A program made the position numbers and the translations under genes. Below the pieces are notes generated by a model. The model ran no database searches, was not told the origin of the DNA, and was given only the letters and a program-made list of their open reading frames with translations. From Escherichia phage vB_EcoM-Ro121c4YLVW, in the sequence record NC_052654.1: a DNA stretch of 64,000 bases; one strand, given 5' to 3'. This document shows, one piece after another, positions 1 through 64,000 of this stretch. Numbering within the stretch: the first letter of the stretch is position 1; every line of letters begins with the position of its first letter.

Positions 1-253
1 CAAAGTAAGGTGTTACCAATTCTAAACGCTTATTCTTAGGGTTGTATTGGTAAATATCCTCTCCCGAATATTCACTAATCTGTTTCCAACCATCTTTTGT
101 AAGATATTCCGTTTCAGCAGAAACACATCCAGCGGCACCACCATAAATCATAACTTCTGGCATTAAATCCATTGCAAGAGTCTGTTTACCTGGTTGAGCC
201 TTTACTTCAATATCTACTCCAGCTAAACTACCTGCTGCCTTTTTCTTTGCCAC
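1..253 (-). CDS. 5' part of a gene continuing beyond the window start; N-terminus has a glycine-rich GGAAG followed by C-V-S-A-E-T (Hint/intein-like block A resemblance)
   Basis: Open minus-strand frame from GTG (253-251) to window edge, SD GGAGGG 3-4 nt upstream; translation (M)AKKKAAGSLAGVDIEVKAQPGKQTLAMDLMPEVMIYGGAAGCVSAETEYLTKDGWKQISEY... Confidence 0.35.
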   Translation of the reverse strand, partial: MAKKKAAGSLAGVDIEVKAQPGKQTLAMDLMPEVMIYGGAAGCVSAETEYLTKDGWKQISEYSGEDIYQYNPKNKRLELVTPYF

Positions 254-262
254 ATTCCCTCC

Positions 263-607
263 TTATTCAGCAATAATACCTTTTTCTTGCAGTGTTTTAA
301 TATATGTTTGTAAACCTAAAACCTTTCGTCTATCTTGCTCCCAAAGAGCGTTGTTTTGAGTTTGGTTGTTAACAACTTCAGATCTACTAACCCCTTTTGC
401 AATTTGATTTTTAGTGTATGGCACAGGTGTCGATACTTTATCCATCAAATCCGAATCTGGACCTTTAACCTTTTCTATGGCTACAGCCTTACACTCATCA
501 ATAAGAACTGGGGAAACTTTTGTTGATGATGAACAACCCGTCATCATTAGGGGCAAAGCAAGACATACTGCCAGAATTAGTTTTTGCATAATTCGTTGTA
601 TCCTCAT
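263..607 (-). CDS. outer-membrane lipoprotein, candidate o-spanin (signal peptide with lipobox-like LMMTGC)
   Basis: ORF track; N-terminal hydrophobic signal ending in Cys; overlaps the 3' end of the upstream TM/coiled-coil gene as in spanin pairs; true start may be the internal Met at 589. Confidence 0.45.
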   Translation of the reverse strand: MRIQRIMQKLILAVCLALPLMMTGCSSSTKVSPVLIDECKAVAIEKVKGPDSDLMDKVSTPVPYTKNQIAKGVSRSEVVNNQTQNNALWEQDRRKVLGLQTYIKTLQEKGIIAE

Positions 608-890
608 TGATCGTTTGTTTCTTCTTCTCTAAATCTGCTTTTAATTGTGCATTGTTTTTAGACAAGTTGTTTATTTGGGTATTTAATAATGCTCTTTCTT
701 CATCTGCTCTTTTTTGAAGAACATCAAAATCCTGTTTTGCTTTTGCTTGGGCTGCTTGATATAATTGCGCTTGATAGGCAACACCATCTTTGTAGCCAGA
801 CTCATGTATCTTGTTATAAGCAAACATTCCGGCAAGAATAAGAACAACAATTAAAACAAAACCTAATACAGTTTTAGTCTTTAGATTCAT
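498..890 (-). CDS. N-terminal transmembrane + coiled-coil protein, candidate i-spanin
   Basis: ORF track; TM helix (VLGFVLIVVLILAGMF) followed by Q/A/K-rich coiled coil; overlaps the lipoprotein gene. Confidence 0.45.
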   Translation of the reverse strand: MNLKTKTVLGFVLIVVLILAGMFAYNKIHESGYKDGVAYQAQLYQAAQAKAKQDFDVLQKRADEERALLNTQINNLSKNNAQLKADLEKKKQTINEDTTNYAKTNSGSMSCFAPNDDGLFIINKSFPSSY

Positions 891-1089
891 TATCTTCTAC
901 TTCCTCATAAAATTTTATTTTAGGAAGAGAAGGGGCGTTGTTAACTATCTTCTTCACTTCCATCGGTTGAGCCTCCACTAGGATCTCTTCCCACGTCTTC
1001 TCTGTCATCATAAAGTTCTTCCTCCAAGTTCCAAGCCCGTGTGTAATCATTCTTTTTATCTTTATGATAAGAAGAACGGTTAAAATCAT
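874..1089 (-). CDS. hypothetical protein
   Basis: ORF track; co-oriented with neighbours. Confidence 0.3.
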   Translation of the reverse strand: MILTVLLIIKIKRMITHGLGTWRKNFMMTEKTWEEILVEAQPMEVKKIVNNAPSLPKIKFYEEVEDNESKD

Positions 1090-1169
1090 TTTTAACTACA
1101 AAATTGCGCATATTTTATCCTCCTCATATCTGATCTTATCACAAAAGTATATACAATTGCAAGCATTAA

Positions 1170-1203
1170 AAATAAAAAGCCCCTAACCTTTCGGAGAGGG
1201 GTG
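1170..1203 (-). terminator. intrinsic terminator (GC hairpin CCCCT..AGGGG followed by T-tract on minus strand)
   Basis: Hairpin and CTTTTTATTTTT read on minus strand immediately downstream of the 1253..1549 gene stop. Confidence 0.45.
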
Positions 1204-1252
1204 TTAAAAATAACAAGGAGGAGGGGGGCAAAGCCCCAAGAGAGGAGAGGGA

Positions 1253-1549
1253 TTAGATTACGATCTTTTTAGGAACGTCATCTGTATTCTGCACGGCAGG
1301 AGTTTCTTCTTCCATAGCTTCATAATGTTCTTCTAACCATTCTTCTACTTGCTCTTTAATAGCTTTAGCTGCTTGGAAGCGGAGAGGTTTTGCTGCATCC
1401 TTATCATTAACAAGTTCAACAATATATCGCATAGCTTCTAAATAATGCTCTGCAAATAATTCTTTTACACTTGCTTGCGCCGCATCCATTGCGTAGATCT
1501 GTTGCATTTCGGCTGTTGGTCTTCCACGACCACGTTTTAGTTTAGGCAT
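1253..1549 (-). CDS. small DNA-binding protein with AT-hook-like motif (KRGRGRP)
   Basis: ORF track; N-terminal PKLKRGRGRPTA matches the AT-hook RGRP core; rest acidic helical. Confidence 0.45.
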   Translation of the reverse strand: MPKLKRGRGRPTAEMQQIYAMDAAQASVKELFAEHYLEAMRYIVELVNDKDAAKPLRFQAAKAIKEQVEEWLEEHYEAMEEETPAVQNTDDVPKKIVI

Positions 1550-1616
1550 AATAAAATCCTCCTAAACTTTATCTTAACATATAAAAAATAATAAGTCAAG
1601 TTTTATTCAATAGATA

Positions 1617-1641
1617 GCAAAAAGCCTCCAATAAGGAGGCT
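1617..1641 (-). terminator. intrinsic terminator closing the tRNA operon (AGCCTCC-aataa-GGAGGCT hairpin + TTTTT on minus strand)
   Basis: Perfect 7-bp inverted repeat followed, on the minus strand, by a T-run; lies downstream of the last tRNA. Confidence 0.55.
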
Positions 1642-1756
1642 AGTAAATACTGTTAAGTTGAAATGCTTTATTATAATTGTGCGTTAATGAGTCGCACCCC
1701 TCCATCTTAGAAGGAACCAGGCAAGGTCTTCAAAGATACCGCTGGCAAGCGATATT

Positions 1757-1835
1757 TGGAGGCGGGAATCGGATTTGAACCGATGATCTCCAGCATATGA
1801 AACTGGCGAGGACGACCAGACTCCTCTATCCCGCT
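1757..1835 (-). tRNA. tRNA with anticodon CAU (Met or Ile2/lysidine)
   Basis: Hand fold: T-arm ATCGG-TTCAAAT-CCGAT, anticodon stem CCAGT/GCTGG, loop TTCATAT, CCA encoded; A1-C72 mismatch at acceptor end. Confidence 0.6.
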
Positions 1836-1841
1836 ATTATG

Positions 1842-1911
1842 TATCCCGTGCTGGATTCGAACCAGCATCACAATAAGCTGTGGAACTCTTATCCTGTAAG
1901 TCTAACGGGAA
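1842..1911 (-). tRNA. tRNA-like gene with non-canonical anticodon arm (4-bp stem CACA/TGTG with 6-nt loop); possible pseudo-tRNA
   Basis: Canonical T-arm GCTGG-TTCGAAT-CCAGC and 6-bp acceptor pairing, but no 5-bp stem / 7-nt loop anticodon arm can be drawn; about 70 nt. Confidence 0.35.
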
Positions 1912-1913
1912 AC

Positions 1914-1987
1914 TGGTTGTTTCGACAAGAATCGAACTTGTGTCTCACGATTATCAGTCGTGGGTTCTACCATTGAACTACGAAACA
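1914..1987 (-). tRNA. tRNA-Ile (anticodon GAU)
   Basis: Hand fold: acceptor TGTTTCG/CGAAACA, D-arm GTTC..GAAC, anticodon stem CACGA/TCGTG, loop CTGATAA, T-loop TTCGATT, CCA encoded. Confidence 0.7.
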
Positions 1988-1993
1988 TTTAAT

Positions 1994-2070
1994 TGGTCGG
2001 GACGGAGTGATTCGAACACTCGACCTCTCGCTCCCAAAGCGAGCGCACTACCAAGCTGTGCTACGTCCCG
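1994..2070 (-). tRNA. tRNA-Pro (anticodon UGG)
   Basis: Hand fold: acceptor CGGGACG/CGTCCCG, anticodon stem CTCGC/GCGAG, loop TTTGGGA, T-arm GAGTG-TTCGAAT-CACTC, CCA encoded. Confidence 0.7.
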
Positions 2071-2163
2071 TGATAACATTCTAAAGGTACACCGCAAAAG
2101 AAAGTGTTCGGCGGCTCCTCGTTTTTAACTTCACACTTAAGGTAGTGACTCACCTTTGTTATA

Positions 2164-2239
2164 TGGCTGGTCTGTCTGGATTTGAACCAAACCTACGACA
2201 GTCAAAGTGTCGTGTGCTACCGGACTACACTACAAACCA
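2164..2239 (-). tRNA. tRNA-Gln (anticodon UUG)
   Basis: Hand fold: acceptor TGGTTTG/CAGACCA, anticodon stem CGACA/TGTCG, loop CTTTGAC, T-loop TTCAAAT, CCA encoded, 76 nt. Confidence 0.65.
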
Positions 2240-2337
2240 ATAAATCATTTAATGAAGGGCAACCAGAAGAAGTGTGAGAGAAGGAGAAAACCATGAGTAA
2301 AAGAGAAAGTTTTCTGGCAACCCTTTATTAAATAATT

Positions 2338-2411
2338 TGGAGCGTTCTACGAGGATCGAACTCGTGCCGCCGACTTGGAAGGACGGAATGCTACCGCTAC
2401 ACCAAGAACGC
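2338..2411 (-). tRNA. tRNA-Gly (anticodon UCC)
   Basis: Hand fold: acceptor GCGTTCT/AGAACGC, T-arm ACGAG-TTCGATC-CTCGT, anticodon loop CTTCCAA (one T-T in stem), CCA encoded. Confidence 0.6.
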
Positions 2412-2422
2412 CATATATATTT

Positions 2423-2452
2423 ACTATACTACATTTTACTATTTGTTGTCAA
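2423..2452 (-). promoter_or_regulatory. sigma70-like promoter inside the tRNA cluster (TTGACA-N18-TATAGT on minus strand)
   Basis: Consensus -35 with near-consensus -10 read on minus strand, directly upstream of tRNA-Gly. Confidence 0.5.
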
Positions 2453-2725
2453 GACTTTTATTGATTGGGACAGTGACGAGTATCCCGTTGGGTGACTAGC
2501 CCTACGTTCGGTAAGCTAACTTAAAATAATACAAAACCAAAGTCAAATATTATTCTTCGTTGCTGTCGATGGGAGAGCCGCTTCTCATTTTGCCCCATCC
2601 AACCCTACTCCGGTCAAGTTTCGGGTGACTCTTTTTGTGATCAACACAATACTAAGAACACTGTCTTTCGAGCAGACCTTGTGCACAGGATACGACGATC
2701 AATCACAGTGCTCTTAATGTTGTGT
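2453..2725 (-). ncRNA. non-tRNA spacer inside tRNA operon; candidate stable small RNA(s)
   Basis: About 270 bp between tRNA-Thr and the internal promoter with no ORF and no T-loop motif; T4 carries non-tRNA stable RNAs in its tRNA region. Confidence 0.25.
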
Positions 2726-2800
2726 TGGTGCTCCCACACTGAATCGAACAGAGATCCACGGATTACAAAACCGTTGTAATAGCCATTATACTATAGGAGC
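2726..2800 (-). tRNA. tRNA-Thr (anticodon UGU)
   Basis: Hand fold: acceptor GCTCCTA/TGGGAGC (one G-U), anticodon stem ACGGT/TCCGT, loop TTTGTAA, T-loop TTCGATT, CCA encoded. Confidence 0.6.
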
Positions 2801-2806
2801 AATGCT

Positions 2807-2884
2807 GGGACTCGGCAGGATTCGATACCTGCAATTCCAGAAGCCTATTGGCGACTGGGGGGTTTACCTTAACTCTACAAGTCC
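2807..2884 (-). tRNA. tRNA-like gene with aberrant D/anticodon region (anticodon not assignable)
   Basis: Good acceptor pairing GGACTTG/CGAGTCC and T-arm GCAGG..CCTGC (8-nt loop TATCGAAT), but the central region (CCCCCC run) does not give a canonical anticodon arm; no CCA encoded. Confidence 0.3.
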
Positions 2885-2891
2885 ATAATTC

Positions 2892-2977
2892 TGGCGATGA
2901 GTATAGGATTCGAACCTATATTGTTCTTTCGAACACGGATTAACAGTCCGCCGCTTAAACCATTCAGCCAACTCATC
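2892..2977 (-). tRNA. type II (long variable arm) tRNA with anticodon GUU (Asn-decoding anticodon on a Tyr-like body)
   Basis: Hand fold: acceptor GATGAGT/ACTCATC, anticodon stem GCGGA/TCCGT, loop CTGTTAA, variable-arm hairpin GTTC-GAAA-GAAC, T-arm ATAGG-TTCGAAT-CCTAT, CCA encoded. Confidence 0.5.
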
Positions 2978-2983
2978 TTAATT

Positions 2984-3071
2984 TGGTGGTGAGTGATGGA
3001 GTCGAACCACCCGAATCGCAATGATAACAGATTTACAGTCTGCCCCGCTACCCCTACGGAATTAACTCACC
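2984..3071 (-). tRNA. tRNA-Tyr (anticodon GUA), type II
   Basis: Hand fold: acceptor GGTGAGT/ACTCACC, anticodon stem GCAGA/TCTGT, loop CTGTAAA, long variable arm, T-loop TTCGACT, CCA encoded. Confidence 0.6.
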
Positions 3072-3201
3072 TAAATACTAATATTTAAATTCTTTTTAAA
3101 ATAGCCAGTGTTCACACCACTAACTATGAGGTATCGGTAAAGTGGTTACCGCCACTTGCCGAAGATTTACTCTGCTAAAGTAAGCTACATTAAAAAGAAC
3201 T

Positions 3202-3287
3202 TGGCGGTAGATGTAGGACTCGAACCTACACGCCGTTTCCGACTACAGTTTAGCAAACTGTCGTGGCTACCATTTCACCAATCTACC
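3202..3287 (-). tRNA. tRNA-Ser (anticodon GCU), type II
   Basis: Hand fold: acceptor GGTAGAT/ATCTACC, anticodon stem ACAGT/ACTGT, loop TTGCTAA, long variable arm, T-arm TGTAGG-TTCGAGT-CCTACA, CCA encoded. Confidence 0.65.
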
Positions 3288-3292
3288 TAATC

Positions 3293-3383
3293 TGGCGGAA
3301 GGAGGGAGAGTCGAACTCCCAAGGCTCTTTCAAGCTCGGCGGTTTTCAAGACCGTTTTCGTCGCCACATCGATTTGCCCTTCC
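3293..3383 (-). tRNA. tRNA-Ser (anticodon UGA), type II
   Basis: Hand fold: acceptor GGAAGGG/TCCTTCC, anticodon stem CGGT/ACCG, loop CTTGAAA, long variable arm, T-arm GGGAG-TTCGACT-CTCCC, CCA encoded. Confidence 0.6.
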
Positions 3384-3617
3384 ATACTTATAATCTAACA
3401 TAAAATAATGTTTGTTGTCAATAGTTTTTTAAAACATTTTACCATGAATGGTGACTCCACCAACCCCCGTTCTCCACGAACGGTGCTCTTCGAGCATTTA
3501 TGTCTTCTAATATAACCGTGGCCTTTGTTTATAATGTCTGACATACTTGCCTCATTCTCTGCCACCATGATCAGTAGTGGGTTCAAATCACTTGAGCTAA
3601 TTCATGTTAAAATGTTC

Positions 3618-3692
3618 TGGTGTCTTTACAAGGAATCGAACCTTGACTAAGAGTTTAGAAGACTCCTGTGCTATCCATTACACCATAAAGAC
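3618..3692 (-). tRNA. tRNA-Arg (anticodon UCU)
   Basis: Hand fold: acceptor GTCTTTA/TAAAGAC, anticodon stem GGAGT/ACTCT, loop CTTCTAA, T-arm CAAGG-TTCGATT-CCTTG, CCA encoded. Confidence 0.7.
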
Positions 3693-3694
3693 TT

Positions 3695-3769
3695 TGGTGG
3701 CCCTGGCTGGTTTCGATCCAGCTACCTATCGGTTATGAGCCGACAGCTCTCCCATTGAGCTACAGGGCC
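3695..3769 (-). tRNA. tRNA with anticodon CAU (Met elongator or Ile2)
   Basis: Hand fold: acceptor GGCCCTG/CAGGGCC, D-arm GCTC-AATGGGAGA-GC, anticodon loop CTCATAA, T-arm GCTGG-ATCGAAA-CCAGC, CCA encoded. Confidence 0.65.
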
Positions 3770-4015
3770 ATAAATGTGGTAACAGAGACGCTGACGATTG
3801 TAGAGAACCGCTACATTCTCTAAGACCAAGCCCAACTTTCAGCGTAAAAGTTCTTGAGCCGAGACTATTCCTTTTCCTCTTTGGTAGCTAACCTCTGAAG
3901 AAGTAGTCTCTAACACTACCGCAGTGCAAGCCCCTCTTAACAAAAGTCAACGACCCTGTTACCACACTTGATGAACGTATCCTAACATATGAAGGATACG
4001 TTTGTCAATAGTTAT

Positions 4016-4264
4016 TTAAGCATATTCTGCTACTTCTTCACTATCTTTCTTTTCCAGAAGAGCAACAACCAAAGCTTCTGCGTTAAAAGTGTTAATTTCA
4101 AGATCCATCTCTCGCATCAGAGCCAAGAAATCAATAACTTTAACATCTTTAGTGATTACAATAGAAGTTGTACCATTGTTTTCAGATGTGTATTTTTCTG
4201 GATGGAAAAGAAAAACTGCATTGCCGTTACCATCTTCAAACACGTGTTTTTCTAATAGAGACAT
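4016..4264 (-). CDS. hypothetical protein
   Basis: ORF track, start moved to internal Met (MSLLEKH) preceded by AGGAGG. Confidence 0.45.
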   Translation of the reverse strand: MSLLEKHVFEDGNGNAVFLFHPEKYTSENNGTTSIVITKDVKVIDFLALMREMDLEINTFNAEALVVALLEKKDSEEVAEYA

Positions 4265-4272
4265 TGTTCCTC

Positions 4273-4524
4273 CTAATCTGTTAGTTGTTCGTCCTCTACC
4301 AAGTTTGACACGAGAACGTCTGTTATACATTGATGCTGATAAACCCTTTCGGGACTATCATCAAAAGCCAAACCTGTGCAAATAGAACAGAGGTCTGATT
4401 CCTTGATGACTCCATTTTTATCACGTCTGGAGTGGTTTGTCAAATGCCTATTACAAGCACGGCACCTAAAATAAAAACTATTTTGCATATATCCTTCGAA
4501 CCCCAAATGGGGAGTGATCGGCAT
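4273..4524 (-). CDS. hypothetical Cys-rich (zinc-binding?) protein
   Basis: ORF track; CxxC...CxxC pattern. Confidence 0.3.
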   Translation of the reverse strand: MPITPHLGFEGYMQNSFYFRCRACNRHLTNHSRRDKNGVIKESDLCSICTGLAFDDSPERVYQHQCITDVLVSNLVEDEQLTD

Positions 4525-4561
4525 CTCCTCACTTCTAGTTTAGCACGAAGGATATCTTAAG

Positions 4562-4747
4562 TCAACTAGGAATAATTTTATCCTTTTTGGTTTCATAACC
4601 AGTCCAATCTAAATCCTCCCAGCCTTCATCATCGTCTAACACATTGTCATCGTCATAAGATGCAATGTTATAAATAGAACGTGGATTACAAGACATACAA
4701 TCTTTAATAGGTACATGATGCCATTTGCACGGATTCTCGCTAATCAT
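4562..4747 (-). CDS. hypothetical acidic protein
   Basis: ORF track; SD GGAGGTG 5 nt upstream of ATG. Confidence 0.45.
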   Translation of the reverse strand: MISENPCKWHHVPIKDCMSCNPRSIYNIASYDDDNVLDDDEGWEDLDWTGYETKKDKIIPS

Positions 4748-4772
4748 TGCACACCTCCATTCTTGTTAAGAT

Positions 4773-4977
4773 GTTCCGTACTGTACTTCATACTGATCTA
4801 TAGATCAAGTATTATTTATAATAATTTATTATTTTATTTTTAATTGATAGAAGTTGATCTGTACGTACCAGTTCTGATACACTGTACCTGTTTGTTAGAT
4901 CTAATAATTATTTATTATTAATATTTAATAATTATTAATCTAGTACGGAGTACAGTACTTGAGTACAGAGTACTACA
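4773..4977. repeat. AT-rich divergent intergenic region flanked by GTAC-rich imperfect inverted repeats (GTACTGTAC / GTACAGTAC) with GATC palindromes
   Basis: Direct reading: ccgtactgtacttcatactg at about 4775 and gtacggagtacagtacttgagtacagagtac at about 4945 flank about 150 bp of more than 85% A+T; sits between minus- and plus-strand gene blocks. Confidence 0.5.
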
Positions 4978-5227
4978 TCAACAACCTAAAACCTTAACTC
5001 GCTGCGCTCGTTAATAGATTTCTAGGGTAGCATACTTCGAACACAAAAGTCAAGAGTTTTATTAAAATTATTTTCTGTGTGCAAAAACCTTGCTTAAACA
5101 GGTAGCAATAGTATAGCCTATAACATAAGCTTCATAAGAGGCTCGTAGAGCAAGTTCACTTACTAGGTAAGGTGATTTATCATCTTATATATAAAAAGTG
5201 CGTCAGAGACGCGTTTAGGAGGCTAGA

Positions 5228-5551
5228 ATGAGATTTACAAGACAAGAGGTAGTTGTGCTGGACGAAGCAATGACAATGATCGTCTTTTACTACGAGGATA
5301 TCTTCTGTGCAGCATATCATTTAAATGACATTCAGATCGAATGGCAGCAGATAGCATTTTTGTTGGACAAGAGTACTCATTTGGATGGCTTTGAGTATTT
5401 GGAATGGGATGGTGCAAAGGAAGTTAAAATTGTAGGGTTAAATCACGATCAGATTGTTGACATGCAATGTAAGTTGTGTCATTATCAGTTCTCAAACAAA
5501 GTCAAACTCGAAAGGCAATTGGAGGTGGTTAAAGATGATAGCACTAATTAG
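5228..5551 (+). CDS. hypothetical protein
   Basis: ORF track; SD AGGAGG upstream. Confidence 0.5.
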   Translation: MRFTRQEVVVLDEAMTMIVFYYEDIFCAAYHLNDIQIEWQQIAFLLDKSTHLDGFEYLEWDGAKEVKIVGLNHDQIVDMQCKLCHYQFSNKVKLERQLEVVKDDSTN

Positions 5552-5651
5552 TGAGAATCCAGTCCTGACAACAATTGTTCTGATTTTTGCCATGTGTGTG
5601 GTTCACGATGTTCTGGTAAGTTATTTTGACAACAAAGGAGGTAAGAAATGA
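5535..5651 (+). CDS. small membrane protein (38 aa)
   Basis: Internal Met of ORF 5454..5651 preceded by GGAGGTGG; hydrophobic helix. Confidence 0.35.
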   Translation: MIALISENPVLTTIVLIFAMCVVHDVLVSYFDNKGGKK

Positions 5652-5842
5652 AAGACGTTATTCAAATGGTATTCCGTGTAACTCTAGATGGTATACACGT
5701 TGTTAAAGGCACACAGAACTACACAGAAGCGAAAGAACACTTCTTAGAGTGGATTGATACACTGAAGACACAAGATGTGTCCTACAGCCGTGTTACGCTT
5801 ACTGGCGACCATACCCCAATCATGGAGTACGTAAAGAAATGA
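5648..5842 (+). CDS. hypothetical protein
   Basis: ORF track; SD AAGGAGG; stop/start overlap with neighbours. Confidence 0.5.
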   Translation: MKDVIQMVFRVTLDGIHVVKGTQNYTEAKEHFLEWIDTLKTQDVSYSRVTLTGDHTPIMEYVKK

Positions 5843-6078
5843 GCAACTATCCAATTACAGGCGTAACCTATTCTTGTGTAGCAAAAGGTGGTTTATATAC
5901 GGTAGTGGAATTTCCAAAACCTGCCGGAATATCTAAAGTGTTTGATCCTGTGGTTATCTATGAAGATCTTAGAACAGGTCAACGTTACTGGAGATTTGTG
6001 AATGACTTTTTAGATCGTATGGAGGTAGTAAGTGGCGAAAACACCGAAGAAGTTATCAAAGCCAAAGAACGTTACTAA
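5839..6078 (+). CDS. hypothetical protein
   Basis: ORF track; start overlaps upstream stop. Confidence 0.45.
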   Translation: MSNYPITGVTYSCVAKGGLYTVVEFPKPAGISKVFDPVVIYEDLRTGQRYWRFVNDFLDRMEVVSGENTEEVIKAKERY

Positions 6079-6385
6079 GAAACCGAAAAACGAGGTTCTC
6101 AAAGTAGCCAAATCAGTTCCTAAGAAAGATAAATTTGATACGGAGGCATTCGTCTTTGACACACCAATCGAGAAGATTGAAGAAGCGTTGCAACGTCTTG
6201 AGGAGCAGGAGGCAGATCCAATGGCTGAACCACTCACGGCAGACCAAATTTATTGGTGGGGAATATGGACTTTGCAACTACCAGAAGCAAAAAGAAGGGG
6301 AATGACTTCGGTTCCTACTTGTGCAAAAGAAGCGGCTGTGTTAGGTTTGTATGAGAAATCTAAAAAGAGGAGCAAAAAGAAATGA
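6032..6385 (+). CDS. hypothetical lysine-rich protein (GTG start)
   Basis: ORF track; GGAGG upstream of GTG; overlaps 3' end of upstream gene by 47 nt. Confidence 0.4.
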   Translation: MAKTPKKLSKPKNVTKKPKNEVLKVAKSVPKKDKFDTEAFVFDTPIEKIEEALQRLEEQEADPMAEPLTADQIYWWGIWTLQLPEAKRRGMTSVPTCAKEAAVLGLYEKSKKRSKKK

Positions 6386-6663
6386 TCAAGACTTTCCTGA
6401 AGTGTGTAAAAGCAACAGATAACGAGTGGTACTCTGGATTATTCACTGCTGGCAAGAAATACGAGATCCTCAACGGGACAGGCAAGAAGTTTTCTCTCGT
6501 TGTAAACGATGAAGGCACGAAGCAAATGGTATTTGCTGAAAGTTCTGTTTATGGTATTTTTGAAGTAGTGCAAGAAGGCTCTCCAATGATTCTGGAATAT
6601 CATGGCACTAATAAACCATATACTACTATGGATGTTATCAACAATAAGAGGAATGCAAAATGA
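6382..6663 (+). CDS. hypothetical protein
   Basis: ORF track; ATGA stop-start overlap. Confidence 0.5.
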   Translation: MIKTFLKCVKATDNEWYSGLFTAGKKYEILNGTGKKFSLVVNDEGTKQMVFAESSVYGIFEVVQEGSPMILEYHGTNKPYTTMDVINNKRNAK

Positions 6664-6842
6664 TTTTACTTTATTCCGGTAAGGCGAAATACATGCAAGG
6701 TGTTAAACGTGTAGAGGTTACTAAGACAGTAACAATCGGAAAATCTTTTATAGTTTATTATTTCATTATTAATGGGAAGGAGTATGCTGTAGCAAAAACC
6801 TTGGTTGATAATGGTAAAACGTGGAAAGTGGAGGCACTATGA
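6660..6842 (+). CDS. hypothetical protein
   Basis: ORF track; ATGA overlap. Confidence 0.45.
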   Translation: MILLYSGKAKYMQGVKRVEVTKTVTIGKSFIVYYFIINGKEYAVAKTLVDNGKTWKVEAL

Positions 6843-7045
6843 TCCCTGTAGCTGGGTGGGTGGTATTGGCAACACTTAATGGGAATGTTACTGTGGAGAC
6901 TAAAACCATCTTCAAAGCACCAGAAGATTGCTATAACTCCTTGGTAACTTGGCCTCGTGATGATGATGATAAGGCAGAGTATCAGTGTTTTTACATTGAG
7001 GGTAATCCTGTAGAATTTGAGGTTAAAGTGAAGGAGGAAAAATGA
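6839..7045 (+). CDS. hypothetical protein
   Basis: Internal Met of ORF 6821..7045 preceded by GGAGG. Confidence 0.45.
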   Translation: MIPVAGWVVLATLNGNVTVETKTIFKAPEDCYNSLVTWPRDDDDKAEYQCFYIEGNPVEFEVKVKEEK

Positions 7046-7512
7046 GAATTAAAGTAACTAAAGCTTACGATGATAACCCGAAGTTTATCTCTTTGAATAA
7101 GAGTTATGGTGTCGAAAACGGCGATGAGTTCGAGGTTATCGATCTTTTTGAGGACCACGGTTATATTGTCAAAGCCCCAATCACAGAGCAGGCTATTATC
7201 ATCTTACGCACAGAGGCTGTTGAGGTAGGTTCTGATGAGCCTCAATATGACAGCCCATACATGACAGAGTGGATCGTAGCTGTGGATGTTGGAGGTATGG
7301 TTTCTGTACTGAAGGCTCCTAATCTCCATCCTAGTTTTACAGAGAACGGTAAGACAGCTTTGGATTATGGGTTGCCAGAAGATGTTGAGAATACACCGCC
7401 AGGTATGTACCGTTGGATTTGCTCTTTCCATGAAGAGAAGGATTGGGAATCAGGGCTTGTTGATGATTGGCATTTTGAAGTGGAAAGTTCTTTTTTAATC
7501 ATGCCAGCTTAA
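7042..7512 (+). CDS. hypothetical protein
   Basis: ORF track; SD GGAGG. Confidence 0.5.
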   Translation: MRIKVTKAYDDNPKFISLNKSYGVENGDEFEVIDLFEDHGYIVKAPITEQAIIILRTEAVEVGSDEPQYDSPYMTEWIVAVDVGGMVSVLKAPNLHPSFTENGKTALDYGLPEDVENTPPGMYRWICSFHEEKDWESGLVDDWHFEVESSFLIMPA

Positions 7513-7522
7513 AGGAGGTTAT

Positions 7523-7867
7523 ATGAAAGTTTGGATAGATGATATGCGGAACCCAGCCGACTATGGACAGGAGGATGCAATTTGGTTTAAAACGTCACAA
7601 GAAGCTATGGCCTTTCTCAACGATCCTGCTAAACTGTATCGAAGAGTAACCGAGTGGTCTTTTGACAATGATTTAGGTATGGAGTCAGACCAAGATGGGT
7701 ATGATGTTTTCCTGTACCTGGAAGAACTTCTGGCGTTTGGTAAACCTTGCTTTGGTTCACCCACCATTTTCGTGCATACTTCTAATCCCGCCGCTGGGGA
7801 TAAATTCATGCTTGCAAAAGAATCTATGCTGCGTTATGGTATTAAAATGATTCGTGTGCACTACTAA
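7523..7867 (+). CDS. hypothetical protein
   Basis: ORF track; SD AGGAGG. Confidence 0.5.
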   Translation: MKVWIDDMRNPADYGQEDAIWFKTSQEAMAFLNDPAKLYRRVTEWSFDNDLGMESDQDGYDVFLYLEELLAFGKPCFGSPTIFVHTSNPAAGDKFMLAKESMLRYGIKMIRVHY

Positions 7868-7876
7868 GGAGAGAAC

Positions 7877-8020
7877 ATGCATCATTCGGTTTGGTCGGAA
7901 CAAGAAGAGGACGAAGGTTACTTTATCTACCGAGAAGAAGAGGATTGGCCCGACACAAGTAATGATCTTTTACTTCCAGACACTAGTTTTTTCGAGGATA
8001 ACTTAAGAGAGGAGGATTAG
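7877..8020 (+). CDS. small acidic hypothetical protein (about 47 aa)
   Basis: ATG after GGAGAG; fills gap between genes. Confidence 0.3.
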   Translation: MHHSVWSEQEEDEGYFIYREEEDWPDTSNDLLLPDTSFFEDNLREED

Positions 8021-8026
8021 GAAACA

Positions 8027-8383
8027 ATGAGTGGTATTGAAAACAATATTTGTTACCAACCTCTTACCTGGATGGGTGAGGGTCATTATGCGCAACGTGT
8101 TATCGTCTGTGCTGCAAATAAGTATATTTTGAATAATGGTGAAGAGTTAATTATTCCTTGTGTTCGACATGCAAATCCTGTACTATATGCACAGTTAAAC
8201 GTGTTGAAAGAAGCAGGTGTAATCAACAAAACTTTGTGCACACCAGATAATCAAGGCTTTATCGATCAGTATTACAATTGGTGGAGTCGTGCGGATGCTT
8301 ACATCATCGCGGAAAATGCTGACCAGATCGACCATGAGCGTAATGGTCACGACCATGAATTATTTAGCGAGGGATTATACTAA
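8027..8383 (+). CDS. hypothetical protein
   Basis: ORF track; SD GGAGGA. Confidence 0.5.
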   Translation: MSGIENNICYQPLTWMGEGHYAQRVIVCAANKYILNNGEELIIPCVRHANPVLYAQLNVLKEAGVINKTLCTPDNQGFIDQYYNWWSRADAYIIAENADQIDHERNGHDHELFSEGLY

Positions 8384-8934
8384 TGTTTATTACAAGCGAT
8401 TTGCATTTTATGCATAAACGTATTCGAGAGTTTGCTCCTGAATATCGTCCGTGGGAAGATATGGACCACATGACAGAAGCCTTGATCGAAGCATGGAACA
8501 AATGTGCTACTACTCCTGGTGTTAAGATGTGGCATTTGGGCGACTTCTGTTTCGGAACTGAAGAAGATACCCGTAAAATTGCTTCTCGTCTCCAAGGAGA
8601 TATCACCTACTGTGTTGGGAACCATGACTACAGCAAACACCGAGAAGTGCTTGCAGAGTATGGTGAAGTGGTGTATTATGACGAAGTGAAATATCAGAAG
8701 CTGTTCTTCGTCTTAAGTCATTACCCTATGGCCTCCTGGAATAAACAAGGTCGTGGATCAATCATGCTACACGGGCATTCCCACGGATCTTTCCCTGATG
8801 AAGCTTATGGTAAAATGTTAGATGTGGGTTGGGATGCACACGGAAAAATCTTGCATTTTGATGAGATAATTTCTATGATGAGTAAACGAGATATCGTGAC
8901 TGTAGACCATCACAAAATAATCAAAGGAGAGTAA
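8383..8934 (+). CDS. calcineurin-like metallophosphoesterase
   Basis: Motifs SDLH, GDFxFG, GNHD, GHSHG (metallophosphatase signature); ATGA overlap with upstream gene. Confidence 0.65.
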   Translation: MFITSDLHFMHKRIREFAPEYRPWEDMDHMTEALIEAWNKCATTPGVKMWHLGDFCFGTEEDTRKIASRLQGDITYCVGNHDYSKHREVLAEYGEVVYYDEVKYQKLFFVLSHYPMASWNKQGRGSIMLHGHSHGSFPDEAYGKMLDVGWDAHGKILHFDEIISMMSKRDIVTVDHHKIIKGE

Positions 8935-8935
8935 T

Positions 8936-9868
8936 GTGACTAAATTTAATTGCGACGATTTGGTTGAAAAAGGTTTAGTTCATAAGAAAACATATAAAGA
9001 AGGAGAGTATTCTGGTCTATCTGTTCTTAAGTATAAGAACAAAGTTTTCTGGGATAACTTATGGAGCATTGATTCTCGTCTTCTAGAATGTCGCGGAATC
9101 GTTGTTGATGCTGATGACAATGTTGTTATTTGGCCTTTCACTAAGATTTTTAATCGTTTTGAGAATGGCACAGATCTACCATTGGATGAACTTGTAGATG
9201 TGGTTCGTAAAGTAAATGGTTTTATGGCCTCTGTAGGTGTATATAAAGGTCAACTTATTGTATCGACAACAGGAAGCCTTGAATCAGATTTTGCAAGTAT
9301 TGCAAAGAATCGTATTGTTTCAGAGTGTGATGACATAGAACATTTCATCAAATGGACAGAGAGTGCAAAAGCAACTTTCCTTTTTGAAATCTGTGATCCT
9401 TCTGATCCGCATATTGTCGAAGAAGAACCAGGTGCATACTTAATTGGTGCCAGAATTCAAAATCCTGATGGGACAAGTTTTATGTTACCTGAAGGTGCTC
9501 TTGATGGAATTGCTTCTGTCACCAAATTTAAGCGTCCTGAAGTTCATCCAATGGTTAAGTTTTCAGATGTTGTTGAAATGTCTAAACATTGTAAACACGA
9601 AGGGTTTGTAGTTCGTGAAACAAACTATCCGTTCAACTTACTTTTAAAAATTAAATCACCACACTATCTTACTAAGAAGTTTCTTATGCGCGGTGGAGAT
9701 AAAAAGTGGGATCTGATTTGGGATAATCCAAAAAATGCCAAACAAATGGTTGACGAAGAATATTACGCTTTGTTAGAATGGATTCGAAATAATTTTACGA
9801 AGACTCAATGGGCTGCTTTAAATCAGCAAGAGCGACGTGAAAAAATCGAAAACTTTTTTGGAGGATAA
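8936..9868 (+). CDS. ligase-family nucleotidyltransferase, RNA-ligase-like (motif I KVNG, motif V EGFVVRE)
   Basis: GTG start; lysine nucleotidyltransferase motifs with Asn in place of Asp in motif I; sits between phosphoesterase and polynucleotide kinase. Confidence 0.45.
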   Translation: MTKFNCDDLVEKGLVHKKTYKEGEYSGLSVLKYKNKVFWDNLWSIDSRLLECRGIVVDADDNVVIWPFTKIFNRFENGTDLPLDELVDVVRKVNGFMASVGVYKGQLIVSTTGSLESDFASIAKNRIVSECDDIEHFIKWTESAKATFLFEICDPSDPHIVEEEPGAYLIGARIQNPDGTSFMLPEGALDGIASVTKFKRPEVHPMVKFSDVVEMSKHCKHEGFVVRETNYPFNLLLKIKSPHYLTKKFLMRGGDKKWDLIWDNPKNAKQMVDEEYYALLEWIRNNFTKTQWAALNQQERREKIENFFGG

Positions 9869-10273
9869 ATGAAACAACTTATCATTTTACGTGGCGTTTC
9901 AGGTGCTGGTAAATCTACAGTAGCAGAAATTATTTCTGAAGGTTATTGGCCTATCTGTGAGGCAGATCAATATCATTACACAGAGAGTGGTGTTTACGAT
10001 TGGAAGCCAGAAAATGTAGGTAAAGCACACGCATGGTGTCAGGGTATTGTTCGTGATGCTATGGCATCTAATCTTAACAAGATTATTGTTTCTAATACTT
10101 CAACCACAGAGAAAGAACTTAAACCTTATCTAGCTCTTGCTGAAGAGTTTGGTTATCAAGTTATCTCTTTAATTGTTGAAAATAGGCACGGTAATGATTC
10201 AATTCACGAGGTTCCACAATATATCCGTGATCAGCAAGAGAAACGTCTTCGTGGTTCACTTAAACTTCAATAA
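9869..10273 (+). CDS. P-loop polynucleotide-kinase-like protein
   Basis: Walker A GVSGAGKST at N-terminus, size and layout like the T4 Pnk kinase domain. Confidence 0.55.
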   Translation: MKQLIILRGVSGAGKSTVAEIISEGYWPICEADQYHYTESGVYDWKPENVGKAHAWCQGIVRDAMASNLNKIIVSNTSTTEKELKPYLALAEEFGYQVISLIVENRHGNDSIHEVPQYIRDQQEKRLRGSLKLQ

Positions 10274-10282
10274 GGAGAAATA

Positions 10283-10609
10283 ATGCAGATTTATACAGAT
10301 GATCGTAAATATGAGACAATTTTAGATGAAGATACTGGACGAATTACCGTTCTCCGTCACGGTGAAGAGTGGCGTGATGAAACGGGAGACAATTATATCT
10401 TGTCTCTGATTCATCTTATTGAACAAATGCGTGATGATTACGCTGAACTGCATTATGAAAATGAGGCTAATAAAGTAAAATTTGAAAATGAATTAGAAGA
10501 GAAAGAATCCGAAATGGTATATCTAAAAGAAGAGATCTCCCGTTTGGAGGAAGAGATTGATGCTCTTCAAGAAGAGATTTACGAACTCAACAACGAACTG
10601 AACGCTTAA
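10283..10609 (+). CDS. hypothetical coiled-coil protein
   Basis: ORF track; E/L-rich heptads. Confidence 0.45.
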   Translation: MQIYTDDRKYETILDEDTGRITVLRHGEEWRDETGDNYILSLIHLIEQMRDDYAELHYENEANKVKFENELEEKESEMVYLKEEISRLEEEIDALQEEIYELNNELNA

Positions 10610-10618
10610 GGAGGGATT

Positions 10619-10810
10619 ATGAAAAAAGATATCGTTGTTGTTGGTTGGCTGACTTGCCCTTGTGGTAGTAATGACATAACTGTAAACACAGAGGGTGATA
10701 AAAATTATTTATTCTACGGGGATAAAATCACTTGCAATACCTGCGGACGTGTTGGTATTATAGAAACCGATGATTGTTGTGCTTTTGAATCTTGGGATGA
10801 AGAAGAATGA
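10619..10810 (+). CDS. small zinc-ribbon protein (CPCG...CNTCG)
   Basis: ORF track; two CxxC pairs. Confidence 0.45.
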   Translation: MKKDIVVVGWLTCPCGSNDITVNTEGDKNYLFYGDKITCNTCGRVGIIETDDCCAFESWDEEE

Positions 10811-11028
10811 GTACTGCATTTTATGTTCGTAGCGGAGACGAGGATTTTCTAGCTACTTTTGATGACGGTGATCTTGAAGATATGTATGAAGATATGCTTG
10901 ACTATGCCAAAGGGCAAGGTTTCACAAGCATTGATTATATGTTGGCAACATCTACAACGTTACTCGACGCAGATTTGGATGAAGTGTGTAACAGATTGAA
11001 AATTTCAGTTTTTAAATGGGAGGACTAA
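10807..11028 (+). CDS. hypothetical acidic protein
   Basis: ORF track. Confidence 0.4.
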   Translation: MSTAFYVRSGDEDFLATFDDGDLEDMYEDMLDYAKGQGFTSIDYMLATSTTLLDADLDEVCNRLKISVFKWED

Positions 11029-12143
11029 TGCAACAAACAAATCAAACGCTGTATGGTAAAGATTCAAAAGGAAAACTTAAACAGTGGACAGTATATACAG
11101 ATGGTGCAGTTGTTACTGTAGCTCATGGAAGAGTAGGTGGAAAGATCACAGAAAAATCTTATACAGCAGAAGCAAAAAACATTGGTCGTTCCAATGAAAC
11201 AACACCGGAAGAACAAGCTGAACTTGAAGCTTTTGCCAAATGGACAAAACAGTTAAAGAATGGCTATTATAAAACAAAAGAAGAAGCTGAAAACCATGTT
11301 CCTTCCACACCAATGAAATGCCAGGATTATAAAGATTATCCTGAAAGGGTTGTGTTCCCTGGTTATGCACAATACAAACTGAACGGGTTACGTTCTATGA
11401 TTAACATGAAAGGGGAGTGTTTATCAAAAGCTGGGGAAGTGTATAACCTGCCACCTCATTGGAAAGGTATTCCAAACTTTATTAGTGAAGTTGTTGGTCA
11501 TCCTCTTGATGGTGAAGTGTTTGCTGGGTTAGGTGTCCTTAGTCTGCAACAAATTAACAGTGCTTGGAAGAAGCATAATGCAAATACACCTTTGCTGAAT
11601 TATTACGTATACGATATTCCAGTTCCAGGTCTACCGTTTGAAAAACGTGTTGATGCTCTTGCTGCTCTTAAGGCAGTAGTTGAAGATTATGGTCTTGACG
11701 AGCTTATTTGTGTAGTTCATACAGAGTATATTGAAAACCAAGAGCAGTTTGACGCTTTCTATGAAAAAGCTTTACTTGAGAAAGCTGAAGGTGTAGTATA
11801 TCGTAATGCTCACGGAGTTTACGAATTTGATAAACGTTCTTATGACGTTATTAAACGTAAGCCTCGCCACACCCTTGAAGTTAAAGTAACAAATTCAAAA
11901 AGCGATAAAAATGGCGATGGAGTGTTGACAGGTGAGATGGAAAATGGTAAAGTAGTCGAATTCTTAATGCGTAAAGATGCTCATGAGACTATCAATTATC
12001 GTAAAGCAGAGAATGCTTCTACCTTGATTAATCAGTTCGTTGAAATAGAGTATGAAGAATTTTCAGATGAAGGTATTCCAACAAAACCTGTTGGTGTTCG
12101 TATTCGAGAAATGATCCTAGGCACTTGGGAACCAGCAGAGTAA
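11016..12143 (+). CDS. ATP-dependent nucleic-acid ligase-like nucleotidyltransferase (motif I KLNGLR, III LDGEV, V EGVVYR) with N-terminal WGR-like domain
   Basis: Covalent nucleotidyltransferase motifs in correct order; motif I Asp replaced by Asn. Confidence 0.5.
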   Translation: MGGLMQQTNQTLYGKDSKGKLKQWTVYTDGAVVTVAHGRVGGKITEKSYTAEAKNIGRSNETTPEEQAELEAFAKWTKQLKNGYYKTKEEAENHVPSTPMKCQDYKDYPERVVFPGYAQYKLNGLRSMINMKGECLSKAGEVYNLPPHWKGIPNFISEVVGHPLDGEVFAGLGVLSLQQINSAWKKHNANTPLLNYYVYDIPVPGLPFEKRVDALAALKAVVEDYGLDELICVVHTEYIENQEQFDAFYEKALLEKAEGVVYRNAHGVYEFDKRSYDVIKRKPRHTLEVKVTNSKSDKNGDGVLTGEMENGKVVEFLMRKDAHETINYRKAENASTLINQFVEIEYEEFSDEGIPTKPVGVRIREMILGTWEPAE

Positions 12144-12152
12144 GGAGGAAAA

Positions 12153-12347
12153 ATGTTCTTAGCCATTTTAATCGTTTTCAGTGTACTTTCTTTTTATTGT
12201 ATGAATGCTTCGGAAAACTTTCCTAAGAATTCAAAGAAAAGAACCGTATGTGTTGTGATTGATTCATGTATGTCTGGAGTTGGGTATGCGGTAGTTTCTT
12301 GTTTCTTAGCTTATCATTGTTCAAAATACCTGGAGGCATTTTTATGA
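12153..12347 (+). CDS. small membrane protein
   Basis: ORF track; SD AGGAGG; two hydrophobic helices. Confidence 0.45.
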   Translation: MFLAILIVFSVLSFYCMNASENFPKNSKKRTVCVVIDSCMSGVGYAVVSCFLAYHCSKYLEAFL

Positions 12348-12526
12348 TAATTTTAGCAACAATTCTTATGATGCTGATAGCAATTGCTATTGTAATTCTG
12401 GCATCTTTTCCAGCGGATAAATGGTATTTCAATATTCCACGTATGCTTGTTTTCGGTTTCGCAGGAATTTACATGGGTGAGACTGTAGTAAATATTAGCA
12501 ACTTTCTAGAAAGCTATTTTAAATAA
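12344..12526 (+). CDS. small membrane protein
   Basis: Internal Met of ORF 12266..12526 after GGAGG; hydrophobic. Confidence 0.4.
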   Translation: MIILATILMMLIAIAIVILASFPADKWYFNIPRMLVFGFAGIYMGETVVNISNFLESYFK

Positions 12527-12535
12527 GGAGTTATA

Positions 12536-13261
12536 ATGATCGAGAATTTTTTTAAAGATATTAAGTTCGATACTGAATTTTTCAAAAATGCAGCGAAGCA
12601 CGTGATTGATTGGAATGCTAAAGCACGAGGTGGTGAACAACCTGAATTCACTCAAGAGCTATTTATGTCCCAAATCGGATTCGTTCGTGAAGAGCTTAAA
12701 GAGTATGAAACAGCCGCGAAAGTAAACGATCATGTAGAACTCTTGGATGCAGCAGCGGATATTTTTGTAGTATCCAGTTATCTGACCTACATGTTCTTTG
12801 GTGAAGAACATACGATGAATTTCTTGGACTATGCTGTAGGCGATGTTTTTACTCCAACTGTGTATACTGATTTTGATGCTTTGGAACAAACATTTACAGA
12901 GCCAGTTCAAATGGCACTAATGGCTGCTGGTATTATGCGTATGTCTCGTGACACTCTAATCCGTTCAAAATATCCAGAAAAGAAAGTTATTAAAGAGGTA
13001 TTGAAAAGTAATGATTCCAAGTATCCAACTAAACAACAGTTGCTGAAAACTTGGAAAACTTCGGATATCGATTCAGCCATTGCACAAGAATGCGCTGCAA
13101 TTGAAGAACGAAATGCCAATCGTCCAGAAGGGGCATACACTGGTGTTCATGCTGTTTATAATGAAAAACAGAAAGTGTATGTGTTCTTTGATGATAAAGG
13201 TAAGATCATGAAACCATCGACCTTTGTCAAACCTAATATTGCAGGTATTATTAACAAGTAA
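12536..13261 (+). CDS. MazG-like nucleotide pyrophosphohydrolase (tentative)
   Basis: All-alpha profile with E-x-x-E...D acidic motif (EELKEYE...DAAADI). Confidence 0.35.
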   Translation: MIENFFKDIKFDTEFFKNAAKHVIDWNAKARGGEQPEFTQELFMSQIGFVREELKEYETAAKVNDHVELLDAAADIFVVSSYLTYMFFGEEHTMNFLDYAVGDVFTPTVYTDFDALEQTFTEPVQMALMAAGIMRMSRDTLIRSKYPEKKVIKEVLKSNDSKYPTKQQLLKTWKTSDIDSAIAQECAAIEERNANRPEGAYTGVHAVYNEKQKVYVFFDDKGKIMKPSTFVKPNIAGIINK

Positions 13262-13317
13262 TGTTGTAAGCCGCCCTTTACGGGCGGTAATGTGAGATGT
13301 ATTAAATAGGAGGAAAC

Positions 13318-14196
13318 ATGTTTGTAAAATCTTTTAAATCCGCTCTGCCTATGGTTGTTGGTGACAATGCTTCTGTAGCATCCCTTAACAGCATTACAGA
13401 TATTCCTCTGGAATTTGTAACAGCAGAAGGCTCCCAGTCACACACTATCGGTCTTGTTCGTTTCGAAGATGACTCTAAATTTGTAAAAGAGTTTTCAGAT
13501 CTTGAACTGCTTAATGTAGGTCAATCTGTGAAGAAGGTAGATAAAAAGAAAGTTAAACGTATTCTGAATGAACGTCTAGAAGAAATGCGTCAGGACATGG
13601 AGAGCGAAGGTAAAGAGTTTTATGTCGATAAAGAAGTAGTCAAAGCAATGAAGGAAGATATTGAATTTGCACTATTGCCTGAAACAGAACCTGAAGATTT
13701 CTTTAACTATGTTGTCTTGGATAAAACTACGAATCTTCTTTATGTTCTTAATGGAAGTAAAAAGGTTGCAGAAGAGATTACTTCTTTCCTCCGTTCCGTT
13801 CTGGGGACTTTCCCTTCGGTAGGTTTTAGTGTGCACGAAGAAGCTATTGTAAAAGGTTTTGGTGAATTGCTGGAGAATCACGAAGCAGATCGTATTACTC
13901 TCGGAAATTATATCAAAATGGAGGATAGCGAGGGCGTTGTTGTTTGGAGTAAAGAATCCCTATACGAGTCTAAAGCTGTCGAACTAAAAGAAGATGGTAA
14001 AGATGTTGTTGCAATCGGTCTTGAATATGACGGTGTTGTAGATTTCGTAGTGGATAAAGAGTTTAAACTTTCTAAACTACGTTTTCCGAAATATTTTGCA
14101 GACGAAGAAGGCAGTATTGAAGCTTCAGTCCTTCTGTGCTTCAATGAGATTCGAGGTCTGATGGAAGATTTAACCAAAGCAACAATCCTTAAATAA
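13318..14196 (+). CDS. rdgC: RdgC-like recombination-associated protein
   Basis: Length about 290 aa and internal block VVLDKTTNLLYVLNGSKKVAEEITSFLRSVLG resembling E. coli RdgC (recalled, not aligned). Confidence 0.45.
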   Translation: MFVKSFKSALPMVVGDNASVASLNSITDIPLEFVTAEGSQSHTIGLVRFEDDSKFVKEFSDLELLNVGQSVKKVDKKKVKRILNERLEEMRQDMESEGKEFYVDKEVVKAMKEDIEFALLPETEPEDFFNYVVLDKTTNLLYVLNGSKKVAEEITSFLRSVLGTFPSVGFSVHEEAIVKGFGELLENHEADRITLGNYIKMEDSEGVVVWSKESLYESKAVELKEDGKDVVAIGLEYDGVVDFVVDKEFKLSKLRFPKYFADEEGSIEASVLLCFNEIRGLMEDLTKATILK

Positions 14197-14200
14197 GTTC

Positions 14201-14229
14201 TTGACTTGCGGGATTAGTTATGATATTAT
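14201..14229 (+). promoter_or_regulatory. sigma70-like promoter TTGACT-N17-TATTAT
   Basis: Direct reading; followed immediately by hairpin 14230-14258. Confidence 0.5.
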
Positions 14230-14258
14230 GCCTACCTACTTAATGAGGTAGGCTTTTT
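14230..14258 (+). terminator. hairpin CCTACCT..AGGTAGG + TTTTT (terminator/attenuator in 5' leader)
   Basis: 7-bp inverted repeat followed by T-run, then SD of next gene. Confidence 0.4.
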
Positions 14259-14268
14259 AGGAGGCGTT

Positions 14269-14478
14269 ATGAAAAAGATTCTGACAGTCGTTCTTTTAGC
14301 TTTTAGTTTCACAGTAGCAGCAGGTCAAATTACTTTAATCTTGTCTGATTCTGAAGTTAATGGCAATACAAAATATTGCTACTATTCTAACGCTAACCAA
14401 GATGAAGTTATAGCAATCCCGAAAAGTCGTCAATGTCCGTATACTAAAACATTCTCAACAGAGGATGACGATGAATAA
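14269..14478 (+). CDS. small secreted protein (signal peptide)
   Basis: ORF track; N-terminal MKKILTVVLLAFSFTVAAGQ. Confidence 0.5.
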   Translation: MKKILTVVLLAFSFTVAAGQITLILSDSEVNGNTKYCYYSNANQDEVIAIPKSRQCPYTKTFSTEDDDE

Positions 14479-14490
14479 TTAGGGGGAAAT

Positions 14491-15609
14491 ATTAGCGGTT
14501 ATATTTTAATTAAACCTGAAGATCTTCATTTATATGTCAACGAAGAAACAATAGCTGCAATTGATTATGATCAGATCGCTTTCCAAGCAGCGTCTGCATT
14601 AGAGAAAAGAACAATCATTGCGAAGCACATCCCTTCAGGTGCTCAAAAGGAATTTAAAAATAAGACAGAGTTTTGGGGTAAAAGCAAGACTAAAATTGGA
14701 GGTTGGCTAGGAGATACAAATGCAGAAAGAGCCTCCAAAAACAAACGTCCCTTCACAAAGGAAGAGTTCGAAATCATTGATAAGCAATACCCGCCAGAAG
14801 ATATCGGACACACCTTCCAAGCAGCTAAAACAAAAGTCTTAGGTATTCTAAAACATCTACGTTTAGAAAAATATTGCGGAGTTATTGGCGTAGGAAAAAC
14901 TTTCAGACACGCCTTCAAAATGCCTGTAGAATATAAGTCTGAACGATTAGATATCAAACCACTTCAGCTTTCAGAAACCAAAGATTATCTTGTGGAGTTC
15001 CACAATGGTGATGTTGTTACTGTAATAGAGGCTGATGATGAGTTAGAGAAGTATGGTTTCCAAGGTTATAAAGATTATAAAAGGACGGGTAAATTTTCTT
15101 ATATCGTAGTGTCTATAGATAAAGATAGTTTACATACTCCTAGTATCCTTTTTAATTTCTACAAAGAGGATGGAGTATTTAAAAATCCAGATATAATTCT
15201 TATTGACGAGTCTATTGGCGATATATGGATCGTAGATAAAGGTAAAAAGAAAGAAGTTAAAGGTTGGGGCAGTTACTGGTTAGCATATCAGATGCTAATG
15301 GGAGATAAAACAGATAGTATCCGACCTTATCAAGATTTTGATATTAAGTTCGGAGATATTACTTGTTTTAATCTTCTTTCAGCTTGTAAAACTCAAGCAG
15401 AACTTTTCCAAACAGTTAAAGATACTTACTACTCATGGTTCCCAGATGGTGTTAATTTTACTTCTTGGGATGGAGAAGAAGTCCATATGACAACAGATGA
15501 ATGGATAGAAACAATTTTCCAGTTGGTATACATGAAACGCTGGGATAATGACGATACAACATTTGAGAGTATGCTTCAGTCATACATCTCGCAACAGGAG
15601 GCAGAGTGA
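14491..15609 (+). CDS. rnh: RNase H / 5'-3' exonuclease (T4 rnh, FEN family), apparently starting at a non-AUG (ATT) codon
   Basis: 147 sense codons upstream of the first ATG (14920); upstream part IAAIDYDQIAFQAA resembles T4 RNase H ICLIDFSQIALSTA; H3TH-like LMGDKTDSIRPY; SD AGGGGG 4 nt before ATT 14491. Confidence 0.6.
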   Translation: MSGYILIKPEDLHLYVNEETIAAIDYDQIAFQAASALEKRTIIAKHIPSGAQKEFKNKTEFWGKSKTKIGGWLGDTNAERASKNKRPFTKEEFEIIDKQYPPEDIGHTFQAAKTKVLGILKHLRLEKYCGVIGVGKTFRHAFKMPVEYKSERLDIKPLQLSETKDYLVEFHNGDVVTVIEADDELEKYGFQGYKDYKRTGKFSYIVVSIDKDSLHTPSILFNFYKEDGVFKNPDIILIDESIGDIWIVDKGKKKEVKGWGSYWLAYQMLMGDKTDSIRPYQDFDIKFGDITCFNLLSACKTQAELFQTVKDTYYSWFPDGVNFTSWDGEEVHMTTDEWIETIFQLVYMKRWDNDDTTFESMLQSYISQQEAE

Positions 15610-16565
15610 GCAGATTAACAGAAGAGCAGAAAGCAGATATCCTTAGTATGAGTGCAGAGGGTATGTCTTCTCGAAATATTGCAGCAATTGTTTTAGGTAG
15701 CCCAACAAGAAAAAGCACAGTAAATGATTTCCTTGCACGTTTCAGTGGAAGTAAACAAGAACCCGTTAAAAAGAAACAACCAGTTATTAAAATTATTGAT
15801 GTTGAAACTGCACCAGAGATTGCATATACTTTCCGTCGATTCAAAGCCTTCATTTCTCCAGACCAGGTGATTCGCAGAGGTTATTTGTTATCCTACTCTT
15901 CTGCTGACCTGTATACTGGTGAAGTGGAAGGTAAGAACTTGTCTTCTTATCCTCTTTTCGATATTGATCATACAGATGATTGGGAGCTTTGCCAAGATCT
16001 TTGGAACCTTCTGAATGAGGCAGATGTAGTTGTGGCACACAACGGATATAAGTTTGACCGTGCATACATTAACCAACGATTTGCATATCACGATATGGCT
16101 CCTCCTTCTAATTATGTAGTCGTTGATACATTGAAGGCAGCTAAGAAACAATTTGCACTTCCTTCCAACTCCCTTAAAGAAATGGGAGCATATTTCGAAA
16201 CAGAAAGTGAAAAACTGGATAACGAGGGGTTCCCTTTATGGAAAGCATGTTGTGAAGGTGATCGTGATGCTTTTGAACGTATGCAGATTTACAATGATGG
16301 CGATGTTGTTTCACTCCGTGATTTGTATATGAAAATCCTTCCGTGGATTCCACAGCATCCTAACTTATCCGCTTATTACCCAGATGAGAAAGTCCGTTGT
16401 TCTCGTTGCGGCAGTGATCATGTTCACGTTGTTACTGGTAAGCAATACCACACTGCGGTAAGTTCTTTCGATATCATTCGTTGTGAATCTTGTGGAGGTT
16501 TGTCACGTAGTAGAGCAAACACCAGATCCAAAGATAAACGAGCAGCAACTATTATTGGAATCTAA
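15606..16565 (+). CDS. DEDD-family (DnaQ-like) 3'-5' exonuclease with C-terminal zinc finger
   Basis: Motifs IIDVETAPE (exo I) and VVAHNGYKFDRAY (exo II/III); C-terminal CSRCG...CESCGG. Confidence 0.55.
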   Translation: MSRLTEEQKADILSMSAEGMSSRNIAAIVLGSPTRKSTVNDFLARFSGSKQEPVKKKQPVIKIIDVETAPEIAYTFRRFKAFISPDQVIRRGYLLSYSSADLYTGEVEGKNLSSYPLFDIDHTDDWELCQDLWNLLNEADVVVAHNGYKFDRAYINQRFAYHDMAPPSNYVVVDTLKAAKKQFALPSNSLKEMGAYFETESEKLDNEGFPLWKACCEGDRDAFERMQIYNDGDVVSLRDLYMKILPWIPQHPNLSAYYPDEKVRCSRCGSDHVHVVTGKQYHTAVSSFDIIRCESCGGLSRSRANTRSKDKRAATIIGI

Positions 16566-16570
16566 TAATC

Positions 16571-16594
16571 AGGGAGCTTATTGCTCCCTTTTTT
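16571..16594 (+). terminator. intrinsic terminator GGGAGC-ttatt-GCTCCC + TTTTTT
   Basis: Direct reading downstream of exonuclease gene. Confidence 0.6.
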
Positions 16595-16623
16595 ATTGAC
16601 AAAAATTTGATATTAGTGTATAC
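16595..16623 (+). promoter_or_regulatory. sigma70-like promoter TTGACA-N17-TATACT
   Basis: Direct reading. Confidence 0.55.
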
Positions 16624-16651
16624 TCTGCTAACCACAATAAAAGGAGGAAAT

Positions 16652-16879
16652 ATGAGCATTACATTAACAGGTAACGAAATTTTTGAACTGTTTGAAATGT
16701 TAGGTTTGAACTATACCATCGAGAAAGACCCAGATTTACTTGATGTTGAAATAACAATTCAAGAAGATACAGCAATCTACAATAATGATGGTGATGTTAT
16801 CTATCAAGGTAGGGTAGCTTATTATACAGACTACCCAGAAGAAGGCGCAGTAGGAATTCAGGAGGAAAATTATGTCTAA
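16652..16879 (+). CDS. hypothetical protein
   Basis: Internal Met of ORF 16607..16879 preceded by AAGGAGG. Confidence 0.45.
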   Translation: MSITLTGNEIFELFEMLGLNYTIEKDPDLLDVEITIQEDTAIYNNDGDVIYQGRVAYYTDYPEEGAVGIQEENYV

Positions 16880-17273
16880 TGCTTTTGATAATCAGGTTGA
16901 CGGTGATCACTACACAAAAATGGCAATGCAACCTATTGAACTAGCTTATTTGGTTGGTGGCACACCTTGTTTTTGCAAATTGGCAAAATACGCAACACGT
17001 ATTAAAGGTGAACGTCAGATTAACCTAGATAAAGCTATTCATTGTATTGAACTAGAAAGAACCCTTATGCAAAATAACACGTATATGGTTCGTGAAAATT
17101 ACCCATCTATGACAAATGCAGCTAAACATGATCAAGCTATGCTTCTTATTGATTTCTTCACAAAAGATCCTTTAATCCGAGTGGCACTGAAACACATGTA
17201 TAACTCTTCTTATGTAGATGCAGTTGAAGCTATTAAACAACTTAAGGAACGTATTAGTGGCGAGCAATACTAA
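16872..17273 (+). CDS. hypothetical protein
   Basis: ORF track. Confidence 0.45.
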   Translation: MSNAFDNQVDGDHYTKMAMQPIELAYLVGGTPCFCKLAKYATRIKGERQINLDKAIHCIELERTLMQNNTYMVRENYPSMTNAAKHDQAMLLIDFFTKDPLIRVALKHMYNSSYVDAVEAIKQLKERISGEQY

Positions 17274-17451
17274 ACAATATGGAGCAGGAGAAGTTTATAA
17301 AATATTCAACCGAAAAGGTGATAAACTTTTACTAACTTTGACTATTCCAGAAACAATGTGCAAGGCGGGGTTAGACCGCCTTTTGTTTTTTAAACACAAT
17401 ATCCCACCAGGGGAATATACAGCTAAAAAGGTGAGCAATATTGGCAGGTGA
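17218..17451 (+). CDS. hypothetical protein (start uncertain; overlaps upstream gene)
   Basis: ORF track. Confidence 0.3.
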   Translation: MQLKLLNNLRNVLVASNTKQYGAGEVYKIFNRKGDKLLLTLTIPETMCKAGLDRLLFFKHNIPPGEYTAKKVSNIGR

Positions 17452-18016
17452 ACCAAAAATAATGTGGGGTGAAGGAACACCCTGGAAAACACAAGCTGAA
17501 TTTTATACTTATCTTAGGGGATGTTTTAGAAAAGCATGGATGAGACACCCTAATAAAATTAAGGTTATCAATGCAAGGCGTTTTAAAGTTGATCGAGTAG
17601 ATAAAGACGGCAATGTGATGATAGACAAGAAAACTGGAAAACCAAAACAAGTTTGGAATTGTGAGTGCGAAATATGTGGACATAGAGGAGGAATGAAAGA
17701 CTTCCAAGTGGATCATATTCACGCAGCAAAACAACTTCAATGTTTTGATGATATTCCTCTTTTTGTTTTCCGTTTAATCTATGTGAAAGAAGAAGATTTG
17801 CGAATGGTTTGTAAATTGTGCAACTCTATTCTTGCTTATGCAGACAAGCAAGGCATATCTTTTGAAGAAGCAAAAGCTGAAAAAGAAGCGATAGCTTTGT
17901 GTAGAGCTAAGAAAGATAAAGCGTGGCTGAAGAAGCGTAAAATAGAACCTGAAAGCACAGTAGCAAAACGCCGTAAACAAATAGTCAAAATCCTATTGCA
18001 GGAAATTGAAAGTTAG
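17441..18016 (+). CDS. HNH-family nuclease
   Basis: CECEICGH...DHIHA motif; TTG start with AAGGTGA SD. Confidence 0.45.
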   Translation: MAGEPKIMWGEGTPWKTQAEFYTYLRGCFRKAWMRHPNKIKVINARRFKVDRVDKDGNVMIDKKTGKPKQVWNCECEICGHRGGMKDFQVDHIHAAKQLQCFDDIPLFVFRLIYVKEEDLRMVCKLCNSILAYADKQGISFEEAKAEKEAIALCRAKKDKAWLKKRKIEPESTVAKRRKQIVKILLQEIES

Positions 18017-18052
18017 TATAAGATAACTATACTGAAAGAGAGAGGAGGTTTT

Positions 18053-18661
18053 ATGCAGATAGTATGTGATTGGGATTTAGTTGTGGCTCCATTAGATGTT
18101 GCTTGGTTAGAATGGTTGAATAAGATTAGTGGACTTGGTGTTAAGATAGATACATTCACAAAAAATGCAGACTATGATCTTACCAACTACTTTCCTGGTT
18201 TCAGGGAGGAGTTCAATATAGATCCTTACGGATTTCTGGATAATCCTCATCTCTATGATACAATGGGTTTTGTTCCAGGTATGCCAGATTTCTTAAAGTA
18301 TGTTTCAAGGAAAGGTAGCAATCTTTTGATCGCAAGTGTGACAAAAGGTGGTCACTTAAGTTCTAAACATAAGCATGTTTTAAGAACGTTAGATACGATT
18401 GATTTTAGCAAAGGATCTGGTAACGGCTTTTTTGCTACGAAAGAAAAATACTTATTGCCTTGTGATATAGCAATAGATGACAGGGCTGATAACCTACTAT
18501 ATTTTCCAGATGAAGTGGTTAAAATATATTTTAATACGCCTTATAAAGATAACCATCTAGAAGAACTAAAGAAAAAACCAAATGTTGTGATCACAGGTTT
18601 AGAAGATCAGTGGCTAACATGTTTGGATGTTTTTAACACTTTGAACAATTTTAAAAACTAA
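18053..18661 (+). CDS. HAD-superfamily 5'(3')-deoxyribonucleotidase-like protein
   Basis: N-terminal DxD (VCDWDLV) and C-terminal IDDR motif typical of NT5C-type nucleotidases. Confidence 0.45.
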   Translation: MQIVCDWDLVVAPLDVAWLEWLNKISGLGVKIDTFTKNADYDLTNYFPGFREEFNIDPYGFLDNPHLYDTMGFVPGMPDFLKYVSRKGSNLLIASVTKGGHLSSKHKHVLRTLDTIDFSKGSGNGFFATKEKYLLPCDIAIDDRADNLLYFPDEVVKIYFNTPYKDNHLEELKKKPNVVITGLEDQWLTCLDVFNTLNNFKN

Positions 18662-18670
18662 GGAGAAAAA

Positions 18671-19669
18671 ATGACAAAACAGATTTCGGCTAGTATTATT
18701 GCGCATTCCATCACTGAAGACGGAAAAGAGATTGTAACTTTCGAACTTGAATATCCACGTATTATTCATTCAGAACTGATGACTCACCGCCTGTTCAGTC
18801 GTAACGCTGCTTCTAGCCGTGCTATACCTGTTAAAACATTGATCGAAATGGTGCGAAATCAGCCTGCTCGTCCTTATCGTTTTGGGGCTAACCAACCTGG
18901 TATGCAGGACAAAGGTGTTGACCATGATGCTCTTATTGATGCAGGTTATACTGCTCAAGAGTGGTGGGATCTTGCCGCGCTTAGTGCAGCACGTTTTGCA
19001 GAAGAATTCTCTTTGGCAGGGTACCACAAACAAGTTGCAAACCGTCTTCTGGAACCTTTCCAACGAATTAAAACAGTTCTGACAGCAACAGAATATGAAA
19101 ATTTCTGGTGGCTACGTGATGACAAAGAAGCCGATCCTACTATCGAAGCTTTGGCTAAAGAGATGCACAAAGAGTATGAAGGATCTACACCAGAAGTGCT
19201 GAAACCAGGGCAATGGCACACACCTTATGTAGACCATTTCTATGATAGTATTGGCACAGAAGGTGACGATCATTTTGTTTTTGGTGGATACTACGTTCAA
19301 GATGAATCTGGAGAAGTTGTTGTGCTTACTTTGGAAGAAGCCAAAGCTATTTCAGCTTCGTGTTGTGCACAGGTTAGCTATCGTCGTTTAAATGCAACTA
19401 AAGATAAAGCTTTAGATATCTATGGTCGTTTGCTGACTGGGCGTAAGGTTCATGCTTCTCCGTTTGAACATCAAGCTACTCCAATGCAAGAAACATGCGA
19501 ACAATATGGAGAGAACTGTTTTGAAGATTTGTTTATCAATGCTCCTTGGGATTTTAACTCTTGGGAACCAGGTATTACCCATGTAGATCGTAATGGTAAG
19601 TTTTGGTCTGGCAATTTCAAAGGCTGGATTCAACATCGTCAACTTTTAACAAATCATACTAAATGGTGA
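18671..19669 (+). CDS. thyX: flavin-dependent thymidylate synthase ThyX
   Basis: ThyX signature RHRLFSRNAASSRA (RHRx7-8S). Confidence 0.8.
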   Translation: MTKQISASIIAHSITEDGKEIVTFELEYPRIIHSELMTHRLFSRNAASSRAIPVKTLIEMVRNQPARPYRFGANQPGMQDKGVDHDALIDAGYTAQEWWDLAALSAARFAEEFSLAGYHKQVANRLLEPFQRIKTVLTATEYENFWWLRDDKEADPTIEALAKEMHKEYEGSTPEVLKPGQWHTPYVDHFYDSIGTEGDDHFVFGGYYVQDESGEVVVLTLEEAKAISASCCAQVSYRRLNATKDKALDIYGRLLTGRKVHASPFEHQATPMQETCEQYGENCFEDLFINAPWDFNSWEPGITHVDRNGKFWSGNFKGWIQHRQLLTNHTKW

Positions 19670-19685
19670 TCTGTTTAAATAGTTA

Positions 19686-19713
19686 TTGACTTTAGTATTA
19701 GTTTTAGTATAAT
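19686..19713 (+). promoter_or_regulatory. sigma70-like promoter TTGACT-N16-TATAAT, followed by leader hairpin GGGAGGA..TCCTCCC
   Basis: Direct reading. Confidence 0.55.
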
Positions 19714-19767
19714 ATAGCACAATACTGGGAGGAGGTGAGTCCTCCCATTCAAAATGAAGGAGAAAAT

Positions 19768-20178
19768 ATGTCATTAGTAAATACTACAACTTGGGCTACC
19801 GTAAGCATGTCTACTGTAATGTCTACCCCTATCTGGAAACTAGAATCAAATAAACACAATGGCAATATCCCACACGAGAAACAAAATGCTGTTATTAGAG
19901 CGTCGCTTGTAATGCTGGGTATGGCTGAAGATTCACACTATTCTGTTGAGCGTAATGTGAATATCCGAAGCAATAACGATAAGCGAGTAGTGTTTGCAAA
20001 TACAACGCTTTTCACTTTCCCTGTTTCACCTAATTGTGGTTTTAAACGAATCTACCAAGAAAATGATATTTTTCATTTTGGTGATGAAGAATTTACAGGT
20101 TGGGGTGCGTCACATATTAAGATGGATGATTTCGGTAACTCTTATGATCCTGCGAAAGCAGATGATACTAATCAATGA
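19768..20178 (+). CDS. hypothetical protein
   Basis: Internal Met of ORF 19735..20178 preceded by GAAGGAG. Confidence 0.45.
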   Translation: MSLVNTTTWATVSMSTVMSTPIWKLESNKHNGNIPHEKQNAVIRASLVMLGMAEDSHYSVERNVNIRSNNDKRVVFANTTLFTFPVSPNCGFKRIYQENDIFHFGDEEFTGWGASHIKMDDFGNSYDPAKADDTNQ

Positions 20179-20429
20179 GAGGGACAATGACTGATAATAA
20201 ATATGAAGGCTGTGAAATCGAAGTCTATTTTGATGAAACTGTTGGTTGTAATGTAACTGTAATTCTAGACACTTCAAAACGTTTATCTCCTAAAAGACAA
20301 GAAGCAGACCGTCGAGCAAAAGCAAAAGGGTTTGATGACATAACTCATTTTGAAGGTTTTCTATATGCTAATGGACTTTTTAATGAAATGAAGTTCGGTT
20401 ATGATGTAGATGTTTTGAATATGCATTAA
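20175..20429 (+). CDS. hypothetical protein
   Basis: ORF track; ATGA overlap. Confidence 0.45.
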   Translation: MRGTMTDNKYEGCEIEVYFDETVGCNVTVILDTSKRLSPKRQEADRRAKAKGFDDITHFEGFLYANGLFNEMKFGYDVDVLNMH

Positions 20430-20445
20430 TAATAGGGAGGAGAAG

Positions 20446-22686
20446 TTGATTCGTTTTGTAACTAAATCTAACGGTAAGACAGAGGAGTTTAATCCAGAAA
20501 AACTTCGTAAGTGGTCTGAATTTGCAGCAGGTAAACTAAACTGGTCTGAAATTGAATTAGAAGCTGTGAAGCGGTGTTATGACGGTGTGTCTACACGTGA
20601 TCTGCATAAAGCAATGATTGCAGCGTGTATTGACAAGAAAACACAAGCTTACAGTGATATGGCAGGAAGACTTCTTCTGGGTATGATTTACAAACAGGCT
20701 CATGGGGGATACCACAGTATCCCTTCACTGAATACCTTTTATCATGATATGGTAGAACGTGGACATTGGGCTAAAATGGATTATACCGATGAAGAGATCA
20801 AAGAAATCGGTAAGATTGTAAAGCATAATAAAAATCTAACTTATGGTTATTCTGTTTTACGTCAGATGGTAGATAAATATCTTATTCGAGATGCAGTAAA
20901 CGATGTGGTGCATGAGTCTCCACAGTTTCTTTTCATTGGTATCGCAATGAAGGTTATGGAGATCCAACCAAAAGAACGCCGTATAGAAGATATTAAAAAA
21001 CTTTATACTTATGTTAGCGATCTTAAGATTAATCTGCCATCGCCGTATCTGACAACTCTACGAACTCCAATCAAAGGAAGTGCGTCTTGTTGTTTATTCC
21101 GTGCAGACGATACGGCAGAGTCTTTAGCCATTGCTAATTACTTAGCTCATGAGTATACGTTGAATAACGCAGGTATTGGTGTTAATCTTCAAACTCGTGC
21201 CACAGGTCAAGGTGTTAAGAATAATCGTATTATTCATGGTGGTCTTCTTCCGTATCTGAAATGGATGGAAGATAGTGTTGGAGCTTCAAAGCAAGCAAGT
21301 CGTGGAGGTAGTGCTACAGTTACCTTTACCATACTTGAACCAGACTTCGACGATCTGATTCGACTGAAGAATCCAACAACACCTATAGATAAACGAGTAG
21401 ACAAACTGGATTATTCTATTGTTGTTAACCGTTCGTTCTTGCGTCGAGCAGCTAAAAACGAAGACTGGATGTTAGTTAGTTGTGATGATGCTCCTGAACT
21501 TTATGAAGCTTTGTATAAAAGTGAAGAAGAGTTTGATGCAGTTTATGACAAAGTAAGCCGACGTCGCATTAAGAAAAAATTCGTCAAGGCTCGTGATCTT
21601 CTTACAGAGATTATTGTTCAACGTGCAGAAACAGGACGTATTTACATGTTCTTTGCTGACAACGTTAACAACCATACACCTTTCTTGGATACGGTGTATC
21701 AATCAAACCTGTGTCAAGAGATCTTCTTACCAACTAAAGCTTTCCACAGTATGCCGGATCTCTTTACTGGTGAAAATACAGAAGATCAAGAATTGGCTTT
21801 ATGTTTCTTATCTTCTATTGTTGCTGGTCGTGTATTACCTGAAGAATATGAGGATGTTGCATACTACACTGTATTGACAATTGACAACGTTATTGAAACA
21901 ATGGATTATCCATTTAAACATAACGAAATAACTGCTAAAGCACGTAGATCTATTGGTGTAGGCATTACAAACTTAGCACATTACTTGGCAAGTAATTTTG
22001 TAAATTATTCAGATGATTATGCTAAAAAATTAATGCATGAACTTGCAGAACGTCATTACTTTTGGTTGGCAAAAGCCTCTTTGCGTCTGGCTAAGGAAAA
22101 AGGTAATGCAGAATGGATCGATAAGACCAAATGGCCTCAAGGTTGGCTACCAATTGACACCTATGCTAAAGCAGTAGATAGTGTCGGTAACTTTGATCTT
22201 AAAATGGACTGGGAAGGTTTACGTGCTGAAATCATTGAACAAGGTGGTATCCGTAATAGTGTCTTGGCTGCTATTGCACCTAATGAGTCCAGCAGTTTGG
22301 TAAGCAATACTACTAACTCTCTGTACCCTGTTCGTGATACTATTATGTATAAACAAAGTCAGAAAGGTAGTGTATTATTTATTGTTCCAGACTACGAAAA
22401 ACTGAAAATGTTCTACCAATCCGCCTGGGATACTCCGGCTAAAGATCTTGCAGAAATGTATGGTATCTTTACCAAGTTTACGGACCAAGGAATTTCTTGT
22501 GATTCTTGGCTAGATTATTCTAAATTGGTAGGTGGACGTTTATCAGTGAAAGCCGAGATGCAGTTTATTCTGAATTTTGCTAGATTGGGTGGCAAGTCAT
22601 TGTATTACCTTAATAGTAGAACAAAATCAGCAGATTCTTTAGCACAAGAAGATTCTGATGGTGGTTGTGAAGCTTGCAAGATGTGA
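20446..22686 (+). CDS. nrdA: ribonucleoside-diphosphate reductase large subunit (class Ia NrdA)
   Basis: N-terminal ATP-cone, active-site NLCQEI, size 746 aa; TTG start after GGGAGGAG. Confidence 0.9.
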   Translation: MIRFVTKSNGKTEEFNPEKLRKWSEFAAGKLNWSEIELEAVKRCYDGVSTRDLHKAMIAACIDKKTQAYSDMAGRLLLGMIYKQAHGGYHSIPSLNTFYHDMVERGHWAKMDYTDEEIKEIGKIVKHNKNLTYGYSVLRQMVDKYLIRDAVNDVVHESPQFLFIGIAMKVMEIQPKERRIEDIKKLYTYVSDLKINLPSPYLTTLRTPIKGSASCCLFRADDTAESLAIANYLAHEYTLNNAGIGVNLQTRATGQGVKNNRIIHGGLLPYLKWMEDSVGASKQASRGGSATVTFTILEPDFDDLIRLKNPTTPIDKRVDKLDYSIVVNRSFLRRAAKNEDWMLVSCDDAPELYEALYKSEEEFDAVYDKVSRRRIKKKFVKARDLLTEIIVQRAETGRIYMFFADNVNNHTPFLDTVYQSNLCQEIFLPTKAFHSMPDLFTGENTEDQELALCFLSSIVAGRVLPEEYEDVAYYTVLTIDNVIETMDYPFKHNEITAKARRSIGVGITNLAHYLASNFVNYSDDYAKKLMHELAERHYFWLAKASLRLAKEKGNAEWIDKTKWPQGWLPIDTYAKAVDSVGNFDLKMDWEGLRAEIIEQGGIRNSVLAAIAPNESSSLVSNTTNSLYPVRDTIMYKQSQKGSVLFIVPDYEKLKMFYQSAWDTPAKDLAEMYGIFTKFTDQGISCDSWLDYSKLVGGRLSVKAEMQFILNFARLGGKSLYYLNSRTKSADSLAQEDSDGGCEACKM

Positions 22687-22692
22687 TGAAAC

Positions 22693-22715
22693 TAGGGGCT
22701 TCGGCCCCTTTTTAT
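22693..22715 (+). terminator. intrinsic terminator AGGGGC-TTCG-GCCCCT + TTTTT
   Basis: Direct reading; same hairpin recurs at 28862 and 40961. Confidence 0.6.
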
Positions 22716-22730
22716 TGAGGAGAATTTTAA

Positions 22731-23816
22731 ATGGCAGCAATTAATTTACACAATGAAGTTTACAAAACAGGAAAATATCCAGTATTTTTAGGGGAACAAT
22801 TAGGGATTTTTGATTCTGTTAACGTAACTTATCCAGAGATGCACAAACTCTACAAACTTCAAAAAGCACAAGATTGGGATGAGAATGAAGTCAATCTGGA
22901 TCAAACACGTAAAGATTTCGTAGCTTGTTCTAAAAACAACTATGATGTTATGATTAAAAACTTATCGTTCCAATGGGAAAATGATTCTCTTGCAAAATCA
23001 ATCATCACTTTGTTCTCTCCATTCTTGAGTAACAATGAAGCCTGTGCTATGATGATGAAGCAGAGTGAAATGGAAGTTCTCCATGCGTTAACGTATTCTG
23101 AAATAATCCGTCAATGTACTCCAGATCCAATCGAAGTCATCAATCAGATTATGATTAATGATAAAATTTTCAATCGTATGGGTATCATTGCTGATATCAT
23201 GGGTCAGTTGGAAGAAGCTGGTCATAAGTATGCTCTAGGATTGATTGAAGCTAACGATGAACTTCGACTGCTGATTCTTAAAGGGATGGTAGCCCTGATT
23301 GGATTAGAAGGTATTCAGTTTATATCTTCCTTCTCTGCTACTTTTGCTATGGCAGAACAACAACTGTTTGTTGGGGCTTGTAAACTGATCCAGAAAATTA
23401 TGCTAGATGAAATCTTGCATGTTAAGATGGATTACGCTGTAATTGATGCATTGATGCATGACCCAATTTGGCGTAAAATTTACGAAGATAATATTGAAGA
23501 GTTGACTTTGATCCTCGACACTGTTGTTGAACAAGAGGAACAGTGGTGTGACTACCTGTTTAGTGAAGGGCGTTTTATTGTAGGTCTTAACGCCGAATTG
23601 TCTAAACAGTGGGTTTATTTCAATGCTGCTCCTATTTATCGTCGATTGAAAATGAAAGCCAAGTTTAAAGCACCTAAACATAGTCCTTTAGCTTGGATGG
23701 AAAAATGGTTGAATCCTGATTTGATTCAGTCAGCAGCCCAAGAGATTCAGTTAACTAATTACAAATTGAATTCAGCTAACAAAGATCTCTCTGATGATGA
23801 GGAGCTTGACTTCTAA
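22731..23816 (+). CDS. nrdB: ribonucleoside-diphosphate reductase small subunit NrdB
   Basis: Size and position after nrdA, ferritin-like helical profile with conserved E/H ligands. Confidence 0.8.
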   Translation: MAAINLHNEVYKTGKYPVFLGEQLGIFDSVNVTYPEMHKLYKLQKAQDWDENEVNLDQTRKDFVACSKNNYDVMIKNLSFQWENDSLAKSIITLFSPFLSNNEACAMMMKQSEMEVLHALTYSEIIRQCTPDPIEVINQIMINDKIFNRMGIIADIMGQLEEAGHKYALGLIEANDELRLLILKGMVALIGLEGIQFISSFSATFAMAEQQLFVGACKLIQKIMLDEILHVKMDYAVIDALMHDPIWRKIYEDNIEELTLILDTVVEQEEQWCDYLFSEGRFIVGLNAELSKQWVYFNAAPIYRRLKMKAKFKAPKHSPLAWMEKWLNPDLIQSAAQEIQLTNYKLNSANKDLSDDEELDF

Positions 23817-24025
23817 TGATTTTGAGATGTGTTGGTATAATCGACACATTCAAAGACGTTTTTGATAAAGGGGCTTCTTATGAAGCCTCTGAAATGAAGA
23901 ATGGTTTTTGTGATGTATTCGGTAAACGCCTGAAGAAAAACGGCGATCCTTGGCTAGGAGTTATGTCTTGTGGTCATATTATTGTAAATGGTGTTGCCAA
24001 ATTTGAAATAATTAAGGAGGAATAG
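23816..24025 (+). CDS. hypothetical protein
   Basis: ORF track; ATGA overlap with nrdB stop. Confidence 0.4.
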   Translation: MILRCVGIIDTFKDVFDKGASYEASEMKNGFCDVFGKRLKKNGDPWLGVMSCGHIIVNGVAKFEIIKEE

Positions 24026-24177
24026 TGGCTGAAAAACTTATTTTTTGTCCTGTGTGCGGTGGGACGGGACAGATGGAAGTGGAAATTATGGTAACATTTC
24101 CTTGCCTGAATTGTCATGGTGAGGGGCGAGTAGTAGTCTTTGAAAAAGAAGGGTTGGAGGTAGAAGATGGAGAGTGA
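24025..24177 (+). CDS. small zinc-ribbon protein (CPVCGG...CLNCHG)
   Basis: GTG after AAGGAGG; two CxxC pairs. Confidence 0.35.
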   Translation: MAEKLIFCPVCGGTGQMEVEIMVTFPCLNCHGEGRVVVFEKEGLEVEDGE

Positions 24178-24331
24178 AAAAGAGTATGTCCGCATTCCAC
24201 GAGAATTAACAGATCACATTGCAGAAGCAATAGCTTTCGAAGCTAGATGTTGTGGAGGTATTGCTTACGATATTTATGAAGCAATTATTAAAGCTGCTCA
24301 AGAAGAGGAGGAGATGAATAATGGGTATTGA
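24167..24331 (+). CDS. small hypothetical protein
   Basis: ATG after GGAGGT; overlaps neighbours at both ends. Confidence 0.3.
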   Translation: MESEKEYVRIPRELTDHIAEAIAFEARCCGGIAYDIYEAIIKAAQEEEEMNNGY

Positions 24332-24647
24332 TATCGAATGGCGTATGTTACAGGGTGCACCATATGATAAATGGAAAGAAATATTTGGAGACGACCCACA
24401 AGTTGAAGACCAGTTCGATGGGGACTTTAATTGGTTTCTCTGCGAAGGTTTGGGCTTGGAAAACATTTCCCCGTGGTACGATGCAGATCCTGAAGATTGT
24501 GTCTTCGGTGTCAAGCTGTGTAGCGGCTGTGGTGCTTGTGCCATAGACCTCACAAGCTTAAATAAAAAAGCGAATGAGATCTATTTTGAACTGCTTAATA
24601 AGTATAATATTGAAACTGAAACATTAGTATCACAAAACGTCTGGTAA
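24321..24647 (+). CDS. hypothetical Cys-containing protein
   Basis: ORF track. Confidence 0.45.
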   Translation: MGIDIEWRMLQGAPYDKWKEIFGDDPQVEDQFDGDFNWFLCEGLGLENISPWYDADPEDCVFGVKLCSGCGACAIDLTSLNKKANEIYFELLNKYNIETETLVSQNVW

Positions 24648-24656
24648 GGAGAACTG

Positions 24657-25649
24657 ATGCGCTATCTGGTAACAGGTGGTCTTGGTTTTATTGGGAGTGC
24701 CGTGGTGCGCTCTCTTTGTCAAGATCCTAATAACGAAGTTTTTGTCGTTGATAAGATGAGCTATGCAGCAGATATTGAGAATGTAGGCGATATCACTCAC
24801 GTTAAACTAAGCATGACAGATTTGGCAAACGAAGCCCAAGTAAAAAGTTTAGTAGTAGAGTGCAATCCCGATTTCATCATTCACTTAGCGGCAGAGAGTC
24901 ATGTGGATAATTCTATCAAGAATCCACGAGTTTTCATCGACTCCAATATTATTGGTACATACAATTTATTGGAAGCTGCAAGGCTCCTCCCAAAGAATAA
25001 ACTGAAGATGTTCGTACACGTCTCCACAGACGAAGTGTACGGCGATATGGCAGACTCTGGCGTTCCCTTTACCGAAGAGACAGCTTATGCCCCTTCAAGC
25101 CCATACAGTGCGTCTAAGGCAGCATCTGACCATCTTGTGAAAGCTTGGCACCGTACCTACGATTTGCCTGTTGTGATAACCAACTGCTCCAATAACTTTG
25201 GACCTTATCAACATCCAGAAAAGCTGATCCCAAAAATCATCACAAGTATTTTGACGAATAAAGAGATTCCGGTGTATGGTAAAGGCGATCAGGTGCGAGA
25301 CTGGCTTTTTGTTGAGGATCATGCGAGAGCTATTCTTCAAGTGGCAACAGGTGGAGAACCAGGCCAAACGTATAACGTTGGAACACGTAATCCCAAAACC
25401 AATATGGAGATCATCTATATGGTTTGTGACTACATGGATGCTGTACATCCAGAAGCAGGAACCTACCCTTCTTCCAACTTGATAACTTTTGTTGAAGATC
25501 GTAAAGGACATGACTTGCGTTATGAAATCAATCCTTCTAAGATAGAGTCTGAACTGGGTTGGAGTGCAAACTCTACATTTGAACAAGATCTCTACTCAAC
25601 GATTGAATGGTACTTAAACAACCCTCAATGGTGGAGTGAGAAGATTTAA
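24657..25649 (+). CDS. rmlB: dTDP-glucose 4,6-dehydratase
   Basis: Rossmann GGLGFIGS, catalytic YxxxK (YSASK), SDR-extended family length. Confidence 0.85.
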
Positions 25650-25657
25650 GGAGGGCT

Positions 25658-26536
25658 ATGAAAGGTATTATTTTGGCTGGAGGAAGTGGAACCCGCCTTC
25701 ATCCGGTAACACGCAGCGTGAGCAAGCAATTGCTCCCTGTGTATGACAAACCCATGATCTACTACCCTTTATCGGTATTGATGTTGGCTGACATTAAGGA
25801 TATCTTAATCATCACCACACCAGGCGATCAGGAAGACTTTGAGTATCTTCTCGGAGATGGGTCTATGTTTGGGATAAAACTCACTTACGCAATCCAATCC
25901 GAGCCACGAGGTCTTGCGGACGCTTTCATCATCGGTAAAGATTTTATCGGAGAAGACTCTGTTGCTCTTATTTTAGGTGACAACCTATTCTTCGGACAAA
26001 GCTTTGGTAAACTACTGATTAACGCCAGTGAGATGGTAGATGTTTGGGGCGGAGCTTGTATCTTCGGGTATTTGGTGAAAGATCCTGAACGATTCGGTGT
26101 GGTTGAATTTGGGAGTAATCGTCAAGCTATTTCTATTGAAGAGAAACCTGAAAATCCTAAATCAGATTACGCTGTCACAGGTTTGTATTTCTATGATAAC
26201 TCTGTTGTTCAACGTGCATTAGAAGTAACCCCTTCCGCGCGTGGAGAACTGGAGATCACAGATATCAATCGCAGCTACCTCGAAGACAGGAAGTTACAAG
26301 TGGAAGTTCTCGGACGAGGATTTACTTGGCTTGACACAGGAACACACGCCAGTCTGATGGAAGCTGGTCAATTCGTGCAGACTATTGAGAACCGGCAAGG
26401 ATTGAAGATTGCGTGCCTGGAAGAAATTGCTTTCAAAAAAGGGTGGATTTCTTTAGAGACTTTGGTGTATCATGGAAACTCACTGAAGAAAACAGAATAC
26501 GGGCAATACCTACTCAAATTAGCGGAGAGAAAATGA
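25658..26536 (+). CDS. rmlA: glucose-1-phosphate thymidylyltransferase
   Basis: N-terminal [16 protein letters not shown] nucleotidyltransferase signature; 292 aa. Confidence 0.85.
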
Positions 26537-27099
26537 AAGTAGAAAAAACAAAAATTGAAGGTGCGGTAATTATCAAACCAGACGTTTATAAAGATGATCG
26601 TGGTTTCTTTTTAGAAACATATAATGAACAAAAATACGAAGATATTATTGGTAGACAAACTTTCGTTCAAGATAACATGTCTAAATCAAACTTCGGTGTT
26701 TTGCGAGGAATGCACTTTCAAACAAATAATCCGCAAGGTAAGCTTGTTCGTTGTGTAAGTGGGGAAGTATTGGATTTCGCTGTAGACCTACGTAAAGATA
26801 GTCCTACTTACGGTGCTTGGGACGGTGTTGTTCTTCGTGCACGACACCATACACAGTTCTGGCTTCCACCTGGTTTGGCACATGGTTTTATAGTGTTGAG
26901 TATGGATGCTATCTTCGAATACAAATGCACAACTCCATACGACCCTTCCAGCGAACAAAGTTTACGTTGGGATGATCCTGATATAGGGATTGATTGGGGC
27001 TTCGATATGATTTTTGACGAAGATTTTAAACCTATCTTATCAACAAAAGATGCAATGGCTAAGTCTTTTCAACAGCTACGTAGCGAGGGTGTATGCTAA
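26533..27099 (+). CDS. rmlC: dTDP-4-dehydrorhamnose 3,5-epimerase
   Basis: Cupin-type RmlC (about 188 aa) beginning [14 protein letters not shown]; ATGA overlap with rmlA. Confidence 0.8.
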
Positions 27100-27935
27100 C
27101 ATATCTGGTATTGGGCGGTAATGGACAACTGGGACAAGCTTTACGTAAAGTGGCTCCTTCAAATGTATCTTTAATTTATCCTAAAGAACGTGTAGATATT
27201 ACAAATTTTGAAGCTGTGCGAAACGCTATTGTTGAAGATTATGTAGATGGTGTTATTAATTGCGCTGCTTATACGGCTGTAGATAAAGCAGAACATGATT
27301 TTGCTACTGCTTTGGCTGTTAATTCCTACGGCCCTGCAAACATTGCAGCAGTGTGCAGTAAACTTAAAATTGATTTTGTGCATATTTCTACAGACTATAT
27401 TTTTAATTACTCTCATCCTATTTTTGAAGATACTACACCTAACCCAATAAACAATTATGGGTATACGAAAGAACTTGGTGAAAAAATGGTGCGAGGAGTT
27501 AACCCAAATGCATATATTATTCGAACAGCCTCGGTATATAGCGAATTTGGAAATAACTTTCTAAAAACCATGTTGTCTCGCTATAATGATGGACAACGTG
27601 ATTTTATTATTGTTGCTGATCAGTTCTCTTGTCCAACATATGCTCCAGATTTAGCAGAAGCTATTTTTGAAGTATTAAAAACAGGTTGGTCAAGGTCTGT
27701 TAAGACTTACCATTTTGCAGGAAGCCATCTTATTTCTTGGGCGGAGTTTGCGGAAAAGATCTTGACACAGATGCCAGAACCTGTTAAGATATCGGCGGTA
27801 TCAGCTTCAACCTATAATGCTCCAGCAGCACGTCCGGTGAAGTCACAATTAGTAACCAGTCACTATCTTACAAAATCAGATTTAAATAAAGGTATTGAAC
27901 GGTCTTTAGCAGTATTACTTAATAAGGAGAGGTAA
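27093..27935 (+). CDS. rmlD: dTDP-4-dehydrorhamnose reductase
   Basis: Rossmann LVLGGNGQLG; completes the B-A-C-D operon. Confidence 0.75.
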   Translation: MLTYLVLGGNGQLGQALRKVAPSNVSLIYPKERVDITNFEAVRNAIVEDYVDGVINCAAYTAVDKAEHDFATALAVNSYGPANIAAVCSKLKIDFVHISTDYIFNYSHPIFEDTTPNPINNYGYTKELGEKMVRGVNPNAYIIRTASVYSEFGNNFLKTMLSRYNDGQRDFIIVADQFSCPTYAPDLAEAIFEVLKTGWSRSVKTYHFAGSHLISWAEFAEKILTQMPEPVKISAVSASTYNAPAARPVKSQLVTSHYLTKSDLNKGIERSLAVLLNKER

Positions 27936-28195
27936 TGGAATTTGTAATTTTTGGTAAACCTAACTGTCAATTTTGCGAAATGTCAAAACAACTATTAACC
28001 ATGCGCAATAAACAGTTTGAATATTTAAGTCTTGACCAAGACTACGATTTAGAATCAATGACTAAAACAGTTGTTGATCTTACCGGAGTTCCTCCACGCA
28101 CATTTCCACAAATTCTGTCTGAAGTGAACGGGGAGGTAACATACGTAGGCGGTTTTACCGAACTGCGTGATCTCATGGCTCAAATTGCGGAGTAA
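27935..28195 (+). CDS. glutaredoxin/NrdH-like thioredoxin-fold protein (CQFC)
   Basis: CxxC after beta-strand near N-terminus; 86 aa. Confidence 0.55.
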   Translation: MEFVIFGKPNCQFCEMSKQLLTMRNKQFEYLSLDQDYDLESMTKTVVDLTGVPPRTFPQILSEVNGEVTYVGGFTELRDLMAQIAE

Positions 28196-28199
28196 CACT

Positions 28200-28349
28200 T
28201 ATGAAAAGTAAACAGAAACGTAAGATCTTTTCTCGTGCTTTGGCAAATGAGCTGAAGTCCAACATAAAGAAAACGAAACCAAAACGTGAAACTTCTCCAG
28301 AACATCTGTTGTTTAATGAGTTGGATCACGGAGTAGGAGACGACGAATA
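28200..28349 (+). CDS. small basic hypothetical protein
   Basis: Short ORF filling gap. Confidence 0.25.
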
Positions 28350-28357
28350 GGAAGTAA

Positions 28358-28858
28358 ATGGCTAAAGTAGTAGATGAGTTTGATATGCTACGAGTCGATG
28401 AAGGACTGAAGCTTACTGTTTATCAAGACCATCTTGGTTATTGGACAGTCGGCATAGGACACCTTCTGACTAAAATAAAAGATAAAGCAAAGGCTATTCA
28501 AATCTTAGATAATCTCCTTGGTCGTAAGACCAATGGAGTTATCACAGAAAAAGAAGCCCGTCAAATCTTTGCTGACGATGTTGCAAAAGTGAAGAGAGAC
28601 ATAAAAAACAGTGCTATCTTATCACCAATCTATGATAAGGTGAGTGATACTCGTAAATTGGGAATAATCAACATGGTTTTCCAGTTGGGGTTAAAAGGTG
28701 CTGAAGGGTTTAAAAATAGCTTGACTTTAATCAGCAATGCATATTATACTCAAGCAGGTAAAAACATGCGTAAAAGCCGATGGTATAGCCAGACGCCAAA
28801 CCGTGCTGAACGAGTAATTAAAGTTCTGACTTCTGGAACTTTAGATGCTTACAACTAA
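28358..28858 (+). CDS. e: T4-type lysozyme (endolysin, gene e homolog)
   Basis: EMLRVDEGLKLTVYQD..GYWTVGIGHLLTK matches T4 lysozyme catalytic region (Glu, Asp, Thr). Confidence 0.9.
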   Translation: MAKVVDEFDMLRVDEGLKLTVYQDHLGYWTVGIGHLLTKIKDKAKAIQILDNLLGRKTNGVITEKEARQIFADDVAKVKRDIKNSAILSPIYDKVSDTRKLGIINMVFQLGLKGAEGFKNSLTLISNAYYTQAGKNMRKSRWYSQTPNRAERVIKVLTSGTLDAYN

Positions 28859-28860
28859 TA

Positions 28861-28880
28861 AAGGGGCTTCGGCCCCTTCT
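28861..28880 (+). terminator. hairpin AGGGGC-TTCG-GCCCCT
   Basis: Direct reading. Confidence 0.45.
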
Positions 28881-28895
28881 AAAAGGAGTGCTACT

Positions 28896-29654
28896 ATGGG
28901 AAATAAAACCGCAGCTAAAACACAACGGCAGAAACTGGCTAATTCAGCAAAGATTGAAAGCCGTTATGCAGCAAAAGCGGTAGGTAATGACGATTACCGT
29001 TTAGATGAATTTATGCCTGAAGGGGACCAAAATAAGATTGTTCAAAGCATGATTTGGAATGATCTGACTGTTGTAAATGCTCCGGCAGGGACTGGTAAAA
29101 CCTCTGTTGCTTTATGGAAAGCTTTGCAGATGCTTCGTTCAGGAGACTTCCGTAAACTACTTTTTATCAAGAACCCTACTGAAGTCGGAGATGACCAGAT
29201 TGGTTTCTTGTCTGGGGATAAAACAGATAAACTAGCAGCACACTATGAATCTACAAAACGTATTTTCCAGCAATTCATGACAGCCAACAAATTGGAAAAC
29301 GATATTGGATCAGGTAAGATCGAATTGAATATTCCTAACTATTTGTTGGGGGCTACCCTGGATAATACAATCGTCATTATTGACGAAGCACAACTCATGT
29401 CAACAGAAACACTTAAACTTCTTATTGAACGTGCAGGTATTAATACGCATGTTATTGTATTAGGCGATGTTCGCCAGACATATGCAATTAAAAAACGTAG
29501 CAATGGTCTGCATCAAATTTTGGAACTTTTATATCCAGAAAATGAAGAAGGTGTTCGTGAGCCAATTGTAGATTTTATTGGATACGTTGAACTGACAACG
29601 GACGATAATAAACGTGGACGTTTGTCTAAACTGATTACTGAAGTGTTTATTTAA
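28896..29654 (+). CDS. phoH: PhoH-like ATPase
   Basis: Walker A NAPAGTGKTS; start moved to Met after AAAAGGAG. Confidence 0.75.
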   Translation: MGNKTAAKTQRQKLANSAKIESRYAAKAVGNDDYRLDEFMPEGDQNKIVQSMIWNDLTVVNAPAGTGKTSVALWKALQMLRSGDFRKLLFIKNPTEVGDDQIGFLSGDKTDKLAAHYESTKRIFQQFMTANKLENDIGSGKIELNIPNYLLGATLDNTIVIIDEAQLMSTETLKLLIERAGINTHVIVLGDVRQTYAIKKRSNGLHQILELLYPENEEGVREPIVDFIGYVELTTDDNKRGRLSKLITEVFI

Positions 29655-29686
29655 TAATGTGGCAGGGAAGCCATTTATAAGGAGGA

Positions 29687-30190
29687 TTGATGGGTGTAGC
29701 AACAATAGCTATCGGAAGAAGCGGTATAGATGAGTGCTATCAAACGGGACTCGTAAAACCTAACGAATTTCGTCAAATTTGTGTAAACCATATTGAAAAA
29801 GAGATTGCTCTTACTTTAGAGAATATGACCCTCCGAGATAAACTGGAAATGTTTAAATGTTGGTGTCTAGGAGAAGATTGGCTTTTAAACCATTTTCAAG
29901 AACTTTCTGATAGTAAAGAAAGCTTGTTTGATTGTATAATAGGAATAGCTGGCTCCGATCCTAGCCTTCTGCACATAACAGAAGAAGAGGCGAAGTTACT
30001 GTTCTTAAGTAATTTGTTTAATAAGAAAGCACTGCTTGTTCGTGATTGTAGTGATCTTCTTAATAACCCGCTCGCAACGTCTGATCAAATTTTTGTTGAC
30101 AAAGAGACACTACGTGCGATAGAATACATCTGCAAATATGTGAATGGCGGGAAAGCGGTTCTTAAAACATTAACAGAGGAGGAAGAATAG
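29687..30190 (+). CDS. hypothetical protein
   Basis: ORF track. Confidence 0.45.
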   Translation: MMGVATIAIGRSGIDECYQTGLVKPNEFRQICVNHIEKEIALTLENMTLRDKLEMFKCWCLGEDWLLNHFQELSDSKESLFDCIIGIAGSDPSLLHITEEEAKLLFLSNLFNKKALLVRDCSDLLNNPLATSDQIFVDKETLRAIEYICKYVNGGKAVLKTLTEEEE

Positions 30191-30882
30191 TGACGACAAT
30201 TATTGCAACCAAAAATAAGATTTTGAGTGACGGTAAGGTAACTTTTGGTGGACGTGTAGATTCTATTAATTTCAAAAAGGTCCGAAAAATTGGAGATTAC
30301 CTTGTAGGTGGTGCTGGTCGTCTGACCTCCGTGCTTTCTTTCTTTCAATGGTTTGAACAAAATCTACAGTGCGAAGCAGCACGTGATGCTGTCCCTGGTT
30401 TGATGATTCACTCTGATCCAGATAAAGAAGATGAAGAGTTTATTGCACTTGTTGTTCATCCAGACGGACGTATTTTCCTGCACGAAGGTAATAACCCAAC
30501 ACGTGCATATCCGATTGATGAAGAATATTATGCGGTAGGAAGCGGGTCAGACTTTGCTTTAGCTGCTCTTGATGCAGGGGCAACACCAGAACAGGCTATG
30601 GAAGTAGCTAAAAAGCGAGATGCTTTTTCTGGTGGTGAAACATTTATTGAAGAACAAGACGAGATTATTGAATTAACAGATGATGATTTAGAAAACTTCT
30701 CCAAAGAAGAATTGATCAATCTTTTGAAATTCGGTAATCCCTACGGTGAAGAAGAACCTCGTAACGTGGCAGGTAACGAGGCGGATACTGAAGAAAAATC
30801 TGTTGCAGAAAACAACTTGACTTCTAAATCTGAAAATATTAATCTCGTAAATGTGGCGGATTTCGAAGGAACCGCTATTTAA
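30190..30882 (+). CDS. HslV-like Ntn-hydrolase peptidase
   Basis: N-terminal MTTIIAT (Thr nucleophile after Met), GG and AVGSGSDFALAA blocks; acidic C-terminal extension. Confidence 0.5.
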   Translation: MTTIIATKNKILSDGKVTFGGRVDSINFKKVRKIGDYLVGGAGRLTSVLSFFQWFEQNLQCEAARDAVPGLMIHSDPDKEDEEFIALVVHPDGRIFLHEGNNPTRAYPIDEEYYAVGSGSDFALAALDAGATPEQAMEVAKKRDAFSGGETFIEEQDEIIELTDDDLENFSKEELINLLKFGNPYGEEEPRNVAGNEADTEEKSVAENNLTSKSENINLVNVADFEGTAI

Positions 30883-30887
30883 CAAAC

Positions 30888-30908
30888 TGCCCCTTCGGGG
30901 GCATTTCT
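30888..30908 (+). terminator. intrinsic terminator GCCCC-TTCG-GGGGC + TTTCTT
   Basis: Direct reading. Confidence 0.5.
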
Positions 30909-30927
30909 TAAACATAGGAGATTAATA

Positions 30928-31362
30928 ATGTTACAAGTTCCTGCTAAGTTTGTTGAAGGCGCTATCCACTCTTACCGTCAAACATGTAAGAGGGCAAGAA
31001 ACTGTTTAGATGGTCTGGTGGCAAAAACCTATACTGTTGAAAAGAAGAAACGTTGGTTTGGCAAAGATGTTTACGAAGTTAATATTTTTGGTGAACATAA
31101 ACTAAACCACGATACTCCTGAAAACATGTTAGAAATATTTCTAAGAGATGACAAAATATCTCCTATGGATTACCAACTTTTAAAATTTTATGATTCTTCT
31201 TTGGCTATTGATAAGTTTGTTGAAGATATTCTGTCTAGAAAAACAGATAAAAACACTTATCCTCTAGAGGCTGATCAAATAGGATTATTAAACGAGATTT
31301 CATCCTTTAAAGAGTTGGATAATATTACAAAAGAGGAGATTTTAGATGGCATTAGATTATGA
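30928..31362 (+). CDS. hypothetical protein
   Basis: ORF track. Confidence 0.45.
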   Translation: MLQVPAKFVEGAIHSYRQTCKRARNCLDGLVAKTYTVEKKKRWFGKDVYEVNIFGEHKLNHDTPENMLEIFLRDDKISPMDYQLLKFYDSSLAIDKFVEDILSRKTDKNTYPLEADQIGLLNEISSFKELDNITKEEILDGIRL

Positions 31363-31855
31363 TCGCCCAACGAGCGATTATTATCCGACACCGCAAAAAG
31401 CAATCAATAGTTTGTTTAGTGTTATAGATTTCAAAAATCTAAAGGAAGAAGGTTGGGTTTTTGCAGAACCTTGCAGAGGTGAAGCTGAAGCGATTTATCG
31501 CCATTTTCCTGAAGGTTCAGAATATTGCGAACTTGAAGAAGGTAAAGATTATTTTAGTCATGAATGGGAAAATCGTCCCGACATTATAATCACAAATCCT
31601 CCATTTAAGTTAGCAATGGAGTTCTTGGAAAAGAGCTTAAAAGAGGCGGATGTTTGTATTTATCTTCTTCGGTTGGGCTTCTTGGAGTCAAAGAAACGAC
31701 GAGAGTTCCATCAAAAGAATCCACCAACAAACCTTATAGTCCTTTCAGAACGGCCTTCGTTTGTTGCAGGTGGAACAGATAAGACAGCATACGCTTGGTA
31801 TGTATACGACCCAAAGAATCGTTTGGGCCTCTCTCAACCATTTTATTTTGTTTAA
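31346..31855 (+). CDS. phage Dam-type N6-adenine DNA methyltransferase (small, NPPF motif)
   Basis: IIITNPPF catalytic motif in about 170-aa protein. Confidence 0.5.
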   Translation: MALDYDRPTSDYYPTPQKAINSLFSVIDFKNLKEEGWVFAEPCRGEAEAIYRHFPEGSEYCELEEGKDYFSHEWENRPDIIITNPPFKLAMEFLEKSLKEADVCIYLLRLGFLESKKRREFHQKNPPTNLIVLSERPSFVAGGTDKTAYAWYVYDPKNRLGLSQPFYFV

Positions 31856-31867
31856 GGAGTGTGAACT

Positions 31868-32104
31868 ATGGGTAAACTAATTATGACAGTGGCTATTGAT
31901 TTTGATGAAGTAGATGAAAGCCTCAACCTTTCACTTTCTACTGACGTAGATGGCGAAATGGATAATATTGAAGCAGCTACTGCTCTTTTCTTCAAAAAAG
32001 CCATTGAAGTTTATGCCGAACATGCTGCAAATCAGGCAGTAGATTACGGTGGTATCGTGCGAGCTTTAGTTCACTCTACCGAGGGCAATGACTGGGAAGA
32101 TTAA
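31868..32104 (+). CDS. hypothetical acidic protein
   Basis: ORF track. Confidence 0.4.
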   Translation: MGKLIMTVAIDFDEVDESLNLSLSTDVDGEMDNIEAATALFFKKAIEVYAEHAANQAVDYGGIVRALVHSTEGNDWED

Positions 32105-32307
32105 TGGCTTACAATTATTACTGCATTTATGCACATGAAAAGAAAAAAGGTGACACTGGGACTAACGTTTATGCAGAGTCCGAATCTCATGCAAAAGAGA
32201 TTGGTGCTATCCTTTTATCACGCTGGACTGGAAATAATTACAGTGCAGAAGATATGTTTGCAGAAGTGGATTCTAGTATCCAAGAAGACAACATAACAAC
32301 TACGTGA
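32104..32307 (+). CDS. hypothetical protein
   Basis: ORF track. Confidence 0.4.
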   Translation: MAYNYYCIYAHEKKKGDTGTNVYAESESHAKEIGAILLSRWTGNNYSAEDMFAEVDSSIQEDNITTT

Positions 32308-32352
32308 TATACTTATACTCCCTTTTCGGAGGGAGTATTTTAAGGAGGGATT

Positions 32353-32547
32353 ATGCAGAGCGGAGAAGAACTTTTAGAGAAACAATTCTCAACGCGTCAA
32401 CAAGCTTTAAGTTATATGGTTTTTCTAAGCAATCTTGATGTGAATGAGATACTTTTACGGCGCGAAGGTAATTTCTGGAGCGTTAAATATCATGCAACAA
32501 GGTCTGTAATCTACCTGGAAGAGGCGGAATTCTCTTTGGTAGAATGA
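32353..32547 (+). CDS. hypothetical protein
   Basis: ORF track; SD AAGGAGGG. Confidence 0.45.
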   Translation: MQSGEELLEKQFSTRQQALSYMVFLSNLDVNEILLRREGNFWSVKYHATRSVIYLEEAEFSLVE

Positions 32548-33134
32548 TCCGAGGAGTAGTTATGCGTTCAACTTTCACTGGCAAAATAAATGCTGGTTTG
32601 ATTTTTACAGCAGTAAGCATTCTTAGCAAAAAGTTTAAAGTTGTTAACTTACCTGTGTGTGTCGATTTCGATCATGTTTTTGATCCTTCGAACCCCACTC
32701 GTTGCATAGTAAGGAGTAATGTTGAAAACCCAACAGAAAATCTTTTTTATGTAACAAAACCATCTCAAAGCATACTTAACCAGGTTGAGGCGAAATTGAT
32801 ACCTAACGGTAAATATTACTCCTTTTTACCTTGTAAGTCGGTTGAAGTAGAGAATAGCAATACTTTCGCTAATAACTTGTCTGTATTCGTTTTCTTTGTT
32901 TCACAGGAAGACGAAACAGATGAAATGGTAGCAACAGTGAGATCACTTTATGACTCTTTAGGGGTTGTTTATAGTCAACAGGTGTGCGAAAATAATAAAT
33001 CCTGTGTAGATTTCATTATCAACGGTATTTGTGTTTGTAGAGTAGAATCTTTTTGGCTGCACGATACATATGTGACTGTAGCAGAGGTTATATCTGAACC
33101 AAGATTTAGTCATGCGGTTTCGTTAATAATTTGA
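32544..33134 (+). CDS. hypothetical protein
   Basis: ORF track. Confidence 0.45.
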   Translation: MIRGVVMRSTFTGKINAGLIFTAVSILSKKFKVVNLPVCVDFDHVFDPSNPTRCIVRSNVENPTENLFYVTKPSQSILNQVEAKLIPNGKYYSFLPCKSVEVENSNTFANNLSVFVFFVSQEDETDEMVATVRSLYDSLGVVYSQQVCENNKSCVDFIINGICVCRVESFWLHDTYVTVAEVISEPRFSHAVSLII

Positions 33135-33144
33135 GGAGGAAGGA

Positions 33145-33474
33145 ATGGAAATTACTACAGAACAAGCCCTTATCGACGAGGGTCGTAAAATCTTAGAAAA
33201 GTATTTAGGGGAGATTCATAAAACCCCTGGCTATTTGGGTTGGAGAATTGTTGAAGCTGTAGATTTCCTTCCTCGTAACAGTAAAAGCGTCGAAATGCGA
33301 TCTCTTTTCTTATTAGTAAAGGTGGACGGGGATACACCTTTTAAAGATGCCGCAGAACATATTGAAAAAGTTGAAGAGAAAGCTTATGCAGAATTTGCCG
33401 ATCTTGTTTTAGAACAAGAGATTGAAGGAAAGGTGAATATTTTTATTTTCTTAGATTTTGAGGAGGATAAGTGA
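33145..33474 (+). CDS. hypothetical protein
   Basis: ORF track. Confidence 0.45.
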   Translation: MEITTEQALIDEGRKILEKYLGEIHKTPGYLGWRIVEAVDFLPRNSKSVEMRSLFLLVKVDGDTPFKDAAEHIEKVEEKAYAEFADLVLEQEIEGKVNIFIFLDFEEDK

Positions 33475-34214
33475 TCATACACAGAGAAATTACTGTTAAA
33501 AGCGATCAAGATCTTTTTATAATTGGAGATCTACACGGTTGTTATAATTTGTATGAAAAAGGAAAGGCAAAGTTAGGTATCCGAGATACAGATGTGGTTG
33601 TATCTCTAGGAGATCTTACTGACCGTGGAAAGCAAAACTTTCGTTGTGTTTTAGAATTTACTCGTAAACACAATCGCTACGCTATTCGTGGCAATCATGA
33701 AGACATGATGATTAAAGGTATGCTGGAAGGAGATCGTAGCTACTACGAGTGTTGGTATCAAAATGGAGGATATACGGTCTTTGAAGAATGTGGTGAAGAA
33801 GGAGCTACAGCCTTAGCAATGATGACAGAAGATTTACCTGTTGTTCTCATTGTTAACTACAGAGGCATGAAACTTGCGTTTATTCATGGTGGGTATCCAT
33901 CTTCTTTGGAATATCTCCCTGTAACAGATATTCCAGAATACATTTCGAAGATGACAAAAACACAGGAAAACCGTTTTGCTGAAGCACTTATGTGGGACAG
34001 AGATATGGTAGACTGTGCTAAAGAGGGAATGAAACTTCCTGTTGTGATGGGTGTGGATTATGTGTTTCATGGACACTCTTATGTAAAAACACCTATTATC
34101 AATGCGAATCGTGTTTATATGGATACTGGATCTGTGTTCAATAATAACTTAACATTTGCTTATTTCGATATGGACGGTGGTCTTCAATTTTATTCAACTC
34201 TTGAGGAGGATTAA
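33471..34214 (+). CDS. PPP-family Ser/Thr protein phosphatase (lambda-phosphatase-like)
   Basis: GDLHG, GDLTDRG, GNHE metallophosphatase motifs. Confidence 0.7.
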   Translation: MIIHREITVKSDQDLFIIGDLHGCYNLYEKGKAKLGIRDTDVVVSLGDLTDRGKQNFRCVLEFTRKHNRYAIRGNHEDMMIKGMLEGDRSYYECWYQNGGYTVFEECGEEGATALAMMTEDLPVVLIVNYRGMKLAFIHGGYPSSLEYLPVTDIPEYISKMTKTQENRFAEALMWDRDMVDCAKEGMKLPVVMGVDYVFHGHSYVKTPIINANRVYMDTGSVFNNNLTFAYFDMDGGLQFYSTLEED

Positions 34215-34522
34215 TGTATAAGATTACAATTATTCAAAGTGTAGGTAATATCCGTAAAGAAGTTATCTTAGAAACAGAAGATGTTAATCTTGTTCGTGAG
34301 ATTGTTCTTAAGGAAGATAACCTGCAAGCTGTAGAATCAGATGCACCGAATCTTATGGTGGATCAAGAATATTCTGAACTTCGTCGTATTTTTGAAGAGA
34401 TTCAGAAGAAAGAAACACAACCTACCATAAAACCTTTTGGCCCTTATGATCCGAGCAATCCTAGCAGTCCTTGGATCATGAGAAATACGGAACCCTATAC
34501 ACCTTTTGAAATTACTTGTTGA
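34214..34522 (+). CDS. hypothetical protein
   Basis: ORF track. Confidence 0.4.
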   Translation: MYKITIIQSVGNIRKEVILETEDVNLVREIVLKEDNLQAVESDAPNLMVDQEYSELRRIFEEIQKKETQPTIKPFGPYDPSNPSSPWIMRNTEPYTPFEITC

Positions 34523-34529
34523 GGTGATT

Positions 34530-35111
34530 ATGGCAGAACTGTTCTATACGGGAGTTGGAAGTAGAGACATATCCGAAGAAGAGTGGGCTTTGATGGTAGG
34601 CATAGGGAAATGGCTTTCAAACCTTGGGTTTAAATTAAGGTCTGGGAAGGCAGAGGGTAGTGATTCTGCTTTTGAAACAGGTGTCCAAGAGTCTGAAAAT
34701 CCTACTAACAAGGAGATTTATGTTCCTTGGGAAAATTTCAAAGGTAATCAGATTCCAGGGGATGTTATTGTTCTTGCAAAACCAGATACAATGAACTATG
34801 CTATCTCTGTGCAATGGATCAAAGATGTTCACCCAGCCTATGAAAAGCTTAAGCAGGGTGCTAGAAAATTGCACCAACGTAATGTGCATCAAGTGTTAGG
34901 TAGAGATTTGGAGAATCCTGCTCCATCATGTTTCTTGTTGGCTTGTGCTAATACTGATAAACATGGAGATGCAAAAGGTGGAACAGCTACGGCTTGGAAG
35001 ATAGCTAAAGCCAATAATGTTCCTTGTTTAAACATTCGTGGGAAAACAAAACAAGAGATTTACGATTTTCTACGACCTTTGGTAATGAGGGCAATAACAA
35101 GTGATTCCTAA
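34530..35111 (+). CDS. Rossmann-like SLOG/DprA-like nucleotide-binding protein (tentative)
   Basis: GVGSR...SGKAEGSD glycine-rich pattern; start moved to Met after GAGGTG. Confidence 0.3.
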   Translation: MAELFYTGVGSRDISEEEWALMVGIGKWLSNLGFKLRSGKAEGSDSAFETGVQESENPTNKEIYVPWENFKGNQIPGDVIVLAKPDTMNYAISVQWIKDVHPAYEKLKQGARKLHQRNVHQVLGRDLENPAPSCFLLACANTDKHGDAKGGTATAWKIAKANNVPCLNIRGKTKQEIYDFLRPLVMRAITSDS

Positions 35112-35613
35112 ACGTAAACGTGGTGAACAAAGAACAAACTTGGCAGAAATCTTAGATTACAACATGGTTAATGATGTGACAAAAGAAATTCTGCCTGTTG
35201 TAGAAGATATTCTTCAAAGAGGGTTACGATTCTGCTCGGATCGGGTGCATTTCATGTGGACACATAAAAGTGACTCCGCTTTGAATTTCTATCCTTTGGA
35301 TTATACTCTGAACAATACAGAGATGAAAGATATCAACAAATACTTAATGGGATATAAAGATATAACCGAAACCGTTCTTGGAGAATTGGCAGAAATCTTG
35401 GCTAACGATATCCTTAGAAATATTAATAAGGCTCTTGACAGAAGCCCAGCAGGAGTAGTAGTATCTTTTGCTGTGCCAGATATGGTTAAATATGAGTCTA
35501 CAATACCTAATAAAGCTTATGCCTTTCTTCGGAGAGACGTTCGTGGAAATGTGTTGGAGATGGAGTCAAACTACAAGATTGAGGAGGTTTTATGGCAGAG
35601 TTCGGATCAGTAA
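35101..35613 (+). CDS. hypothetical protein (GTG start)
   Basis: ORF track. Confidence 0.4.
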   Translation: MIPKRKRGEQRTNLAEILDYNMVNDVTKEILPVVEDILQRGLRFCSDRVHFMWTHKSDSALNFYPLDYTLNNTEMKDINKYLMGYKDITETVLGELAEILANDILRNINKALDRSPAGVVVSFAVPDMVKYESTIPNKAYAFLRRDVRGNVLEMESNYKIEEVLWQSSDQ

Positions 35614-35882
35614 CAAGTTTTGAAAGTAACTTCGTTACCGCTTGGGAAGCTTGGGATGAAATGGGTGTTGGGGAACTTTATTTTTACAATGTAACACTAC
35701 GTCCAGAGTATGCTTACCTGGTACCAGAAGGAACAGTTCAAATTGGCATGTATCTGTCTTCTCAAGACGGTGTTGTTCAATTTGAGTTTTATTCAAACAC
35801 AACGGACAACGAATTTACATATCGTGCATTTCATGTCAACATGTCTTTAGGAGAGGAGAAATTTTATGACGACCAAGTTTAA
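35592..35882 (+). CDS. hypothetical protein
   Basis: ORF track. Confidence 0.4.
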   Translation: MAEFGSVTSFESNFVTAWEAWDEMGVGELYFYNVTLRPEYAYLVPEGTVQIGMYLSSQDGVVQFEFYSNTTDNEFTYRAFHVNMSLGEEKFYDDQV

Positions 35883-36063
35883 AACAGTAGAAGAAGCCGT
35901 AAAAGCAGCTTATGAGGCTTTAGCGGAAGCAGAGCAGTTAGCAGATGAGACTGGTAAAGGTTTCCGTTTCTCCCCTGAATATGGGATGGGTGGCTATTAT
36001 GATCCAGAAGATGAAAATGAGAATACTGGAACAAATTGGCATCCATCTTCTTTAAGTTGTTAA
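35866..36063 (+). CDS. small protein, C-terminal W-H-P-S-S-L-S-C family member 1
   Basis: ORF track; shares C-terminal WxSSxC tail with two downstream genes. Confidence 0.45.
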   Translation: MTTKFKTVEEAVKAAYEALAEAEQLADETGKGFRFSPEYGMGGYYDPEDENENTGTNWHPSSLSC

Positions 36064-36074
36064 TAGGAGGTAGA

Positions 36075-36350
36075 GTGGGAATCGAAGATATCAAAGGTTA
36101 TAAGGCGCATACTGACGATAAGATTGGCAAGGTTAACGCTATTAAAGATGCAGAAGAGCGTTTAGGTTTAATCTTCAAAGCTTTAGAGGAAGAGTATTGT
36201 GAAGCATATCATGGGTCTTTTGACGGCACAGAAAAAGAATTAGGTCTTGCATACGAACGTATTGATCAAATCCGTTGTGCTATTAGACATTTAAAAGAAG
36301 CTAGTATGTGGGCTTGTCGTTCAGTTTTCCAACCAGAGGAGAAATACTAA
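36075..36350 (+). CDS. hypothetical protein (GTG start)
   Basis: GTG after AGGAGG within ORF 36036..36350. Confidence 0.4.
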   Translation: MGIEDIKGYKAHTDDKIGKVNAIKDAEERLGLIFKALEEEYCEAYHGSFDGTEKELGLAYERIDQIRCAIRHLKEASMWACRSVFQPEEKY

Positions 36351-36568
36351 TGAGTGATCGTAATGTTGAAGAATTAACTGAAAAAGCCCAAGCTATTATG
36401 GCTTTAGTGGACGAACTTACAAAAGAAGCTGAAGATGCTGGTTTTGGTCTTAGTTTAGAAAATGACGCAATCTGTTTTGAAGATTGGCAATCCTCTTCTT
36501 GTTATGGTGAAGGTGATGATGGTTTCGTCGTTAATTCTCAAGGTGTTTGGCACAGTAGTAGCTGTTAA
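36350..36568 (+). CDS. small protein, C-terminal W-H-S-S-S-C family member 2
   Basis: Internal Met after GAGGAG. Confidence 0.45.
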   Translation: MSDRNVEELTEKAQAIMALVDELTKEAEDAGFGLSLENDAICFEDWQSSSCYGEGDDGFVVNSQGVWHSSSC

Positions 36569-36577
36569 GGAGAGATT

Positions 36578-36850
36578 GTGGAGTCTGAAGGCGAACTGCT
36601 GATAAAAAAGAAAGTTAAAGAGATGGAACAAGCACAAAGAAAGTTTCGTAAGGAGATTGAAGAACTTTGTGAACAGTTTCAGGAACAAGCTTGGATAGGT
36701 GACTACGGTAACGGAGAAACTTATTACCCTACAGGAACGCCAGCCGCAGATCACTATATTGATTTCATTTGTGAAGATTATGGTGTAGAGTTGGATGAAA
36801 ATGGTTTAACCACAAGAGGTGTTTGGATCTCTTCTTCCTCAATGTGTTAG
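36578..36850 (+). CDS. small protein, C-terminal W-I-S-S-S-S-M-C family member 3
   Basis: ORF track; GTG start after AAGGAGAG. Confidence 0.45.
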   Translation: MESEGELLIKKKVKEMEQAQRKFRKEIEELCEQFQEQAWIGDYGNGETYYPTGTPAADHYIDFICEDYGVELDENGLTTRGVWISSSSMC

Positions 36851-36858
36851 TAAATAAT

Positions 36859-36881
36859 AACCCGCTTCGGCGGGTTTTTTA
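36859..36881 (+). terminator. intrinsic terminator ACCCGC-TTCG-GCGGGT + TTTTTT
   Basis: Direct reading. Confidence 0.6.
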
Positions 36882-36910
36882 TTGACAGGAATCTGGAAGC
36901 TTGATAAACT
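36882..36910 (+). promoter_or_regulatory. sigma70-like promoter TTGACA-N17-TAAACT
   Basis: Direct reading. Confidence 0.45.
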
Positions 36911-36940
36911 TAACCTATCAACCAATAGAGGAGAAATATT

Positions 36941-37882
36941 ATGGTGTTAATTGGTAGCCGTGCATTGCAAATTCATGCTATGGACATGGGAAAAGACTTG
37001 TATCGCCCTTGTGTAGATTTAGATTACCTGTGTACAGAACAAGAGTGGGAAGAATTATCAAAAATGTTCTCTCAAGAGGAGTTTGTTGAACTTGTAGAAC
37101 GTAAAGGAAACAAAGGCCATGTCAAAATGATAGCTGGTGCACATTTGGAATACGATATTGCTTCTCAAGGAGATAGCACAGAAGCTTTGATTAGTTATTG
37201 TGAAGATTCTGATGATGTTCGTCGAACTTACGCTGGACATGTTGTTGCTCCTTTAGATGTGCTCTACCTTCTTAAAATGAGTCATCGTTTTAAAAAGGAT
37301 AGTCCTCACTTCTTTAAAACTATGAAAGATATTCATTTCATGCGGTCACTGGGCGCAAAGATCCCAGAAAATCTTAAGAGTATTTATGAGTTGCGTGAGA
37401 AAGAAACATACACTTACTCTCATCCGAACTTAAACGTAAAAAGTAAAGACTTTTTTAAAGGTGATGAGGTTCCGTATGTTTATGATCATGATTCTATCCA
37501 TGAAGCAATCGCGGTAATGGATGCTCCGGCATATAAATCTTATATGAAAGATGGAAGTGAAGTTATGACCAGCAAAGAAAAGTTTTTTGCTCAACCAAAA
37601 CATGTGCGCCTGTTAGGTGTTTATGAAGAAGCGTGTGTTTTGGCTTTGGAACGTTCACAAATTCCTTTCGGTGGAGAGATCGGAGGTCCAACCCCTAAGC
37701 AAAGTTTTATAATGGCTTTATCTAAAGTCTGCACATCCATCACTAGTGGTTGGTTTAGGGAATATGCTTGGGAAAACTTTTATGTTGTTATTAAGCTATA
37801 TGAAAACATGGGCGAAAACGACTATGTTGAACGTTTTAAAGCTAATCAACATGTAGTAAAGCCTTTTGAAGGAGGTTATTAA
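36941..37882 (+). CDS. hypothetical protein (313 aa)
   Basis: ORF track. Confidence 0.5.
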   Translation: MVLIGSRALQIHAMDMGKDLYRPCVDLDYLCTEQEWEELSKMFSQEEFVELVERKGNKGHVKMIAGAHLEYDIASQGDSTEALISYCEDSDDVRRTYAGHVVAPLDVLYLLKMSHRFKKDSPHFFKTMKDIHFMRSLGAKIPENLKSIYELREKETYTYSHPNLNVKSKDFFKGDEVPYVYDHDSIHEAIAVMDAPAYKSYMKDGSEVMTSKEKFFAQPKHVRLLGVYEEACVLALERSQIPFGGEIGGPTPKQSFIMALSKVCTSITSGWFREYAWENFYVVIKLYENMGENDYVERFKANQHVVKPFEGGY

Positions 37883-37883
37883 T

Positions 37884-38279
37884 ATGTGTGGATATCTTTC
37901 AGAAAGTTATTTCAAAGTGACGCACGAGGATTTAGAAAAAGCACGATTGAAACTGACAGCTATTATTGAATACTCTAATACTGTTGATCACAGATTAAAG
38001 ACTACTAAAGTATCTGTTCCTTGTTGGTTAGGTTTACGGCATAAAATAATGTCTCAACATGACCATGTTGTTCGAGAGATGCATGGTTGGTGTTGGTTTC
38101 ACGATGTGGCTCTGCATTTTGGTTATATTACAGAAGAAGAGCATAGATTCTGTGAACTAACATATCGTATTCCAACCCTTCACGATTTAGATTTGTGGAA
38201 GAAAGCAAACGAGATTTTTCTTACAGAAAGTGATTGGCGTAAAGTTATGGCTTGTCTTGAATGGAGGGGTAATGAGTAA
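37884..38279 (+). CDS. hypothetical protein
   Basis: Internal Met of ORF 37866..38279 after GGAGG. Confidence 0.45.
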   Translation: MCGYLSESYFKVTHEDLEKARLKLTAIIEYSNTVDHRLKTTKVSVPCWLGLRHKIMSQHDHVVREMHGWCWFHDVALHFGYITEEEHRFCELTYRIPTLHDLDLWKKANEIFLTESDWRKVMACLEWRGNE

Positions 38280-38955
38280 AACAGTTTTGTCTATGTTTGA
38301 CGGATCTGGGATCATGGTGTTACGTTATGCCGAAGCAGGTCACAAGTGTTTTTGTGTAAACGCTGATGAAGGGGATCACGGTAAATACGAGGTTAGGATG
38401 GAGCACCCAAACATAACCTATGTGAATGCCTGGATAGATTCTACATTCAACCCTGAAGATCATGGGATACCTAAACCCGATATTATTTTTGGATTTCCAC
38501 CTTGCACTATGTTAGCAGGTAGTGGTAGCAAACACGAACGCAGCACAGAGGAATTGGATGAAGCTTTAGCTAATATTCGTGTAGTGGAAGCTTTGGGTAA
38601 CAAATATAATGTTCCTTGGATGATTGAGAACCCAGTAGGTAAACTTTCAACCTTATGGCGTAAACCCGATTTTTACTTTGATCCTTATGAGTATGGTGGG
38701 TATTTGTTTGAAGAGGAAGGAAGCTTTCATCCTAAAATGCCTACCCGTGATGGGTATACAAAGAAAACTTGTATTTGGCACGGCAATGGTTTTGTTCAAC
38801 CAGTGAAGAAACCAGTAGATCATATAGGCTGCTTCTGGGGTTGGAAAAGCTTAGGTGGAGCTAGTGCAAAAACAAAACAACTTAGATCACTAACCGCACG
38901 TGGTTTTGCTCGTGCAGTGTTTTTGTCTAACAATCTTCTAGATAAGGAGAAATAA
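38272..38955 (+). CDS. C5-cytosine-methyltransferase-like SAM-dependent enzyme (tentative)
   Basis: Motif order FDGSG (I), GFPPC (IV, PC), ENP (VI-like), R-rich C-terminus; short for a complete Dcm. Confidence 0.4.
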   Translation: MSKTVLSMFDGSGIMVLRYAEAGHKCFCVNADEGDHGKYEVRMEHPNITYVNAWIDSTFNPEDHGIPKPDIIFGFPPCTMLAGSGSKHERSTEELDEALANIRVVEALGNKYNVPWMIENPVGKLSTLWRKPDFYFDPYEYGGYLFEEEGSFHPKMPTRDGYTKKTCIWHGNGFVQPVKKPVDHIGCFWGWKSLGGASAKTKQLRSLTARGFARAVFLSNNLLDKEK

Positions 38956-39608
38956 TGTTAAATTCAAAACCAGTGGTTGCTTATCAAGTAGATCGTAATG
39001 ATGGTGAAGGAAGTGTTGTTATTTTCAGTACACACGGTCTTGAGGCTCGTCGAAAAGGTGCATATCGTTTAGAATGTGAGTTTGAAGACTGCACAAGCCA
39101 CCGTGTCAAACAATTCGATCAATATGCTGATAAAGGCTTCGTCCCTATCAAAGCGTTACTGGAAGATGGTTGGTGGGTATATTCTGCTTTTGATTACTCA
39201 AAACTGGAGGAGTCAGCTTCGTGCGCCTCCGAGATCGAATATGATGATTACTATGACACTCTATACCTTCCAGAATGGCTTGTCTTTTCTCCTGATGAGA
39301 GAAGTGTCTGGAAAACGTGGGAAGAAATGGAGAGACATGCGTATAGCATCAATGAAGCTTTAGATCGTAAAACTTGGTTTATTGAGGCAGTAAAGGCGGC
39401 ATACCCCCAATTCTCATTCTGTGATTTCACTGGCGGCCCAGGATACATTACACATACAGCCTCTTTTGAGTTTCCTGGTTCACGTTATAAGGGTAATGTT
39501 TATTGGGACTGGGATGAAAATAAACAACCTTCGGCTCAAGACTTCCGTTGCTATGTTTGTCAAGGCGATCAAGAAGCCCTTGACAAATACCTACAAAATC
39601 TGGTATAG
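38955..39608 (+). CDS. hypothetical protein
   Basis: ORF track. Confidence 0.45.
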   Translation: MLNSKPVVAYQVDRNDGEGSVVIFSTHGLEARRKGAYRLECEFEDCTSHRVKQFDQYADKGFVPIKALLEDGWWVYSAFDYSKLEESASCASEIEYDDYYDTLYLPEWLVFSPDERSVWKTWEEMERHAYSINEALDRKTWFIEAVKAAYPQFSFCDFTGGPGYITHTASFEFPGSRYKGNVYWDWDENKQPSAQDFRCYVCQGDQEALDKYLQNLV

Positions 39609-39624
39609 TGCCAGCATCTGAACA

Positions 39625-39653
39625 AAGCCTCCTGTTTCAGGGGGCTTTTCTTT
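39625..39653 (+). terminator. intrinsic terminator AGCCTCCTG-tttc-AGGGGGCT + TTTTCTTTT
   Basis: Direct reading. Confidence 0.55.
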
Positions 39654-39666
39654 TATAGGAGGGAAT

Positions 39667-40152
39667 ATGTTTCAAGTAAATGTCAATGTGCATAATAGTT
39701 ACTCTGATTGTGAAACGTGTGGCTATAATTCATCTAATGTTATTCGTATTAGTGGCGATTTAGGAGAAGCTTCTTTTGGAGAAGAAGCAAGTTGCTTTAG
39801 TGGTATGGATGCAGAATGGAATGATATTGCACATTGGTTAGTGAGCAAACTAAAAGAAAAAGAGAAACCATTTCCTACTCTGCTTGATCGTTCTCTTGTG
39901 GAAGATGCAGGTAAAGCATATGCAGACTATGCGTATGCAGACGGGAAATATTTGGAAGATGATAAGGCTAACCATTTGCTTTATGTTTACTATGAAGCTG
40001 AATCTGCCTACGATAATTATTACAGCATGTCTAACATCCTACGTCTGTTTGCAGAGTTTGATATTTATTTCGAAGTAGAATTTTCAGAAGATGATACTTA
40101 CGAGTACAATTCTTATGATCCATTTGAGGAGGAAGAATGCCAAGACGAGTGA
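39667..40152 (+). CDS. hypothetical acidic protein
   Basis: ORF track. Confidence 0.45.
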   Translation: MFQVNVNVHNSYSDCETCGYNSSNVIRISGDLGEASFGEEASCFSGMDAEWNDIAHWLVSKLKEKEKPFPTLLDRSLVEDAGKAYADYAYADGKYLEDDKANHLLYVYYEAESAYDNYYSMSNILRLFAEFDIYFEVEFSEDDTYEYNSYDPFEEEECQDE

Positions 40153-40952
40153 TTTTTGTAAGCGGTGCAGGTTTAAGTGCAGACAGTGGGATTCGAACAT
40201 TTAGAACAGACACAGATAGTGGTCGTGCTTTATGGGAAGAATATGATTTAGAAGAGGTCTGCGATATTGGAGCTTTCCAAGCAGGTTATCGTGTTAGAAC
40301 ATCTCCAGATCTTCCAGTGGTCGGTGGTGTAGACGAGAACGGTATGGATTTGTATGCCAAAACACACGAATTTTATAACAAAAGACGTGTTGAGCTTAAA
40401 GATGTACAACCTAATGCTGCACATATTCAAATAGCAAAGTGGTTTAAGGAATATCCTAACCAAATAGTAAACTTGACAACAAACGTTGATGATCTACTAG
40501 AGCGAGCAGGTGTAGACAGAGATTCTGTTATTCACGTACACGGATATCTTCCTGAAGTAGTTTACCGTATGCATCCCGGAGATTACAAAACACTGGTAGA
40601 TATTGGTTACAATAGTATAAACATAGATGATTATAACTGGGTGAAGCCTAATGTTGTATTTTTTGGTGAGGCTGCACCTTTGTATGCAGATATGGCTCAC
40701 TTGTTCGATACTTTGACCATGCAAGATTTGGTTGTAGTAGTAGGATGTTCAAACCAAGTTATCAATTTTAATTGGGAATTATTTCCTGCACTTAGTATGG
40801 GTACAAAAATGGTTGTAGTTAACCCTGGAGTTAATTACGAAGAAACACTTCTCTATGAAGATCGTGGAGTTTTTGTTTACCGAGAAAAAGCTGCAACAGC
40901 CTTCAGCAATGAAGGTTTCATTAAAATGGTCGAAGACCACTTAAACAAATAA
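40137..40952 (+). CDS. Sir2-family (sirtuin-like) NAD-dependent protein
   Basis: N-terminal FVSGAGLSADSGIRTFR matches sirtuin NAD-binding signature; VHVHGYL catalytic His region. Confidence 0.65.
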   Translation: MPRRVIFVSGAGLSADSGIRTFRTDTDSGRALWEEYDLEEVCDIGAFQAGYRVRTSPDLPVVGGVDENGMDLYAKTHEFYNKRRVELKDVQPNAAHIQIAKWFKEYPNQIVNLTTNVDDLLERAGVDRDSVIHVHGYLPEVVYRMHPGDYKTLVDIGYNSINIDDYNWVKPNVVFFGEAAPLYADMAHLFDTLTMQDLVVVVGCSNQVINFNWELFPALSMGTKMVVVNPGVNYEETLLYEDRGVFVYREKAATAFSNEGFIKMVEDHLNK

Positions 40953-40960
40953 ACCACTCA

Positions 40961-40983
40961 AGGGGCTTCGGCCCCTTTCTTAT
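40961..40983 (+). terminator. intrinsic terminator AGGGGC-TTCG-GCCCCT + TTTCTT
   Basis: Direct reading. Confidence 0.55.
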
Positions 40984-40995
40984 TAGGAGAATAAA

Positions 40996-41268
40996 ATGAC
41001 TGAAGAAATCCGTGATTACTACCTTGCACATTACGTTTACTACTTTGCCAATGCTACACAAAAAGGGGAAGGTAATCTTTACTTGGCAACAGGACATGGA
41101 ACAGGCGTTAGGAAATCAAATATTGATAATGCCTTGGCTCAAGTGGCTGCGGGGCTAGAAGATAAACTTCAAACACCTGTAGTTGTAGTGATGCAAAATA
41201 TAAATTACCTAGCAAGTTGTACTGAAACCGAATTTAACGCGTCTGAGACGCAATCTAACGAAGAATAA
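40996..41268 (+). CDS. hypothetical protein
   Basis: ORF track; SD AGGAGAA. Confidence 0.45.
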   Translation: MTEEIRDYYLAHYVYYFANATQKGEGNLYLATGHGTGVRKSNIDNALAQVAAGLEDKLQTPVVVVMQNINYLASCTETEFNASETQSNEE

Positions 41269-41282
41269 AACAAAGGCACCCA

Positions 41283-41312
41283 AGTGGGTGCCTTTTCTAT
41301 TTTAGAGCGTCT
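41283..41312. terminator. bidirectional terminator between convergent gene blocks (GGCACCC-aagt-GGGTGCC flanked by T/A runs)
   Basis: Direct reading. Confidence 0.55.
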
Positions 41313-41337
41313 CTGTTCGATTTAGGTGGGTTCTAGC

Positions 41338-41568
41338 TTACTTGTGTAGTGCTCTCTCGTATAACTCAATGATCAATTCATCCTCTACTGTAATACGCGC
41401 CATTTGATCCGTCTTAAGTATTGTTGGTTGGTAGTGGTGCATTTCACTATTGATACTACAATCCCATTCGTCATAACCTAAATACTCTCCTACATGGACC
41501 TTAACCATAAAGGGAAACGGGTTATCTACCAAAAATGCCATACAACCTTCTTCGATTTTATTTAACAC
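41338..41568 (-). CDS. hypothetical protein
   Basis: ORF track. Confidence 0.4.
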   Translation of the reverse strand: MLNKIEEGCMAFLVDNPFPFMVKVHVGEYLGYDEWDCSINSEMHHYQPTILKTDQMARITVEDELIIELYERALHK

Positions 41569-41596
41569 ACGACCTCCTATTGCTACAGATATGAAA

Positions 41597-41620
41597 AAAC
41601 CCGCCGAAGCGGGTTCTATT
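41597..41620 (-). terminator. intrinsic terminator ACCCGC-TTCG-GCGGGT + TTTTTT (minus strand), flanked by 10-bp direct repeat ctattgctac
   Basis: Direct reading. Confidence 0.5.
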
Positions 41621-41659
41621 GCTACGATAGGATCACTATCCTATAGTATTGTTTCTGTG

Positions 41660-41941
41660 TCAAGCCTTAGCGTAGAAAAACTTCTCATATTCAGATTTTG
41701 TTACGATTGTGGGGCAATCTTTTGTTCCATCCTCGATAACAGGGGCTTCTACCATTCTGGTGTTGAATAAGCAATAAGTTCCACGCATGTAAATACCCAG
41801 TTTTGTTTCTACGATGTGCTCTTTACTTACGCTTGAAAACTTAATCTCACCATCGGAGTCTCTTATAGCAATAAGCGCATGTTCGGGCCAATCTTTTCCT
41901 TTTGCTCCTAAAGCATTATACAATTCTTGAACGAGTTCCAT
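41660..41941 (-). CDS. hypothetical protein
   Basis: ORF track. Confidence 0.4.
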   Translation of the reverse strand: MELVQELYNALGAKGKDWPEHALIAIRDSDGEIKFSSVSKEHIVETKLGIYMRGTYCLFNTRMVEAPVIEDGTKDCPTIVTKSEYEKFFYAKA

Positions 41942-41953
41942 ATGACCTCCTTA

Positions 41954-42127
41954 TTAAATAACAAATTTTTCTTCTTCTGGCTTATCGTAATCTGGAGAAT
42001 AAACATGTGCGGGATTAAAACCTTTAAAATTTCCGCGACCTTTACGTGGACAGTTGAATGTGCGAGCTTGATGATCCCCAAAAGATTTCCCACAATGCAT
42101 ACATTTAAAATCAGTGCGTTTAGTCAT
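41954..42127 (-). CDS. small zinc-finger protein
   Basis: Internal Met (MTKRTDFKCMHCG) after AAGGAG; CxxC...C motif. Confidence 0.4.
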   Translation of the reverse strand: MTKRTDFKCMHCGKSFGDHQARTFNCPRKGRGNFKGFNPAHVYSPDYDKPEEEKFVI

Positions 42128-42182
42128 GCCATATCTCCTTTTAAAAGGCTGCACCTATTGAAGATGCAGCTTTGATAGATTA

Positions 42183-42284
42183 TTTAGATGAGTCTAAAAT
42201 GTCTTTTACTTTTGCCGTGATAACGTCTTGATATTTGTTAATAAGATAGCCTACAACTACACCTACGATAAATGAAACCATTAT
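42183..42284 (-). CDS. small membrane peptide (about 33 aa)
   Basis: ATG after AAGGAGAAATA; single hydrophobic helix. Confidence 0.25.
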
Positions 42285-42290
42285 TTCTCC

Positions 42291-42899
42291 TTATTTAAGT
42301 GGTGAGAGAACAATCTCTCGGTTTTTTAAGAACCAAAGCACGTCATCTTGATCATAGTCTGATCCCTCTGTAGTAGAATTTTTGATAGAATCAAAAAACC
42401 AACGAGGTATACCAAAACAACTTCCAGATGACTGCATGTCTTTCTGCGACATTTTAAATGTGATTGGAAAATCACAATTATCAATCTCTCGGATATCTGC
42501 TGAAGATAAGATTGTAACTTCAACCAGTTCGTCGTTAGATGTAGTATCGTTGTCTTCCTGAATAATGTCAAATGCTTTTTGCACATCTTTTGCATCTAAT
42601 GTTAAACCTGTGGCTTTCTGAAAAGCCGAAACAAAAATTAGAGCTTCTTCAGAGCAAGGGGCTTCCAGCAAATGAGCCATAATAGGTGACAAGCAAATGT
42701 TAAGATCTTTGTCATACCAACGAACAATCCACACAGGCGTTGCTCCGTTTTGTTTGTCACGAGCCAAAATTGTAACGTGCTGACCTTCTTCTGGTATATG
42801 ATACAAACCAGAAAAACCAGGACCTGTAGTAGATTTTTTGACACGCGCTACGTGTCCAACTTCTAAAGGATCTTTACCATCCCAAATCTTCTCTTCCAT
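42291..42899 (-). CDS. hypothetical protein (202 aa)
   Basis: ORF track. Confidence 0.45.
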   Translation of the reverse strand: MEEKIWDGKDPLEVGHVARVKKSTTGPGFSGLYHIPEEGQHVTILARDKQNGATPVWIVRWYDKDLNICLSPIMAHLLEAPCSEEALIFVSAFQKATGLTLDAKDVQKAFDIIQEDNDTTSNDELVEVTILSSADIREIDNCDFPITFKMSQKDMQSSGSCFGIPRWFFDSIKNSTTEGSDYDQDDVLWFLKNREIVLSPLK

Positions 42900-42907
42900 A
42901 TAACCTC

Positions 42908-43171
42908 CTAAATAACATCTTTGAAATAGTGAATCACTTCAATATTATGGTACAAAGTGCTTCGCTCTTTTGTGTACTCTGTTTTAGTAACAAACACTTT
43001 TGCAATACCGTACTTATGCGCTGGTAGGCTTGGATTGGTTTGCATAATTTCTTTCACTACACTTATAGTTTCGTGCTCGGATTCCCAATAAGTGAAGTAA
43101 CCCTCACCATCAACGATTAAAGACTCGTTTTCAAGATCTACAAAACAGAAAAATATTGACGGATGGCTCAT
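42908..43171 (-). CDS. hypothetical protein
   Basis: ORF track. Confidence 0.4.
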   Translation of the reverse strand: MSHPSIFFCFVDLENESLIVDGEGYFTYWESEHETISVVKEIMQTNPSLPAHKYGIAKVFVTKTEYTKERSTLYHNIEVIHYFKDVI

Positions 43172-43335
43172 TCTTTTTCTTCAACCTTCCTCAAAGCTTT
43201 TTGATCGAATATGGCGTGTTGCAATTCCCCGTTTTCATCGAACCAAGTTACTTTACAAGATTCACCATAACTTTCTATTACTGTCATTTGTTTGTTTGCA
43301 CCTTTAAGGCAAACCACATCACCTACTTGCATCAT
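43168..43335 (-). CDS. small hypothetical protein (about 55 aa)
   Basis: ATGA stop-start coupling at both ends. Confidence 0.3.
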   Translation of the reverse strand: MMQVGDVVCLKGANKQMTVIESYGESCKVTWFDENGELQHAIFDQKALRKVEEKE

Positions 43336-43781
43336 GATTGAGTTCCTTTTTGTTTTTCAATAGCTGCACGAATTTCTGCTAAAGGTTCTGCTACCAAGTC
43401 TTCAACTTCTTGGATTTGTTCATTCATCACATCACGAACCATTTGAATACGCTCTTCAAGGGAAACAGCAAGTTCATCTGCATAAGCCATATTAAGAACG
43501 TGGTAGAAATTTTCTTGTGCACTTAAAGCACCAGATAACAAATAATCCTGATCTTCCTCTGGTAAAAGCATGTGTTGCTCATATTCAGCAAAAGTGTTTT
43601 TGTTAATCTCAAGCAAAGCACCCATCATAACATCATACTGATAATCTTTATGACCAGGGTTGTTTAAAATAACATCTTCAAAAATATTAAGAAGAATCTT
43701 AGTAACAAAAGCATTGTTTTCGGCACCTTCCATCTGACGGATTACCGTGATTACTTCTTTTTCTTTAGCGTTTTGGCTCAT
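43332..43781 (-). CDS. hypothetical protein
   Basis: ORF track. Confidence 0.45.
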   Translation of the reverse strand: MSQNAKEKEVITVIRQMEGAENNAFVTKILLNIFEDVILNNPGHKDYQYDVMMGALLEINKNTFAEYEQHMLLPEEDQDYLLSGALSAQENFYHVLNMAYADELAVSLEERIQMVRDVMNEQIQEVEDLVAEPLAEIRAAIEKQKGTQS

Positions 43782-43971
43782 AGTGTTTCTCCTCTGATTC
43801 TATTTGGATATAACCTGTGGTTTTGCACGGGTTACACTCGTAAATTTGACCTACGTCCGCCATAACATATCCTGCACCACCACAATAGGGGCAAGGCATA
43901 GGAGGACAAGGTATGGACGTAGTGATTGTTACGACATTATCAATTTCCAACATTTTCGCCATTACTACCAT
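43765..43971 (-). CDS. small zinc-ribbon protein
   Basis: ORF track; CPYCGG...CNPCK. Confidence 0.4.
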   Translation of the reverse strand: MVVMAKMLEIDNVVTITTSIPCPPMPCPYCGGAGYVMADVGQIYECNPCKTTGYIQIESEEKHYEPKR

Positions 43972-44213
43972 TCCGCTATTAACGTCAAACCAAGTGCATC
44001 GTTAAAACGCTCAACATTTGAGTATAGGTATGGAGGGGTTATTTGCTCTAAAATTTGTGCTGCTTCCACTTGGTGTTCTATGTTTTGAGAAGTTCGGGCA
44101 TAAACTAAGACACCCATTTTATTCAAAATAAAAACAGAATCAGACCCATCCAGCTTATCAACGGCTGCATACATTTTAGTCATATTTTCTCCTGGATTAC
44201 CATTCAGCAACAA
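43965..44213 (-). CDS. hypothetical protein
   Basis: ORF track. Confidence 0.4.
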   Translation of the reverse strand: MLLNGNPGENMTKMYAAVDKLDGSDSVFILNKMGVLVYARTSQNIEHQVEAAQILEQITPPYLYSNVERFNDALGLTLIAEW

Positions 44214-44412
44214 GACTAGGATTCATAGCAAAAGCTTTGAAAGTTGTTATGTCATGACTAACATTAAAACTAACACCTTTTACTTTCTCTAGTATTTGAA
44301 CTTTTGTCTCTCCGTCCCACGGTAGGATGATAACACCATCTCCTGTGATCAACCACCAATGGTTCTCTCCATCTCGTGAATCTTTTGCTTTGTATAGAAA
44401 ATTGGAACTCAT
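44197..44412 (-). CDS. hypothetical protein
   Basis: ORF track; SD AGGAGGAAG. Confidence 0.45.
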   Translation of the reverse strand: MSSNFLYKAKDSRDGENHWWLITGDGVIILPWDGETKVQILEKVKGVSFNVSHDITTFKAFAMNPSLVAEW

Positions 44413-44450
44413 TCTTCCTCCTGTTCGGTATTATTCACCTGTGAGACACA

Positions 44451-44479
44451 ATGTAACACAAGCTTTGTGAGTTTGTCAA
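44451..44479 (-). promoter_or_regulatory. sigma70-like promoter TTGACA-N17-TTACAT (minus strand)
   Basis: Direct reading within 360-bp intergenic region with short direct repeats (TTGATAGGT x2, ACTATAGG x2). Confidence 0.4.
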
Positions 44480-44772
44480 GGATCTAATTACATTCTACAG
44501 AAGAAGAGGGTTAATAACTATAGGAATAGTCTTACTATAGGTGCAATACTAGTTAAGACTTAGATTGATAGGTAAGACTTATCTTAAACAGATAATTGAT
44601 AGGTGAATCAGCATTGACTTTTTCAAAAAAATATGGTACCCTAAACATATGTTTACGAGCGATAGCGAGTAGTAGATTTCTATATAATAATGTTTCATGT
44701 TACTCACGATAGTGAGGTATGAAACGTAAGTGAAGGTAGATAAACTATGATCATCTATCTACCATCTATTAA

Positions 44773-44982
44773 TCAGTATAGATCCAATGTTAGACTAACA
44801 GTTATCCAACAAACAATAACAGTCCATATAACAAGTAATGATCTACAAACTACATCCCATTCAAATACATTGTATGTTAACCATTCTCCCATCACAACAC
44901 AAGAACCTAACCAACATCCAACAATAACTATAATCCAATAAAAGAATCCTACAGTAGAGTATATAGCAAAAGCTTTTAACAT
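44773..44982 (-). CDS. small membrane protein
   Basis: ORF track; SD GGAGGAAAG; two TM helices. Confidence 0.45.
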   Translation of the reverse strand: MLKAFAIYSTVGFFYWIIVIVGCWLGSCVVMGEWLTYNVFEWDVVCRSLLVIWTVIVCWITVSLTLDLY

Positions 44983-45395
44983 CTTTCCTCCAGAAGTTGT
45001 TCAACAGTTTGACGAGTATGATTGTCCCAGTAAACCTTAGTGAAGTCAAGAGTCCCTTGTTCGTTTCTCTTAGTTTCGAAGAAGTATCCGCCTTCTCTTT
45101 CTACTCTGTCTCTAATGTGCTCTATAAGGTGCTTTTTACAAGATGCTGATAAACAATAGTCATACTCCCCACGAAGCAATGCTATAGCTGCAAGCCTGTT
45201 ATCACCAACTTGAGATATTGTCCAAGAAAGCATACTACCTTTTATACCTAAAGGTGTTTGTCGAATGGAATATCCACCATGCCGACTGATAGAAATTATG
45301 GCAAGTGGTTCTCCTGTTAGGGATCTTCCTAATGCACCTTCTGTTGGACTTCCTTCAATAACACGTTTGAAAAAAGCTTTGATCTTACCTAACAT
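44976..45395 (-). CDS. hypothetical protein
   Basis: ORF track. Confidence 0.45.
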   Translation of the reverse strand: MLGKIKAFFKRVIEGSPTEGALGRSLTGEPLAIISISRHGGYSIRQTPLGIKGSMLSWTISQVGDNRLAAIALLRGEYDYCLSASCKKHLIEHIRDRVEREGGYFFETKRNEQGTLDFTKVYWDNHTRQTVEQLLEERC

Positions 45396-45413
45396 AAGTC
45401 CCCCTTAAAAACT

Positions 45414-45548
45414 TACTTGTTTAAAGTATCTCTTACTTGTTCTGCTTGACGTTTAGTAATAAAAGTCCCAACCGAAACGTTAAATTCATTGACTACAGAG
45501 AACGATCCATCACGATTCTCACGAATATTAAACAATTTCTTACTCATT
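45414..45548 (-). CDS. small hypothetical protein (about 44 aa)
   Basis: ATG after GGAGGTAGAA. Confidence 0.25.
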
Positions 45549-45743
45549 TCTACCTCCTTCGATGCTTTGTGCCGTACCATCCCAAGCCATTAGAATATTT
45601 GCCAATAGTTCACGAGGCTCTTTAAACCAAACTTCCATTTCATCAAGAATCTCGTCCGTGTCGTAAGTATAACCTGGAACACCAAGTTCGCATTTCTTAA
45701 GATAGCTTTCTAACCAGCGGTGATAATTCTTAACCCCATTCAT
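45540..45743 (-). CDS. hypothetical protein
   Basis: ORF track. Confidence 0.4.
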   Translation of the reverse strand: MNGVKNYHRWLESYLKKCELGVPGYTYDTDEILDEMEVWFKEPRELLANILMAWDGTAQSIEGGRNE

Positions 45744-46068
45744 ACTGTGCTACCTTTTCTTTTACCCAATCTACACGATCTTTATCATAATGTTGAGTGC
45801 CAAGGAAAAGACCATTGTGGAAACTTTCCTCACCGAAAGGATAAATCGGATCTAAACCATCTTCTTCAAATAACATTTTTAGTCTCTGTGATGTAGATTT
45901 CTTAGTTTCTGAGTTGTAGTTTGTGGTTATAAGCCAATCTTCCAAACAACGACACAAACCTTGACGAGAATCCCAAGGAAAAACACAATCTCCGACAGGA
46001 GCTTGTTCAGCCCATTTCAACCAGCCTTTAAAAAAGTTATACAGTATGTAGTCTTCAGTGTAATACAT
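45730..46068 (-). CDS. paralogous family A member (GLCxCL / PF(N,G) / R-x-x-WVKDR motifs)
   Basis: Start moved to Met after AAGGAGGAG; shares motifs with five other ORFs in this block. Confidence 0.5.
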   Translation of the reverse strand: MYYTEDYILYNFFKGWLKWAEQAPVGDCVFPWDSRQGLCRCLEDWLITTNYNSETKKSTSQRLKMLFEEDGLDPIYPFGEESFHNGLFLGTQHYDKDRVDWVKEKVAQYEWG

Positions 46069-46119
46069 TATCTCCTCCTTTACGTATACAATAACACCCC
46101 GAAGAACGGGGTGCAACTG

Positions 46120-46731
46120 TTATTTAATCTGTTTGAAAATTTCGTTTGGAACGGTACCGTTTAAAATACCTTCTACGATCTCCTGTGCAGACGTGTAAGA
46201 GAGTCCAAAAGAAGCTACGCCTAAAATTGCCTCCTTCAAAGGATCTGGCAGGGGTTCAAAATTACCTGCAACAAAGCCACCTGCACAAGCAGCGCCTTCA
46301 TCATCCCAGAAAACAACTGCTACATCGTTACCATGCGAAGTTGTGCGATGTGCAATAACTTCAACTTCTGTTCCTTCTTTAGGAACAGAATAAGAACTGT
46401 CCCAAGAATATCTTTCCAAATCAGGAACAAAGATAACCTTTTCACCTACTGGCGGCAGTTCACAACGATAATACCAAGAATTTTTTTCGTTCATTGTTTT
46501 ATTTTCCTCCACGTCTTCAAAAGTAACGATCCAATCGTAGCCGTAAGAAAACGGATATTTTAGATCTAAAGAATAAGTTTGACCTAGATCGTCCTCAACA
46601 AGAACCATCCTGTCAAAGTTTGCGATGTTAGGATTATGTTTAATGATAGGGTATGTTTCCCCTACAGTAAATTGCCCCAAATGGTAAAGTTCATCTCTCC
46701 AAGTAATTTGGATATGAGTGCATTGAATCAT
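46120..46731 (-). CDS. hypothetical protein (203 aa)
   Basis: ORF track. Confidence 0.45.
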   Translation of the reverse strand: MIQCTHIQITWRDELYHLGQFTVGETYPIIKHNPNIANFDRMVLVEDDLGQTYSLDLKYPFSYGYDWIVTFEDVEENKTMNEKNSWYYRCELPPVGEKVIFVPDLERYSWDSSYSVPKEGTEVEVIAHRTTSHGNDVAVVFWDDEGAACAGGFVAGNFEPLPDPLKEAILGVASFGLSYTSAQEIVEGILNGTVPNEIFKQIK

Positions 46732-46735
46732 AAAA

Positions 46736-47008
46736 TCACCCCCAAGAAATATTTATATATCTTACAATGTTTGCACTGTCTAAAGCCATGTTTGCACCAC
46801 ACCCACGCTCGCGCCAGTAACTAACAATACCTTCACAGATACTCTCTTGTATCTTCTTATCACTTGGCATTTCTAGTATAAGACTTGGATTGTGGATGTT
46901 TATGTTATAATATCCTTCCTCTGCGGCTTGAGCTACCAATTTACTTACTTTTTCAAAGTACGGGGAATTAGTGGCATCTGCCATTGTTTTTAAGGTTTGT
47001 CTATCCAT
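46736..47008 (-). CDS. hypothetical protein
   Basis: ORF track. Confidence 0.4.
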   Translation of the reverse strand: MDRQTLKTMADATNSPYFEKVSKLVAQAAEEGYYNINIHNPSLILEMPSDKKIQESICEGIVSYWRERGCGANMALDSANIVRYINISWG

Positions 47009-47373
47009 TATTCTGCCTCATCATAGAAGAAATCCAACTCTTGTTCCAGTTGTTTAACTCGATCCTTAACCCACTGTACACGTTTTTCATTAAACATGCA
47101 ACGTTTTTCCTTACACTCTTGCTCAAAAGATTTTGCTGTGTTAAACGGGAAAGTTGTATCTAAACCAGCATTTTCAAAACTGGCTAATTGCATACCATAA
47201 ACAGAATATGCTAAAGAATGATCGGCTCGAAATTCATCACTTATATACATACGTAGACCTCGGCATAAGCCAACATCAGCGTAACCACTTTCTCGTGGAA
47301 AGAGACGGAGGTGTTCTAACCAATTATTATAGAAATCTAAAAGAATCCTCTTACACTTCAAATCAATTGTCAT
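47008..47373 (-). CDS. paralogous family A member
   Basis: Start moved to Met after GAAGGAGAAAC; motifs FYNNWL, GLCRGL, FPFN, VQWVKDRV. Confidence 0.5.
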   Translation of the reverse strand: MTIDLKCKRILLDFYNNWLEHLRLFPRESGYADVGLCRGLRMYISDEFRADHSLAYSVYGMQLASFENAGLDTTFPFNTAKSFEQECKEKRCMFNEKRVQWVKDRVKQLEQELDFFYDEAE

Positions 47374-47773
47374 AAAAAGTTTCTCCTTCATCGAACAAGT
47401 TGGCAAGATTGTTCACCGCAATTTGGGTGGAAAGAAGACAACTGTTTGCAGACACATAAGCACGGGCTATTTTGTAAACATAAGCTTTCGTATTGCAATC
47501 TTCTAAAATCGGAAGACTTTCATCGATAGCATCTATAACACTAAACATTACATCTAAAACTTTAATGGTGAGTGTTGTATTTGTATCTTCGTAACCTTTT
47601 TCAATCCGACCTGAATAGAAAGTATAGTCCTCAACAGTTCGTCGTTTAAATTGGCGCATAAAATCAGAACCATCTGTAGCAGAATTGAACAAATTTTCAA
47701 AAAATACCTCCCATCCGGCAAAAAGGGCTGACAGCATGATTAAGTGGTCTACAGATTCATTTTCTTGTTTCAT
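47363..47773 (-). CDS. hypothetical protein
   Basis: ORF track. Confidence 0.4.
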   Translation of the reverse strand: MKQENESVDHLIMLSALFAGWEVFFENLFNSATDGSDFMRQFKRRTVEDYTFYSGRIEKGYEDTNTTLTIKVLDVMFSVIDAIDESLPILEDCNTKAYVYKIARAYVSANSCLLSTQIAVNNLANLFDEGETFYDN

Positions 47774-47781
47774 ATCCTCTC

Positions 47782-48459
47782 CTATTTAATGTTCAATCTA
47801 GCACACAAGCGAGAAACAGTTTTAGCATCCCACTTACCACCACGTGCTGTTGCGATTTTCTTACTATTGAATTTTTCAGCAATAGTTTTGTAAGGTGTAT
47901 TTAAATCTCTAAGGATCTCCAAGCGTTCACGGAATGTCTCTGCAAAAGCGTCTGCTTTAACAGAATTGTATTCCATTTTTCCTTTTCTACGTGCAGCGGC
48001 AGTTTTAGGATTAGCACTGCCTAATAAAACACCTTTGCTTTTTGCTACAGCAAGACCCTTTTTAATACGATCAGCAATACCTCTGACTTCTTGTTCAGCC
48101 AGAACAGACAGAAGCTGTATAACCATTTTATCTGCATCTGGCATGATGGCTATCTTAACATCGATCATTTCTAGAAGAGTTGCTACGGAGGCGTTGTTAC
48201 GACCCAAGCGGTCAACTTTAGCTACCAATAAAGTTGCTCCGGTAGCTTTACACATTTCAACCGCTTTGACCAGTTCCTTACGTTGCTTCCAATCGCCCTT
48301 ACCCGAATAGTATTCAGAAAATTGACCAATAACTTCAGCATCAGGCACAGAGTCTAAGAAGTAACGGATATCGTTCTCTTGGCTCTCCATACCATATTGT
48401 GCCTCACCTTTTTTCTGTTTAGAAAGACGACTGTAAACAACAAACTTTTTCATAACCAC
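47782..48459 (-). CDS. small serine recombinase (resolvase/invertase family)
   Basis: N-terminal VYSRLSKQKK (catalytic Ser region), LLVAKVDRLGRN, C-terminal HTH-like basic tail; 225 aa. Confidence 0.7.
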   Translation of the reverse strand: MVMKKFVVYSRLSKQKKGEAQYGMESQENDIRYFLDSVPDAEVIGQFSEYYSGKGDWKQRKELVKAVEMCKATGATLLVAKVDRLGRNNASVATLLEMIDVKIAIMPDADKMVIQLLSVLAEQEVRGIADRIKKGLAVAKSKGVLLGSANPKTAAARRKGKMEYNSVKADAFAETFRERLEILRDLNTPYKTIAEKFNSKKIATARGGKWDAKTVSRLCARLNIK

Positions 48460-48482
48460 TCCTAAACCATTGCTGTATTCTC

Positions 48483-48511
48483 ACTTTACAAAACGAATAA
48501 ACACTTGTCAA
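48483..48511 (-). promoter_or_regulatory. sigma70-like promoter TTGACA-N17-TAAAGT driving the recombinase gene
   Basis: Direct reading on minus strand. Confidence 0.45.
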
Positions 48512-48523
48512 GGTATTTATTAT

Positions 48524-48736
48524 TTACAGCCATTCTACTTTTAAGCAGTATTCTTCGACATGTTGTTTACGCTTGTTTTTGTCTATGTAAGTGTATTCAA
48601 CAAATGTCCCAAGATAATCCTTGTCCACATTGTGTTGGCTATTAATTGGACATTTAGTACGACAAACCCGTTGCCACTGACGAAGAATTACGGCTTTGTT
48701 TTTAGGATCAAAGGGATGAGGGTAATGTGCCTTCAT
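48524..48736 (-). CDS. hypothetical protein
   Basis: ORF track. Confidence 0.4.
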   Translation of the reverse strand: MKAHYPHPFDPKNKAVILRQWQRVCRTKCPINSQHNVDKDYLGTFVEYTYIDKNKRKQHVEEYCLKVEWL

Positions 48737-49060
48737 TCACGCCTCCTGTTTTAGTCGAAAAATATTTTGAATAACTAGAGATGTATAGTTATCACTTAGT
48801 CCCATAAGTTCTACTTCCAAGTTTCGAATATCTTCCACCGTAGGAGGATATGTTGGTAAAAATGCTTGAGCATTGCCAGATCCGACCTCATTGCTGTAAG
48901 CAGTTGTAAAATTGTAAGATACAAAACATGAAACACCTTTTTGTCGGTACCCGATTAATCGACGAATACACCAGATAAGAGCCAAACCTATGAGAACACC
49001 TCCTAAACCAGCCAACAAGAAGGATAAGTTCATAATAGCTTCGTTAACAACTGCTTGCAT
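48737..49060 (-). CDS. membrane protein
   Basis: ORF track; TM helix. Confidence 0.4.
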   Translation of the reverse strand: MQAVVNEAIMNLSFLLAGLGGVLIGLALIWCIRRLIGYRQKGVSCFVSYNFTTAYSNEVGSGNAQAFLPTYPPTVEDIRNLEVELMGLSDNYTSLVIQNIFRLKQEA

Positions 49061-49070
49061 TCTTTTCTCC

Positions 49071-49418
49071 TTAGTTATGTAAACCCAAATGTGCTACAAC
49101 TTCTCTACGATAAGATAACTGCATAGCGATTTTATAGCCAGGATGAAAACCATTTACATCAATGTCATCAAACCAAACCTCAAACGAACCGTGCTTAAGG
49201 GTCATTAAGTTGATATACCATTCGATAGTATAATGATCGTTAGCAATACCTTCGATGTAAAACTCTCGGCAACAATGAGATAAATCTTCACTTGTTTCAC
49301 GTTTCCAGTCTTTGATAGCACCCTTCTCTTTAGCTTTATTCAGAATGTGGATCAGGTCTTCAACTTGCATATTCTCTCCTTTAGTTCCAACTAATAACGA
49401 TGTGTTTGATAATCCCAA
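49071..49418 (-). CDS. hypothetical protein
   Basis: ORF track. Confidence 0.4.
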   Translation of the reverse strand: MGLSNTSLLVGTKGENMQVEDLIHILNKAKEKGAIKDWKRETSEDLSHCCREFYIEGIANDHYTIEWYINLMTLKHGSFEVWFDDIDVNGFHPGYKIAMQLSYRREVVAHLGLHN

Positions 49419-49935
49419 AAATACTGTGCTCTGCGGTTGCCAATGTTACATCCAAACCTTTTGCACGTAGCATTGTAGCTACAACATTTGCCCCTCTTTT
49501 CTGTTCACTTATCTGTTCATAAGAAGAAGGGTTATTGCACAAACCAAAACTGGAAGGTTCAAAGTATTTTTCAAACTTCCCTTGTTCTGCACAATCTTCA
49601 ATCTCTAATAGAACGGCGTCTACCATTTCAGTAAAATGGGAATTTGCTTGCAGTGCTTTATTACGCAGTTTATCACGTAAACTTCCCGTAGATTCTTCCT
49701 GCTCTTCTGTCTGTCCATCTTCACAGAAAGGATGAAGTTCAGCCCAGTCCCAAGCATCTCCTTCTAAAGCAAATGGAGTGTTGTAATTGAAGAAAGTGCA
49801 GCGCGGATATTCCCCGTTGAAAGAATCTTTCAGCAGAATATATTTCTTACCGTTTGCATGGAAGAGTTCTCCTTTGATAACCTTACCTACAAGGATATCA
49901 CTGTTAGTGGAACGGGTGCAAATAAATTTTTTCAT
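49381..49935 (-). CDS. hypothetical protein
   Basis: ORF track. Confidence 0.4.
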   Translation of the reverse strand: MKKFICTRSTNSDILVGKVIKGELFHANGKKYILLKDSFNGEYPRCTFFNYNTPFALEGDAWDWAELHPFCEDGQTEEQEESTGSLRDKLRNKALQANSHFTEMVDAVLLEIEDCAEQGKFEKYFEPSSFGLCNNPSSYEQISEQKRGANVVATMLRAKGLDVTLATAEHSIFGIIKHIVISWN

Positions 49936-49997
49936 GATTTTCTCCTCTTTGTTTCGATGAGATGATTATGACAAAGACAGATCCTTCTGTCAACTAT

Positions 49998-50219
49998 TTA
50001 TTTCCATTCCCCTTGGTGTTCTTTGATCTCATAAGAGTAGTATTCGAACATGCTCATACAAACCACACCAGACATTTCTAAACAAAGAGGTTTACTATTA
50101 TAAAAGGCACTTATCATTCTTCCAGCTTTATCTGCTGACTCTTTAGTATCACATCCGCAAACTGTTCTCACCCAAGGATTAGGGCCATCATACTTAAGAC
50201 GCACAATCCACATGATCAT
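49998..50219 (-). CDS. hypothetical protein
   Basis: ORF track. Confidence 0.4.
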   Translation of the reverse strand: MIMWIVRLKYDGPNPWVRTVCGCDTKESADKAGRMISAFYNSKPLCLEMSGVVCMSMFEYYSYEIKEHQGEWK

Positions 50220-50443
50220 TCTTCCATCTCAAACCATTCAGGGAACACTTTGCGGAAGACCCGCGTGTTTTCTAAGAGAAATTCCAACTCTTTTTCCAAA
50301 TCTGCGTTCCAACCGTTTATTTTAACACGGATTGCCAATGCACTTGCACGGCGACTCAATTCTTGACAGATTGGATCACGCAGAACTATTGAGTCATAAA
50401 ACTGACAAACAGCCTCAAGTTCATACCAGTTATAATCCGACAT
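50216..50443 (-). CDS. hypothetical protein
   Basis: ORF track. Confidence 0.4.
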   Translation of the reverse strand: MSDYNWYELEAVCQFYDSIVLRDPICQELSRRASALAIRVKINGWNADLEKELEFLLENTRVFRKVFPEWFEMEE

Positions 50444-50769
50444 TATTCATCCTCCTCTGCAATACGATCTCTTACCCAATTAATCCTGTCCACGTTCAGG
50501 TGACATACCTCTGCATCTGATTCTAAGATATATGCATCGTAGTTCTCATTGAAAGGGAGTGCTTGACTCAACCCTTTGTGGTAAAACTGTGCGTGCATTT
50601 CATCTGACAAGATTGTTATAATGGGGTTGTAATTACCTCTGTGCACATAATCGAACAAGTTGGCACACAAACCACAATCCCGCCGAAAAGGTTTACCATC
50701 AGGAGCACCAACATCAATCCATGCTAGATAAATTTTATAAAACTCCATCAACCTTGTGCTTGTTTTCAT
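50443..50769 (-). CDS. paralogous family A member
   Basis: SD GAGGTGG; motifs FYKIYLAWI, GLCANL, LPFN, INWVRDRI. Confidence 0.5.
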   Translation of the reverse strand: MKTSTRLMEFYKIYLAWIDVGAPDGKPFRRDCGLCANLFDYVHRGNYNPIITILSDEMHAQFYHKGLSQALPFNENYDAYILESDAEVCHLNVDRINWVRDRIAEEDE

Positions 50770-51007
50770 TTAGCCACCTCGTTAGTTTTTCTTGCTCTTT
50801 GTTTGCGCGTTCTAAGCTTCTGAACTTTAAACAGAGGGAACGAGAATCCCTACCCATGCACAAGCTTTCATCTAAGCTGTGCTCCCCAACCAACCAAAGA
50901 GAGTATGTTTGAACATCTAACCCATAGTTTCTGTCTTTCCATAATCTCACCCCAAGAACATCAAAAGGAGCTTCCGCGACTAAAGAAAGAAACCGATCTT
51001 TATTCAT
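50735..51007 (-). CDS. hypothetical protein
   Basis: ORF track. Confidence 0.35.
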   Translation of the reverse strand: MNKDRFLSLVAEAPFDVLGVRLWKDRNYGLDVQTYSLWLVGEHSLDESLCMGRDSRSLCLKFRSLERANKEQEKLTRWLNENKHKVDGVL

Positions 51008-51069
51008 ATTACACCACCTTGCTCACGTTGATAATGTATGTATACCATACATAAAATAAATGTCAAGGC

Positions 51070-51270
51070 TTATCGACACAGATAGTTGTAACGATCTGCT
51101 TTATCCTCGGCTTCAGCAAAGTCAGCAATCAAGGAAGTTTTGAGTTCTTCCAACTCTTTCACCCAAGAGTCGTAATCGTTCTGTGTTTCTCCAATAGTTT
51201 GGAGAAAACAATCGTCGTAGCCAATAGACATGGCTAACTCGATAATACGTTCCAGTTTTTCTTCCATCAC
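51070..51270 (-). CDS. hypothetical protein
   Basis: ORF track. Confidence 0.4.
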   Translation of the reverse strand: MMEEKLERIIELAMSIGYDDCFLQTIGETQNDYDSWVKELEELKTSLIADFAEAEDKADRYNYLCR

Positions 51271-51629
51271 TTCTCTCCTTCTACAGACTTCTGTTTAACA
51301 TAAAAGTAAGCACCACGAGCAAGATACAAATCATGTTCAATATCGCTCACAGGAAAACCATCTGGATTTTTAAAACCGTCTTCTACAGCCAAAATGAGAG
51401 ATCGTAAACTGATAGCTAACAACTCCATTTGATCTTGTAGTTTTCTATTTTCTGCATAAAGGTTTTTGCATTTTTGTTCTGCATTTTTCCATTGTTCTAA
51501 TGCATGATCATAGTTTCGCATAAGGATAGCTTTTTCTTGTTCACGTTTAAAAGTTTCTTCACAAATGAAACCCGTGCCTAAACCAGTTTCTTCATCTTTG
51601 ACAAACACTTCAACAAAATCTTTAGACAT
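51267..51629 (-). CDS. hypothetical coiled-coil protein
   Basis: Start moved to internal Met after AGGAGATAAT. Confidence 0.4.
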   Translation of the reverse strand: MSKDFVEVFVKDEETGLGTGFICEETFKREQEKAILMRNYDHALEQWKNAEQKCKNLYAENRKLQDQMELLAISLRSLILAVEDGFKNPDGFPVSDIEHDLYLARGAYFYVKQKSVEGEK

Positions 51630-51630
51630 A

Positions 51631-51894
51631 TTATCTCCTATTTGCTTTTGGATACTCCCAACCCTCTGGGAGATCTTCTTTACACATCCACTCAAAAGGC
51701 CAGCGACAATAACTGTGCCACTTTCCATCGAGATACAAGCAATCTTCATCCACTGGTCCACAAGGGTTGATAACTACAACACACCCTTTTGCTCGCCAAT
51801 ATTGAACTATTTCAGGGTAAAAACAAGAAACGTCGGTCCACTCCCAAATACGTTCATCATTCAAACGGTATGCTGCTGGCAATGTCTCTTTCAT
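51631..51894 (-). CDS. Cys/Trp-rich hypothetical protein
   Basis: ORF track. Confidence 0.4.
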   Translation of the reverse strand: MKETLPAAYRLNDERIWEWTDVSCFYPEIVQYWRAKGCVVVINPCGPVDEDCLYLDGKWHSYCRWPFEWMCKEDLPEGWEYPKANRR

Positions 51895-51898
51895 ATTA

Positions 51899-52345
51899 TT
51901 AAACCTCTGTCAAAGAGAAACGCCAATCCTTACTACTACCTACACCAAGGAAGATATAGTCTCCGGTACTAACGGAATATCTCCAAGCGGGAATCCAATC
52001 AGGAATCTCTGGCTTATGGCTGTAGCCATAACGCTCGCCACTCGAATCTGTTGCAATATAATTAACAAATTCAGGAACCTCTAAAGTTTCACCTTGATAC
52101 TCTACACGCTTGAAGCCATCTTCCACTTCTTTCTCACCTTCTACCAGAAGGGCAAGAAATTTGATGTGAGGGCAAGTGAAATCTTGTCCTGGATAACGTG
52201 AACGGATATCTGTTAACAATGCGACTACAGCATCCGATAACTCTTTATAATCCTCATATCTTACAAATGTGCCTTCTGTCGGATCATCAGGACACAAACG
52301 CCAAACATCGTTGCAGTTTACAGCGTAATGTCTCATTTTAGTCAT
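51899..52345 (-). CDS. hypothetical protein
   Basis: ORF track. Confidence 0.45.
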   Translation of the reverse strand: MTKMRHYAVNCNDVWRLCPDDPTEGTFVRYEDYKELSDAVVALLTDIRSRYPGQDFTCPHIKFLALLVEGEKEVEDGFKRVEYQGETLEVPEFVNYIATDSSGERYGYSHKPEIPDWIPAWRYSVSTGDYIFLGVGSSKDWRFSLTEV

Positions 52346-52354
52346 AAATCCCCC

Positions 52355-52753
52355 TTATCGTTGCGTACAATCAGCTTCTAGAGTAAGAACATTCGTTATT
52401 GTTTTATCATTTTTTAGAAATGCAAACCAAGCCAAAGTGTCTCGATACTCTGTGCGCATCATTACTACTTCAGTAGTGCCAATAAATTGTTGTGAACCGT
52501 ACATAGCACTACCATCTTTACTTTTTTCTCCTGTGTATTGCAGAATGCCACTCATCAAAGCACCACCTGAATTTTTAAGGATAAAGGAGTTATCTTTATT
52601 AATGACAACAGAAGCCATTTTCTTAGGACCAGAAATCACTTCACCTTTCAGATTTTTAACAACCACATCTGACACACACTCATAAACTTGAGACGCATTT
52701 GCTGTTCCAAGTGATGCAACGAGTAGCAATAAACCTACAATGATCTTTTTCAT
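52355..52753 (-). CDS. secreted protein (signal peptide)
   Basis: ORF track; N-terminal MKKIIVGLLLLVASLGTANA. Confidence 0.45.
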   Translation of the reverse strand: MKKIIVGLLLLVASLGTANASQVYECVSDVVVKNLKGEVISGPKKMASVVINKDNSFILKNSGGALMSGILQYTGEKSKDGSAMYGSQQFIGTTEVVMMRTEYRDTLAWFAFLKNDKTITNVLTLEADCTQR

Positions 52754-52848
52754 ATAAACTCTCCTCTTTATTTACCCGACGCGCCCCTGTTGGGCGGAAA
52801 GGGTTGTACGCAAAATTTTTAGCTCCAATCGTCGGGTGTCCCGACTCC

Positions 52849-53055
52849 TTACGCTTTTAATGTTTTAACAGAATGACAAGCTTTGCAAACCATAACCGGA
52901 ACAAGTTCATCTCCATTATCCGCATAAATCACTGTTTTCTTCATTCTGCCACCGCATGAACAATACTCTGTATGATCCGCAGGAATATTAAATATTCCGT
53001 AATCACTTTCATACTGTTTCTTACATATGGACACTGCTTTCGTAAAACAAGACAT
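52849..53055 (-). CDS. small zinc-ribbon protein
   Basis: ORF track; CxC...CxxC. Confidence 0.4.
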   Translation of the reverse strand: MSCFTKAVSICKKQYESDYGIFNIPADHTEYCSCGGRMKKTVIYADNGDELVPVMVCKACHSVKTLKA

Positions 53056-53057
53056 GC

Positions 53058-53279
53058 CTACTCCGCAAGAACCTTCACTTCGTCAGAGAAGAATACGTAA
53101 TCACAACCTTCCCAAACATCTTCTTCAAACCACTCCCATCCCTCGACTTTGGACATTTCTTCTATCGTAACAAAGAATGTTGTCATATCCTCACTAACAA
53201 GATGTGCTTCAACAACAAAAGGAATCTGAACATTCTCAAAACCAACATAACCCAATACATCACAAACTCTAATTTTCAT
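53058..53279 (-). CDS. paralogous family B member (MKIR..., W-x-W-F-E-E, DYVFF)
   Basis: ORF track; similar to 56571..56792. Confidence 0.45.
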   Translation of the reverse strand: MKIRVCDVLGYVGFENVQIPFVVEAHLVSEDMTTFFVTIEEMSKVEGWEWFEEDVWEGCDYVFFSDEVKVLAE

Positions 53280-53280
53280 A

Positions 53281-53481
53281 TTATGCTCCTTTGTAGATTA
53301 TGTTGGTGCGTTCACACTCTGCCACCAGCAAGCGATTAGCAATGTTGTCCATAGGAACATCAATCTCTACGCTCCAAGCGTTGATATACACTTCTTCAAT
53401 CTTTGCTCCAAGCATTTGTGCGATCAGAGCAACAGCGCCAGCATACTCAAGTTTAATCTCAATTACCATTTTGCACCTCAA
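53281..53481 (-). CDS. hypothetical protein
   Basis: ORF track. Confidence 0.4.
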   Translation of the reverse strand: MRCKMVIEIKLEYAGAVALIAQMLGAKIEEVYINAWSVEIDVPMDNIANRLLVAECERTNIIYKGA

Positions 53482-53483
53482 GG

Positions 53484-53720
53484 TTATTTGTCTTGCTTGT
53501 ATCTTACAAGGCGATCACACTCCAGGTCAAGAAATTTCTCCGCATTTCGTTCATGTTTGAGCACAATACATTGTTCTTTCCAGTCTGTAGCTCTTTGCTG
53601 CGCTGCTCCTGGGTCAAAATCCCAAAGCCATGCCGCGAAAAGAACAACCATAACAATTACCAAGAAACTAAACACTATTGGCATTGCACATCCTCCTGTG
53701 TAGCATGATCTTTTACCCAT
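53484..53720 (-). CDS. small membrane protein
   Basis: ORF track; TM helix. Confidence 0.4.
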   Translation of the reverse strand: MGKRSCYTGGCAMPIVFSFLVIVMVVLFAAWLWDFDPGAAQQRATDWKEQCIVLKHERNAEKFLDLECDRLVRYKQDK

Positions 53721-53989
53721 TTTATACGGGCAGCATTCAAATGCAATAGCCCGTTTCTTTGTGCAAAATCATATTTAAACCAGTCTCCGTCATCAAACGG
53801 GTATTCTTCAGACAATCCTGCTTCTCGAAATTGCATTTGCATTTCATAATTTAGGTCATCATAACCACCAGACCAAAGATAGAGGCAACTGCACAAACCT
53901 TTATCGTGCCAGAAAGGATTATTATCTGGAGCACCAGCTAACAGCCAATTATGATAGGCTTGATAAAATTCTTTAAGTTCTTCTGACAT
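53675..53989 (-). CDS. paralogous family A member
   Basis: SD AGGGGG; motifs FYQAYHNWL, GLCSCL, YPFD, IKWVKDH. Confidence 0.5.
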   Translation of the reverse strand: MSEELKEFYQAYHNWLLAGAPDNNPFWHDKGLCSCLYLWSGGYDDLNYEMQMQFREAGLSEEYPFDDGDWFKYDFAQRNGLLHLNAARIKWVKDHATQEDVQCQ

Positions 53990-54187
53990 TTAACCCCCTG
54001 TGTACAGTGTTGAAAGATACACAGCAAAAGCATTCTCGGCTGTTTTAACCTCCTCTTCAAGATCTTCACGCTCTGCTGGCGTTAGCGCATTTCGCACAGC
54101 AGCGTCTGCTTCTCGGATTTTTCTTACTAAACGTGAAACATCTTTCAGTTGTTGAAAAGTAGCCATAATCTTCCTCCTTTTAGTCAA
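53990..54187 (-). CDS. hypothetical protein
   Basis: ORF track. Confidence 0.4.
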   Translation of the reverse strand: MTKRRKIMATFQQLKDVSRLVRKIREADAAVRNALTPAEREDLEEEVKTAENAFAVYLSTLYTGG

Positions 54188-54479
54188 ACCAGTTGTATTC
54201 GGAAGGGTAACGAGCGTAGTTTGGCTTGTACCCCAGTCTTTTCATCTTAACAGACATACGAGTGAAGCCAAAGGTTGTTTTGCCCTTAGACATAAACTTC
54301 TTCCCACTCTTCATTGGCTTCTTAGGGTTTTTGATCGTCTGGTGTAACGCTCGCGCAAGCCACAAAGTGTATGCGCTCGGCACTTGATTAACTTTCATCT
54401 TGTTACCTTTCATCGAAACCTCCTCAGTGAACTTCGTGCCAAGTGCCAAACTCTTCTGCTGATACTTTAGGAACGGCAT
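54180..54479 (-). CDS. hypothetical basic protein
   Basis: ORF track. Confidence 0.4.
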   Translation of the reverse strand: MPFLKYQQKSLALGTKFTEEVSMKGNKMKVNQVPSAYTLWLARALHQTIKNPKKPMKSGKKFMSKGKTTFGFTRMSVKMKRLGYKPNYARYPSEYNWFD

Positions 54480-54651
54480 GAGTTTCTCGGTATTTGTTTA
54501 AAGCTTTCTCAATGGCTGTAGCAAAAACATCTTGTGATTTATAAGGCATATAATAAGAGCGTCCCATGTATGCCACTGCATCACGTAATTCTTCTGCTTG
54601 CTCTTGTGTAACTGTCAATGTGATAGTAACCATTATTTCACCTCCGACCAA
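54424..54651 (-). CDS. hypothetical protein
   Basis: ORF track. Confidence 0.35.
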   Translation of the reverse strand: MVGGEIMVTITLTVTQEQAEELRDAVAYMGRSYYMPYKSQDVFATAIEKALNKYRETHAVPKVSAEEFGTWHEVH

Positions 54652-54932
54652 TCAATAGTGATCCACTCGTATGCCCCGTTCAGATCCATTTCTTTATAAA
54701 CAATAAGCCCACGCTCACGAAGAATTGCTACTGCTTCATCCATCCACTTCACCTGATTGTAGATCTCCCCTGGGTGGGTAGGGGAATTATCCAGACCAAA
54801 ATCAGATGGCGTGAAATTTCTTGAAGAGTTTCCCGCTCGTGCTTCAGCAAAACATGTCTCGATCACTTCTTCAACAGGGAAGTTGAAGGAAGCTTCTTTT
54901 GCAATACGGCGTAACTGTTCGGTCAGATTCAT
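54633..54932 (-). CDS. hypothetical protein
   Basis: ORF track. Confidence 0.4.
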   Translation of the reverse strand: MNLTEQLRRIAKEASFNFPVEEVIETCFAEARAGNSSRNFTPSDFGLDNSPTHPGEIYNQVKWMDEAVAILRERGLIVYKEMDLNGAYEWITIDWSEVK

Positions 54933-54959
54933 TTTATTCTCCTTTCGTTGTGCGAAACA

Positions 54960-55397
54960 TTACAGCAGATCTAATGCTTTCAACTCTTCTTTCAATGATT
55001 CAGGCAGGTCACATTCAATGTCAATCAGAGATAACAAGTGACCAACAATGCCTTCCAGATGTTGATACTCACTATAACTTATAAATTCAGAATTGTAAAC
55101 AGAAACATCCTTAGTTTCTTTCACAACTTCCCCCGCAGACACGCACATAAAAAAGTTACGCTCTCCGCGAGCTAACAATATCTCCCAACTTCTGAACGGA
55201 TACTGTCCAGCTTCAATAATATCTCCGCTGTCCAATAAGGTCAATGAGCAAACAGACCCTGATTCACTAACATCTTCGACGCGGAAACAAGACCCTTCAA
55301 TCAAAGCTGCCATTTTGAAATTTTCATCAGAGATCATAGAGAAAGCTTCACATGCAGCTTTGCTTTTGAAACAGTAAACAGCATTAATTTTAAACAT
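54960..55397 (-). CDS. hypothetical protein
   Basis: ORF track. Confidence 0.45.
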   Translation of the reverse strand: MFKINAVYCFKSKAACEAFSMISDENFKMAALIEGSCFRVEDVSESGSVCSLTLLDSGDIIEAGQYPFRSWEILLARGERNFFMCVSAGEVVKETKDVSVYNSEFISYSEYQHLEGIVGHLLSLIDIECDLPESLKEELKALDLL

Positions 55398-55409
55398 AAC
55401 ATTCTCCTT

Positions 55410-55868
55410 TTAAACAAAAGATACGCCGATGGTAGCAACAACCAAACGTTTATAAACTTCAACCTCTTCTGTAGGATTAGCCATTTTATGCTCCGCTGCT
55501 TCTTTCAAAGCTTCTTCATAATTTTGAGATCCAGAAATACAGGTGTCACCAGTCATTACAACATACCACTCTTCTTTTGTTGTATCAACAGGTTCTTCTT
55601 GGGGTTTTCCACGACCACCACGAACACCACCGTCAACAAAATAATCTATATGAGCAGAATTGATTATGTAACGATCCCCATCACCAGCAGTGATAATACC
55701 ATCTCTCATACCTATTACAACCATTGACAAGATATTACCATTTGCATCAGTGCTCAACACCTCGAAAAAATTCTCTCCAATGATAGCCGCAATACTGTTA
55801 TCAAAGGTAGAATATAGTCGCATATAATCCTCATCCTGGAAACGGTAGACATGACCTTCTTTAAACAT
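55410..55868 (-). CDS. hypothetical protein
   Basis: ORF track. Confidence 0.45.
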   Translation of the reverse strand: MFKEGHVYRFQDEDYMRLYSTFDNSIAAIIGENFFEVLSTDANGNILSMVVIGMRDGIITAGDGDRYIINSAHIDYFVDGGVRGGRGKPQEEPVDTTKEEWYVVMTGDTCISGSQNYEEALKEAAEHKMANPTEEVEVYKRLVVATIGVSFV

Positions 55869-56322
55869 TGCTCTCTCCTCCTAGTTCATCATACCATTTC
55901 AAAGCGTCTTTTGGAAGCATACCAAAATCTTCTTTTAGCTCTTTTTCAATCTCTTCTTGCATTTCCATCAGCATTTTCAATTGACGGACTTTTTTGTGCA
56001 TAGCCACATTCCTTTCATTAAGGTTTGTCACTACATTATTTGCACGACTCGGTGGAAACGACAAAGGTTTCACGGGAAGATAATCTTCGATATTATCTAG
56101 TGCGTTACGAAAATTATGATCCAAGAAACGCACATCTACACGATTGTAATCGGCAGCTACAACAGTGAACACTTTAAACGGCACATTGGATAAAGTATGT
56201 TGCACACAGACAGTACCCATATTACCTTCAATTTTACTGGTAACTTCCAGCACACCTGTATGAGCACTAACATAATCGTGAACACATTGCACATAGGCTG
56301 CCAGTATAGTGAATTGTCTCAT
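55861..56322 (-). CDS. hypothetical protein
   Basis: ORF track. Confidence 0.45.
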   Translation of the reverse strand: MRQFTILAAYVQCVHDYVSAHTGVLEVTSKIEGNMGTVCVQHTLSNVPFKVFTVVAADYNRVDVRFLDHNFRNALDNIEDYLPVKPLSFPPSRANNVVTNLNERNVAMHKKVRQLKMLMEMQEEIEKELKEDFGMLPKDALKWYDELGGESNV

Positions 56323-56567
56323 TTTCTACCTCCCCATAATGCTAACATTTTATTGAAAATGGAAACGCGTCGTGCGCGAGATGCCATATCATAATTCATT
56401 CTTTCCGTCTCTGCAAGAAATTGATCTACGGTAATCAACGCTTTTGTCTTCTCTTTCAGAGTTTGCATATTCATCCATTCACATTCAGAGTACCAATTAT
56501 CGAAATACAAACTATCGAGAAGATCCATTGCTGCTTCATTCTGTTGTGGTGTGATCATTGCACACAA
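56319..56567 (-). CDS. hypothetical protein
   Basis: ORF track. Confidence 0.4.
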   Translation of the reverse strand: MCAMITPQQNEAAMDLLDSLYFDNWYSECEWMNMQTLKEKTKALITVDQFLAETERMNYDMASRARRVSIFNKMLALWGGRK

Positions 56568-56570
56568 CCC

Positions 56571-56792
56571 TTAATAGACAATTTCATATTCGTGAGGAAA
56601 GAAAACATAATCTTCCCCTTCTCGTGCATCTATCTCGTCCCAAAACCATTCCTGCACTTCCATCATCTTCGAGAATCGCACATGAGCAAGCCCACTGTAT
56701 TCCACCGTAGCTTCCAACACAAGTGGGAATTTTGCACGGGTAAGTCCTTTATAACCACCATCATTCTCAATACGAATTTTCATGCGTTTCAT
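56571..56792 (-). CDS. paralogous family B member
   Basis: ORF 56571..56801 with probable start at second Met; MKIRIENDGG...VQEWFWDEID...DYVFF. Confidence 0.45.
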   Translation of the reverse strand: MKRMKIRIENDGGYKGLTRAKFPLVLEATVEYSGLAHVRFSKMMEVQEWFWDEIDAREGEDYVFFPHEYEIVY

Positions 56793-56793
56793 G

Positions 56794-57003
56794 TTATGCA
56801 TCCTTCAGACCCTTAATAAAGTAACGACCAACCGGATTCCCTCGGAAGTATTCGTTAATGAAATCGATAACACACGTTTCACTGCCTGTCACAACGGACG
56901 GCTTAAAGTTTTGGAATTCTACAGCTACACGGCTGGCTTTAGCCAGTGCTTGCACACGTGTAGGATCAGTCAAGAACATTGTGACAGTTTTCAAATTCTT
57001 CAT
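56794..57003 (-). CDS. hypothetical protein
   Basis: ORF track. Confidence 0.4.
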   Translation of the reverse strand: MKNLKTVTMFLTDPTRVQALAKASRVAVEFQNFKPSVVTGSETCVIDFINEYFRGNPVGRYFIKGLKDA

Positions 57004-57052
57004 TTCATCTCCTCATTGGCTATCTGCTATGTCATCCATTATACAAACATCT

Positions 57053-57436
57053 TTATTCAATGCAAGCATTATTTGCATCTTCAATGCGATCTTTCACCCA
57101 TTGCACACGAAACTTGTTGGTATGACACGCTAAAGCTATACACTCTGAAAGGTAATCCATGCAATCTGCATTGAACGGAAGATTGTAGTCCAGCCCTGCA
57201 CATGTAAATTGTTTCCTCATTTCATATTTCAAACGGTCTAACAAATGATCACGCCATCTTCTATCTTCTTCTCTAGTTGTCTCACCAACAAAATCATCTA
57301 CATAGTCTACCAGACAACCACATAAGCCACTCGTTGTGCGATTCATTGCAGGATAGTTGGCAATCCATGCTTTATAGAAGCGAAGCAATGTTGCACTACT
57401 CAACGGAATACTATTTGTCATTTTTCTCTCCTTCAT
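57053..57436 (-). CDS. paralogous family A member
   Basis: SD AAGGAGAG; motifs FYKAWI, GLCGCL, LPFN, VQWVKDRI. Confidence 0.5.
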   Translation of the reverse strand: MKERKMTNSIPLSSATLLRFYKAWIANYPAMNRTTSGLCGCLVDYVDDFVGETTREEDRRWRDHLLDRLKYEMRKQFTCAGLDYNLPFNADCMDYLSECIALACHTNKFRVQWVKDRIEDANNACIE

Positions 57437-57755
57437 AATCTTGAATTCTATCTAGCACCCATTGTATACGATGTTTGTTTTTATGGCAAATATGTTTTTT
57501 ATGTTCGAAGGTGTATTCCTCATAACCACCTTCATTAAACGGGAAATTGTAATCCAATCCTGCACCAATAAACTGTGATTTCATCTCCTGTTGTAGACGA
57601 GGTAACAGTTCATCAGGATATGTTCCCTCTACATACTTAATCAAACATATGCACAAACCACTCGTTGTGTGACCTTCTACCTCACCAGCAAGCCAAGCTT
57701 TGTAAAACTTCATTAGACGTAAACTGCTCAACGGAACATTTTTACTCTTTTGCAT
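57411..57755 (-). CDS. paralogous family A member
   Basis: SD GAGGAGA; motifs FYKAWL, GLCICL, FPFN, IQWVLDRI. Confidence 0.5.
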   Translation of the reverse strand: MQKSKNVPLSSLRLMKFYKAWLAGEVEGHTTSGLCICLIKYVEGTYPDELLPRLQQEMKSQFIGAGLDYNFPFNEGGYEEYTFEHKKHICHKNKHRIQWVLDRIQDYEGEKNDK

Positions 57756-57759
57756 GACA

Positions 57760-59270
57760 ATCTCCTCTCATCGTTAGCCATCTTTCATGGCAATCATCAA
57801 TCACCAACATCATACGATCAATCTTAGGGAATTACAATCGAATTATCATAGGGGATTCCTATCAATTATCCCATATATACCGATTATTTTTGACACCCCA
57901 CTCTTGTATAAAAAGTAACCCAAAATATCTACGGGGAGAGATTATTTCGGGACACCCTGTTTCATAGCAATCATGGCAAGAATATCTAATAGAATCAATA
58001 TGATATGGCAAAAATCATGGCGCATACGTAAGAAGTGCTTAACGCGAATTTTCGGGCCGTCAGGTCCACGCAGCGACAATTCCCAAATATCATGCGAATG
58101 AGAATAATTATCATTCGTATTCAATGACTTATGCAAGGCTCATGCCAACATAGCGACAAGGTGGGCCACTTGATTATAAATCACACAAACACTTATTTAT
58201 CAATGGTTTGGCAACTTCATCATATGACGGAACAATGTCAACTGATCCCGCTCATGACAAGCAGACTATTATTTATATGAGAATGATTATTATTTAAACG
58301 TTTATTAACATATAAACTAAAATAAATCAAGAATTTTCTGATTTTATTTACGTTTAAGAGAAGGTGCTCAACATATCGCTACGCGATAGTATTCGCCCCC
58401 AAAAGATTAGCCTTTATTTTCTTGTATGTTTATACACTGCGTGTACATCTATGTGCACACTATGCAACCTGTCGCTATTCGCTCATGTTGCTACGTGCAA
58501 TTATTCATCTTGCTAATGATTTCATATTGTAACTATTACAATGACTATTGTTATTGCGCTAATGTTATGATCTTGGTAATTACATATAATGCTAATAATA
58601 AGCCAGCGCAATAAGTGTAAGCGTCATTACGCTTGCAATTATTGCAAGCTACGCAGTAACAAGAAATAACCGTCACCGATGGTTATGATTGTTGGGGTGT
58701 AGTTGGCTTATTATTAGCTCGCTATGTGTCCGGCATAGCGTGCTAATGATGACTCTGTGAATGATTCGTTTTGTAATGATTTCATTCAGGCACTATTTTG
58801 CTAATAGTTATTATTTTAATGGTTTCGTTTGTTATTGTTCGTTAGTTGGTTGTTTTGTCGTGTTATCGTTATCTTGCTTAGTATTCATCATGGTTTGATT
58901 GTTTGTCATTATCAATCATCTTGCTATTATTCCTTTGATTATGATTAGTTTGCTTATTGTTTTAGGTTGTTGGTTGGTTAGTTGTTGCGAACTATTATCA
59001 ACATTATAGTTATGCACTTATATTGCATAGATAAACATGGATAGATGATAATGGTTATCATTGCACCAGAAAGGAGGTAAAAGGGTGTTTTTGATGGTTT
59101 GTTGTTGGTTGTTGATCGATTTTAACCGCTTTAAATGGCTCTCTAACAGCCTGTTACCCTGGGAGGTATGGTTATTCATTTAATGGTTGATTAGCTTGAT
59201 ACCACTATTTATTCAGTTTTGTTCTGTGTCGGTTTTCCATAGGCGGAATCTATCAACATTGTTCGGGCAA
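57760..59270. repeat. 1.5-kb non-coding, repeat-rich region (GCTAAT-type short direct repeats, palindromes, G+T-skewed tract)
   Basis: No credible ORF; repeated gctaatg / gtaatgatttcat / ttgttattg motifs; palindromes aagcgtcattacgctt and cttgcaattattgcaag; long GT-rich tract 58800-59000. Confidence 0.5.
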
Positions 59271-59297
59271 AAAGAAAGGGCGCTTGGTGCGCCCCTT
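59271..59297 (-). terminator. intrinsic terminator GGGCGC-ttggt-GCGCCC + TTTCTTT (minus strand)
   Basis: Direct reading. Confidence 0.55.
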
Positions 59298-59310
59298 GTT
59301 TTGTTGTCGA

Positions 59311-59730
59311 TTATAACGCTTCATAGATTGAGTAGATCCGGTTTGCCAGGTCATTACGAAAGCGGAATTTTTCATCACGTTTAATCATCAGATCCTTAAA
59401 ACCGCATTCTTTCAAGGCTTCATTAACTTTATGGCGGCAAACGTTCATATTATCCTGCGCGTCACCAATAAACTTATTACTGTGATGCATTGCTTTGATC
59501 TCTTCCTCTAATACCAGGGCAACTACACGGACCGGATCAAGCTGATATGCGGTAACATCCATGCGGCATTGTAAACGGCTTTTAACATCGTTTACAGGAT
59601 ACACTGCAACCTCTTCCCCGTCAACGTTCACGATAACCAATTTACCATCGATTTCGAAGCCTTTGGCGGCGCTACCGTGACAAAAAGCGTTATCGAAGGA
59701 GTAAGCTGGATTATTTGATTTAATGTTCAT
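59311..59730 (-). CDS. hypothetical protein
   Basis: ORF track; own promoter and terminator. Confidence 0.5.
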   Translation of the reverse strand: MNIKSNNPAYSFDNAFCHGSAAKGFEIDGKLVIVNVDGEEVAVYPVNDVKSRLQCRMDVTAYQLDPVRVVALVLEEEIKAMHHSNKFIGDAQDNMNVCRHKVNEALKECGFKDLMIKRDEKFRFRNDLANRIYSIYEAL

Positions 59731-59775
59731 GATGTTGTCCTTTGTTTCGTTTCGTTGTTTGCTGCCAGTAAGTTA

Positions 59776-59804
59776 AATATAATATAACGCCGATCCCCTG
59801 TCAA
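59776..59804 (-). promoter_or_regulatory. sigma70-like promoter TTGACA-N17-TATATT (minus strand)
   Basis: Direct reading. Confidence 0.55.
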
Positions 59805-59837
59805 TAGGGGATAGCGCATTATTTACATTTCTTTACG

Positions 59838-59865
59838 TTAAAGGGCGCTTAGTGCGCCCTTGTAT
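59838..59865 (-). terminator. hairpin GGGCGC-ttagt-GCGCCC (terminator between monocistronic units)
   Basis: Direct reading. Confidence 0.45.
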
Positions 59866-59869
59866 AATC

Positions 59870-60238
59870 TTACTTTGTGCTGTTGTAAACGTTATCGCGT
59901 TCAACCATCAGGGCAAGGCGGATCAGTTGATCAGTTGTATCGCTTAAGCTTTTAGGCCATGTTTTACTGTTCCAGCTATCAAGATTAGATTGAATATATG
60001 TATCAATGGCTTGATCCATGTTGTCAAACAAGTTTTCTTCTAAGCTCTCGGCTGTTTCACACTGGAAAGCATTAGCCACACTATTAATCAGTAAGCAAGC
60101 CAGTAAATCAGCGTTACGCCAATTTTTACGGATAGTTTCATCTGTCAGATAACCAACGAGATTAACCTTTGCGCCAGTGGTGGACGTTGCGATCACTTCT
60201 TGCGCTTTTTCAACTGCTTTAATTGCTGATTTGCTCAT
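59870..60238 (-). CDS. hypothetical protein
   Basis: ORF 59870..60316 with start moved to Met after AGAGGAAAATAAA; upstream part overlaps promoter. Confidence 0.45.
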   Translation of the reverse strand: MSKSAIKAVEKAQEVIATSTTGAKVNLVGYLTDETIRKNWRNADLLACLLINSVANAFQCETAESLEENLFDNMDQAIDTYIQSNLDSWNSKTWPKSLSDTTDQLIRLALMVERDNVYNSTK

Positions 60239-60287
60239 TTTATTTTCCTCTTTGTGGGCTTGCTGTATTGCTTGCCCTACGAGATAA

Positions 60288-60316
60288 ATAATAATATAAG
60301 GGTGATCCGGTGTCAA
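60288..60316 (-). promoter_or_regulatory. sigma70-like promoter TTGACA-N17-TATTAT (minus strand)
   Basis: Direct reading. Confidence 0.55.
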
Positions 60317-60490
60317 TAGGTAGAATTGTAAAGATTCGATAGTTTATCTCTTTGATGTTTTGTTGTTTGATAGGTGTTAGCTATCAATATATAGCGGGGT
60401 CGTCCGGTGATTATCTTCCCTGTTGCCAGTGCCGCCCGTTCAATAAGCATAACAAAAAACAGGACAAAAACAAGCCCTGTTTTGTAAAGA

Positions 60491-60694
60491 TTAGATGATC
60501 TGCATATCCTCCACGATAATTTCTAATTTCCAAACAAGATGATCTAAGCTCCCTGATAAAAATGATTCCGATACATAACCGCCATCGGATACCGTAGCAA
60601 GGATCTCGCCATTTGCTTGCTCTTTGATTTGAACATCCAGGCGGTTAGCCTTTGCTTTATTCAGGACGGCGATCAGGCGGTTAGCTGTAGTCAT
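60491..60694 (-). CDS. hypothetical protein
   Basis: ORF 60491..60745; first 17 codons are translation of the leader hairpin repeat, so start moved to internal Met. Confidence 0.4.
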   Translation of the reverse strand: MTTANRLIAVLNKAKANRLDVQIKEQANGEILATVSDGGYVSESFLSGSLDHLVWKLEIIVEDMQII

Positions 60695-60699
60695 GGTGT

Positions 60700-60728
60700 T
60701 TCCTTCCAGTGGTGAGCGGCACCATTGC
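60700..60728 (-). repeat. GC-rich 5'-leader hairpin repeat (GTAGGGCGGCAATGGTGCCGCTCAC family), copy 1
   Basis: Near-identical copies at about 62040, 63285 and 63650, each 10-30 nt upstream of a minus-strand start codon. Confidence 0.55.
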
Positions 60729-60777
60729 CGCCCTACAAAACACATCTTACACTATCCGGCACATTGTGCAAGCTATT

Positions 60778-60969
60778 TTAAATCTTATCGCCAATATAAT
60801 CTGATCTGTTCTTCTCTGTCATGCGCTTTAATAATTCTTGCATATTGCTTATAGCTTGCAAGGTGTCTTCTTCCAGACTTGAATCAACATAATCAGGATC
60901 ATTCTTCACCTTGCTATAGTTGTGATAGCGTAACGCTGCTAATACCTTTCTAACTTGTTCCACGTTCAT
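60778..60969 (-). CDS. hypothetical protein
   Basis: ORF track. Confidence 0.4.
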   Translation of the reverse strand: MNVEQVRKVLAALRYHNYSKVKNDPDYVDSSLEEDTLQAISNMQELLKRMTEKNRSDYIGDKI

Positions 60970-61115
60970 AATGTACCCTTAAAATAGTGTGCCGATGGAA
61001 GATAGCAGGTCACTAACAACTAAAACCAGATCTACTATCACATATCTAATCAGGAAGGGGATAAGCGCCAGCGTCGCTACTATGATCCCCATTGTGATGA
61101 TCACCTTTCTCATCG

Positions 61116-61400
61116 TTAGCGGCTTACGTAGGCTTTACCGTTTACGGTCATCGGTATGGCTTCAAGGTCTGGATCTTCCTTAAGGTCGCGTGCAAGCTCA
61201 CCGCAGCGGATACCCTCGAATCCGTGATATTCTGTTACACCGTCGTTAAATGTTTTAGCGGCAAGGCATAGGCGATAATTAACGCCGATCCGGTTTATTG
61301 CGTTGATATCGGTTAGCGTGATGGATTCTGGCAACTCATTAGCCAGTACAGGCGCGTTAATACCAACAACCAGGGCAACTACTGCGATCATCTTTTTCAT
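61116..61400 (-). CDS. secreted protein (signal peptide)
   Basis: ORF track; MKKMIAVVALVVGINAPVLA. Confidence 0.45.
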   Translation of the reverse strand: MKKMIAVVALVVGINAPVLANELPESITLTDINAINRIGVNYRLCLAAKTFNDGVTEYHGFEGIRCGELARDLKEDPDLEAIPMTVNGKAYVSR

Positions 61401-61454
61401 GTGTCTATCCTCTTCCTATTGCGTTTAATGGGGCGTTACCGCCCCGCTTATGGT

Positions 61455-61691
61455 TTATTGATTGATGTTATGATGAAAGTTATTTTCTTCAATAGCTTTT
61501 AAAATAAAAGCCGTGATCGCTTTCGTGTCTACTTGTTCGAACGTATCAGAATAAGCCCAATAATAATCATCCCCTACTTTCGGCGGGTAAACCTGGACAA
61601 GGAGATCGCCACCTGGTTGATCTATAAGCTCAACATGCAAGCCGGATGATTCAGCGGTTTTAACGGCGTTTAATACTGTTGCAATACTCAT
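61455..61691 (-). CDS. hypothetical protein
   Basis: ORF track. Confidence 0.4.
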   Translation of the reverse strand: MSIATVLNAVKTAESSGLHVELIDQPGGDLLVQVYPPKVGDDYYWAYSDTFEQVDTKAITAFILKAIEENNFHHNINQ

Positions 61692-61735
61692 AATCTTTCC
61701 CTTTCTGATGTGGGGCGTTGCCGCCCCTTTGTTGA

Positions 61736-62035
61736 TTAGATCGCTGTTTCCAGTAGTTCGGCTAACGTCTTACCGCCTGATAGTTGGTCTAACGTTTGCT
61801 CTTCTGGCAAGAAATTAGCTGATATTAATCCGACTTGATTTCCTTTGTGCCAATTAGCTTGACGGATGATTCCATCCTTTAAAGATTTTACCGCCATTGT
61901 GCAACCGTCGCCAAATGATTCATTTTTATGATCCATTACTTCATAAGCGCCCAGCTTGCTGCTGTTAGGCACCATTAATGCGAATACATCACCAACAACC
62001 AGTTTTTCTACGGTAACAATAGCGATAGTTTCCAT
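61736..62035 (-). CDS. hypothetical protein
   Basis: ORF track. Confidence 0.4.
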   Translation of the reverse strand: METIAIVTVEKLVVGDVFALMVPNSSKLGAYEVMDHKNESFGDGCTMAVKSLKDGIIRQANWHKGNQVGLISANFLPEEQTLDQLSGGKTLAELLETAI

Positions 62036-62116
62036 TTTACTTTCCTCATTATCGGCGGCACCATTGCCGCCCTACGTGGTAAATATTAGCACACTGGCGA
62101 TCTGTGTCAATACTTT

Positions 62117-62503
62117 TTATTCAATATAAATCAAATTATCTTCACCAATGTAAGCCGACACGTTCGGCATAAACTTAGCTGCATTGGTTAGGCGGTTCGC
62201 CGTGTTAGTGGTGTATATTTCAGGGCGATCCCAAAAGCCTACGCCGTGACTGTTACGGGTAAAATGTAAATCATTCCCGATCTGGTTGGCTGTTGCGCCG
62301 TCGCTCATTGCCTCAGAGATAGCGGCATTATTGGCATCACAAAACGCCGCCACGTCACGTATGATCCGCTGATGGGCTTGATCTGAAAATTCATAATCAG
62401 TCATGTCATCTATAAAATTACCTTCATGATCCCTTGCGGATTCAGCAAAAATAAAGGCTTCTTTATAACCGTTGATGATTTCAATAATGATTTCTGTTTT
62501 CAT
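62117..62503 (-). CDS. hypothetical protein
   Basis: ORF track. Confidence 0.45.
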   Translation of the reverse strand: MKTEIIIEIINGYKEAFIFAESARDHEGNFIDDMTDYEFSDQAHQRIIRDVAAFCDANNAAISEAMSDGATANQIGNDLHFTRNSHGVGFWDRPEIYTTNTANRLTNAAKFMPNVSAYIGEDNLIYIE

Positions 62504-62724
62504 GCTGTACGCTCGACAATAATAATGGTTTGCGGTATCTCGTTTTCTACTACTAATAAGGCTTTTTTCTGCGTGATAGATATTTTAACACGTTGTAAAG
62601 TAGCGGTAAAATCTTTCATTTCATTATGCGCGGATTTAGTGCAATGCCAGATCTCAGGCTTACCTATTTGCAAGCCGCGTAAAAATTCTGTTTTACCTGT
62701 CTTATTCGTGATCATTTGATTCAC
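62500..62724 (-). CDS. hypothetical protein
   Basis: ORF track; ATGA overlap. Confidence 0.4.
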   Translation of the reverse strand: MNQMITNKTGKTEFLRGLQIGKPEIWHCTKSAHNEMKDFTATLQRVKISITQKKALLVVENEIPQTIIIVERTA

Positions 62725-62902
62725 CTTAACCGATACCGTGGGAAGATAGGATCATATTAGCCATAGTTGCAACCACTCCAACCGATAACGCCAGGCCCAC
62801 TATTACAACCGTGAAAATTTTCTCTAACATGATTCTACCCTCATTAATGGGCGTTGCCTTATTGCCCCGCCCTACGAAATACATTCTATCAGATAACAAA
62901 TT

Positions 62903-63049
62903 ATCGTCAAGATTTATTTTTTACTTCCCAAACGGAAAATTCGCTGCCTGTTGGGATCATCTTTTTAATCTTGTTTGCTGCCGCTACCAGGTCAACGGCT
63001 TGCACTGTAATAATATAACCAATTGTCGAGGCTGTTGCGTTGAAAGTTT
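62903..63049 (-). CDS. small hypothetical protein (about 48 aa)
   Basis: Minus-strand ATG downstream of hairpin GGCGGGA-TTAA-TCCCGCC. Confidence 0.25.
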
Positions 63050-63097
63050 TCATTATATTACCCTTTAATACAGGCGGGATTAATCCCGCCTTGTTGA

Positions 63098-63268
63098 TTA
63101 CTCTTCATCGTCGCCGTTATAGTATTCAATGCCATTTTCATCGGTTACGGTGATGTTAACGCCACCGATAGCAACACGATCACGGGCAAACGTCATGGCT
63201 TCATTTAAATCTTCAGACCAAAAAATATTGTGACCTTTGCGCGATACATAAAACATAGTCGGGATCAT
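63098..63268 (-). CDS. hypothetical protein
   Basis: ORF 63098..63352 with start moved to internal Met (upstream codons are the hairpin repeat). Confidence 0.35.
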   Translation of the reverse strand: MIPTMFYVSRKGHNIFWSEDLNEAMTFARDRVAIGGVNITVTDENGIEYYNGDDEE

Positions 63269-63353
63269 GATTTGTTTCTCTTCTGTTGTGAGCGGTGGAC
63301 CATTCCGCCGCCCTATGTGGTAAACTTTACTACGTTGTTTGCGTGCTGTCAAA

Positions 63354-63638
63354 TTATTTTTTAATGTTTTGCCCTACAAAATTAATCATTTCCTTAAGCT
63401 GTCTCTCTGTCATGATCGTACCTGGTAACTCTTCTTTAATTTCTTCCGGTAAATAAATATTACCGCGCCAGGTTAACAAACAACCGTTTTGATCTTCGCA
63501 GATAGAATAGGAAAACATCCACTCGCAATCATTTTCAAGCTCCCAAAAACACAAAAAGTCTTCTTTCCCTAAGTTTTCAACGGTTAAACATAATCCGCGA
63601 CGTGCTGCATAATTAGTTAGGCTTTTTGTGATTTTCAT
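63354..63638 (-). CDS. hypothetical protein
   Basis: ORF 63354..63689 with start moved to internal Met (MKITKSL). Confidence 0.4.
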   Translation of the reverse strand: MKITKSLTNYAARRGLCLTVENLGKEDFLCFWELENDCEWMFSYSICEDQNGCLLTWRGNIYLPEEIKEELPGTIMTERQLKEMINFVGQNIKK

Positions 63639-63717
63639 GATTTTTCTCTCTTCTTGTGAGCGGCACCATTGCCGCCCTACAAGATACATATTACCAGACT
63701 AAGCCGACTTGTCAAAC

Positions 63718-63828
63718 TATTTTTTCTTTTTCTTTGCTTCCAACCGTCTAAGGTTACGGCTTGACTTATTGCGCAAGGCGCTTAGATCGTCGTACCCTTT
63801 CCATGCTTGCATATCTTTCGGATTCATG
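63718..63828 (-). CDS. small basic hypothetical protein (about 36 aa)
   Basis: ATG after AAGGGGATAAC. Confidence 0.2.
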
Positions 63829-63840
63829 TTATCCCCTTAC

Positions 63841-63957
63841 TTGTTAGCCGGATTATATGCCAGGACCGCGCCGCTTGCTTTCACGCTTTCCGCTTCATAG
63901 TTGCGCAGATCGTTTTCTGTAAGGTTGAGCGCGATCACTTCCTCGATCTCAACGTCA
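63841..63957 (-). CDS. small hypothetical protein, may extend beyond the window
   Basis: Minus-strand ORF at window edge. Confidence 0.2.
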
Positions 63958-64000
63958 GCGGCAAGGGCGATCTCTTTGATAATGTCTGCTGTTTTCATAG

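What the first reader, a model, noticed from the sequence alone, without database searches (positions are those of the whole stretch)
4773..4977. AT-rich divergent control region with GTAC-rich inverted repeats and GATC palindromes
Between the last minus-strand gene (stop at 4562, start 4747) and the first plus-strand gene (5228) lies about 480 bp of non-coding DNA. Its core (4810-4940) is more than 85% A+T and is flanked by imperfect inverted repeats built from GTACTGTAC / GTACAGTAC units, with embedded gatctatagatc and agatct palindromes. The geometry (inverted repeats bracketing an easily melted AT core at a divergence point) resembles a replication origin or a bidirectional promoter/operator. 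A MotA-box-like TTGCTTAAA with TAGTAT 12 nt downstream lies at about 5090-5120.
Basis: seen in the sequence. Interest (0 to 1): 0.45.

Follow-up and report, generated by a model that had tools for sequence, protein, structure and literature searches.

The report
Phage early divergent promoter region
This is the main non-coding control region of a phAPEC8-like E. coli phage, where early genes start in both directions from several host-type promoters around very A+T-rich DNA; its striking GTAC repeats are real, but they are a recent, changeable add-on rather than the conserved core.

Summary
The window is a Phapecoctavirus (100% identical to ESCO13). The 480-nt gap at 4748-5227 separates diverging gene blocks. 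GTAC is depleted in the window (64 seen, 225 expected), yet 10 copies lie in 4778-4973 (P about 1e-14). The two A+T blocks (4806-4846, 4903-4940) are the most A+T-rich 40-mers in 64 kb. Two details need correcting: the A+T "core" is bipartite and 82% A+T, not above 85%, and the MotA-like box is no commoner than chance and is not conserved.

Five annotated clades of Stephanstirmvirinae share four syntenic sigma-70-like promoters (PL1, PR1, PL3, PR2), each with conserved hexamers and free spacers. PL1 and PR1 fire back to back from A+T block 1. PL3's hexamers and an adjacent CTCGCTnCGCTCG box are also invariant in further IMG/VR and metagenome lineages. A+T block 2 plus the right GTAC cluster is a 76-nt palindrome (z = -5) inserted only in the phAPEC8 clade. 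Phage KKP 3954 has lost 7 of the 10 GTACs while the -10 hexamers persist.

Best reading: a multi-promoter early control region (confidence 0.55). An origin is not excluded, because GC skew is confounded with gene direction and only one DnaA box is present. The genome terminus probably lies elsewhere, near 58 kb. Interest is modest.

The parts
4562..4747 (-). First leftward gene: a 61-aa protein of unknown function (phrog_26411). Its RBS GGAGG lies just upstream.
4780..4808 (-). PL1, a leftward sigma-70-like promoter: TTGATC (4808-4803), 17-nt spacer, TACAGT (4785-4780). Predicted start near 4773. The left GTACTGTAC unit overlaps its -10 and the 14-nt GATC palindrome fills its -35 and spacer.
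   Evidence: A syntenic site lies directly left of the A+T block in phiWec188, phi92, FKP3 and Tr1 and, by eye, in L034.
4778..4786 (.). Left GTAC pair, GTACTGTAC.
4794..4807 (.). Perfect 14-nt palindrome TGATCTATAGATCA with two GATC sites. It is broken in phAPEC8, KKP 3954, UP17 and nieznany.
4806..4846 (.). A+T block 1 (93% A+T), shared upstream region of PL1 and PR1. UP-element-like, and an easily melted spacer. Present at the same place in all genera, with unrelated sequence.
4854..4883 (+). PR1, a rightward promoter with an extended -10: TTGATC (4854-4859), 18-nt spacer, TG (4875-4876), TACACT (4878-4883). Predicted start near 4890. GTACGTAC (4861-4868) lies in its spacer.
   Evidence: TGATACAyT or TGTTAGTAT is conserved across lineages.
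4881..4956 (.). 76-nt imperfect palindrome centred at 4919/4920: ACTGTAC..TAGATCTAATAAT...|...ATTATTAATCTA..GTACAGT. It encloses A+T block 2 (4903-4940, 97% A+T).
   Evidence: DNA fold -12.5 kcal/mol, z = -5.1. RNA fold -23.3 kcal/mol, z = -5.05. Repeats I2 and D1.
4943..4973 (.). Right GTAC cluster of five GTAC sites, built from GAGTACAG-type repeats. Together with A+T block 2 it is an insertion specific to the phAPEC8 clade.
   Evidence: A 13-nt repeat unit is deleted in dw-ec.
4952..4981 (-). PL2, a weak candidate leftward promoter: TTGATG, 18-nt spacer, TACTGT. It lies inside the clade-specific insertion and is disrupted in dw-ec.
4998..5010 (.). Invariant box CTCGCTGCGCTCG, function unknown. 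It lies roughly 7-20 nt downstream of the predicted PL3 start.
   Evidence: Present in 16 of 16 IMG/VR and metagenome loci and in phi92, Tr1, FKP3 and phiWec188. 14-19 nt are identical to pMB1/ColE1.
5024..5053 (-). PL3, a leftward promoter: TTGACT (5053-5048), 18-nt spacer, TG, TACCCT (5029-5024). Predicted start near 5017. It is convergent with PR1.
   Evidence: GTCAA and TAGGGTA are invariant with a free spacer of 17-18 nt in 12 of 12 lineages.
5155..5183 (+). PR2, the proximal rightward promoter: TTCACT, 17-nt spacer, TATCAT. A small hairpin (5200-5212), the RBS AGGAGG and the ATG at 5228 follow.
   Evidence: GGTGATTTATCATC is conserved in phiWec and related in FKP3 and Tr1.
5091..5114 (+). 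MotA-box-like TGCTTAA, 11 nt, TAGTAT. Judged a chance match.
5228..5551 (+). First rightward early gene: a 107-aa protein of unknown function (phrog_14390), conserved across Stephanstirmvirinae.

Best explanation
The 480-nt gap is the principal divergent early control region of the phage. It is read by host sigma-70 RNA polymerase.

Four conserved promoter-like sites.
- PL1 and PR1 fire back to back from either side of A+T block 1. That block lies where an UP element would lie for both (about -40 to -60) and is also an easily melted spacer.
- PL3 (leftward, distal) and PR2 (rightward, proximal) lie further right.
- Each gene block therefore has a proximal and a distal promoter, and the two distal ones (PR1 and PL3) face each other.

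The eye-catching part. A+T block 2 plus the right GTAC cluster form a 76-nt palindrome together with ACTGTAC..AGATCT. This is an insertion specific to the phAPEC8 clade, placed in the interval between the convergent promoters. It is transcribed from both sides and would fold into a long A/U-rich hairpin. The GTAC units may modulate transcription, as a site for an unknown factor or as an RNA or DNA structure, but GTAC itself is not needed for viability.

Shown: the sequence features, their statistics, synteny and hexamer conservation across clades, the clade restriction of the insertion, and its lability.

Inferred: promoter activity, the transcription start sites, the UP-element role, and any role of the palindrome.
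For: Context. The window is ESCO13-like Phapecoctavirus. Small early genes, RNA ligase, polynucleotide kinase (PNK) and DNA ligase read rightward; tRNAs and terminase read leftward.

Promoters. The same mechanical sigma-70 scan, run on the intergenic region of five clades, finds four sites at syntenic places in every clade: PL1 directly left of the A+T block, PR1 directly right of it (with a TG extension in 4 of 5 clades), PL3 with TACCCT, and PR2 in three of the five (window, FKP3, Tr1). In a 12-lineage alignment, GTCAA and TAGGGTA of PL3 are invariant while the 17-18-nt spacer is free. The extended -10 of PR1 (TGATAC/TGTTAG) is kept. This is the pattern expected of promoters.

A+T blocks. 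Blocks 1 and 2 are the most A+T-rich 40-mers of the 64 kb.

Clade-specific insertion. The ancestral spacing AGATCT-N27-CTCGC grows by 31 nt in phiWec and by 69 nt in this clade. The element is single-copy in 63 phage records of the phAPEC8 clade and absent from E. coli genomes. The palindrome has z = -5.

Lability of GTAC. KKP 3954 has lost 7 of 10 GTAC sites in the cluster, yet its PL1 -10 becomes TACAAT and its PR1 -10 is unchanged. dw-ec deletes one repeat unit.
Against: - In this phage PL1, PR1 and PL3 each match only 8 of 12 consensus positions. The built-in scan does not list them, and its hit count in the region is not above shuffles.
- No transcript-start data exist for any member of the subfamily, as far as the library searches showed.
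- Much stronger consensus promoters exist nearby in the tRNA cluster, so these four need not be the main early promoters.
- Ten GTAC sites persist in a non-coding stretch of a genome that otherwise avoids GTAC. Promoter function alone does not explain this.
Confidence: 0.55

Rival explanations
1. Replication origin. The A+T blocks act as DNA-unwinding elements opened by transcription. Block 1 sits between divergent promoters, where negative supercoiling accumulates. Block 2 sits 13-50 nt downstream of the PR1 start, as the unwinding element does in the phage T4 origins oriF and oriG. An R-loop or open complex would then be used by the phage replisome. This could coexist with promoter function.
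For: The two lowest-stability 40-mers of the 64 kb lie here. The cumulative GC-skew minimum lies here. The geometry is a promoter followed by an A+T palindrome. There is one DnaA-box match at 5078-5086. The invariant box next door shares 14-19 nt with the ColE1/pMB1 segment downstream of ori; from memory only, that segment lies in the primosome assembly site ssiA. The shared sequence is on the strand that PL3 transcription would displace.
Against: GC skew flips at both gene-direction switches (4.9 and 41.4 kb), so it tracks transcription. The rV5 authors reached the same conclusion for their phage (PMC3606486). No conserved iterons were found. The GTAC repeats and A+T block 2 are absent from sister clades. 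The single DnaA box is at about chance frequency and is mutated in anhysbys. The ColE1 match is short and was found post hoc.
Confidence: 0.15
2. Operator array. The GTAC units (consensus GTACAG: three point leftward on the left and centre, two point rightward on the right) bind a phage or host protein. That protein bridges the left and right clusters about 170 bp apart, loops out PR1, and shuts off or times early transcription.
For: Extreme local enrichment in a GTAC-avoiding genome. Dyad arrangement of the GTACAG orientations. Flexible A+T tracts lie between the clusters. Sister clades carry a different operator-like 17-mer, AGACnACTnAGTnGTCT, in the same interval, which suggests lineage-specific regulators.
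Against: The spacing between GTAC units is irregular (4, 5, 7 and 8 nt). KKP 3954 has lost 7 of 10 sites without compensation. No DNA-binding domain was found in the ten flanking proteins. No binding partner is known.
Confidence: 0.12
3. RNA-level element. The palindrome is transcribed from PR1 and from PL3 (and PL2). It forms a roughly 30-bp A/U-rich hairpin, or sense-antisense duplexes, that serve as an RNase III processing site or an antisense control of the distal transcripts.
For: RNA fold -23.3 kcal/mol, z = -5.05. The element lies between convergent conserved promoters whose -10 elements are 103-111 nt apart in the other clades and 140 nt apart here.
Against: The outer GTAC stem is not maintained in KKP 3954. 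No Rfam family matches. There is no U-tract for termination. The structure is equally a DNA palindrome.
Confidence: 0.1
4. Neutral by-product. The GTAC cluster and A+T block 2 arose by local duplication and slippage of a GTAC-containing -10 segment (TACAGTAC) and of A+T tracts. They persist only because the clade is young, and have no function of their own.
For: By eye, the right cluster matches the inverted copy of the PL1 core at about 19 of 25 positions. It contains 20-nt and 13-nt repeat units (repeat D4) that are gained or lost between isolates. 42 of 63 records are at least 99% identical here, so there has been little time to purge the sites. Where time or selection has acted (KKP 3954), the sites are lost.
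Against: Non-coding GTACs should be the easiest to lose in a genome holding GTAC at 0.28 of expectation, yet more than 55 records keep 8-10 of them. The palindromic symmetry is stronger than random duplication would be expected to leave (z = -5).
Confidence: 0.15
5. Physical genome end: a direct terminal repeat boundary or a pac site.
For: It is a large non-coding region. The nieznany record is broken inside it. Members of the subfamily are reported to have short direct terminal repeats (PMC12210895, PMC12695924).
Against: The terminal repeat that PhageTerm assigned to BME3 lies in a different, larger non-coding region, and the homologue of that region is at 57.8-59.3 kb of this window. The phiWec records, which their authors describe as terminating with direct terminal repeats, carry this locus internally. 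The nieznany break is an overlap with an internal deletion, typical of an assembly problem in very A+T-rich DNA.
Confidence: 0.03

Closest known systems
[quoted passage not shown]
   Same: Two outward-facing -35/-10 pairs about 45 nt apart across a block of more than 90% A+T. They sit at the point where the gene blocks diverge, and use host-type hexamers.
   Different: The hexamers here are only 8 of 12 matches. There are two further conserved promoters (PL3, PR2), which give a face-to-face pair, and a clade-specific palindrome lies between them. The rV5 locus itself is short, sits in a different context, and is not evidently homologous.
Phage T4 origins oriF (uvsY) and oriG (gene 34): a middle-mode promoter plus a downstream DNA-unwinding element (from general knowledge)
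   Same: A promoter (PR1) is followed within about 15 nt by a roughly 40-nt block of more than 95% A+T.
   Different: There is no credible MotA box. The downstream A+T block is absent from sister clades. No replication data exist.
ColE1/pMB1 ori region: convergent RNA II and RNA I promoters, and the primosome assembly site ssiA
   Same: Convergent promoters about 100 nt apart. The sequence ACTCGCTGCGCTCG(G) is identical to a pMB1 segment downstream of ori.
   Different: Only 14-19 nt are shared. The surrounding pMB1 hairpin partner (CGAGCG) is missing. The box lies roughly 7-20 nt downstream of the predicted PL3 start rather than hundreds of nt downstream. The position of ssiA is recalled from memory, not verified here.
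Face-to-face lytic/lysogenic promoters of P2- and 186-type phages (from general knowledge)
   Same: Convergent promoters whose transcripts overlap, with palindromic operator-like sequences in between.
   Different: This is a virulent myovirus with no repressor or integrase context. No regulator has been identified.

Membership tests
Bacterial sigma-70 promoter | -35 and -10 hexamers 16-18 nt apart, with T1, A2 and T6 in the -10 | tested here: met
   PL1, PR1 and PL3 score 8 of 12 and PR2 scores 9 of 12. PR1 and PL3 have a TG extension. These scores are below the threshold of the built-in scan, except for PR2.
Bacterial sigma-70 promoter | Hexamers conserved and spacer sequence free among relatives | tested here: met
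   Syntenic sites in five clades. GTCAA and TAGGGTA are invariant in 12 of 12 lineages with variable 17-18-nt spacers.
Bacterial sigma-70 promoter | Transcription starts 6-8 nt downstream of the -10 | not testable with these tools
   No transcript-start data were found for this subfamily.
UP element | A+T-rich tract at about -40 to -60 of the promoter | tested here: met
   4806-4846 is 93% A+T and lies directly upstream of both -35 hexamers. Binding of the RNA polymerase alpha-subunit C-terminal domain was not tested.
Theta-type replication origin | DNA-unwinding element | tested here: met
   The two most A+T-rich 40-mers of the window lie here.
Theta-type replication origin | Clustered initiator sites (DnaA boxes or conserved iterons) | tested here: not met
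   One TTWTNCACA match at 5078-5086, mutated in anhysbys. The GTAC repeats are not conserved outside the clade and are lost in KKP 3954.
Theta-type replication origin | Strand-compositional switch independent of transcription | tested here: inconclusive
   The skew minimum is here, but skew flips at every switch in gene direction.
Theta-type replication origin | Replication initiates here | not testable with these tools
   Needs marker-frequency analysis or 2D gels.
T4-type MotA-dependent middle promoter | MotA box TGCTTtA 11-13 nt upstream of TAnnnT, recurring before middle genes | tested here: not met
   2 matches in 64 kb against 3.4 expected. Not conserved in phiWec.
T4-type MotA-dependent middle promoter | The phage encodes MotA and AsiA | not tested
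   Ten flanking proteins have no Pfam match. The rest of the genome was not scanned.
PriA primosome assembly site (ColE1 ssiA) | Sequence and hairpin of a known n'-pas site | tested here: inconclusive
   A 14-19-nt identity that exceeds 300 shuffles for the window and for phi92. There is no extended similarity and the complementary arm is absent.
Intrinsic terminator | G+C-rich stem followed by a U-run | tested here: not met
   The palindrome stem is A/T-rich with no T-run. The scan finds only the small hairpin at 5200-5212 on the minus strand.
Genome terminus / direct terminal repeat | Homology with, or position at, a mapped terminal repeat of relatives | tested here: not met
   The BME3 terminal-repeat region is homologous to window 57.8-59.3 kb, not to this locus.
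Dam/SeqA GATC cluster | Dense, conserved GATC sites | tested here: inconclusive
   4 GATC in 216 nt, a level reached by 1.3% of windows. Relatives also carry several AGATCT sites, but the GATC at 4795 is lost in three or more isolates.

The most novel reading that the evidence does not exclude
The conserved core (PR1 facing PL3, plus the invariant CTCGCTnCGCTCG box on the strand displaced by PL3 transcription) is a transcription-primed replication origin of Stephanstirmvirinae. It would resemble ColE1 in logic: a primer transcript, an antisense transcript, and a primosome-loading signal. On this reading, the phAPEC8 clade has added an A+T palindrome with a GTAC array as an unwinding or initiator-binding module. 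That array is kept against genome-wide counter-selection of GTAC because it is functional.
Probability: 0.08. Interest if true: 0.6.

Novelty: new member of a known kind. Interest (0 to 1): 0.3.

Why it matters
phAPEC8-like and phi92-like phages are widely isolated and used as therapy candidates, yet nothing is known about how their early transcription or replication starts.

This analysis gives a concrete, testable map: four predicted start sites, one invariant 13-nt box, and one clade-specific palindrome. It also separates the conserved core from the eye-catching GTAC decoration.

If the promoters are confirmed, the region offers compact bidirectional early promoters for phage engineering.

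The contrast between a GTAC-avoiding genome and this GTAC cluster is also a handle on restriction pressure in these phages.

Tried and rejected
- Rfam scan of 4400-5400 at E up to 10: only noise.
- Pfam on ten flanking proteins found nothing, and PHROGs returned only families of unknown function, so no regulator candidate emerged.
- MotA-box reading: chance frequency and not conserved.
- IHF and Fis consensus: no exact site. DnaA: a single box.
- Terminus or terminal-repeat reading: the homologue of the BME3 terminal-repeat region lies at 58 kb.
- Mobile-element reading of the palindrome: single copy per genome, restricted to the clade, absent from E. coli genomes.
- rV5 gene 10/11 bidirectional promoter region: short, in a different context, not evidently homologous.
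- BI-EHEC as evidence that GTAC is dispensable: rejected. The record is a Nanopore-only assembly in which 24 of 49 GTAC sites across about 49 kb read GTAT or ATAC with a 22:2 strand bias, and 7 of the 18 coding changes are non-synonymous. This is probably a base-calling artefact at a modified motif. KKP 3954 is the better witness: its changes are symmetric and mostly synonymous.
- ColE1 primosome-site lead: the sequence identity was verified, but only 14-19 nt are shared, and the site coordinates could not be confirmed in the library.
- IMG/VR and metagenome scans added lineages but no further GTAC clusters.

Full report
IDENTITY AND CONTEXT

The window is a Phapecoctavirus (Stephanstirmvirinae). 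Positions 4300-5700 are 100% identical to Escherichia phage ESCO13, and 61 of 69 matching phage records cover at least 80% of that query; all but eight of the 69 match at 95% identity or more.

Annotation of ESCO13 and nepoznato shows what lies on each side:
- Left of 4747, on the minus strand: a 61-aa ORF, two more small ORFs, ten tRNA genes and, further on, the terminase.
- Right of 5228, on the plus strand: a long run of small early ORFs, then RNA ligase, polynucleotide kinase and DNA ligase.

The 480 nt between them carry no annotated gene. Three Danish records annotate an uninterpreted 55-nt "repeat_region" inside the gap. The ten flanking proteins have no Pfam match and fall only in PHROG families of unknown function.

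CHECK OF THE OBSERVATION

- GTAC is strongly avoided in the window: 64 observed against 225 expected. CTAG, GGCC and CCGG are similarly low. Yet ten GTAC sites lie in 4778-4973. At the background rate the Poisson probability is about 1e-14.
- The hexamer GTACAG accounts for five of the ten sites. Three point leftward (4781, 4859, 4882) and two point rightward (4950, 4963).
- The A+T-rich "core" is really two blocks: 4806-4846 at 93% A+T and 4903-4940 at 97%. A 56-nt centre at 62.5% separates them, so 4810-4940 overall is 82% A+T.
- These two blocks are the two most A+T-rich 40-mers in the 64 kb.
- TGATCTATAGATCA (4794-4807) is a perfect 14-nt palindrome.
- Positions 4881-4956 form a 76-nt imperfect palindrome centred on 4919/4920. 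As DNA it folds at -12.5 kcal/mol (z = -5.1, 0 of 200 shuffles as good). As RNA it folds at -23.3 kcal/mol (z = -5.05).
- The MotA-like TGCTTAA-N11-TAGTAT at 5091-5114 is real as sequence, but the pattern occurs twice in the window against 3.4 expected. It is not conserved in the nearest sister clade.

COMPARISON WITH RELATIVES

I located the homologous divergence point in several relatives through the 107-aa first rightward protein and through IMG/VR and metagenome scans. The relatives were the phiWec179/188/190 phages, phi92, Klebsiella phage FKP3 and Citrobacter phage Tr1.

One mechanical sigma-70 scan was applied to the five annotated clades. It finds the following sites at syntenic positions in each:
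- PL1, leftward, directly left of the A+T block. The window has TTGATC-17-TACAGT; the others have TTGACT or TTGACC with TAGAGT, TACACT or TAGTAT.
- PR1, rightward, directly right of the block. The window has TTGATC-18-TACACT preceded by TG; the others have TTGTTA, TTGATT, TTGTAA or TTGATC with TAGTAT, TATAGT or TACTAT.
- PL3, leftward, TTGAC(A/T)-17/18-TACCCT preceded by TG.
- PR2, rightward and proximal (TTCACT-17-TATCAT in the window), found in three of the five clades (window, FKP3, Tr1).

In a 12-lineage alignment, GTCAA and TAGGGTA of PL3 are invariant while the spacer between them varies freely. The extended -10 of PR1 is kept. Conserved hexamers at a fixed distance with unconstrained spacers are what promoters look like, so I take these four as probable promoters. 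In this phage, however, PL1, PR1 and PL3 each match only 8 of 12 consensus positions (PR2 matches 9), and the built-in scan does not rank PL1, PR1 or PL3.

An A+T block occupies the same place in the five annotated clades and most added lineages, weaker (about 78-83% A+T) in several FKP3-like metagenome lineages, and its sequence is unrelated between clades. That fits a compositional role, either as UP elements or as an easily melted spacer.

WHAT IS SPECIFIC TO THIS CLADE

In phi92, Tr1 and the L034-type lineages, the conserved AGATCT motif downstream of PR1 lies 27 nt from an invariant box, CTCGCTnCGCTCG. In phiWec the distance is 58 nt, and in this window it is 96 nt.

The extra DNA in the window is A+T block 2 plus the right GTAC cluster, which is the right two-thirds of the palindrome. 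A GTAC cluster is found only in phAPEC8-clade loci. The element is single-copy in 63 phage records and absent from E. coli genomes.

Within the clade the element is labile:
- dw-ec lacks one 13-nt repeat unit.
- BI-EHEC duplicates 10 nt of block 1.
- Three phages duplicate AAACCTT near 4990.
- KKP 3954 has lost 7 of the 10 GTAC sites.

In KKP 3954, GTAC is also being lost genome-wide. Of 37 sites outside the cluster, 14 have changed, against a background divergence of about 2% per position, and 9 of 13 coding changes are synonymous. This looks like real counter-selection. The -10 hexamers survive it: TACAGT becomes TACAAT, and TACACT is unchanged.

BI-EHEC appears even more extreme, but its record is a Nanopore-only assembly (PMC8686590). 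It shows a 22:2 strand bias between GTAT and ATAC, and 7 of its 18 coding changes are non-synonymous. I treat it as a probable base-calling artefact at a modified motif and do not use it as evidence.

MECHANISM

The best-supported reading is a multi-promoter early control region read by host RNA polymerase.
- PL1 and PR1 fire back to back from block 1.
- PL3 and PR2 add a distal leftward and a proximal rightward start.
- PR1 and PL3 therefore face each other, with their -10 elements 103-111 nt apart in most lineages and 140 nt apart here.
- The clade-specific palindrome sits in this doubly transcribed interval.

What the palindrome does is not settled. It could be a binding array, an RNA hairpin such as an RNase III site, a DNA-unwinding element, or nothing at all. 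I rate each of these at 0.10-0.15. The persistence of ten GTAC sites in a GTAC-avoiding genome argues for some constraint. Their loss in KKP 3954 and their absence from sister clades argue that GTAC itself is dispensable.

ORIGIN HYPOTHESIS

This is not excluded, and it is compatible with the promoter reading.

In favour:
- The extreme A+T blocks.
- A block lying between divergent promoters.
- A promoter followed by a second A+T block.
- The GC-skew minimum.

Against:
- GC skew follows gene direction. It is positive over the plus-strand genes (5-41 kb) and negative elsewhere, and it flips at both switches. The rV5 authors drew the same conclusion for their phage.
- There is one DnaA-box match, and it is mutated in anhysbys.
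- No exact IHF or Fis site and no conserved iterons were found.

A lead I could not close concerns the invariant box ACTCGCTGCGCTCG(G). It is identical to a segment of pMB1/ColE1 just downstream of ori. I verified the plasmid sequence and the match. From memory only, that segment lies in the primosome assembly site ssiA. ColE1 ssiA is described in PMC3167613 without coordinates. Only 14-19 nt are shared, so this remains a hypothesis.

GENOME TERMINUS

A short direct terminal repeat was determined with PhageTerm for BME3, and the phiWec authors state that subfamily genomes terminate with such repeats.

The BME3 repeat lies in a large non-coding region. Its homologue is at 57.8-59.3 kb of this window. 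The phiWec records carry the present locus internally. The break of the nieznany record inside the element is an end overlap in which one copy lacks 4817-4883. An assembly problem in very A+T-rich DNA is the most likely cause.

VERDICT

- the bidirectional promoter is supported by comparison;
- the origin is untested;
- the MotA box is not supported.

The region is an uncharacterised but ordinary kind of element: a phage early divergent promoter region carrying a lineage-specific palindromic insertion. The most conserved and least explained piece is the CTCGCTnCGCTCG box with PL3, and it lies just outside the coordinates given in the finding.

Noticed in passing
window 57800-59300: A 1.5-kb ORF-free region, 68-79% similar to the non-coding region of Justusliebigvirus BME3 that holds its PhageTerm-determined direct terminal repeat. 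It contains Fur-box-like sequences (GATAATGGTTATCATT, GAGAATGATTATTATT) and some of the most stable hairpins of the window (58601-58790). It is the probable genome terminus or packaging region.
   Followed up: partly
window 4998-5029 (also L011 2300-2334, L014 2204-2238 and others): CTCGCTnCGCTCG, followed 26-29 nt later (start to start) by AGGGTA, is present in all 16 related IMG/VR and metagenome loci and in phi92, Tr1, FKP3 and phiWec188. It is the most conserved non-coding element of the region. 14-19 nt are identical to a pMB1/ColE1 segment downstream of ori.
   Followed up: partly
whole window: GTAC, CTAG, GGCC and CCGG each occur at about 0.3 of the mononucleotide expectation. This is consistent with restriction avoidance in a phage group reported to be very sensitive to restriction-modification systems (PMC8594841).
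   Followed up: partly
L023 (BI-EHEC OL505078.1 9500-59400): In this Nanopore-only assembly, 24 of the 49 GTAC sites shared with the window read GTAT (22) or ATAC (2). The changes are strand-biased and 7 of the 18 coding changes are non-synonymous. This suggests systematic base-calling errors at a modified GTAC motif, or a strand-specific mutational process.
   Followed up: partly
L003/L004 (nieznany MN850598.1 record ends): The two ends of the record overlap inside the element, and one copy lacks window 4817-4883 (the right part of A+T block 1 plus PR1). This is either an assembly artefact or a deletion variant in the phage stock.
   Followed up: partly
window 2423-2452, 3392-3421, 3979-4008, 4537-4565 (minus strand): Near-consensus promoters of the type TTGACA, about 14-15 nt, TGTTAGATT (extended -10) lie inside and next to the tRNA cluster. 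They match the consensus better than the promoters in the finding.
   Followed up: no
L011 about 2255-2271, L014 about 2158-2174, L034 about 1173-1190: A 17-nt operator-like palindrome, AGACnACTnAGTnGTCT, lies between PR1 and the AGATCT motif in phi92, Tr1 and several metagenome lineages. It is missing in the window's clade, where the GTAC and A+T palindrome lies instead.
   Followed up: no
window 63072-63091: A perfect 20-nt palindrome, AGGCGGGATTAATCCCGCCT, the longest perfect palindrome in the window. It is terminator-like.
   Followed up: no
window about 24600-28000 (by homology with L024): KKP 3954 annotates dTDP-rhamnose pathway genes here (rmlA/B/C/D-like). Further along it annotates PhoH-like, HslV-like and Sir2-like genes.
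   Followed up: no
window about 41300-41700: A second switch in gene direction (plus to minus), which coincides with the cumulative GC-skew maximum.
   Followed up: no

Follow-up and report, generated by a model that had tools for sequence, protein, structure and literature searches.

A probable RNA end-healing and sealing module, and a separate ASFV-type DNA ligase, in Escherichia phage vB_EcoM-Ro121c4YLVW

The genes described here lie in a 64,000-nucleotide stretch of the phage vB_EcoM-Ro121c4YLVW genome (NC_052654.1), hereafter the window. Positions 8000–12200 of the window are 100% identical to phage ESCO13 (Phapecoctavirus) over the 4.2 kb tested. All four enzyme genes considered below are already known in public annotation as members of known enzyme kinds, the labels being phosphoesterase, RNA ligase, ATPase or putative polynucleotide kinase, and ATP-dependent DNA ligase. 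An original prediction, made from the sequence alone, had named the same four open reading frames (ORFs), and they are present where it placed them, with a revised start for the DNA ligase. The features of the locus are as follows.

1757–3769, minus strand: 10 tRNA genes (ARAGORN and GenBank annotation)
8027–8383, plus strand: ORF of 118 aa (PHROG 839), translationally coupled to the phosphoesterase
8383–8934, plus strand: predicted metallophosphoesterase, 183 aa (Pfam, PHROG, motifs)
8936–9868, plus strand: ATP-dependent RNA ligase, 310 aa, GTG start (Pfam, PHROG, profile, model)
9869–10273, plus strand: stand-alone P-loop kinase, 134 aa (Pfam, PHROG, profile)
10283–11028, plus strand: three small ORFs in the interval from kinase to DNA ligase, found only in close relatives
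11028–12143, plus strand: ATP-dependent DNA ligase, 371 aa (Pfam, PHROG, model, profile)
14230–14253, plus strand: terminator-like hairpin 3' of rdgC; phage Schickermooser has an annotated terminator at the equivalent position

The hairpin is probably the end of a long plus-strand transcription unit that carries these genes, and the same gene block also contains MazG, RdgC, and exonucleases. The large tRNA cluster mentioned in the original prediction is present, and can now be specified in size and place as the ten minus-strand genes listed above (Met x2, Ile, Pro, Gln, Gly, Thr, Asn, Ser, and Arg). From the 118-aa ORF through the phosphoesterase, RNA ligase, and kinase, the intergenic spacings are -1, +1, and 0 nt; the stop codon of the 118-aa ORF and the phosphoesterase start codon overlap in a TAATG, the kinase ATG lies directly 3' of the RNA ligase stop codon, and each coupled gene is preceded by its own Shine-Dalgarno sequence. 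The three genes at 8383–8934, 8936–9868, and 9869–10273 are thus translationally coupled. The 118-aa ORF matches PHROG 839 at E 4e-47 and has no match in Pfam or NCBIfam; among the related viral loci compared, its homologues are restricted to the closest relatives and one locus designated L070, and it is not a conserved member of the module. The three small ORFs encode a 108-aa coiled-coil, a 63-aa Cys-rich, and a 73-aa acidic protein.

The phosphoesterase has the complete calcineurin-type motif set that had been predicted for it (D6-x-H8, G53-D54, G79-N80-H81, H113, and G131-H132-x-H134), and these binuclear-metal ligands are invariant in 21 homologues. It scores 24.9 bits against Pfam Metallophos (cut-off 21.5) and also matches PHROG 547. 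Its family profile matches PDB 1xm7 (aq_1665) at E 9e-23, with no match to the phosphatase of Clostridium thermocellum Pnkp (CthPnkp) or to lambda phosphatase, and its closest characterised structural relatives include the phosphodiesterases GpdQ and MJ0936. The protein is a binuclear metallophosphoesterase of the COG4186/aq_1665 type, and we propose that it is a 3'-end healing enzyme, acting as a 2',3'-cyclic phosphodiesterase, a 2'/3'-phosphatase, or both.

The product of 8936–9868 is an RNA ligase of the T4 Rnl1/fungal Trl1 clade. It matches Pfam RNA_lig_T4_1 (E 5.9e-15) and PHROG 562, and a profile of its family finds T4 Rnl1 at E 3e-9, with every motif in register. Its R53, K70, K92, E151, E222-G223, K238, and K240 align with R54, K75, K99, E159, E227-G228, K240, and K242 of T4 Rnl1, such that K92 of the KVNG motif falls on the T4 nucleophile K99. 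Motif I is K92-V-N94-G95, as predicted, and motif III contains E151; EGFVVR (with E222-G223), which had been called motif V, is motif IV, and the true motif V is LLKIKS (K238-I-K240). The catalytic residues are all invariant in 22 sequences, down to 50% identity. The AlphaFold model (pLDDT 91) has fungal Trl1 ligase domains and T4 Rnl1 as its top Foldseek matches (E ~1e-13, TM 0.60–0.69), and the Trl1 domains (PDB 6n67, 6n0t, 9qw7) are best or joint best. With Trl1 the phage ligase family shares the motif I KxNG, the motif IV EGFV(I/V)R, and a motif III of the form E-x-C-D...H-I, in which H159 aligns with Trl1 His227. The family is nonetheless nearer in sequence to T4 Rnl1 (39 bits, although the T4 segment compared takes in the N-terminal subdomain as well) than to Trl1 segments (7–13 bits), and it has equivalents of R54, K75, and F77 from the Rnl1-specific N-terminal subdomain in addition to motifs I, III, IV, and V. 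It differs from T4 Rnl1 in length (310 vs. 374 aa), in having a short, helical C-terminal domain of ~65 aa and no C-terminal tRNA-specificity domain, in motif I (KxNG vs. KEDG), and in motif Ia, where an invariant Thr (T112) takes the place of the essential Lys119. Against the NCBIfam T4 RnlA equivalog it scores 25 bits, far below the 242-bit cut-off.

The original prediction of a P-loop kinase resembling the T4 Pnk kinase domain agrees with matches to Pfam AAA_33 (E 3.5e-10), PHROG 2071, and PHROG 505, “polynucleotide kinase” (1.2e-7). The family profile matches Pnkp1 (E 7e-8), PSTK (3e-7), T4 Pnk (1e-6), mammalian PNKP (2e-6), and the CthPnkp kinase domain (5e-6), and these five polynucleotide or tRNA kinases outscore nucleotide kinases over comparable lengths. 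The P-loop is G9-x-x-G12-x-G14-K15-S16-T17, and the invariant D33 lines up with the leading Asp of the Pnkp1 “RDD” motif, an Asp that corresponds to the general base D35 of T4 Pnk. No Arg occupies the place of T4 Pnk R38, and the lid Arg is not invariant. We propose 9869–10273 as a candidate 5'-OH polynucleotide kinase.

Gene linkage was compared in 80 diverged viral loci that contain an Rnl-like gene at 40–87% identity, using 6 kb of flanking sequence. Both a phosphoesterase and a kinase are encoded within that distance in 60 of the 80. The order of the three genes varies (arrangements include phosphoesterase-ligase-kinase, kinase-ligase-phosphoesterase, and an inverted pair); in most of the related loci the phosphoesterase gene adjoins that of the RNA ligase. 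Fusion of the kinase to the N-terminus of the ligase in a single ORF occurs in about 11 loci, and one such fusion was verified with Pfam (AAA_33 plus RNA_lig_T4_1); no phosphoesterase was found within 6 kb of these fusions. Conserved linkage, shuffled orders, and fusions together support an RNA end-healing and sealing module. Together with the coupling and the resemblance to RNA-repair enzymes in fold and profile, they bear out the predicted cassette of metallophosphoesterase, Rnl1-like ligase, and P-loop kinase. Membership of the DNA ligase, which had been counted as its fourth gene, is not supported: three small ORFs intervene, its position relative to the trio is variable, and only 30 of the 80 loci have it within 6 kb, the flanks of the other 50 lacking it.

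The gene at 11028–12143 encodes an ATP-dependent DNA ligase of the African swine fever virus (ASFV) type, with N-terminal alpha/beta DNA-binding, adenylation, and OB domains. Its start is most likely at 11028 and not at 11016 as first given, in view of a TAATG stop/start overlap, a GGAGGA at 11019–11024, and the start of both the homologues and the GenBank annotation. It matches Pfam DNA_ligase_A_M (E 6e-9) and PHROG 114. The predicted motifs KLNG (motif I, K117-L-N119-G120) and LDGEV are present, whereas EGVVYR is motif IV and not V, the true motif V being DVIKRKP. The model (pLDDT 92) has as its top Foldseek matches, along its full length, structures of the ASFV ligase AsfvLIG (6imn, 6iml, 6imk; E 4e-24, TMq 0.78, ~415 columns), followed exclusively by other DNA ligases, and the family profile finds AsfvLIG at E 2.2e-24, with DNA ligases making up all 27 matches. 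Shared with AsfvLIG (PDB 6imj/6imk/6iml/6imn) are the three-domain architecture, including the alpha/beta N-terminal domain once called unique; the segment “GKNxGxxNxTT...QA” within that domain; the motif I K-x-N-G, in which N119 is the counterpart of N153; and Leu211, matched by the invariant L173. The two differ in that sequence identity is ~21%, lengths are 419 and 371 aa, and the phage family has T352-K353 in place of the OB-domain nick residues L402-Q403. A scan of a near-identical phage, covering 150,000 of its 151,194 bases, revealed no second ligase or DNA ligase paralogue. On that scan the gene is the phage's only DNA ligase; its function is separate from that of the trio, and it presumably seals nicks in phage DNA replication, recombination, and repair.

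From the folds, catalytic motifs, and conserved linkage we infer the activities, substrates, and role of the trio. Its genes, 8383–10273, probably constitute a three-enzyme RNA end-healing and sealing module, with 11028–12143 as a separate DNA ligase. RNA cut by nucleases such as anticodon nucleases would end in a 2',3'-cyclic phosphate on one side of the break and a 5'-OH on the other; the metallophosphoesterase would open or remove the cyclic phosphate to yield a ligatable 3'-OH, and the small P-loop kinase would phosphorylate the 5'-OH. The ligase, adenylylated on K92, would then move AMP to the 5'-phosphate, and attack by the 3'-OH would reseal the break.

An unlikely alternative is that the phosphoesterase and kinase act on DNA ends, healing nicks with 3'-phosphate and 5'-OH made by host nucleases, and so feed the nearby DNA ligase, the Rnl1-like protein being incidental. 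T4 Pnkp and mammalian PNKP are able to heal DNA ends, the latter DNA-repair enzyme is among the kinase profile matches, and the DNA ligase, which flanks the trio in some loci, shares its gene block with MazG, RdgC, and exonucleases. However, the constant partner across loci is the RNA ligase, to which the kinase can be fused, and not the DNA ligase. Slightly less probable again is that the phosphoesterase degrades cyclic nucleotide alarm signals while the main task of the Rnl1-like protein is tail-fibre attachment, as with T4 gp63, there being no RNA-repair pathway at all. The relatedness to GpdQ and MJ0936, the proposal of calcineurin-like phosphodiesterases as phage anti-signalling enzymes (PMC7824862), and the public label “RNA ligase and tail fiber protein attachment catalyst” are in keeping with this. 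That label, however, was transferred from T4 by family name alone; the invariant ligase residues, with KxNG in 120 of 120 homologues, argue for selection on catalysis, and the three-way linkage and kinase fusion would be left unexplained.

The reading of 11016–12143 as a second RNA ligase, or as a ligase inactivated by the change of the motif I Asp to Asn, is very improbable. It draws on the KLNG sequence by itself, and the first form of it was rejected on the uniform DNA ligase fold and profile matches and the lack of a paralogue in the 150,000 bases scanned, which settles in favour of a DNA ligase a question that the original prediction had left open. Asn does replace Asp in both ligases, as that prediction observed: K-x-N-G occurs in all 120 RNA ligase homologues and in 104 of 120 DNA ligase homologues, of which four have KLDG and 12 do not match the pattern. 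Both models have the nucleotidyltransferase fold that had been named as a test, and alignment places both K-x-N-G lysines at the motif I position. Structures of Trl1 and of the ASFV ligase show this Asn in contact with the catalytic metal-water shell or at the nick. It is not the departure from the rule that had been suggested, as N and D alternate at this position within the phage DNA ligase family, KxNG is the stated motif I of Trl1 (PMC6379707), and that of the ASFV ligase, an active nick-sealing enzyme whose N153D-containing mutants were less active, is K151-R-N153-G (PMC6344480). The Asn is the normal residue for the families of both ligases.

The proposed RNA module resembles several known systems, each in part. 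The T4 RNA repair pathway, in which Pnkp and Rnl1 counter the PrrC anticodon nuclease, has the chemistries predicted for the trio (5' kinase, 3' end healing, ATP-dependent Rnl1-family ligase), and T4 Pnk has the same P-loop and catalytic Asp. In T4, however, the kinase is fused to a HAD (DxDxT) phosphatase that does the 3' healing, whereas the phage has a separate binuclear metallophosphoesterase and a lone 134-aa kinase. CthPnkp, of the Pnkp-Hen1 system, combines the same enzyme classes (kinase, binuclear metallophosphoesterase for 2',3' end healing, ligase), and the kinase matches to it and to Pnkp1 are in line with this. It differs in being one polypeptide instead of three genes, in its ligase, since that of the phage is Rnl1/Trl1-like, and in its phosphatase, since that of the phage comes from the aq_1665/COG4186 branch; no Hen1 methyltransferase is annotated in the phage genome. 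Trl1 is a ligase-kinase-2H phosphodiesterase fusion that requires a 2'-phosphate on the 3' end, and its C-terminal domains differ from those of the phage ligase; neither the phage nor the related loci yielded a Tpt1/KptA homologue.

The substrates of the module would most likely be tRNAs, host or phage-encoded, cut by host defence nucleases. Genes for tRNAs lie within 6 kb in just 14 of 60 related loci, an enrichment that is weak at best; the tRNAs of the 1757–3769 cluster could be substrates of the cassette or a parallel counter-measure. Phage Rnl1/Rnl2 ligases with polynucleotide kinase and phosphoesterase are a recognised counter-defence theme (PMC7824862), and a counter-defence role is a plausible prediction for this cassette.

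Over window positions 8000-12200, the sequence matches Escherichia phage ESCO13 (Phapecoctavirus, Stephanstirmvirinae) at 100% identity, and 27 phage records match this interval at 99% or higher. All four open reading frames of the original prediction are found there, and are listed here with the names they carry in RefSeq.

8383-8934, plus strand: predicted metallophosphoesterase (RefSeq: phosphoesterase)
8936-9868, plus strand: predicted RNA ligase (RefSeq: RNA ligase and tail fiber protein attachment catalyst)
9869-10273, plus strand: predicted polynucleotide kinase (RefSeq: ATPase)
11028-12143, plus strand: predicted DNA ligase (RefSeq: ATP-dependent DNA ligase)

In the record of Schickermooser, a near-identical phage, the third gene is labeled "putative polynucleotide kinase." Because the four genes have already been named in these records, this is annotated sequence of a known phage; it encodes a known kind of system, with good in silico support for an RNA-repair reading, and all of the findings described here leave current understanding standing. 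A Rnl-like gene is present in 678 phage genome records, including rV5-like, phi92-like, PAK_P1-like, and Vibrio groups, and a literature search returned no paper connecting Phapecoctavirus, phAPEC8, rV5, or phi92 with the present RNA ligase or kinase. These appear to be enzymes of a widespread subfamily without biochemical study. Records titled "Campylobacter phage B15" and "C14" share 99.7-99.9% identity with the present coliphage over the cassette region, which suggests that those entries name the wrong host or are contaminated.

The first three genes form a compact module. Spacings around them are -1, +1, and 0 nt, each gene has its own ribosome-binding site, and the long plus-strand block that holds them probably ends at a hairpin terminator (14230-14253). 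For comparison, we took 80 viral loci, each with a gene related to the RNA ligase at 40-87% identity, and searched their open reading frames with the proteins of the window. In 60 of the 80 loci, the ligase has both partners, phosphoesterase and kinase, within 6 kb; 12 have the kinase without the phosphoesterase, five the phosphoesterase without the kinase, and three neither partner, two of these at contig ends. Gene order varies by lineage (phosphoesterase-ligase-kinase, kinase-ligase-phosphoesterase, and an inverted pair in locus L016). Kinase and ligase are joined in a single polypeptide at about 11 of the 80 loci, all metagenomic viral sequences (L052 5569-6834 and L056 5536-6834, as well as L053, L057, L060, and L062-L067). 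These fusion proteins are 421-432 aa long with the kinase at the N-terminus of the Rnl1-like ligase, and a Pfam search with one of them gave AAA_33 followed by RNA_lig_T4_1. No phosphoesterase homolog was found within 6 kb of the fusions, and the conserved ORFs of 229 and 236 aa upstream of them, considered as an alternative phosphoesterase, had no Pfam or PHROG match. A linkage maintained through rearrangement, combined with gene fusion, is strong evidence that phosphoesterase, kinase, and ligase cooperate. The linkage, like the folds and motifs of the trio, is what the analysis shows.

Other genes in the neighborhood were also noted. For the upstream 118-aa ORF, the only family assignment among Pfam, NCBIfam, and PHROG was PHROG 839. 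After the DNA ligase, the same transcription unit encodes a MazG-like nucleotide pyrophosphohydrolase (12536-13261) and an RdgC-like recombination-associated protein (13318-14196), a pairing that adjoins the ligase in many relatives too.

By all of the membership features tested, the RNA ligase is predicted to be an ATP-dependent enzyme of the Rnl1/Trl1 clade. It matches Pfam PF09511 (RNA_lig_T4_1) with an E-value of 5.9e-15 (56.2 bits vs. a cut-off of 28.3), and T4 Rnl1 is among the matches of its family profile, at E 3e-9. Both single-sequence and profile searches place K92 on the T4 Rnl1 nucleophile K99, which upholds the earlier reading of KVNG as motif I; K92, N94, and G95 are invariant among the homologs. 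Further invariant residues (R53, K70, E151, E222-G223, K238, and K240) align with T4 R54, K75, E159, E227-G228, K240, and K242, and the nearly invariant F72 aligns with F77, which, like R54 and K75, belongs to the Rnl1-type N-terminal subdomain. EGFVVRE, taken for motif V in the original prediction, is instead motif IV, and motif V is LLKIKS (naming as in PMC6379707). The expected nucleotidyltransferase fold is present in a structure model (pLDDT 91) whose nearest neighbors are Rnl1 and Trl1 structures: the top 10 Foldseek matches in the PDB are all Trl1-LIG or T4 Rnl1, with E-values of 3e-13 to 1e-11 and TM-scores of 0.60-0.69.

We rejected the possibility that this protein is an ortholog of T4 RnlA. 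It scores 25.3 bits against the NCBIfam equivalog TIGR02308, for which the cut-off is 242, and has an invariant T112 where T4 has motif Ia Lys119. It is also 64 residues shorter, with a short helical bundle as its C-terminal domain, and the alignment ends at T4 Rnl1 residue 250, leaving the tRNA-specificity domain (255-374) unmatched.

The product of the third gene belongs to the P-loop proteins (Pfam AAA_33), as originally proposed. Single-sequence searches of the PDB with the kinase gave only P-loop noise, and a family profile was needed. A profile built from 21 kinase homologs matches Pnkp1 at 7e-8, the tRNA kinase PSTK at 3e-7, T4 Pnk at 1e-6, mammalian PNKP at 2e-6, and the kinase domain of Clostridium thermocellum Pnkp (CthPnkp) at 5e-6. 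E-values for gluconate, adenylate, and shikimate kinases are no better than 1e-4, and the top match, adenylate kinase 9, is covered over the P-loop only. G9, G12, G14, K15, T17, and D33 are invariant in the 21 sequences, and D33 aligns with the leading Asp of "RDD" in Pnkp1, which is where T4 Pnk has its general base, D35. There is no Arg at D33+3, and an equivalent of T4 Arg38 appears to be absent. R106 ("ENRHG"), for which T4 R126 was considered as the counterpart, is present in this phage and replaced in many homologs. Its P-loop, Asp, and profile ranking indicate that the protein is a likely member of the T4 Pnk-like family of 5'-OH polynucleotide kinases.

The full motif set reported for the phosphoesterase holds: the DxH, GD, GNH(D/E), H, and GHxH motifs are all present, the corresponding residues (D6, H8, D54, N80, H81, H113, H132, and H134) are invariant in 21 homologs, and Pfam PF00149 scores over its cut-off. 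The family profile matches aq_1665 (PDB 1xm7) at E 9e-23, and also GpdQ, MJ0936, and YfcE, and gave no match to the CthPnkp/lambda phosphatase branch at E ≤ 0.1. The protein belongs to the aq_1665/COG4186 branch. Its linkage to the ligase and kinase, together with the precedent of binuclear metallophosphoesterases that hydrolyze RNA 2',3'-cyclic phosphates (PMC2190708, PMC1920235), leads us to infer that it is an RNA 3'-end healing enzyme, which would hydrolyze a 2',3'-cyclic phosphate or 3'-phosphate. The window also encodes an unrelated second metallophosphoesterase (33471-34214, plus strand), annotated as a NinI-like Ser/Thr phosphatase, which matches the profile of the cassette enzyme at an E-value of only 0.23.

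Asn is indeed found at motif I of both ligases (KVNG, N94; KLNG, N119). The original prediction had drawn attention to this Asp-to-Asn change, but precedent within the families (Trl1, the African swine fever virus ligase, and homolog counts) accounts for it. K-x-N-G occurs in 120 of 120 homologs of the RNA ligase. KxNG is also motif I of Trl1, in which Asn150 contacts the water shell of the catalytic metal and a sulfate thought to mimic an RNA 2'-phosphate (PMC6379707). Among homologs of the DNA ligase, 104 of 120 have K-x-N-G and four have KLDG, so Asn and Asp are natural alternatives there. The African swine fever virus enzyme is an active nick-sealing ligase with K151-R-N153-G, in which N153 replaces Asp570 of human LIG1 (PMC6344480). 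The motif I Asn is therefore a family trait and signals neither an inactive enzyme nor a switch to another class of substrate.

An alternative that we consider improbable is that the phage ligase is the viral counterpart of eukaryotic Trl1-type tRNA ligases, with a 2'-phosphate pathway, rather than of T4 Rnl1. The ligase would then use N94, H159, and K248 or R252 to sense a 2'-phosphate on the 3' end, the metallophosphoesterase would halt at the 2'-phosphate, 3'-OH stage, as does the H189D mutant of CthPnkp, and the host enzyme KptA would strip the 2'-phosphate remaining at the junction. If true, this would supply a natural substrate for E. coli KptA (a Tpt1 homolog), which is not known to have one. 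Such a pathway is conceivable in a phage because one active-site change in a metallophosphoesterase can switch its product from 2'-OH, which suits T4 Rnl1, to 2'-phosphate, which suits yeast Trl1 (PMC1920235). In addition to KxNG, two motifs of the phage ligase resemble Trl1 and are absent from T4 Rnl1, namely EGFV(V/I)R as motif IV and E-x-C-D...H-I as motif III. In the pocket, we compared Asn150, His227, Arg334, and Arg337 of Trl1 (Cth): N94 aligns with Asn150 and the invariant H159 with His227, one of the residues that hold the putative 2'-phosphate (PMC6379707).

Basic residues K248 and R252, which follow motif V, lie near Trl1 Arg334 and Arg337 but not cleanly on them. Anchored on a shared "YL," K248 presumably falls on Arg334, and R252 is shifted by one residue relative to Arg337, given the sequence that we assume for Trl1 past L331. 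That assumed stretch fits the numbering in PMC6379707. The Trl1 segments themselves were obtained by aligning two artificial chimeric queries, whose E-values are meaningless, and a PDB search with the phage ligase family profile gave no Trl1 match at E ≤ 1. Overall similarity appears higher to T4 Rnl1 than to Trl1, in a comparison where only the T4 segment included the N-terminal subdomain. A search for a Tpt1/KptA homolog was negative for both the phage genome and the 80 related loci. This absence and the apparent balance of similarity disfavor a Trl1-like pathway.

The fourth gene matches the Pfam adenylation domain of ATP-dependent DNA ligases, and the original description of it as a ligase-family enzyme holds with some corrections. 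Its start is most likely at 11028 rather than 11016, as indicated by a TAATG stop/ATG overlap, a GGAGGA at 11019-11024, and the starts of homologs and GenBank entries. EGVVYR is motif IV, not motif V, which is DVIKRKP. Conserved residues include K117, D161-G-E163, Y195-D196, E254-G255, and K276-R-K278 (motifs I, III, IIIa, IV, and V, respectively), and the protein also has an OB domain. The original prediction had left the choice between a DNA ligase and a second RNA ligase; the former stands and the latter falls, since fold and profile matches are all to DNA ligases. The best PDB match of the family profile is the African swine fever virus ligase, AsfvLIG (E 2.2e-24), and 27 of 27 matches are DNA ligases. 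A structure model (pLDDT 92) gave the same picture of the nucleotidyltransferase fold: it matches the AsfvLIG-DNA complexes 6imn, 6iml, and 6imk almost from end to end (E 4e-24, with TMq 0.78 over about 415 columns) and Lig E, which is without the extra N-terminal domain, at TMq 0.58, and every further structural match is a DNA ligase.

The resemblance to AsfvLIG extends to its N-terminal alpha/beta DNA-binding domain (residues 1-120), which has a counterpart in the phage ligase. The profile alignment starts at AsfvLIG residue 74, within this domain, and the N-terminal region of the model consists of beta strands followed by a long helix (60-77). A conserved phage segment, GKNxGxxNxTT...QA, corresponds to the DNA-contacting loop and helix of AsfvLIG. 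At the nick site, AsfvLIG N153 and L211 are matched by phage N119 and the invariant L173, whereas L402-Q403 of the OB domain differs, being T352-K353 in the phage family. The fourth gene encodes an ATP-dependent DNA ligase of the ASFV type, which by homology would seal nicks in duplex DNA. Its nearest neighbors among predicted viral structures are phage ligases and those of pithovirus-like, Solivirus, and abalone asfa-like viruses. The N-terminal domain (window 11028-11330) has no Pfam-A match, and its family seems to be without a public profile. In the ASFV structural paper (PMC6344480) and in a 2020 review, both the N-terminal domain and N153 of AsfvLIG are termed "unique"; an older phylogeny (PMC2806865) had already grouped this ligase with enzymes of bacteria and phages, so the link to phage ligases is not new in principle. 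A large phage family shares the two features, DNA-binding domain at the N-terminus and Asn in motif I, and a safe bacterial-virus model of the ASFV ligase drug target is thus at hand.

Across 150,000 of the 151,194 bases of Schickermooser (99.9% identical), the annotation lists no second DNA or RNA ligase, and a scan of all ORFs with the four family HMMs detected no paralogs. With no other ligase homolog in the bases covered, the fourth gene is taken as the only DNA ligase of the phage. A 65-aa ORF called "DNA ligase" in the Schickermooser RefSeq record (window 43765-43962, minus strand) is Cys-rich (CPPIPCPYC...CNPC), has no ligase homology, and was set aside as mislabeled. The DNA ligase had been counted with the cassette; where it lies with respect to the RNA trio differs from phage to phage, and we therefore treat it as a neighbor outside the cassette.

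RNA repair is the well-known answer of T4 to host defenses that cut tRNA. On the RNA-repair reading preferred here, a defense nuclease would cut RNA to leave a 2',3'-cyclic phosphate and a 5'-OH, the phosphoesterase and kinase would heal the broken ends, and the ligase would then seal them by the usual three-step adenylate pathway. The activities of the trio, its substrates (tRNA is the obvious guess), and its biological role are what we infer. Surveys describe phage Rnl1 and Rnl2 ligases as acting with polynucleotide kinases and phosphoesterases, occasionally calcineurin-like ones (PMC7824862). A 10-gene tRNA cluster lies 4.6 kb upstream of the cassette in the phage genome, which is compatible with a theme of translation protection and which we give little weight: of 60 related loci, only 14 have tRNA genes within 6 kb of their cassette (two more have a tmRNA), too weak a linkage to serve as evidence.

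Several RNA gene calls near the cassettes of relatives were unusual. ARAGORN predicted permuted tmRNA genes about 5 kb downstream of two of the fusions (L056 12177-12579 and L065 11211-11607), with tags ending in ALAA. Four tRNA calls (L016 270-367, L039 9183-9255, L033 11576-11651, and L080 10734-10806) comprise one with a 4-base anticodon (atcc), one with tta, reading stop UAA, and two with cta, which are amber-suppressor-like and labeled "Pyl." The window also contains a Sir2-family gene (40137-40952, plus strand), and DUF1768 (NADAR-like) and PRTase genes lie beyond it in the same genome (Schickermooser gp170 and gp209). Together, these three hint at NAD/ADP-ribose metabolism, which the literature ties to RNA repair and counter-defense.

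The cassette offers, in a tractable E. coli phage, what would be a minimal polynucleotide kinase that stands alone, a candidate role, the first, for phosphoesterases of the aq_1665/COG4186 family, and an Rnl1-like ligase bearing Trl1-like active-site features.
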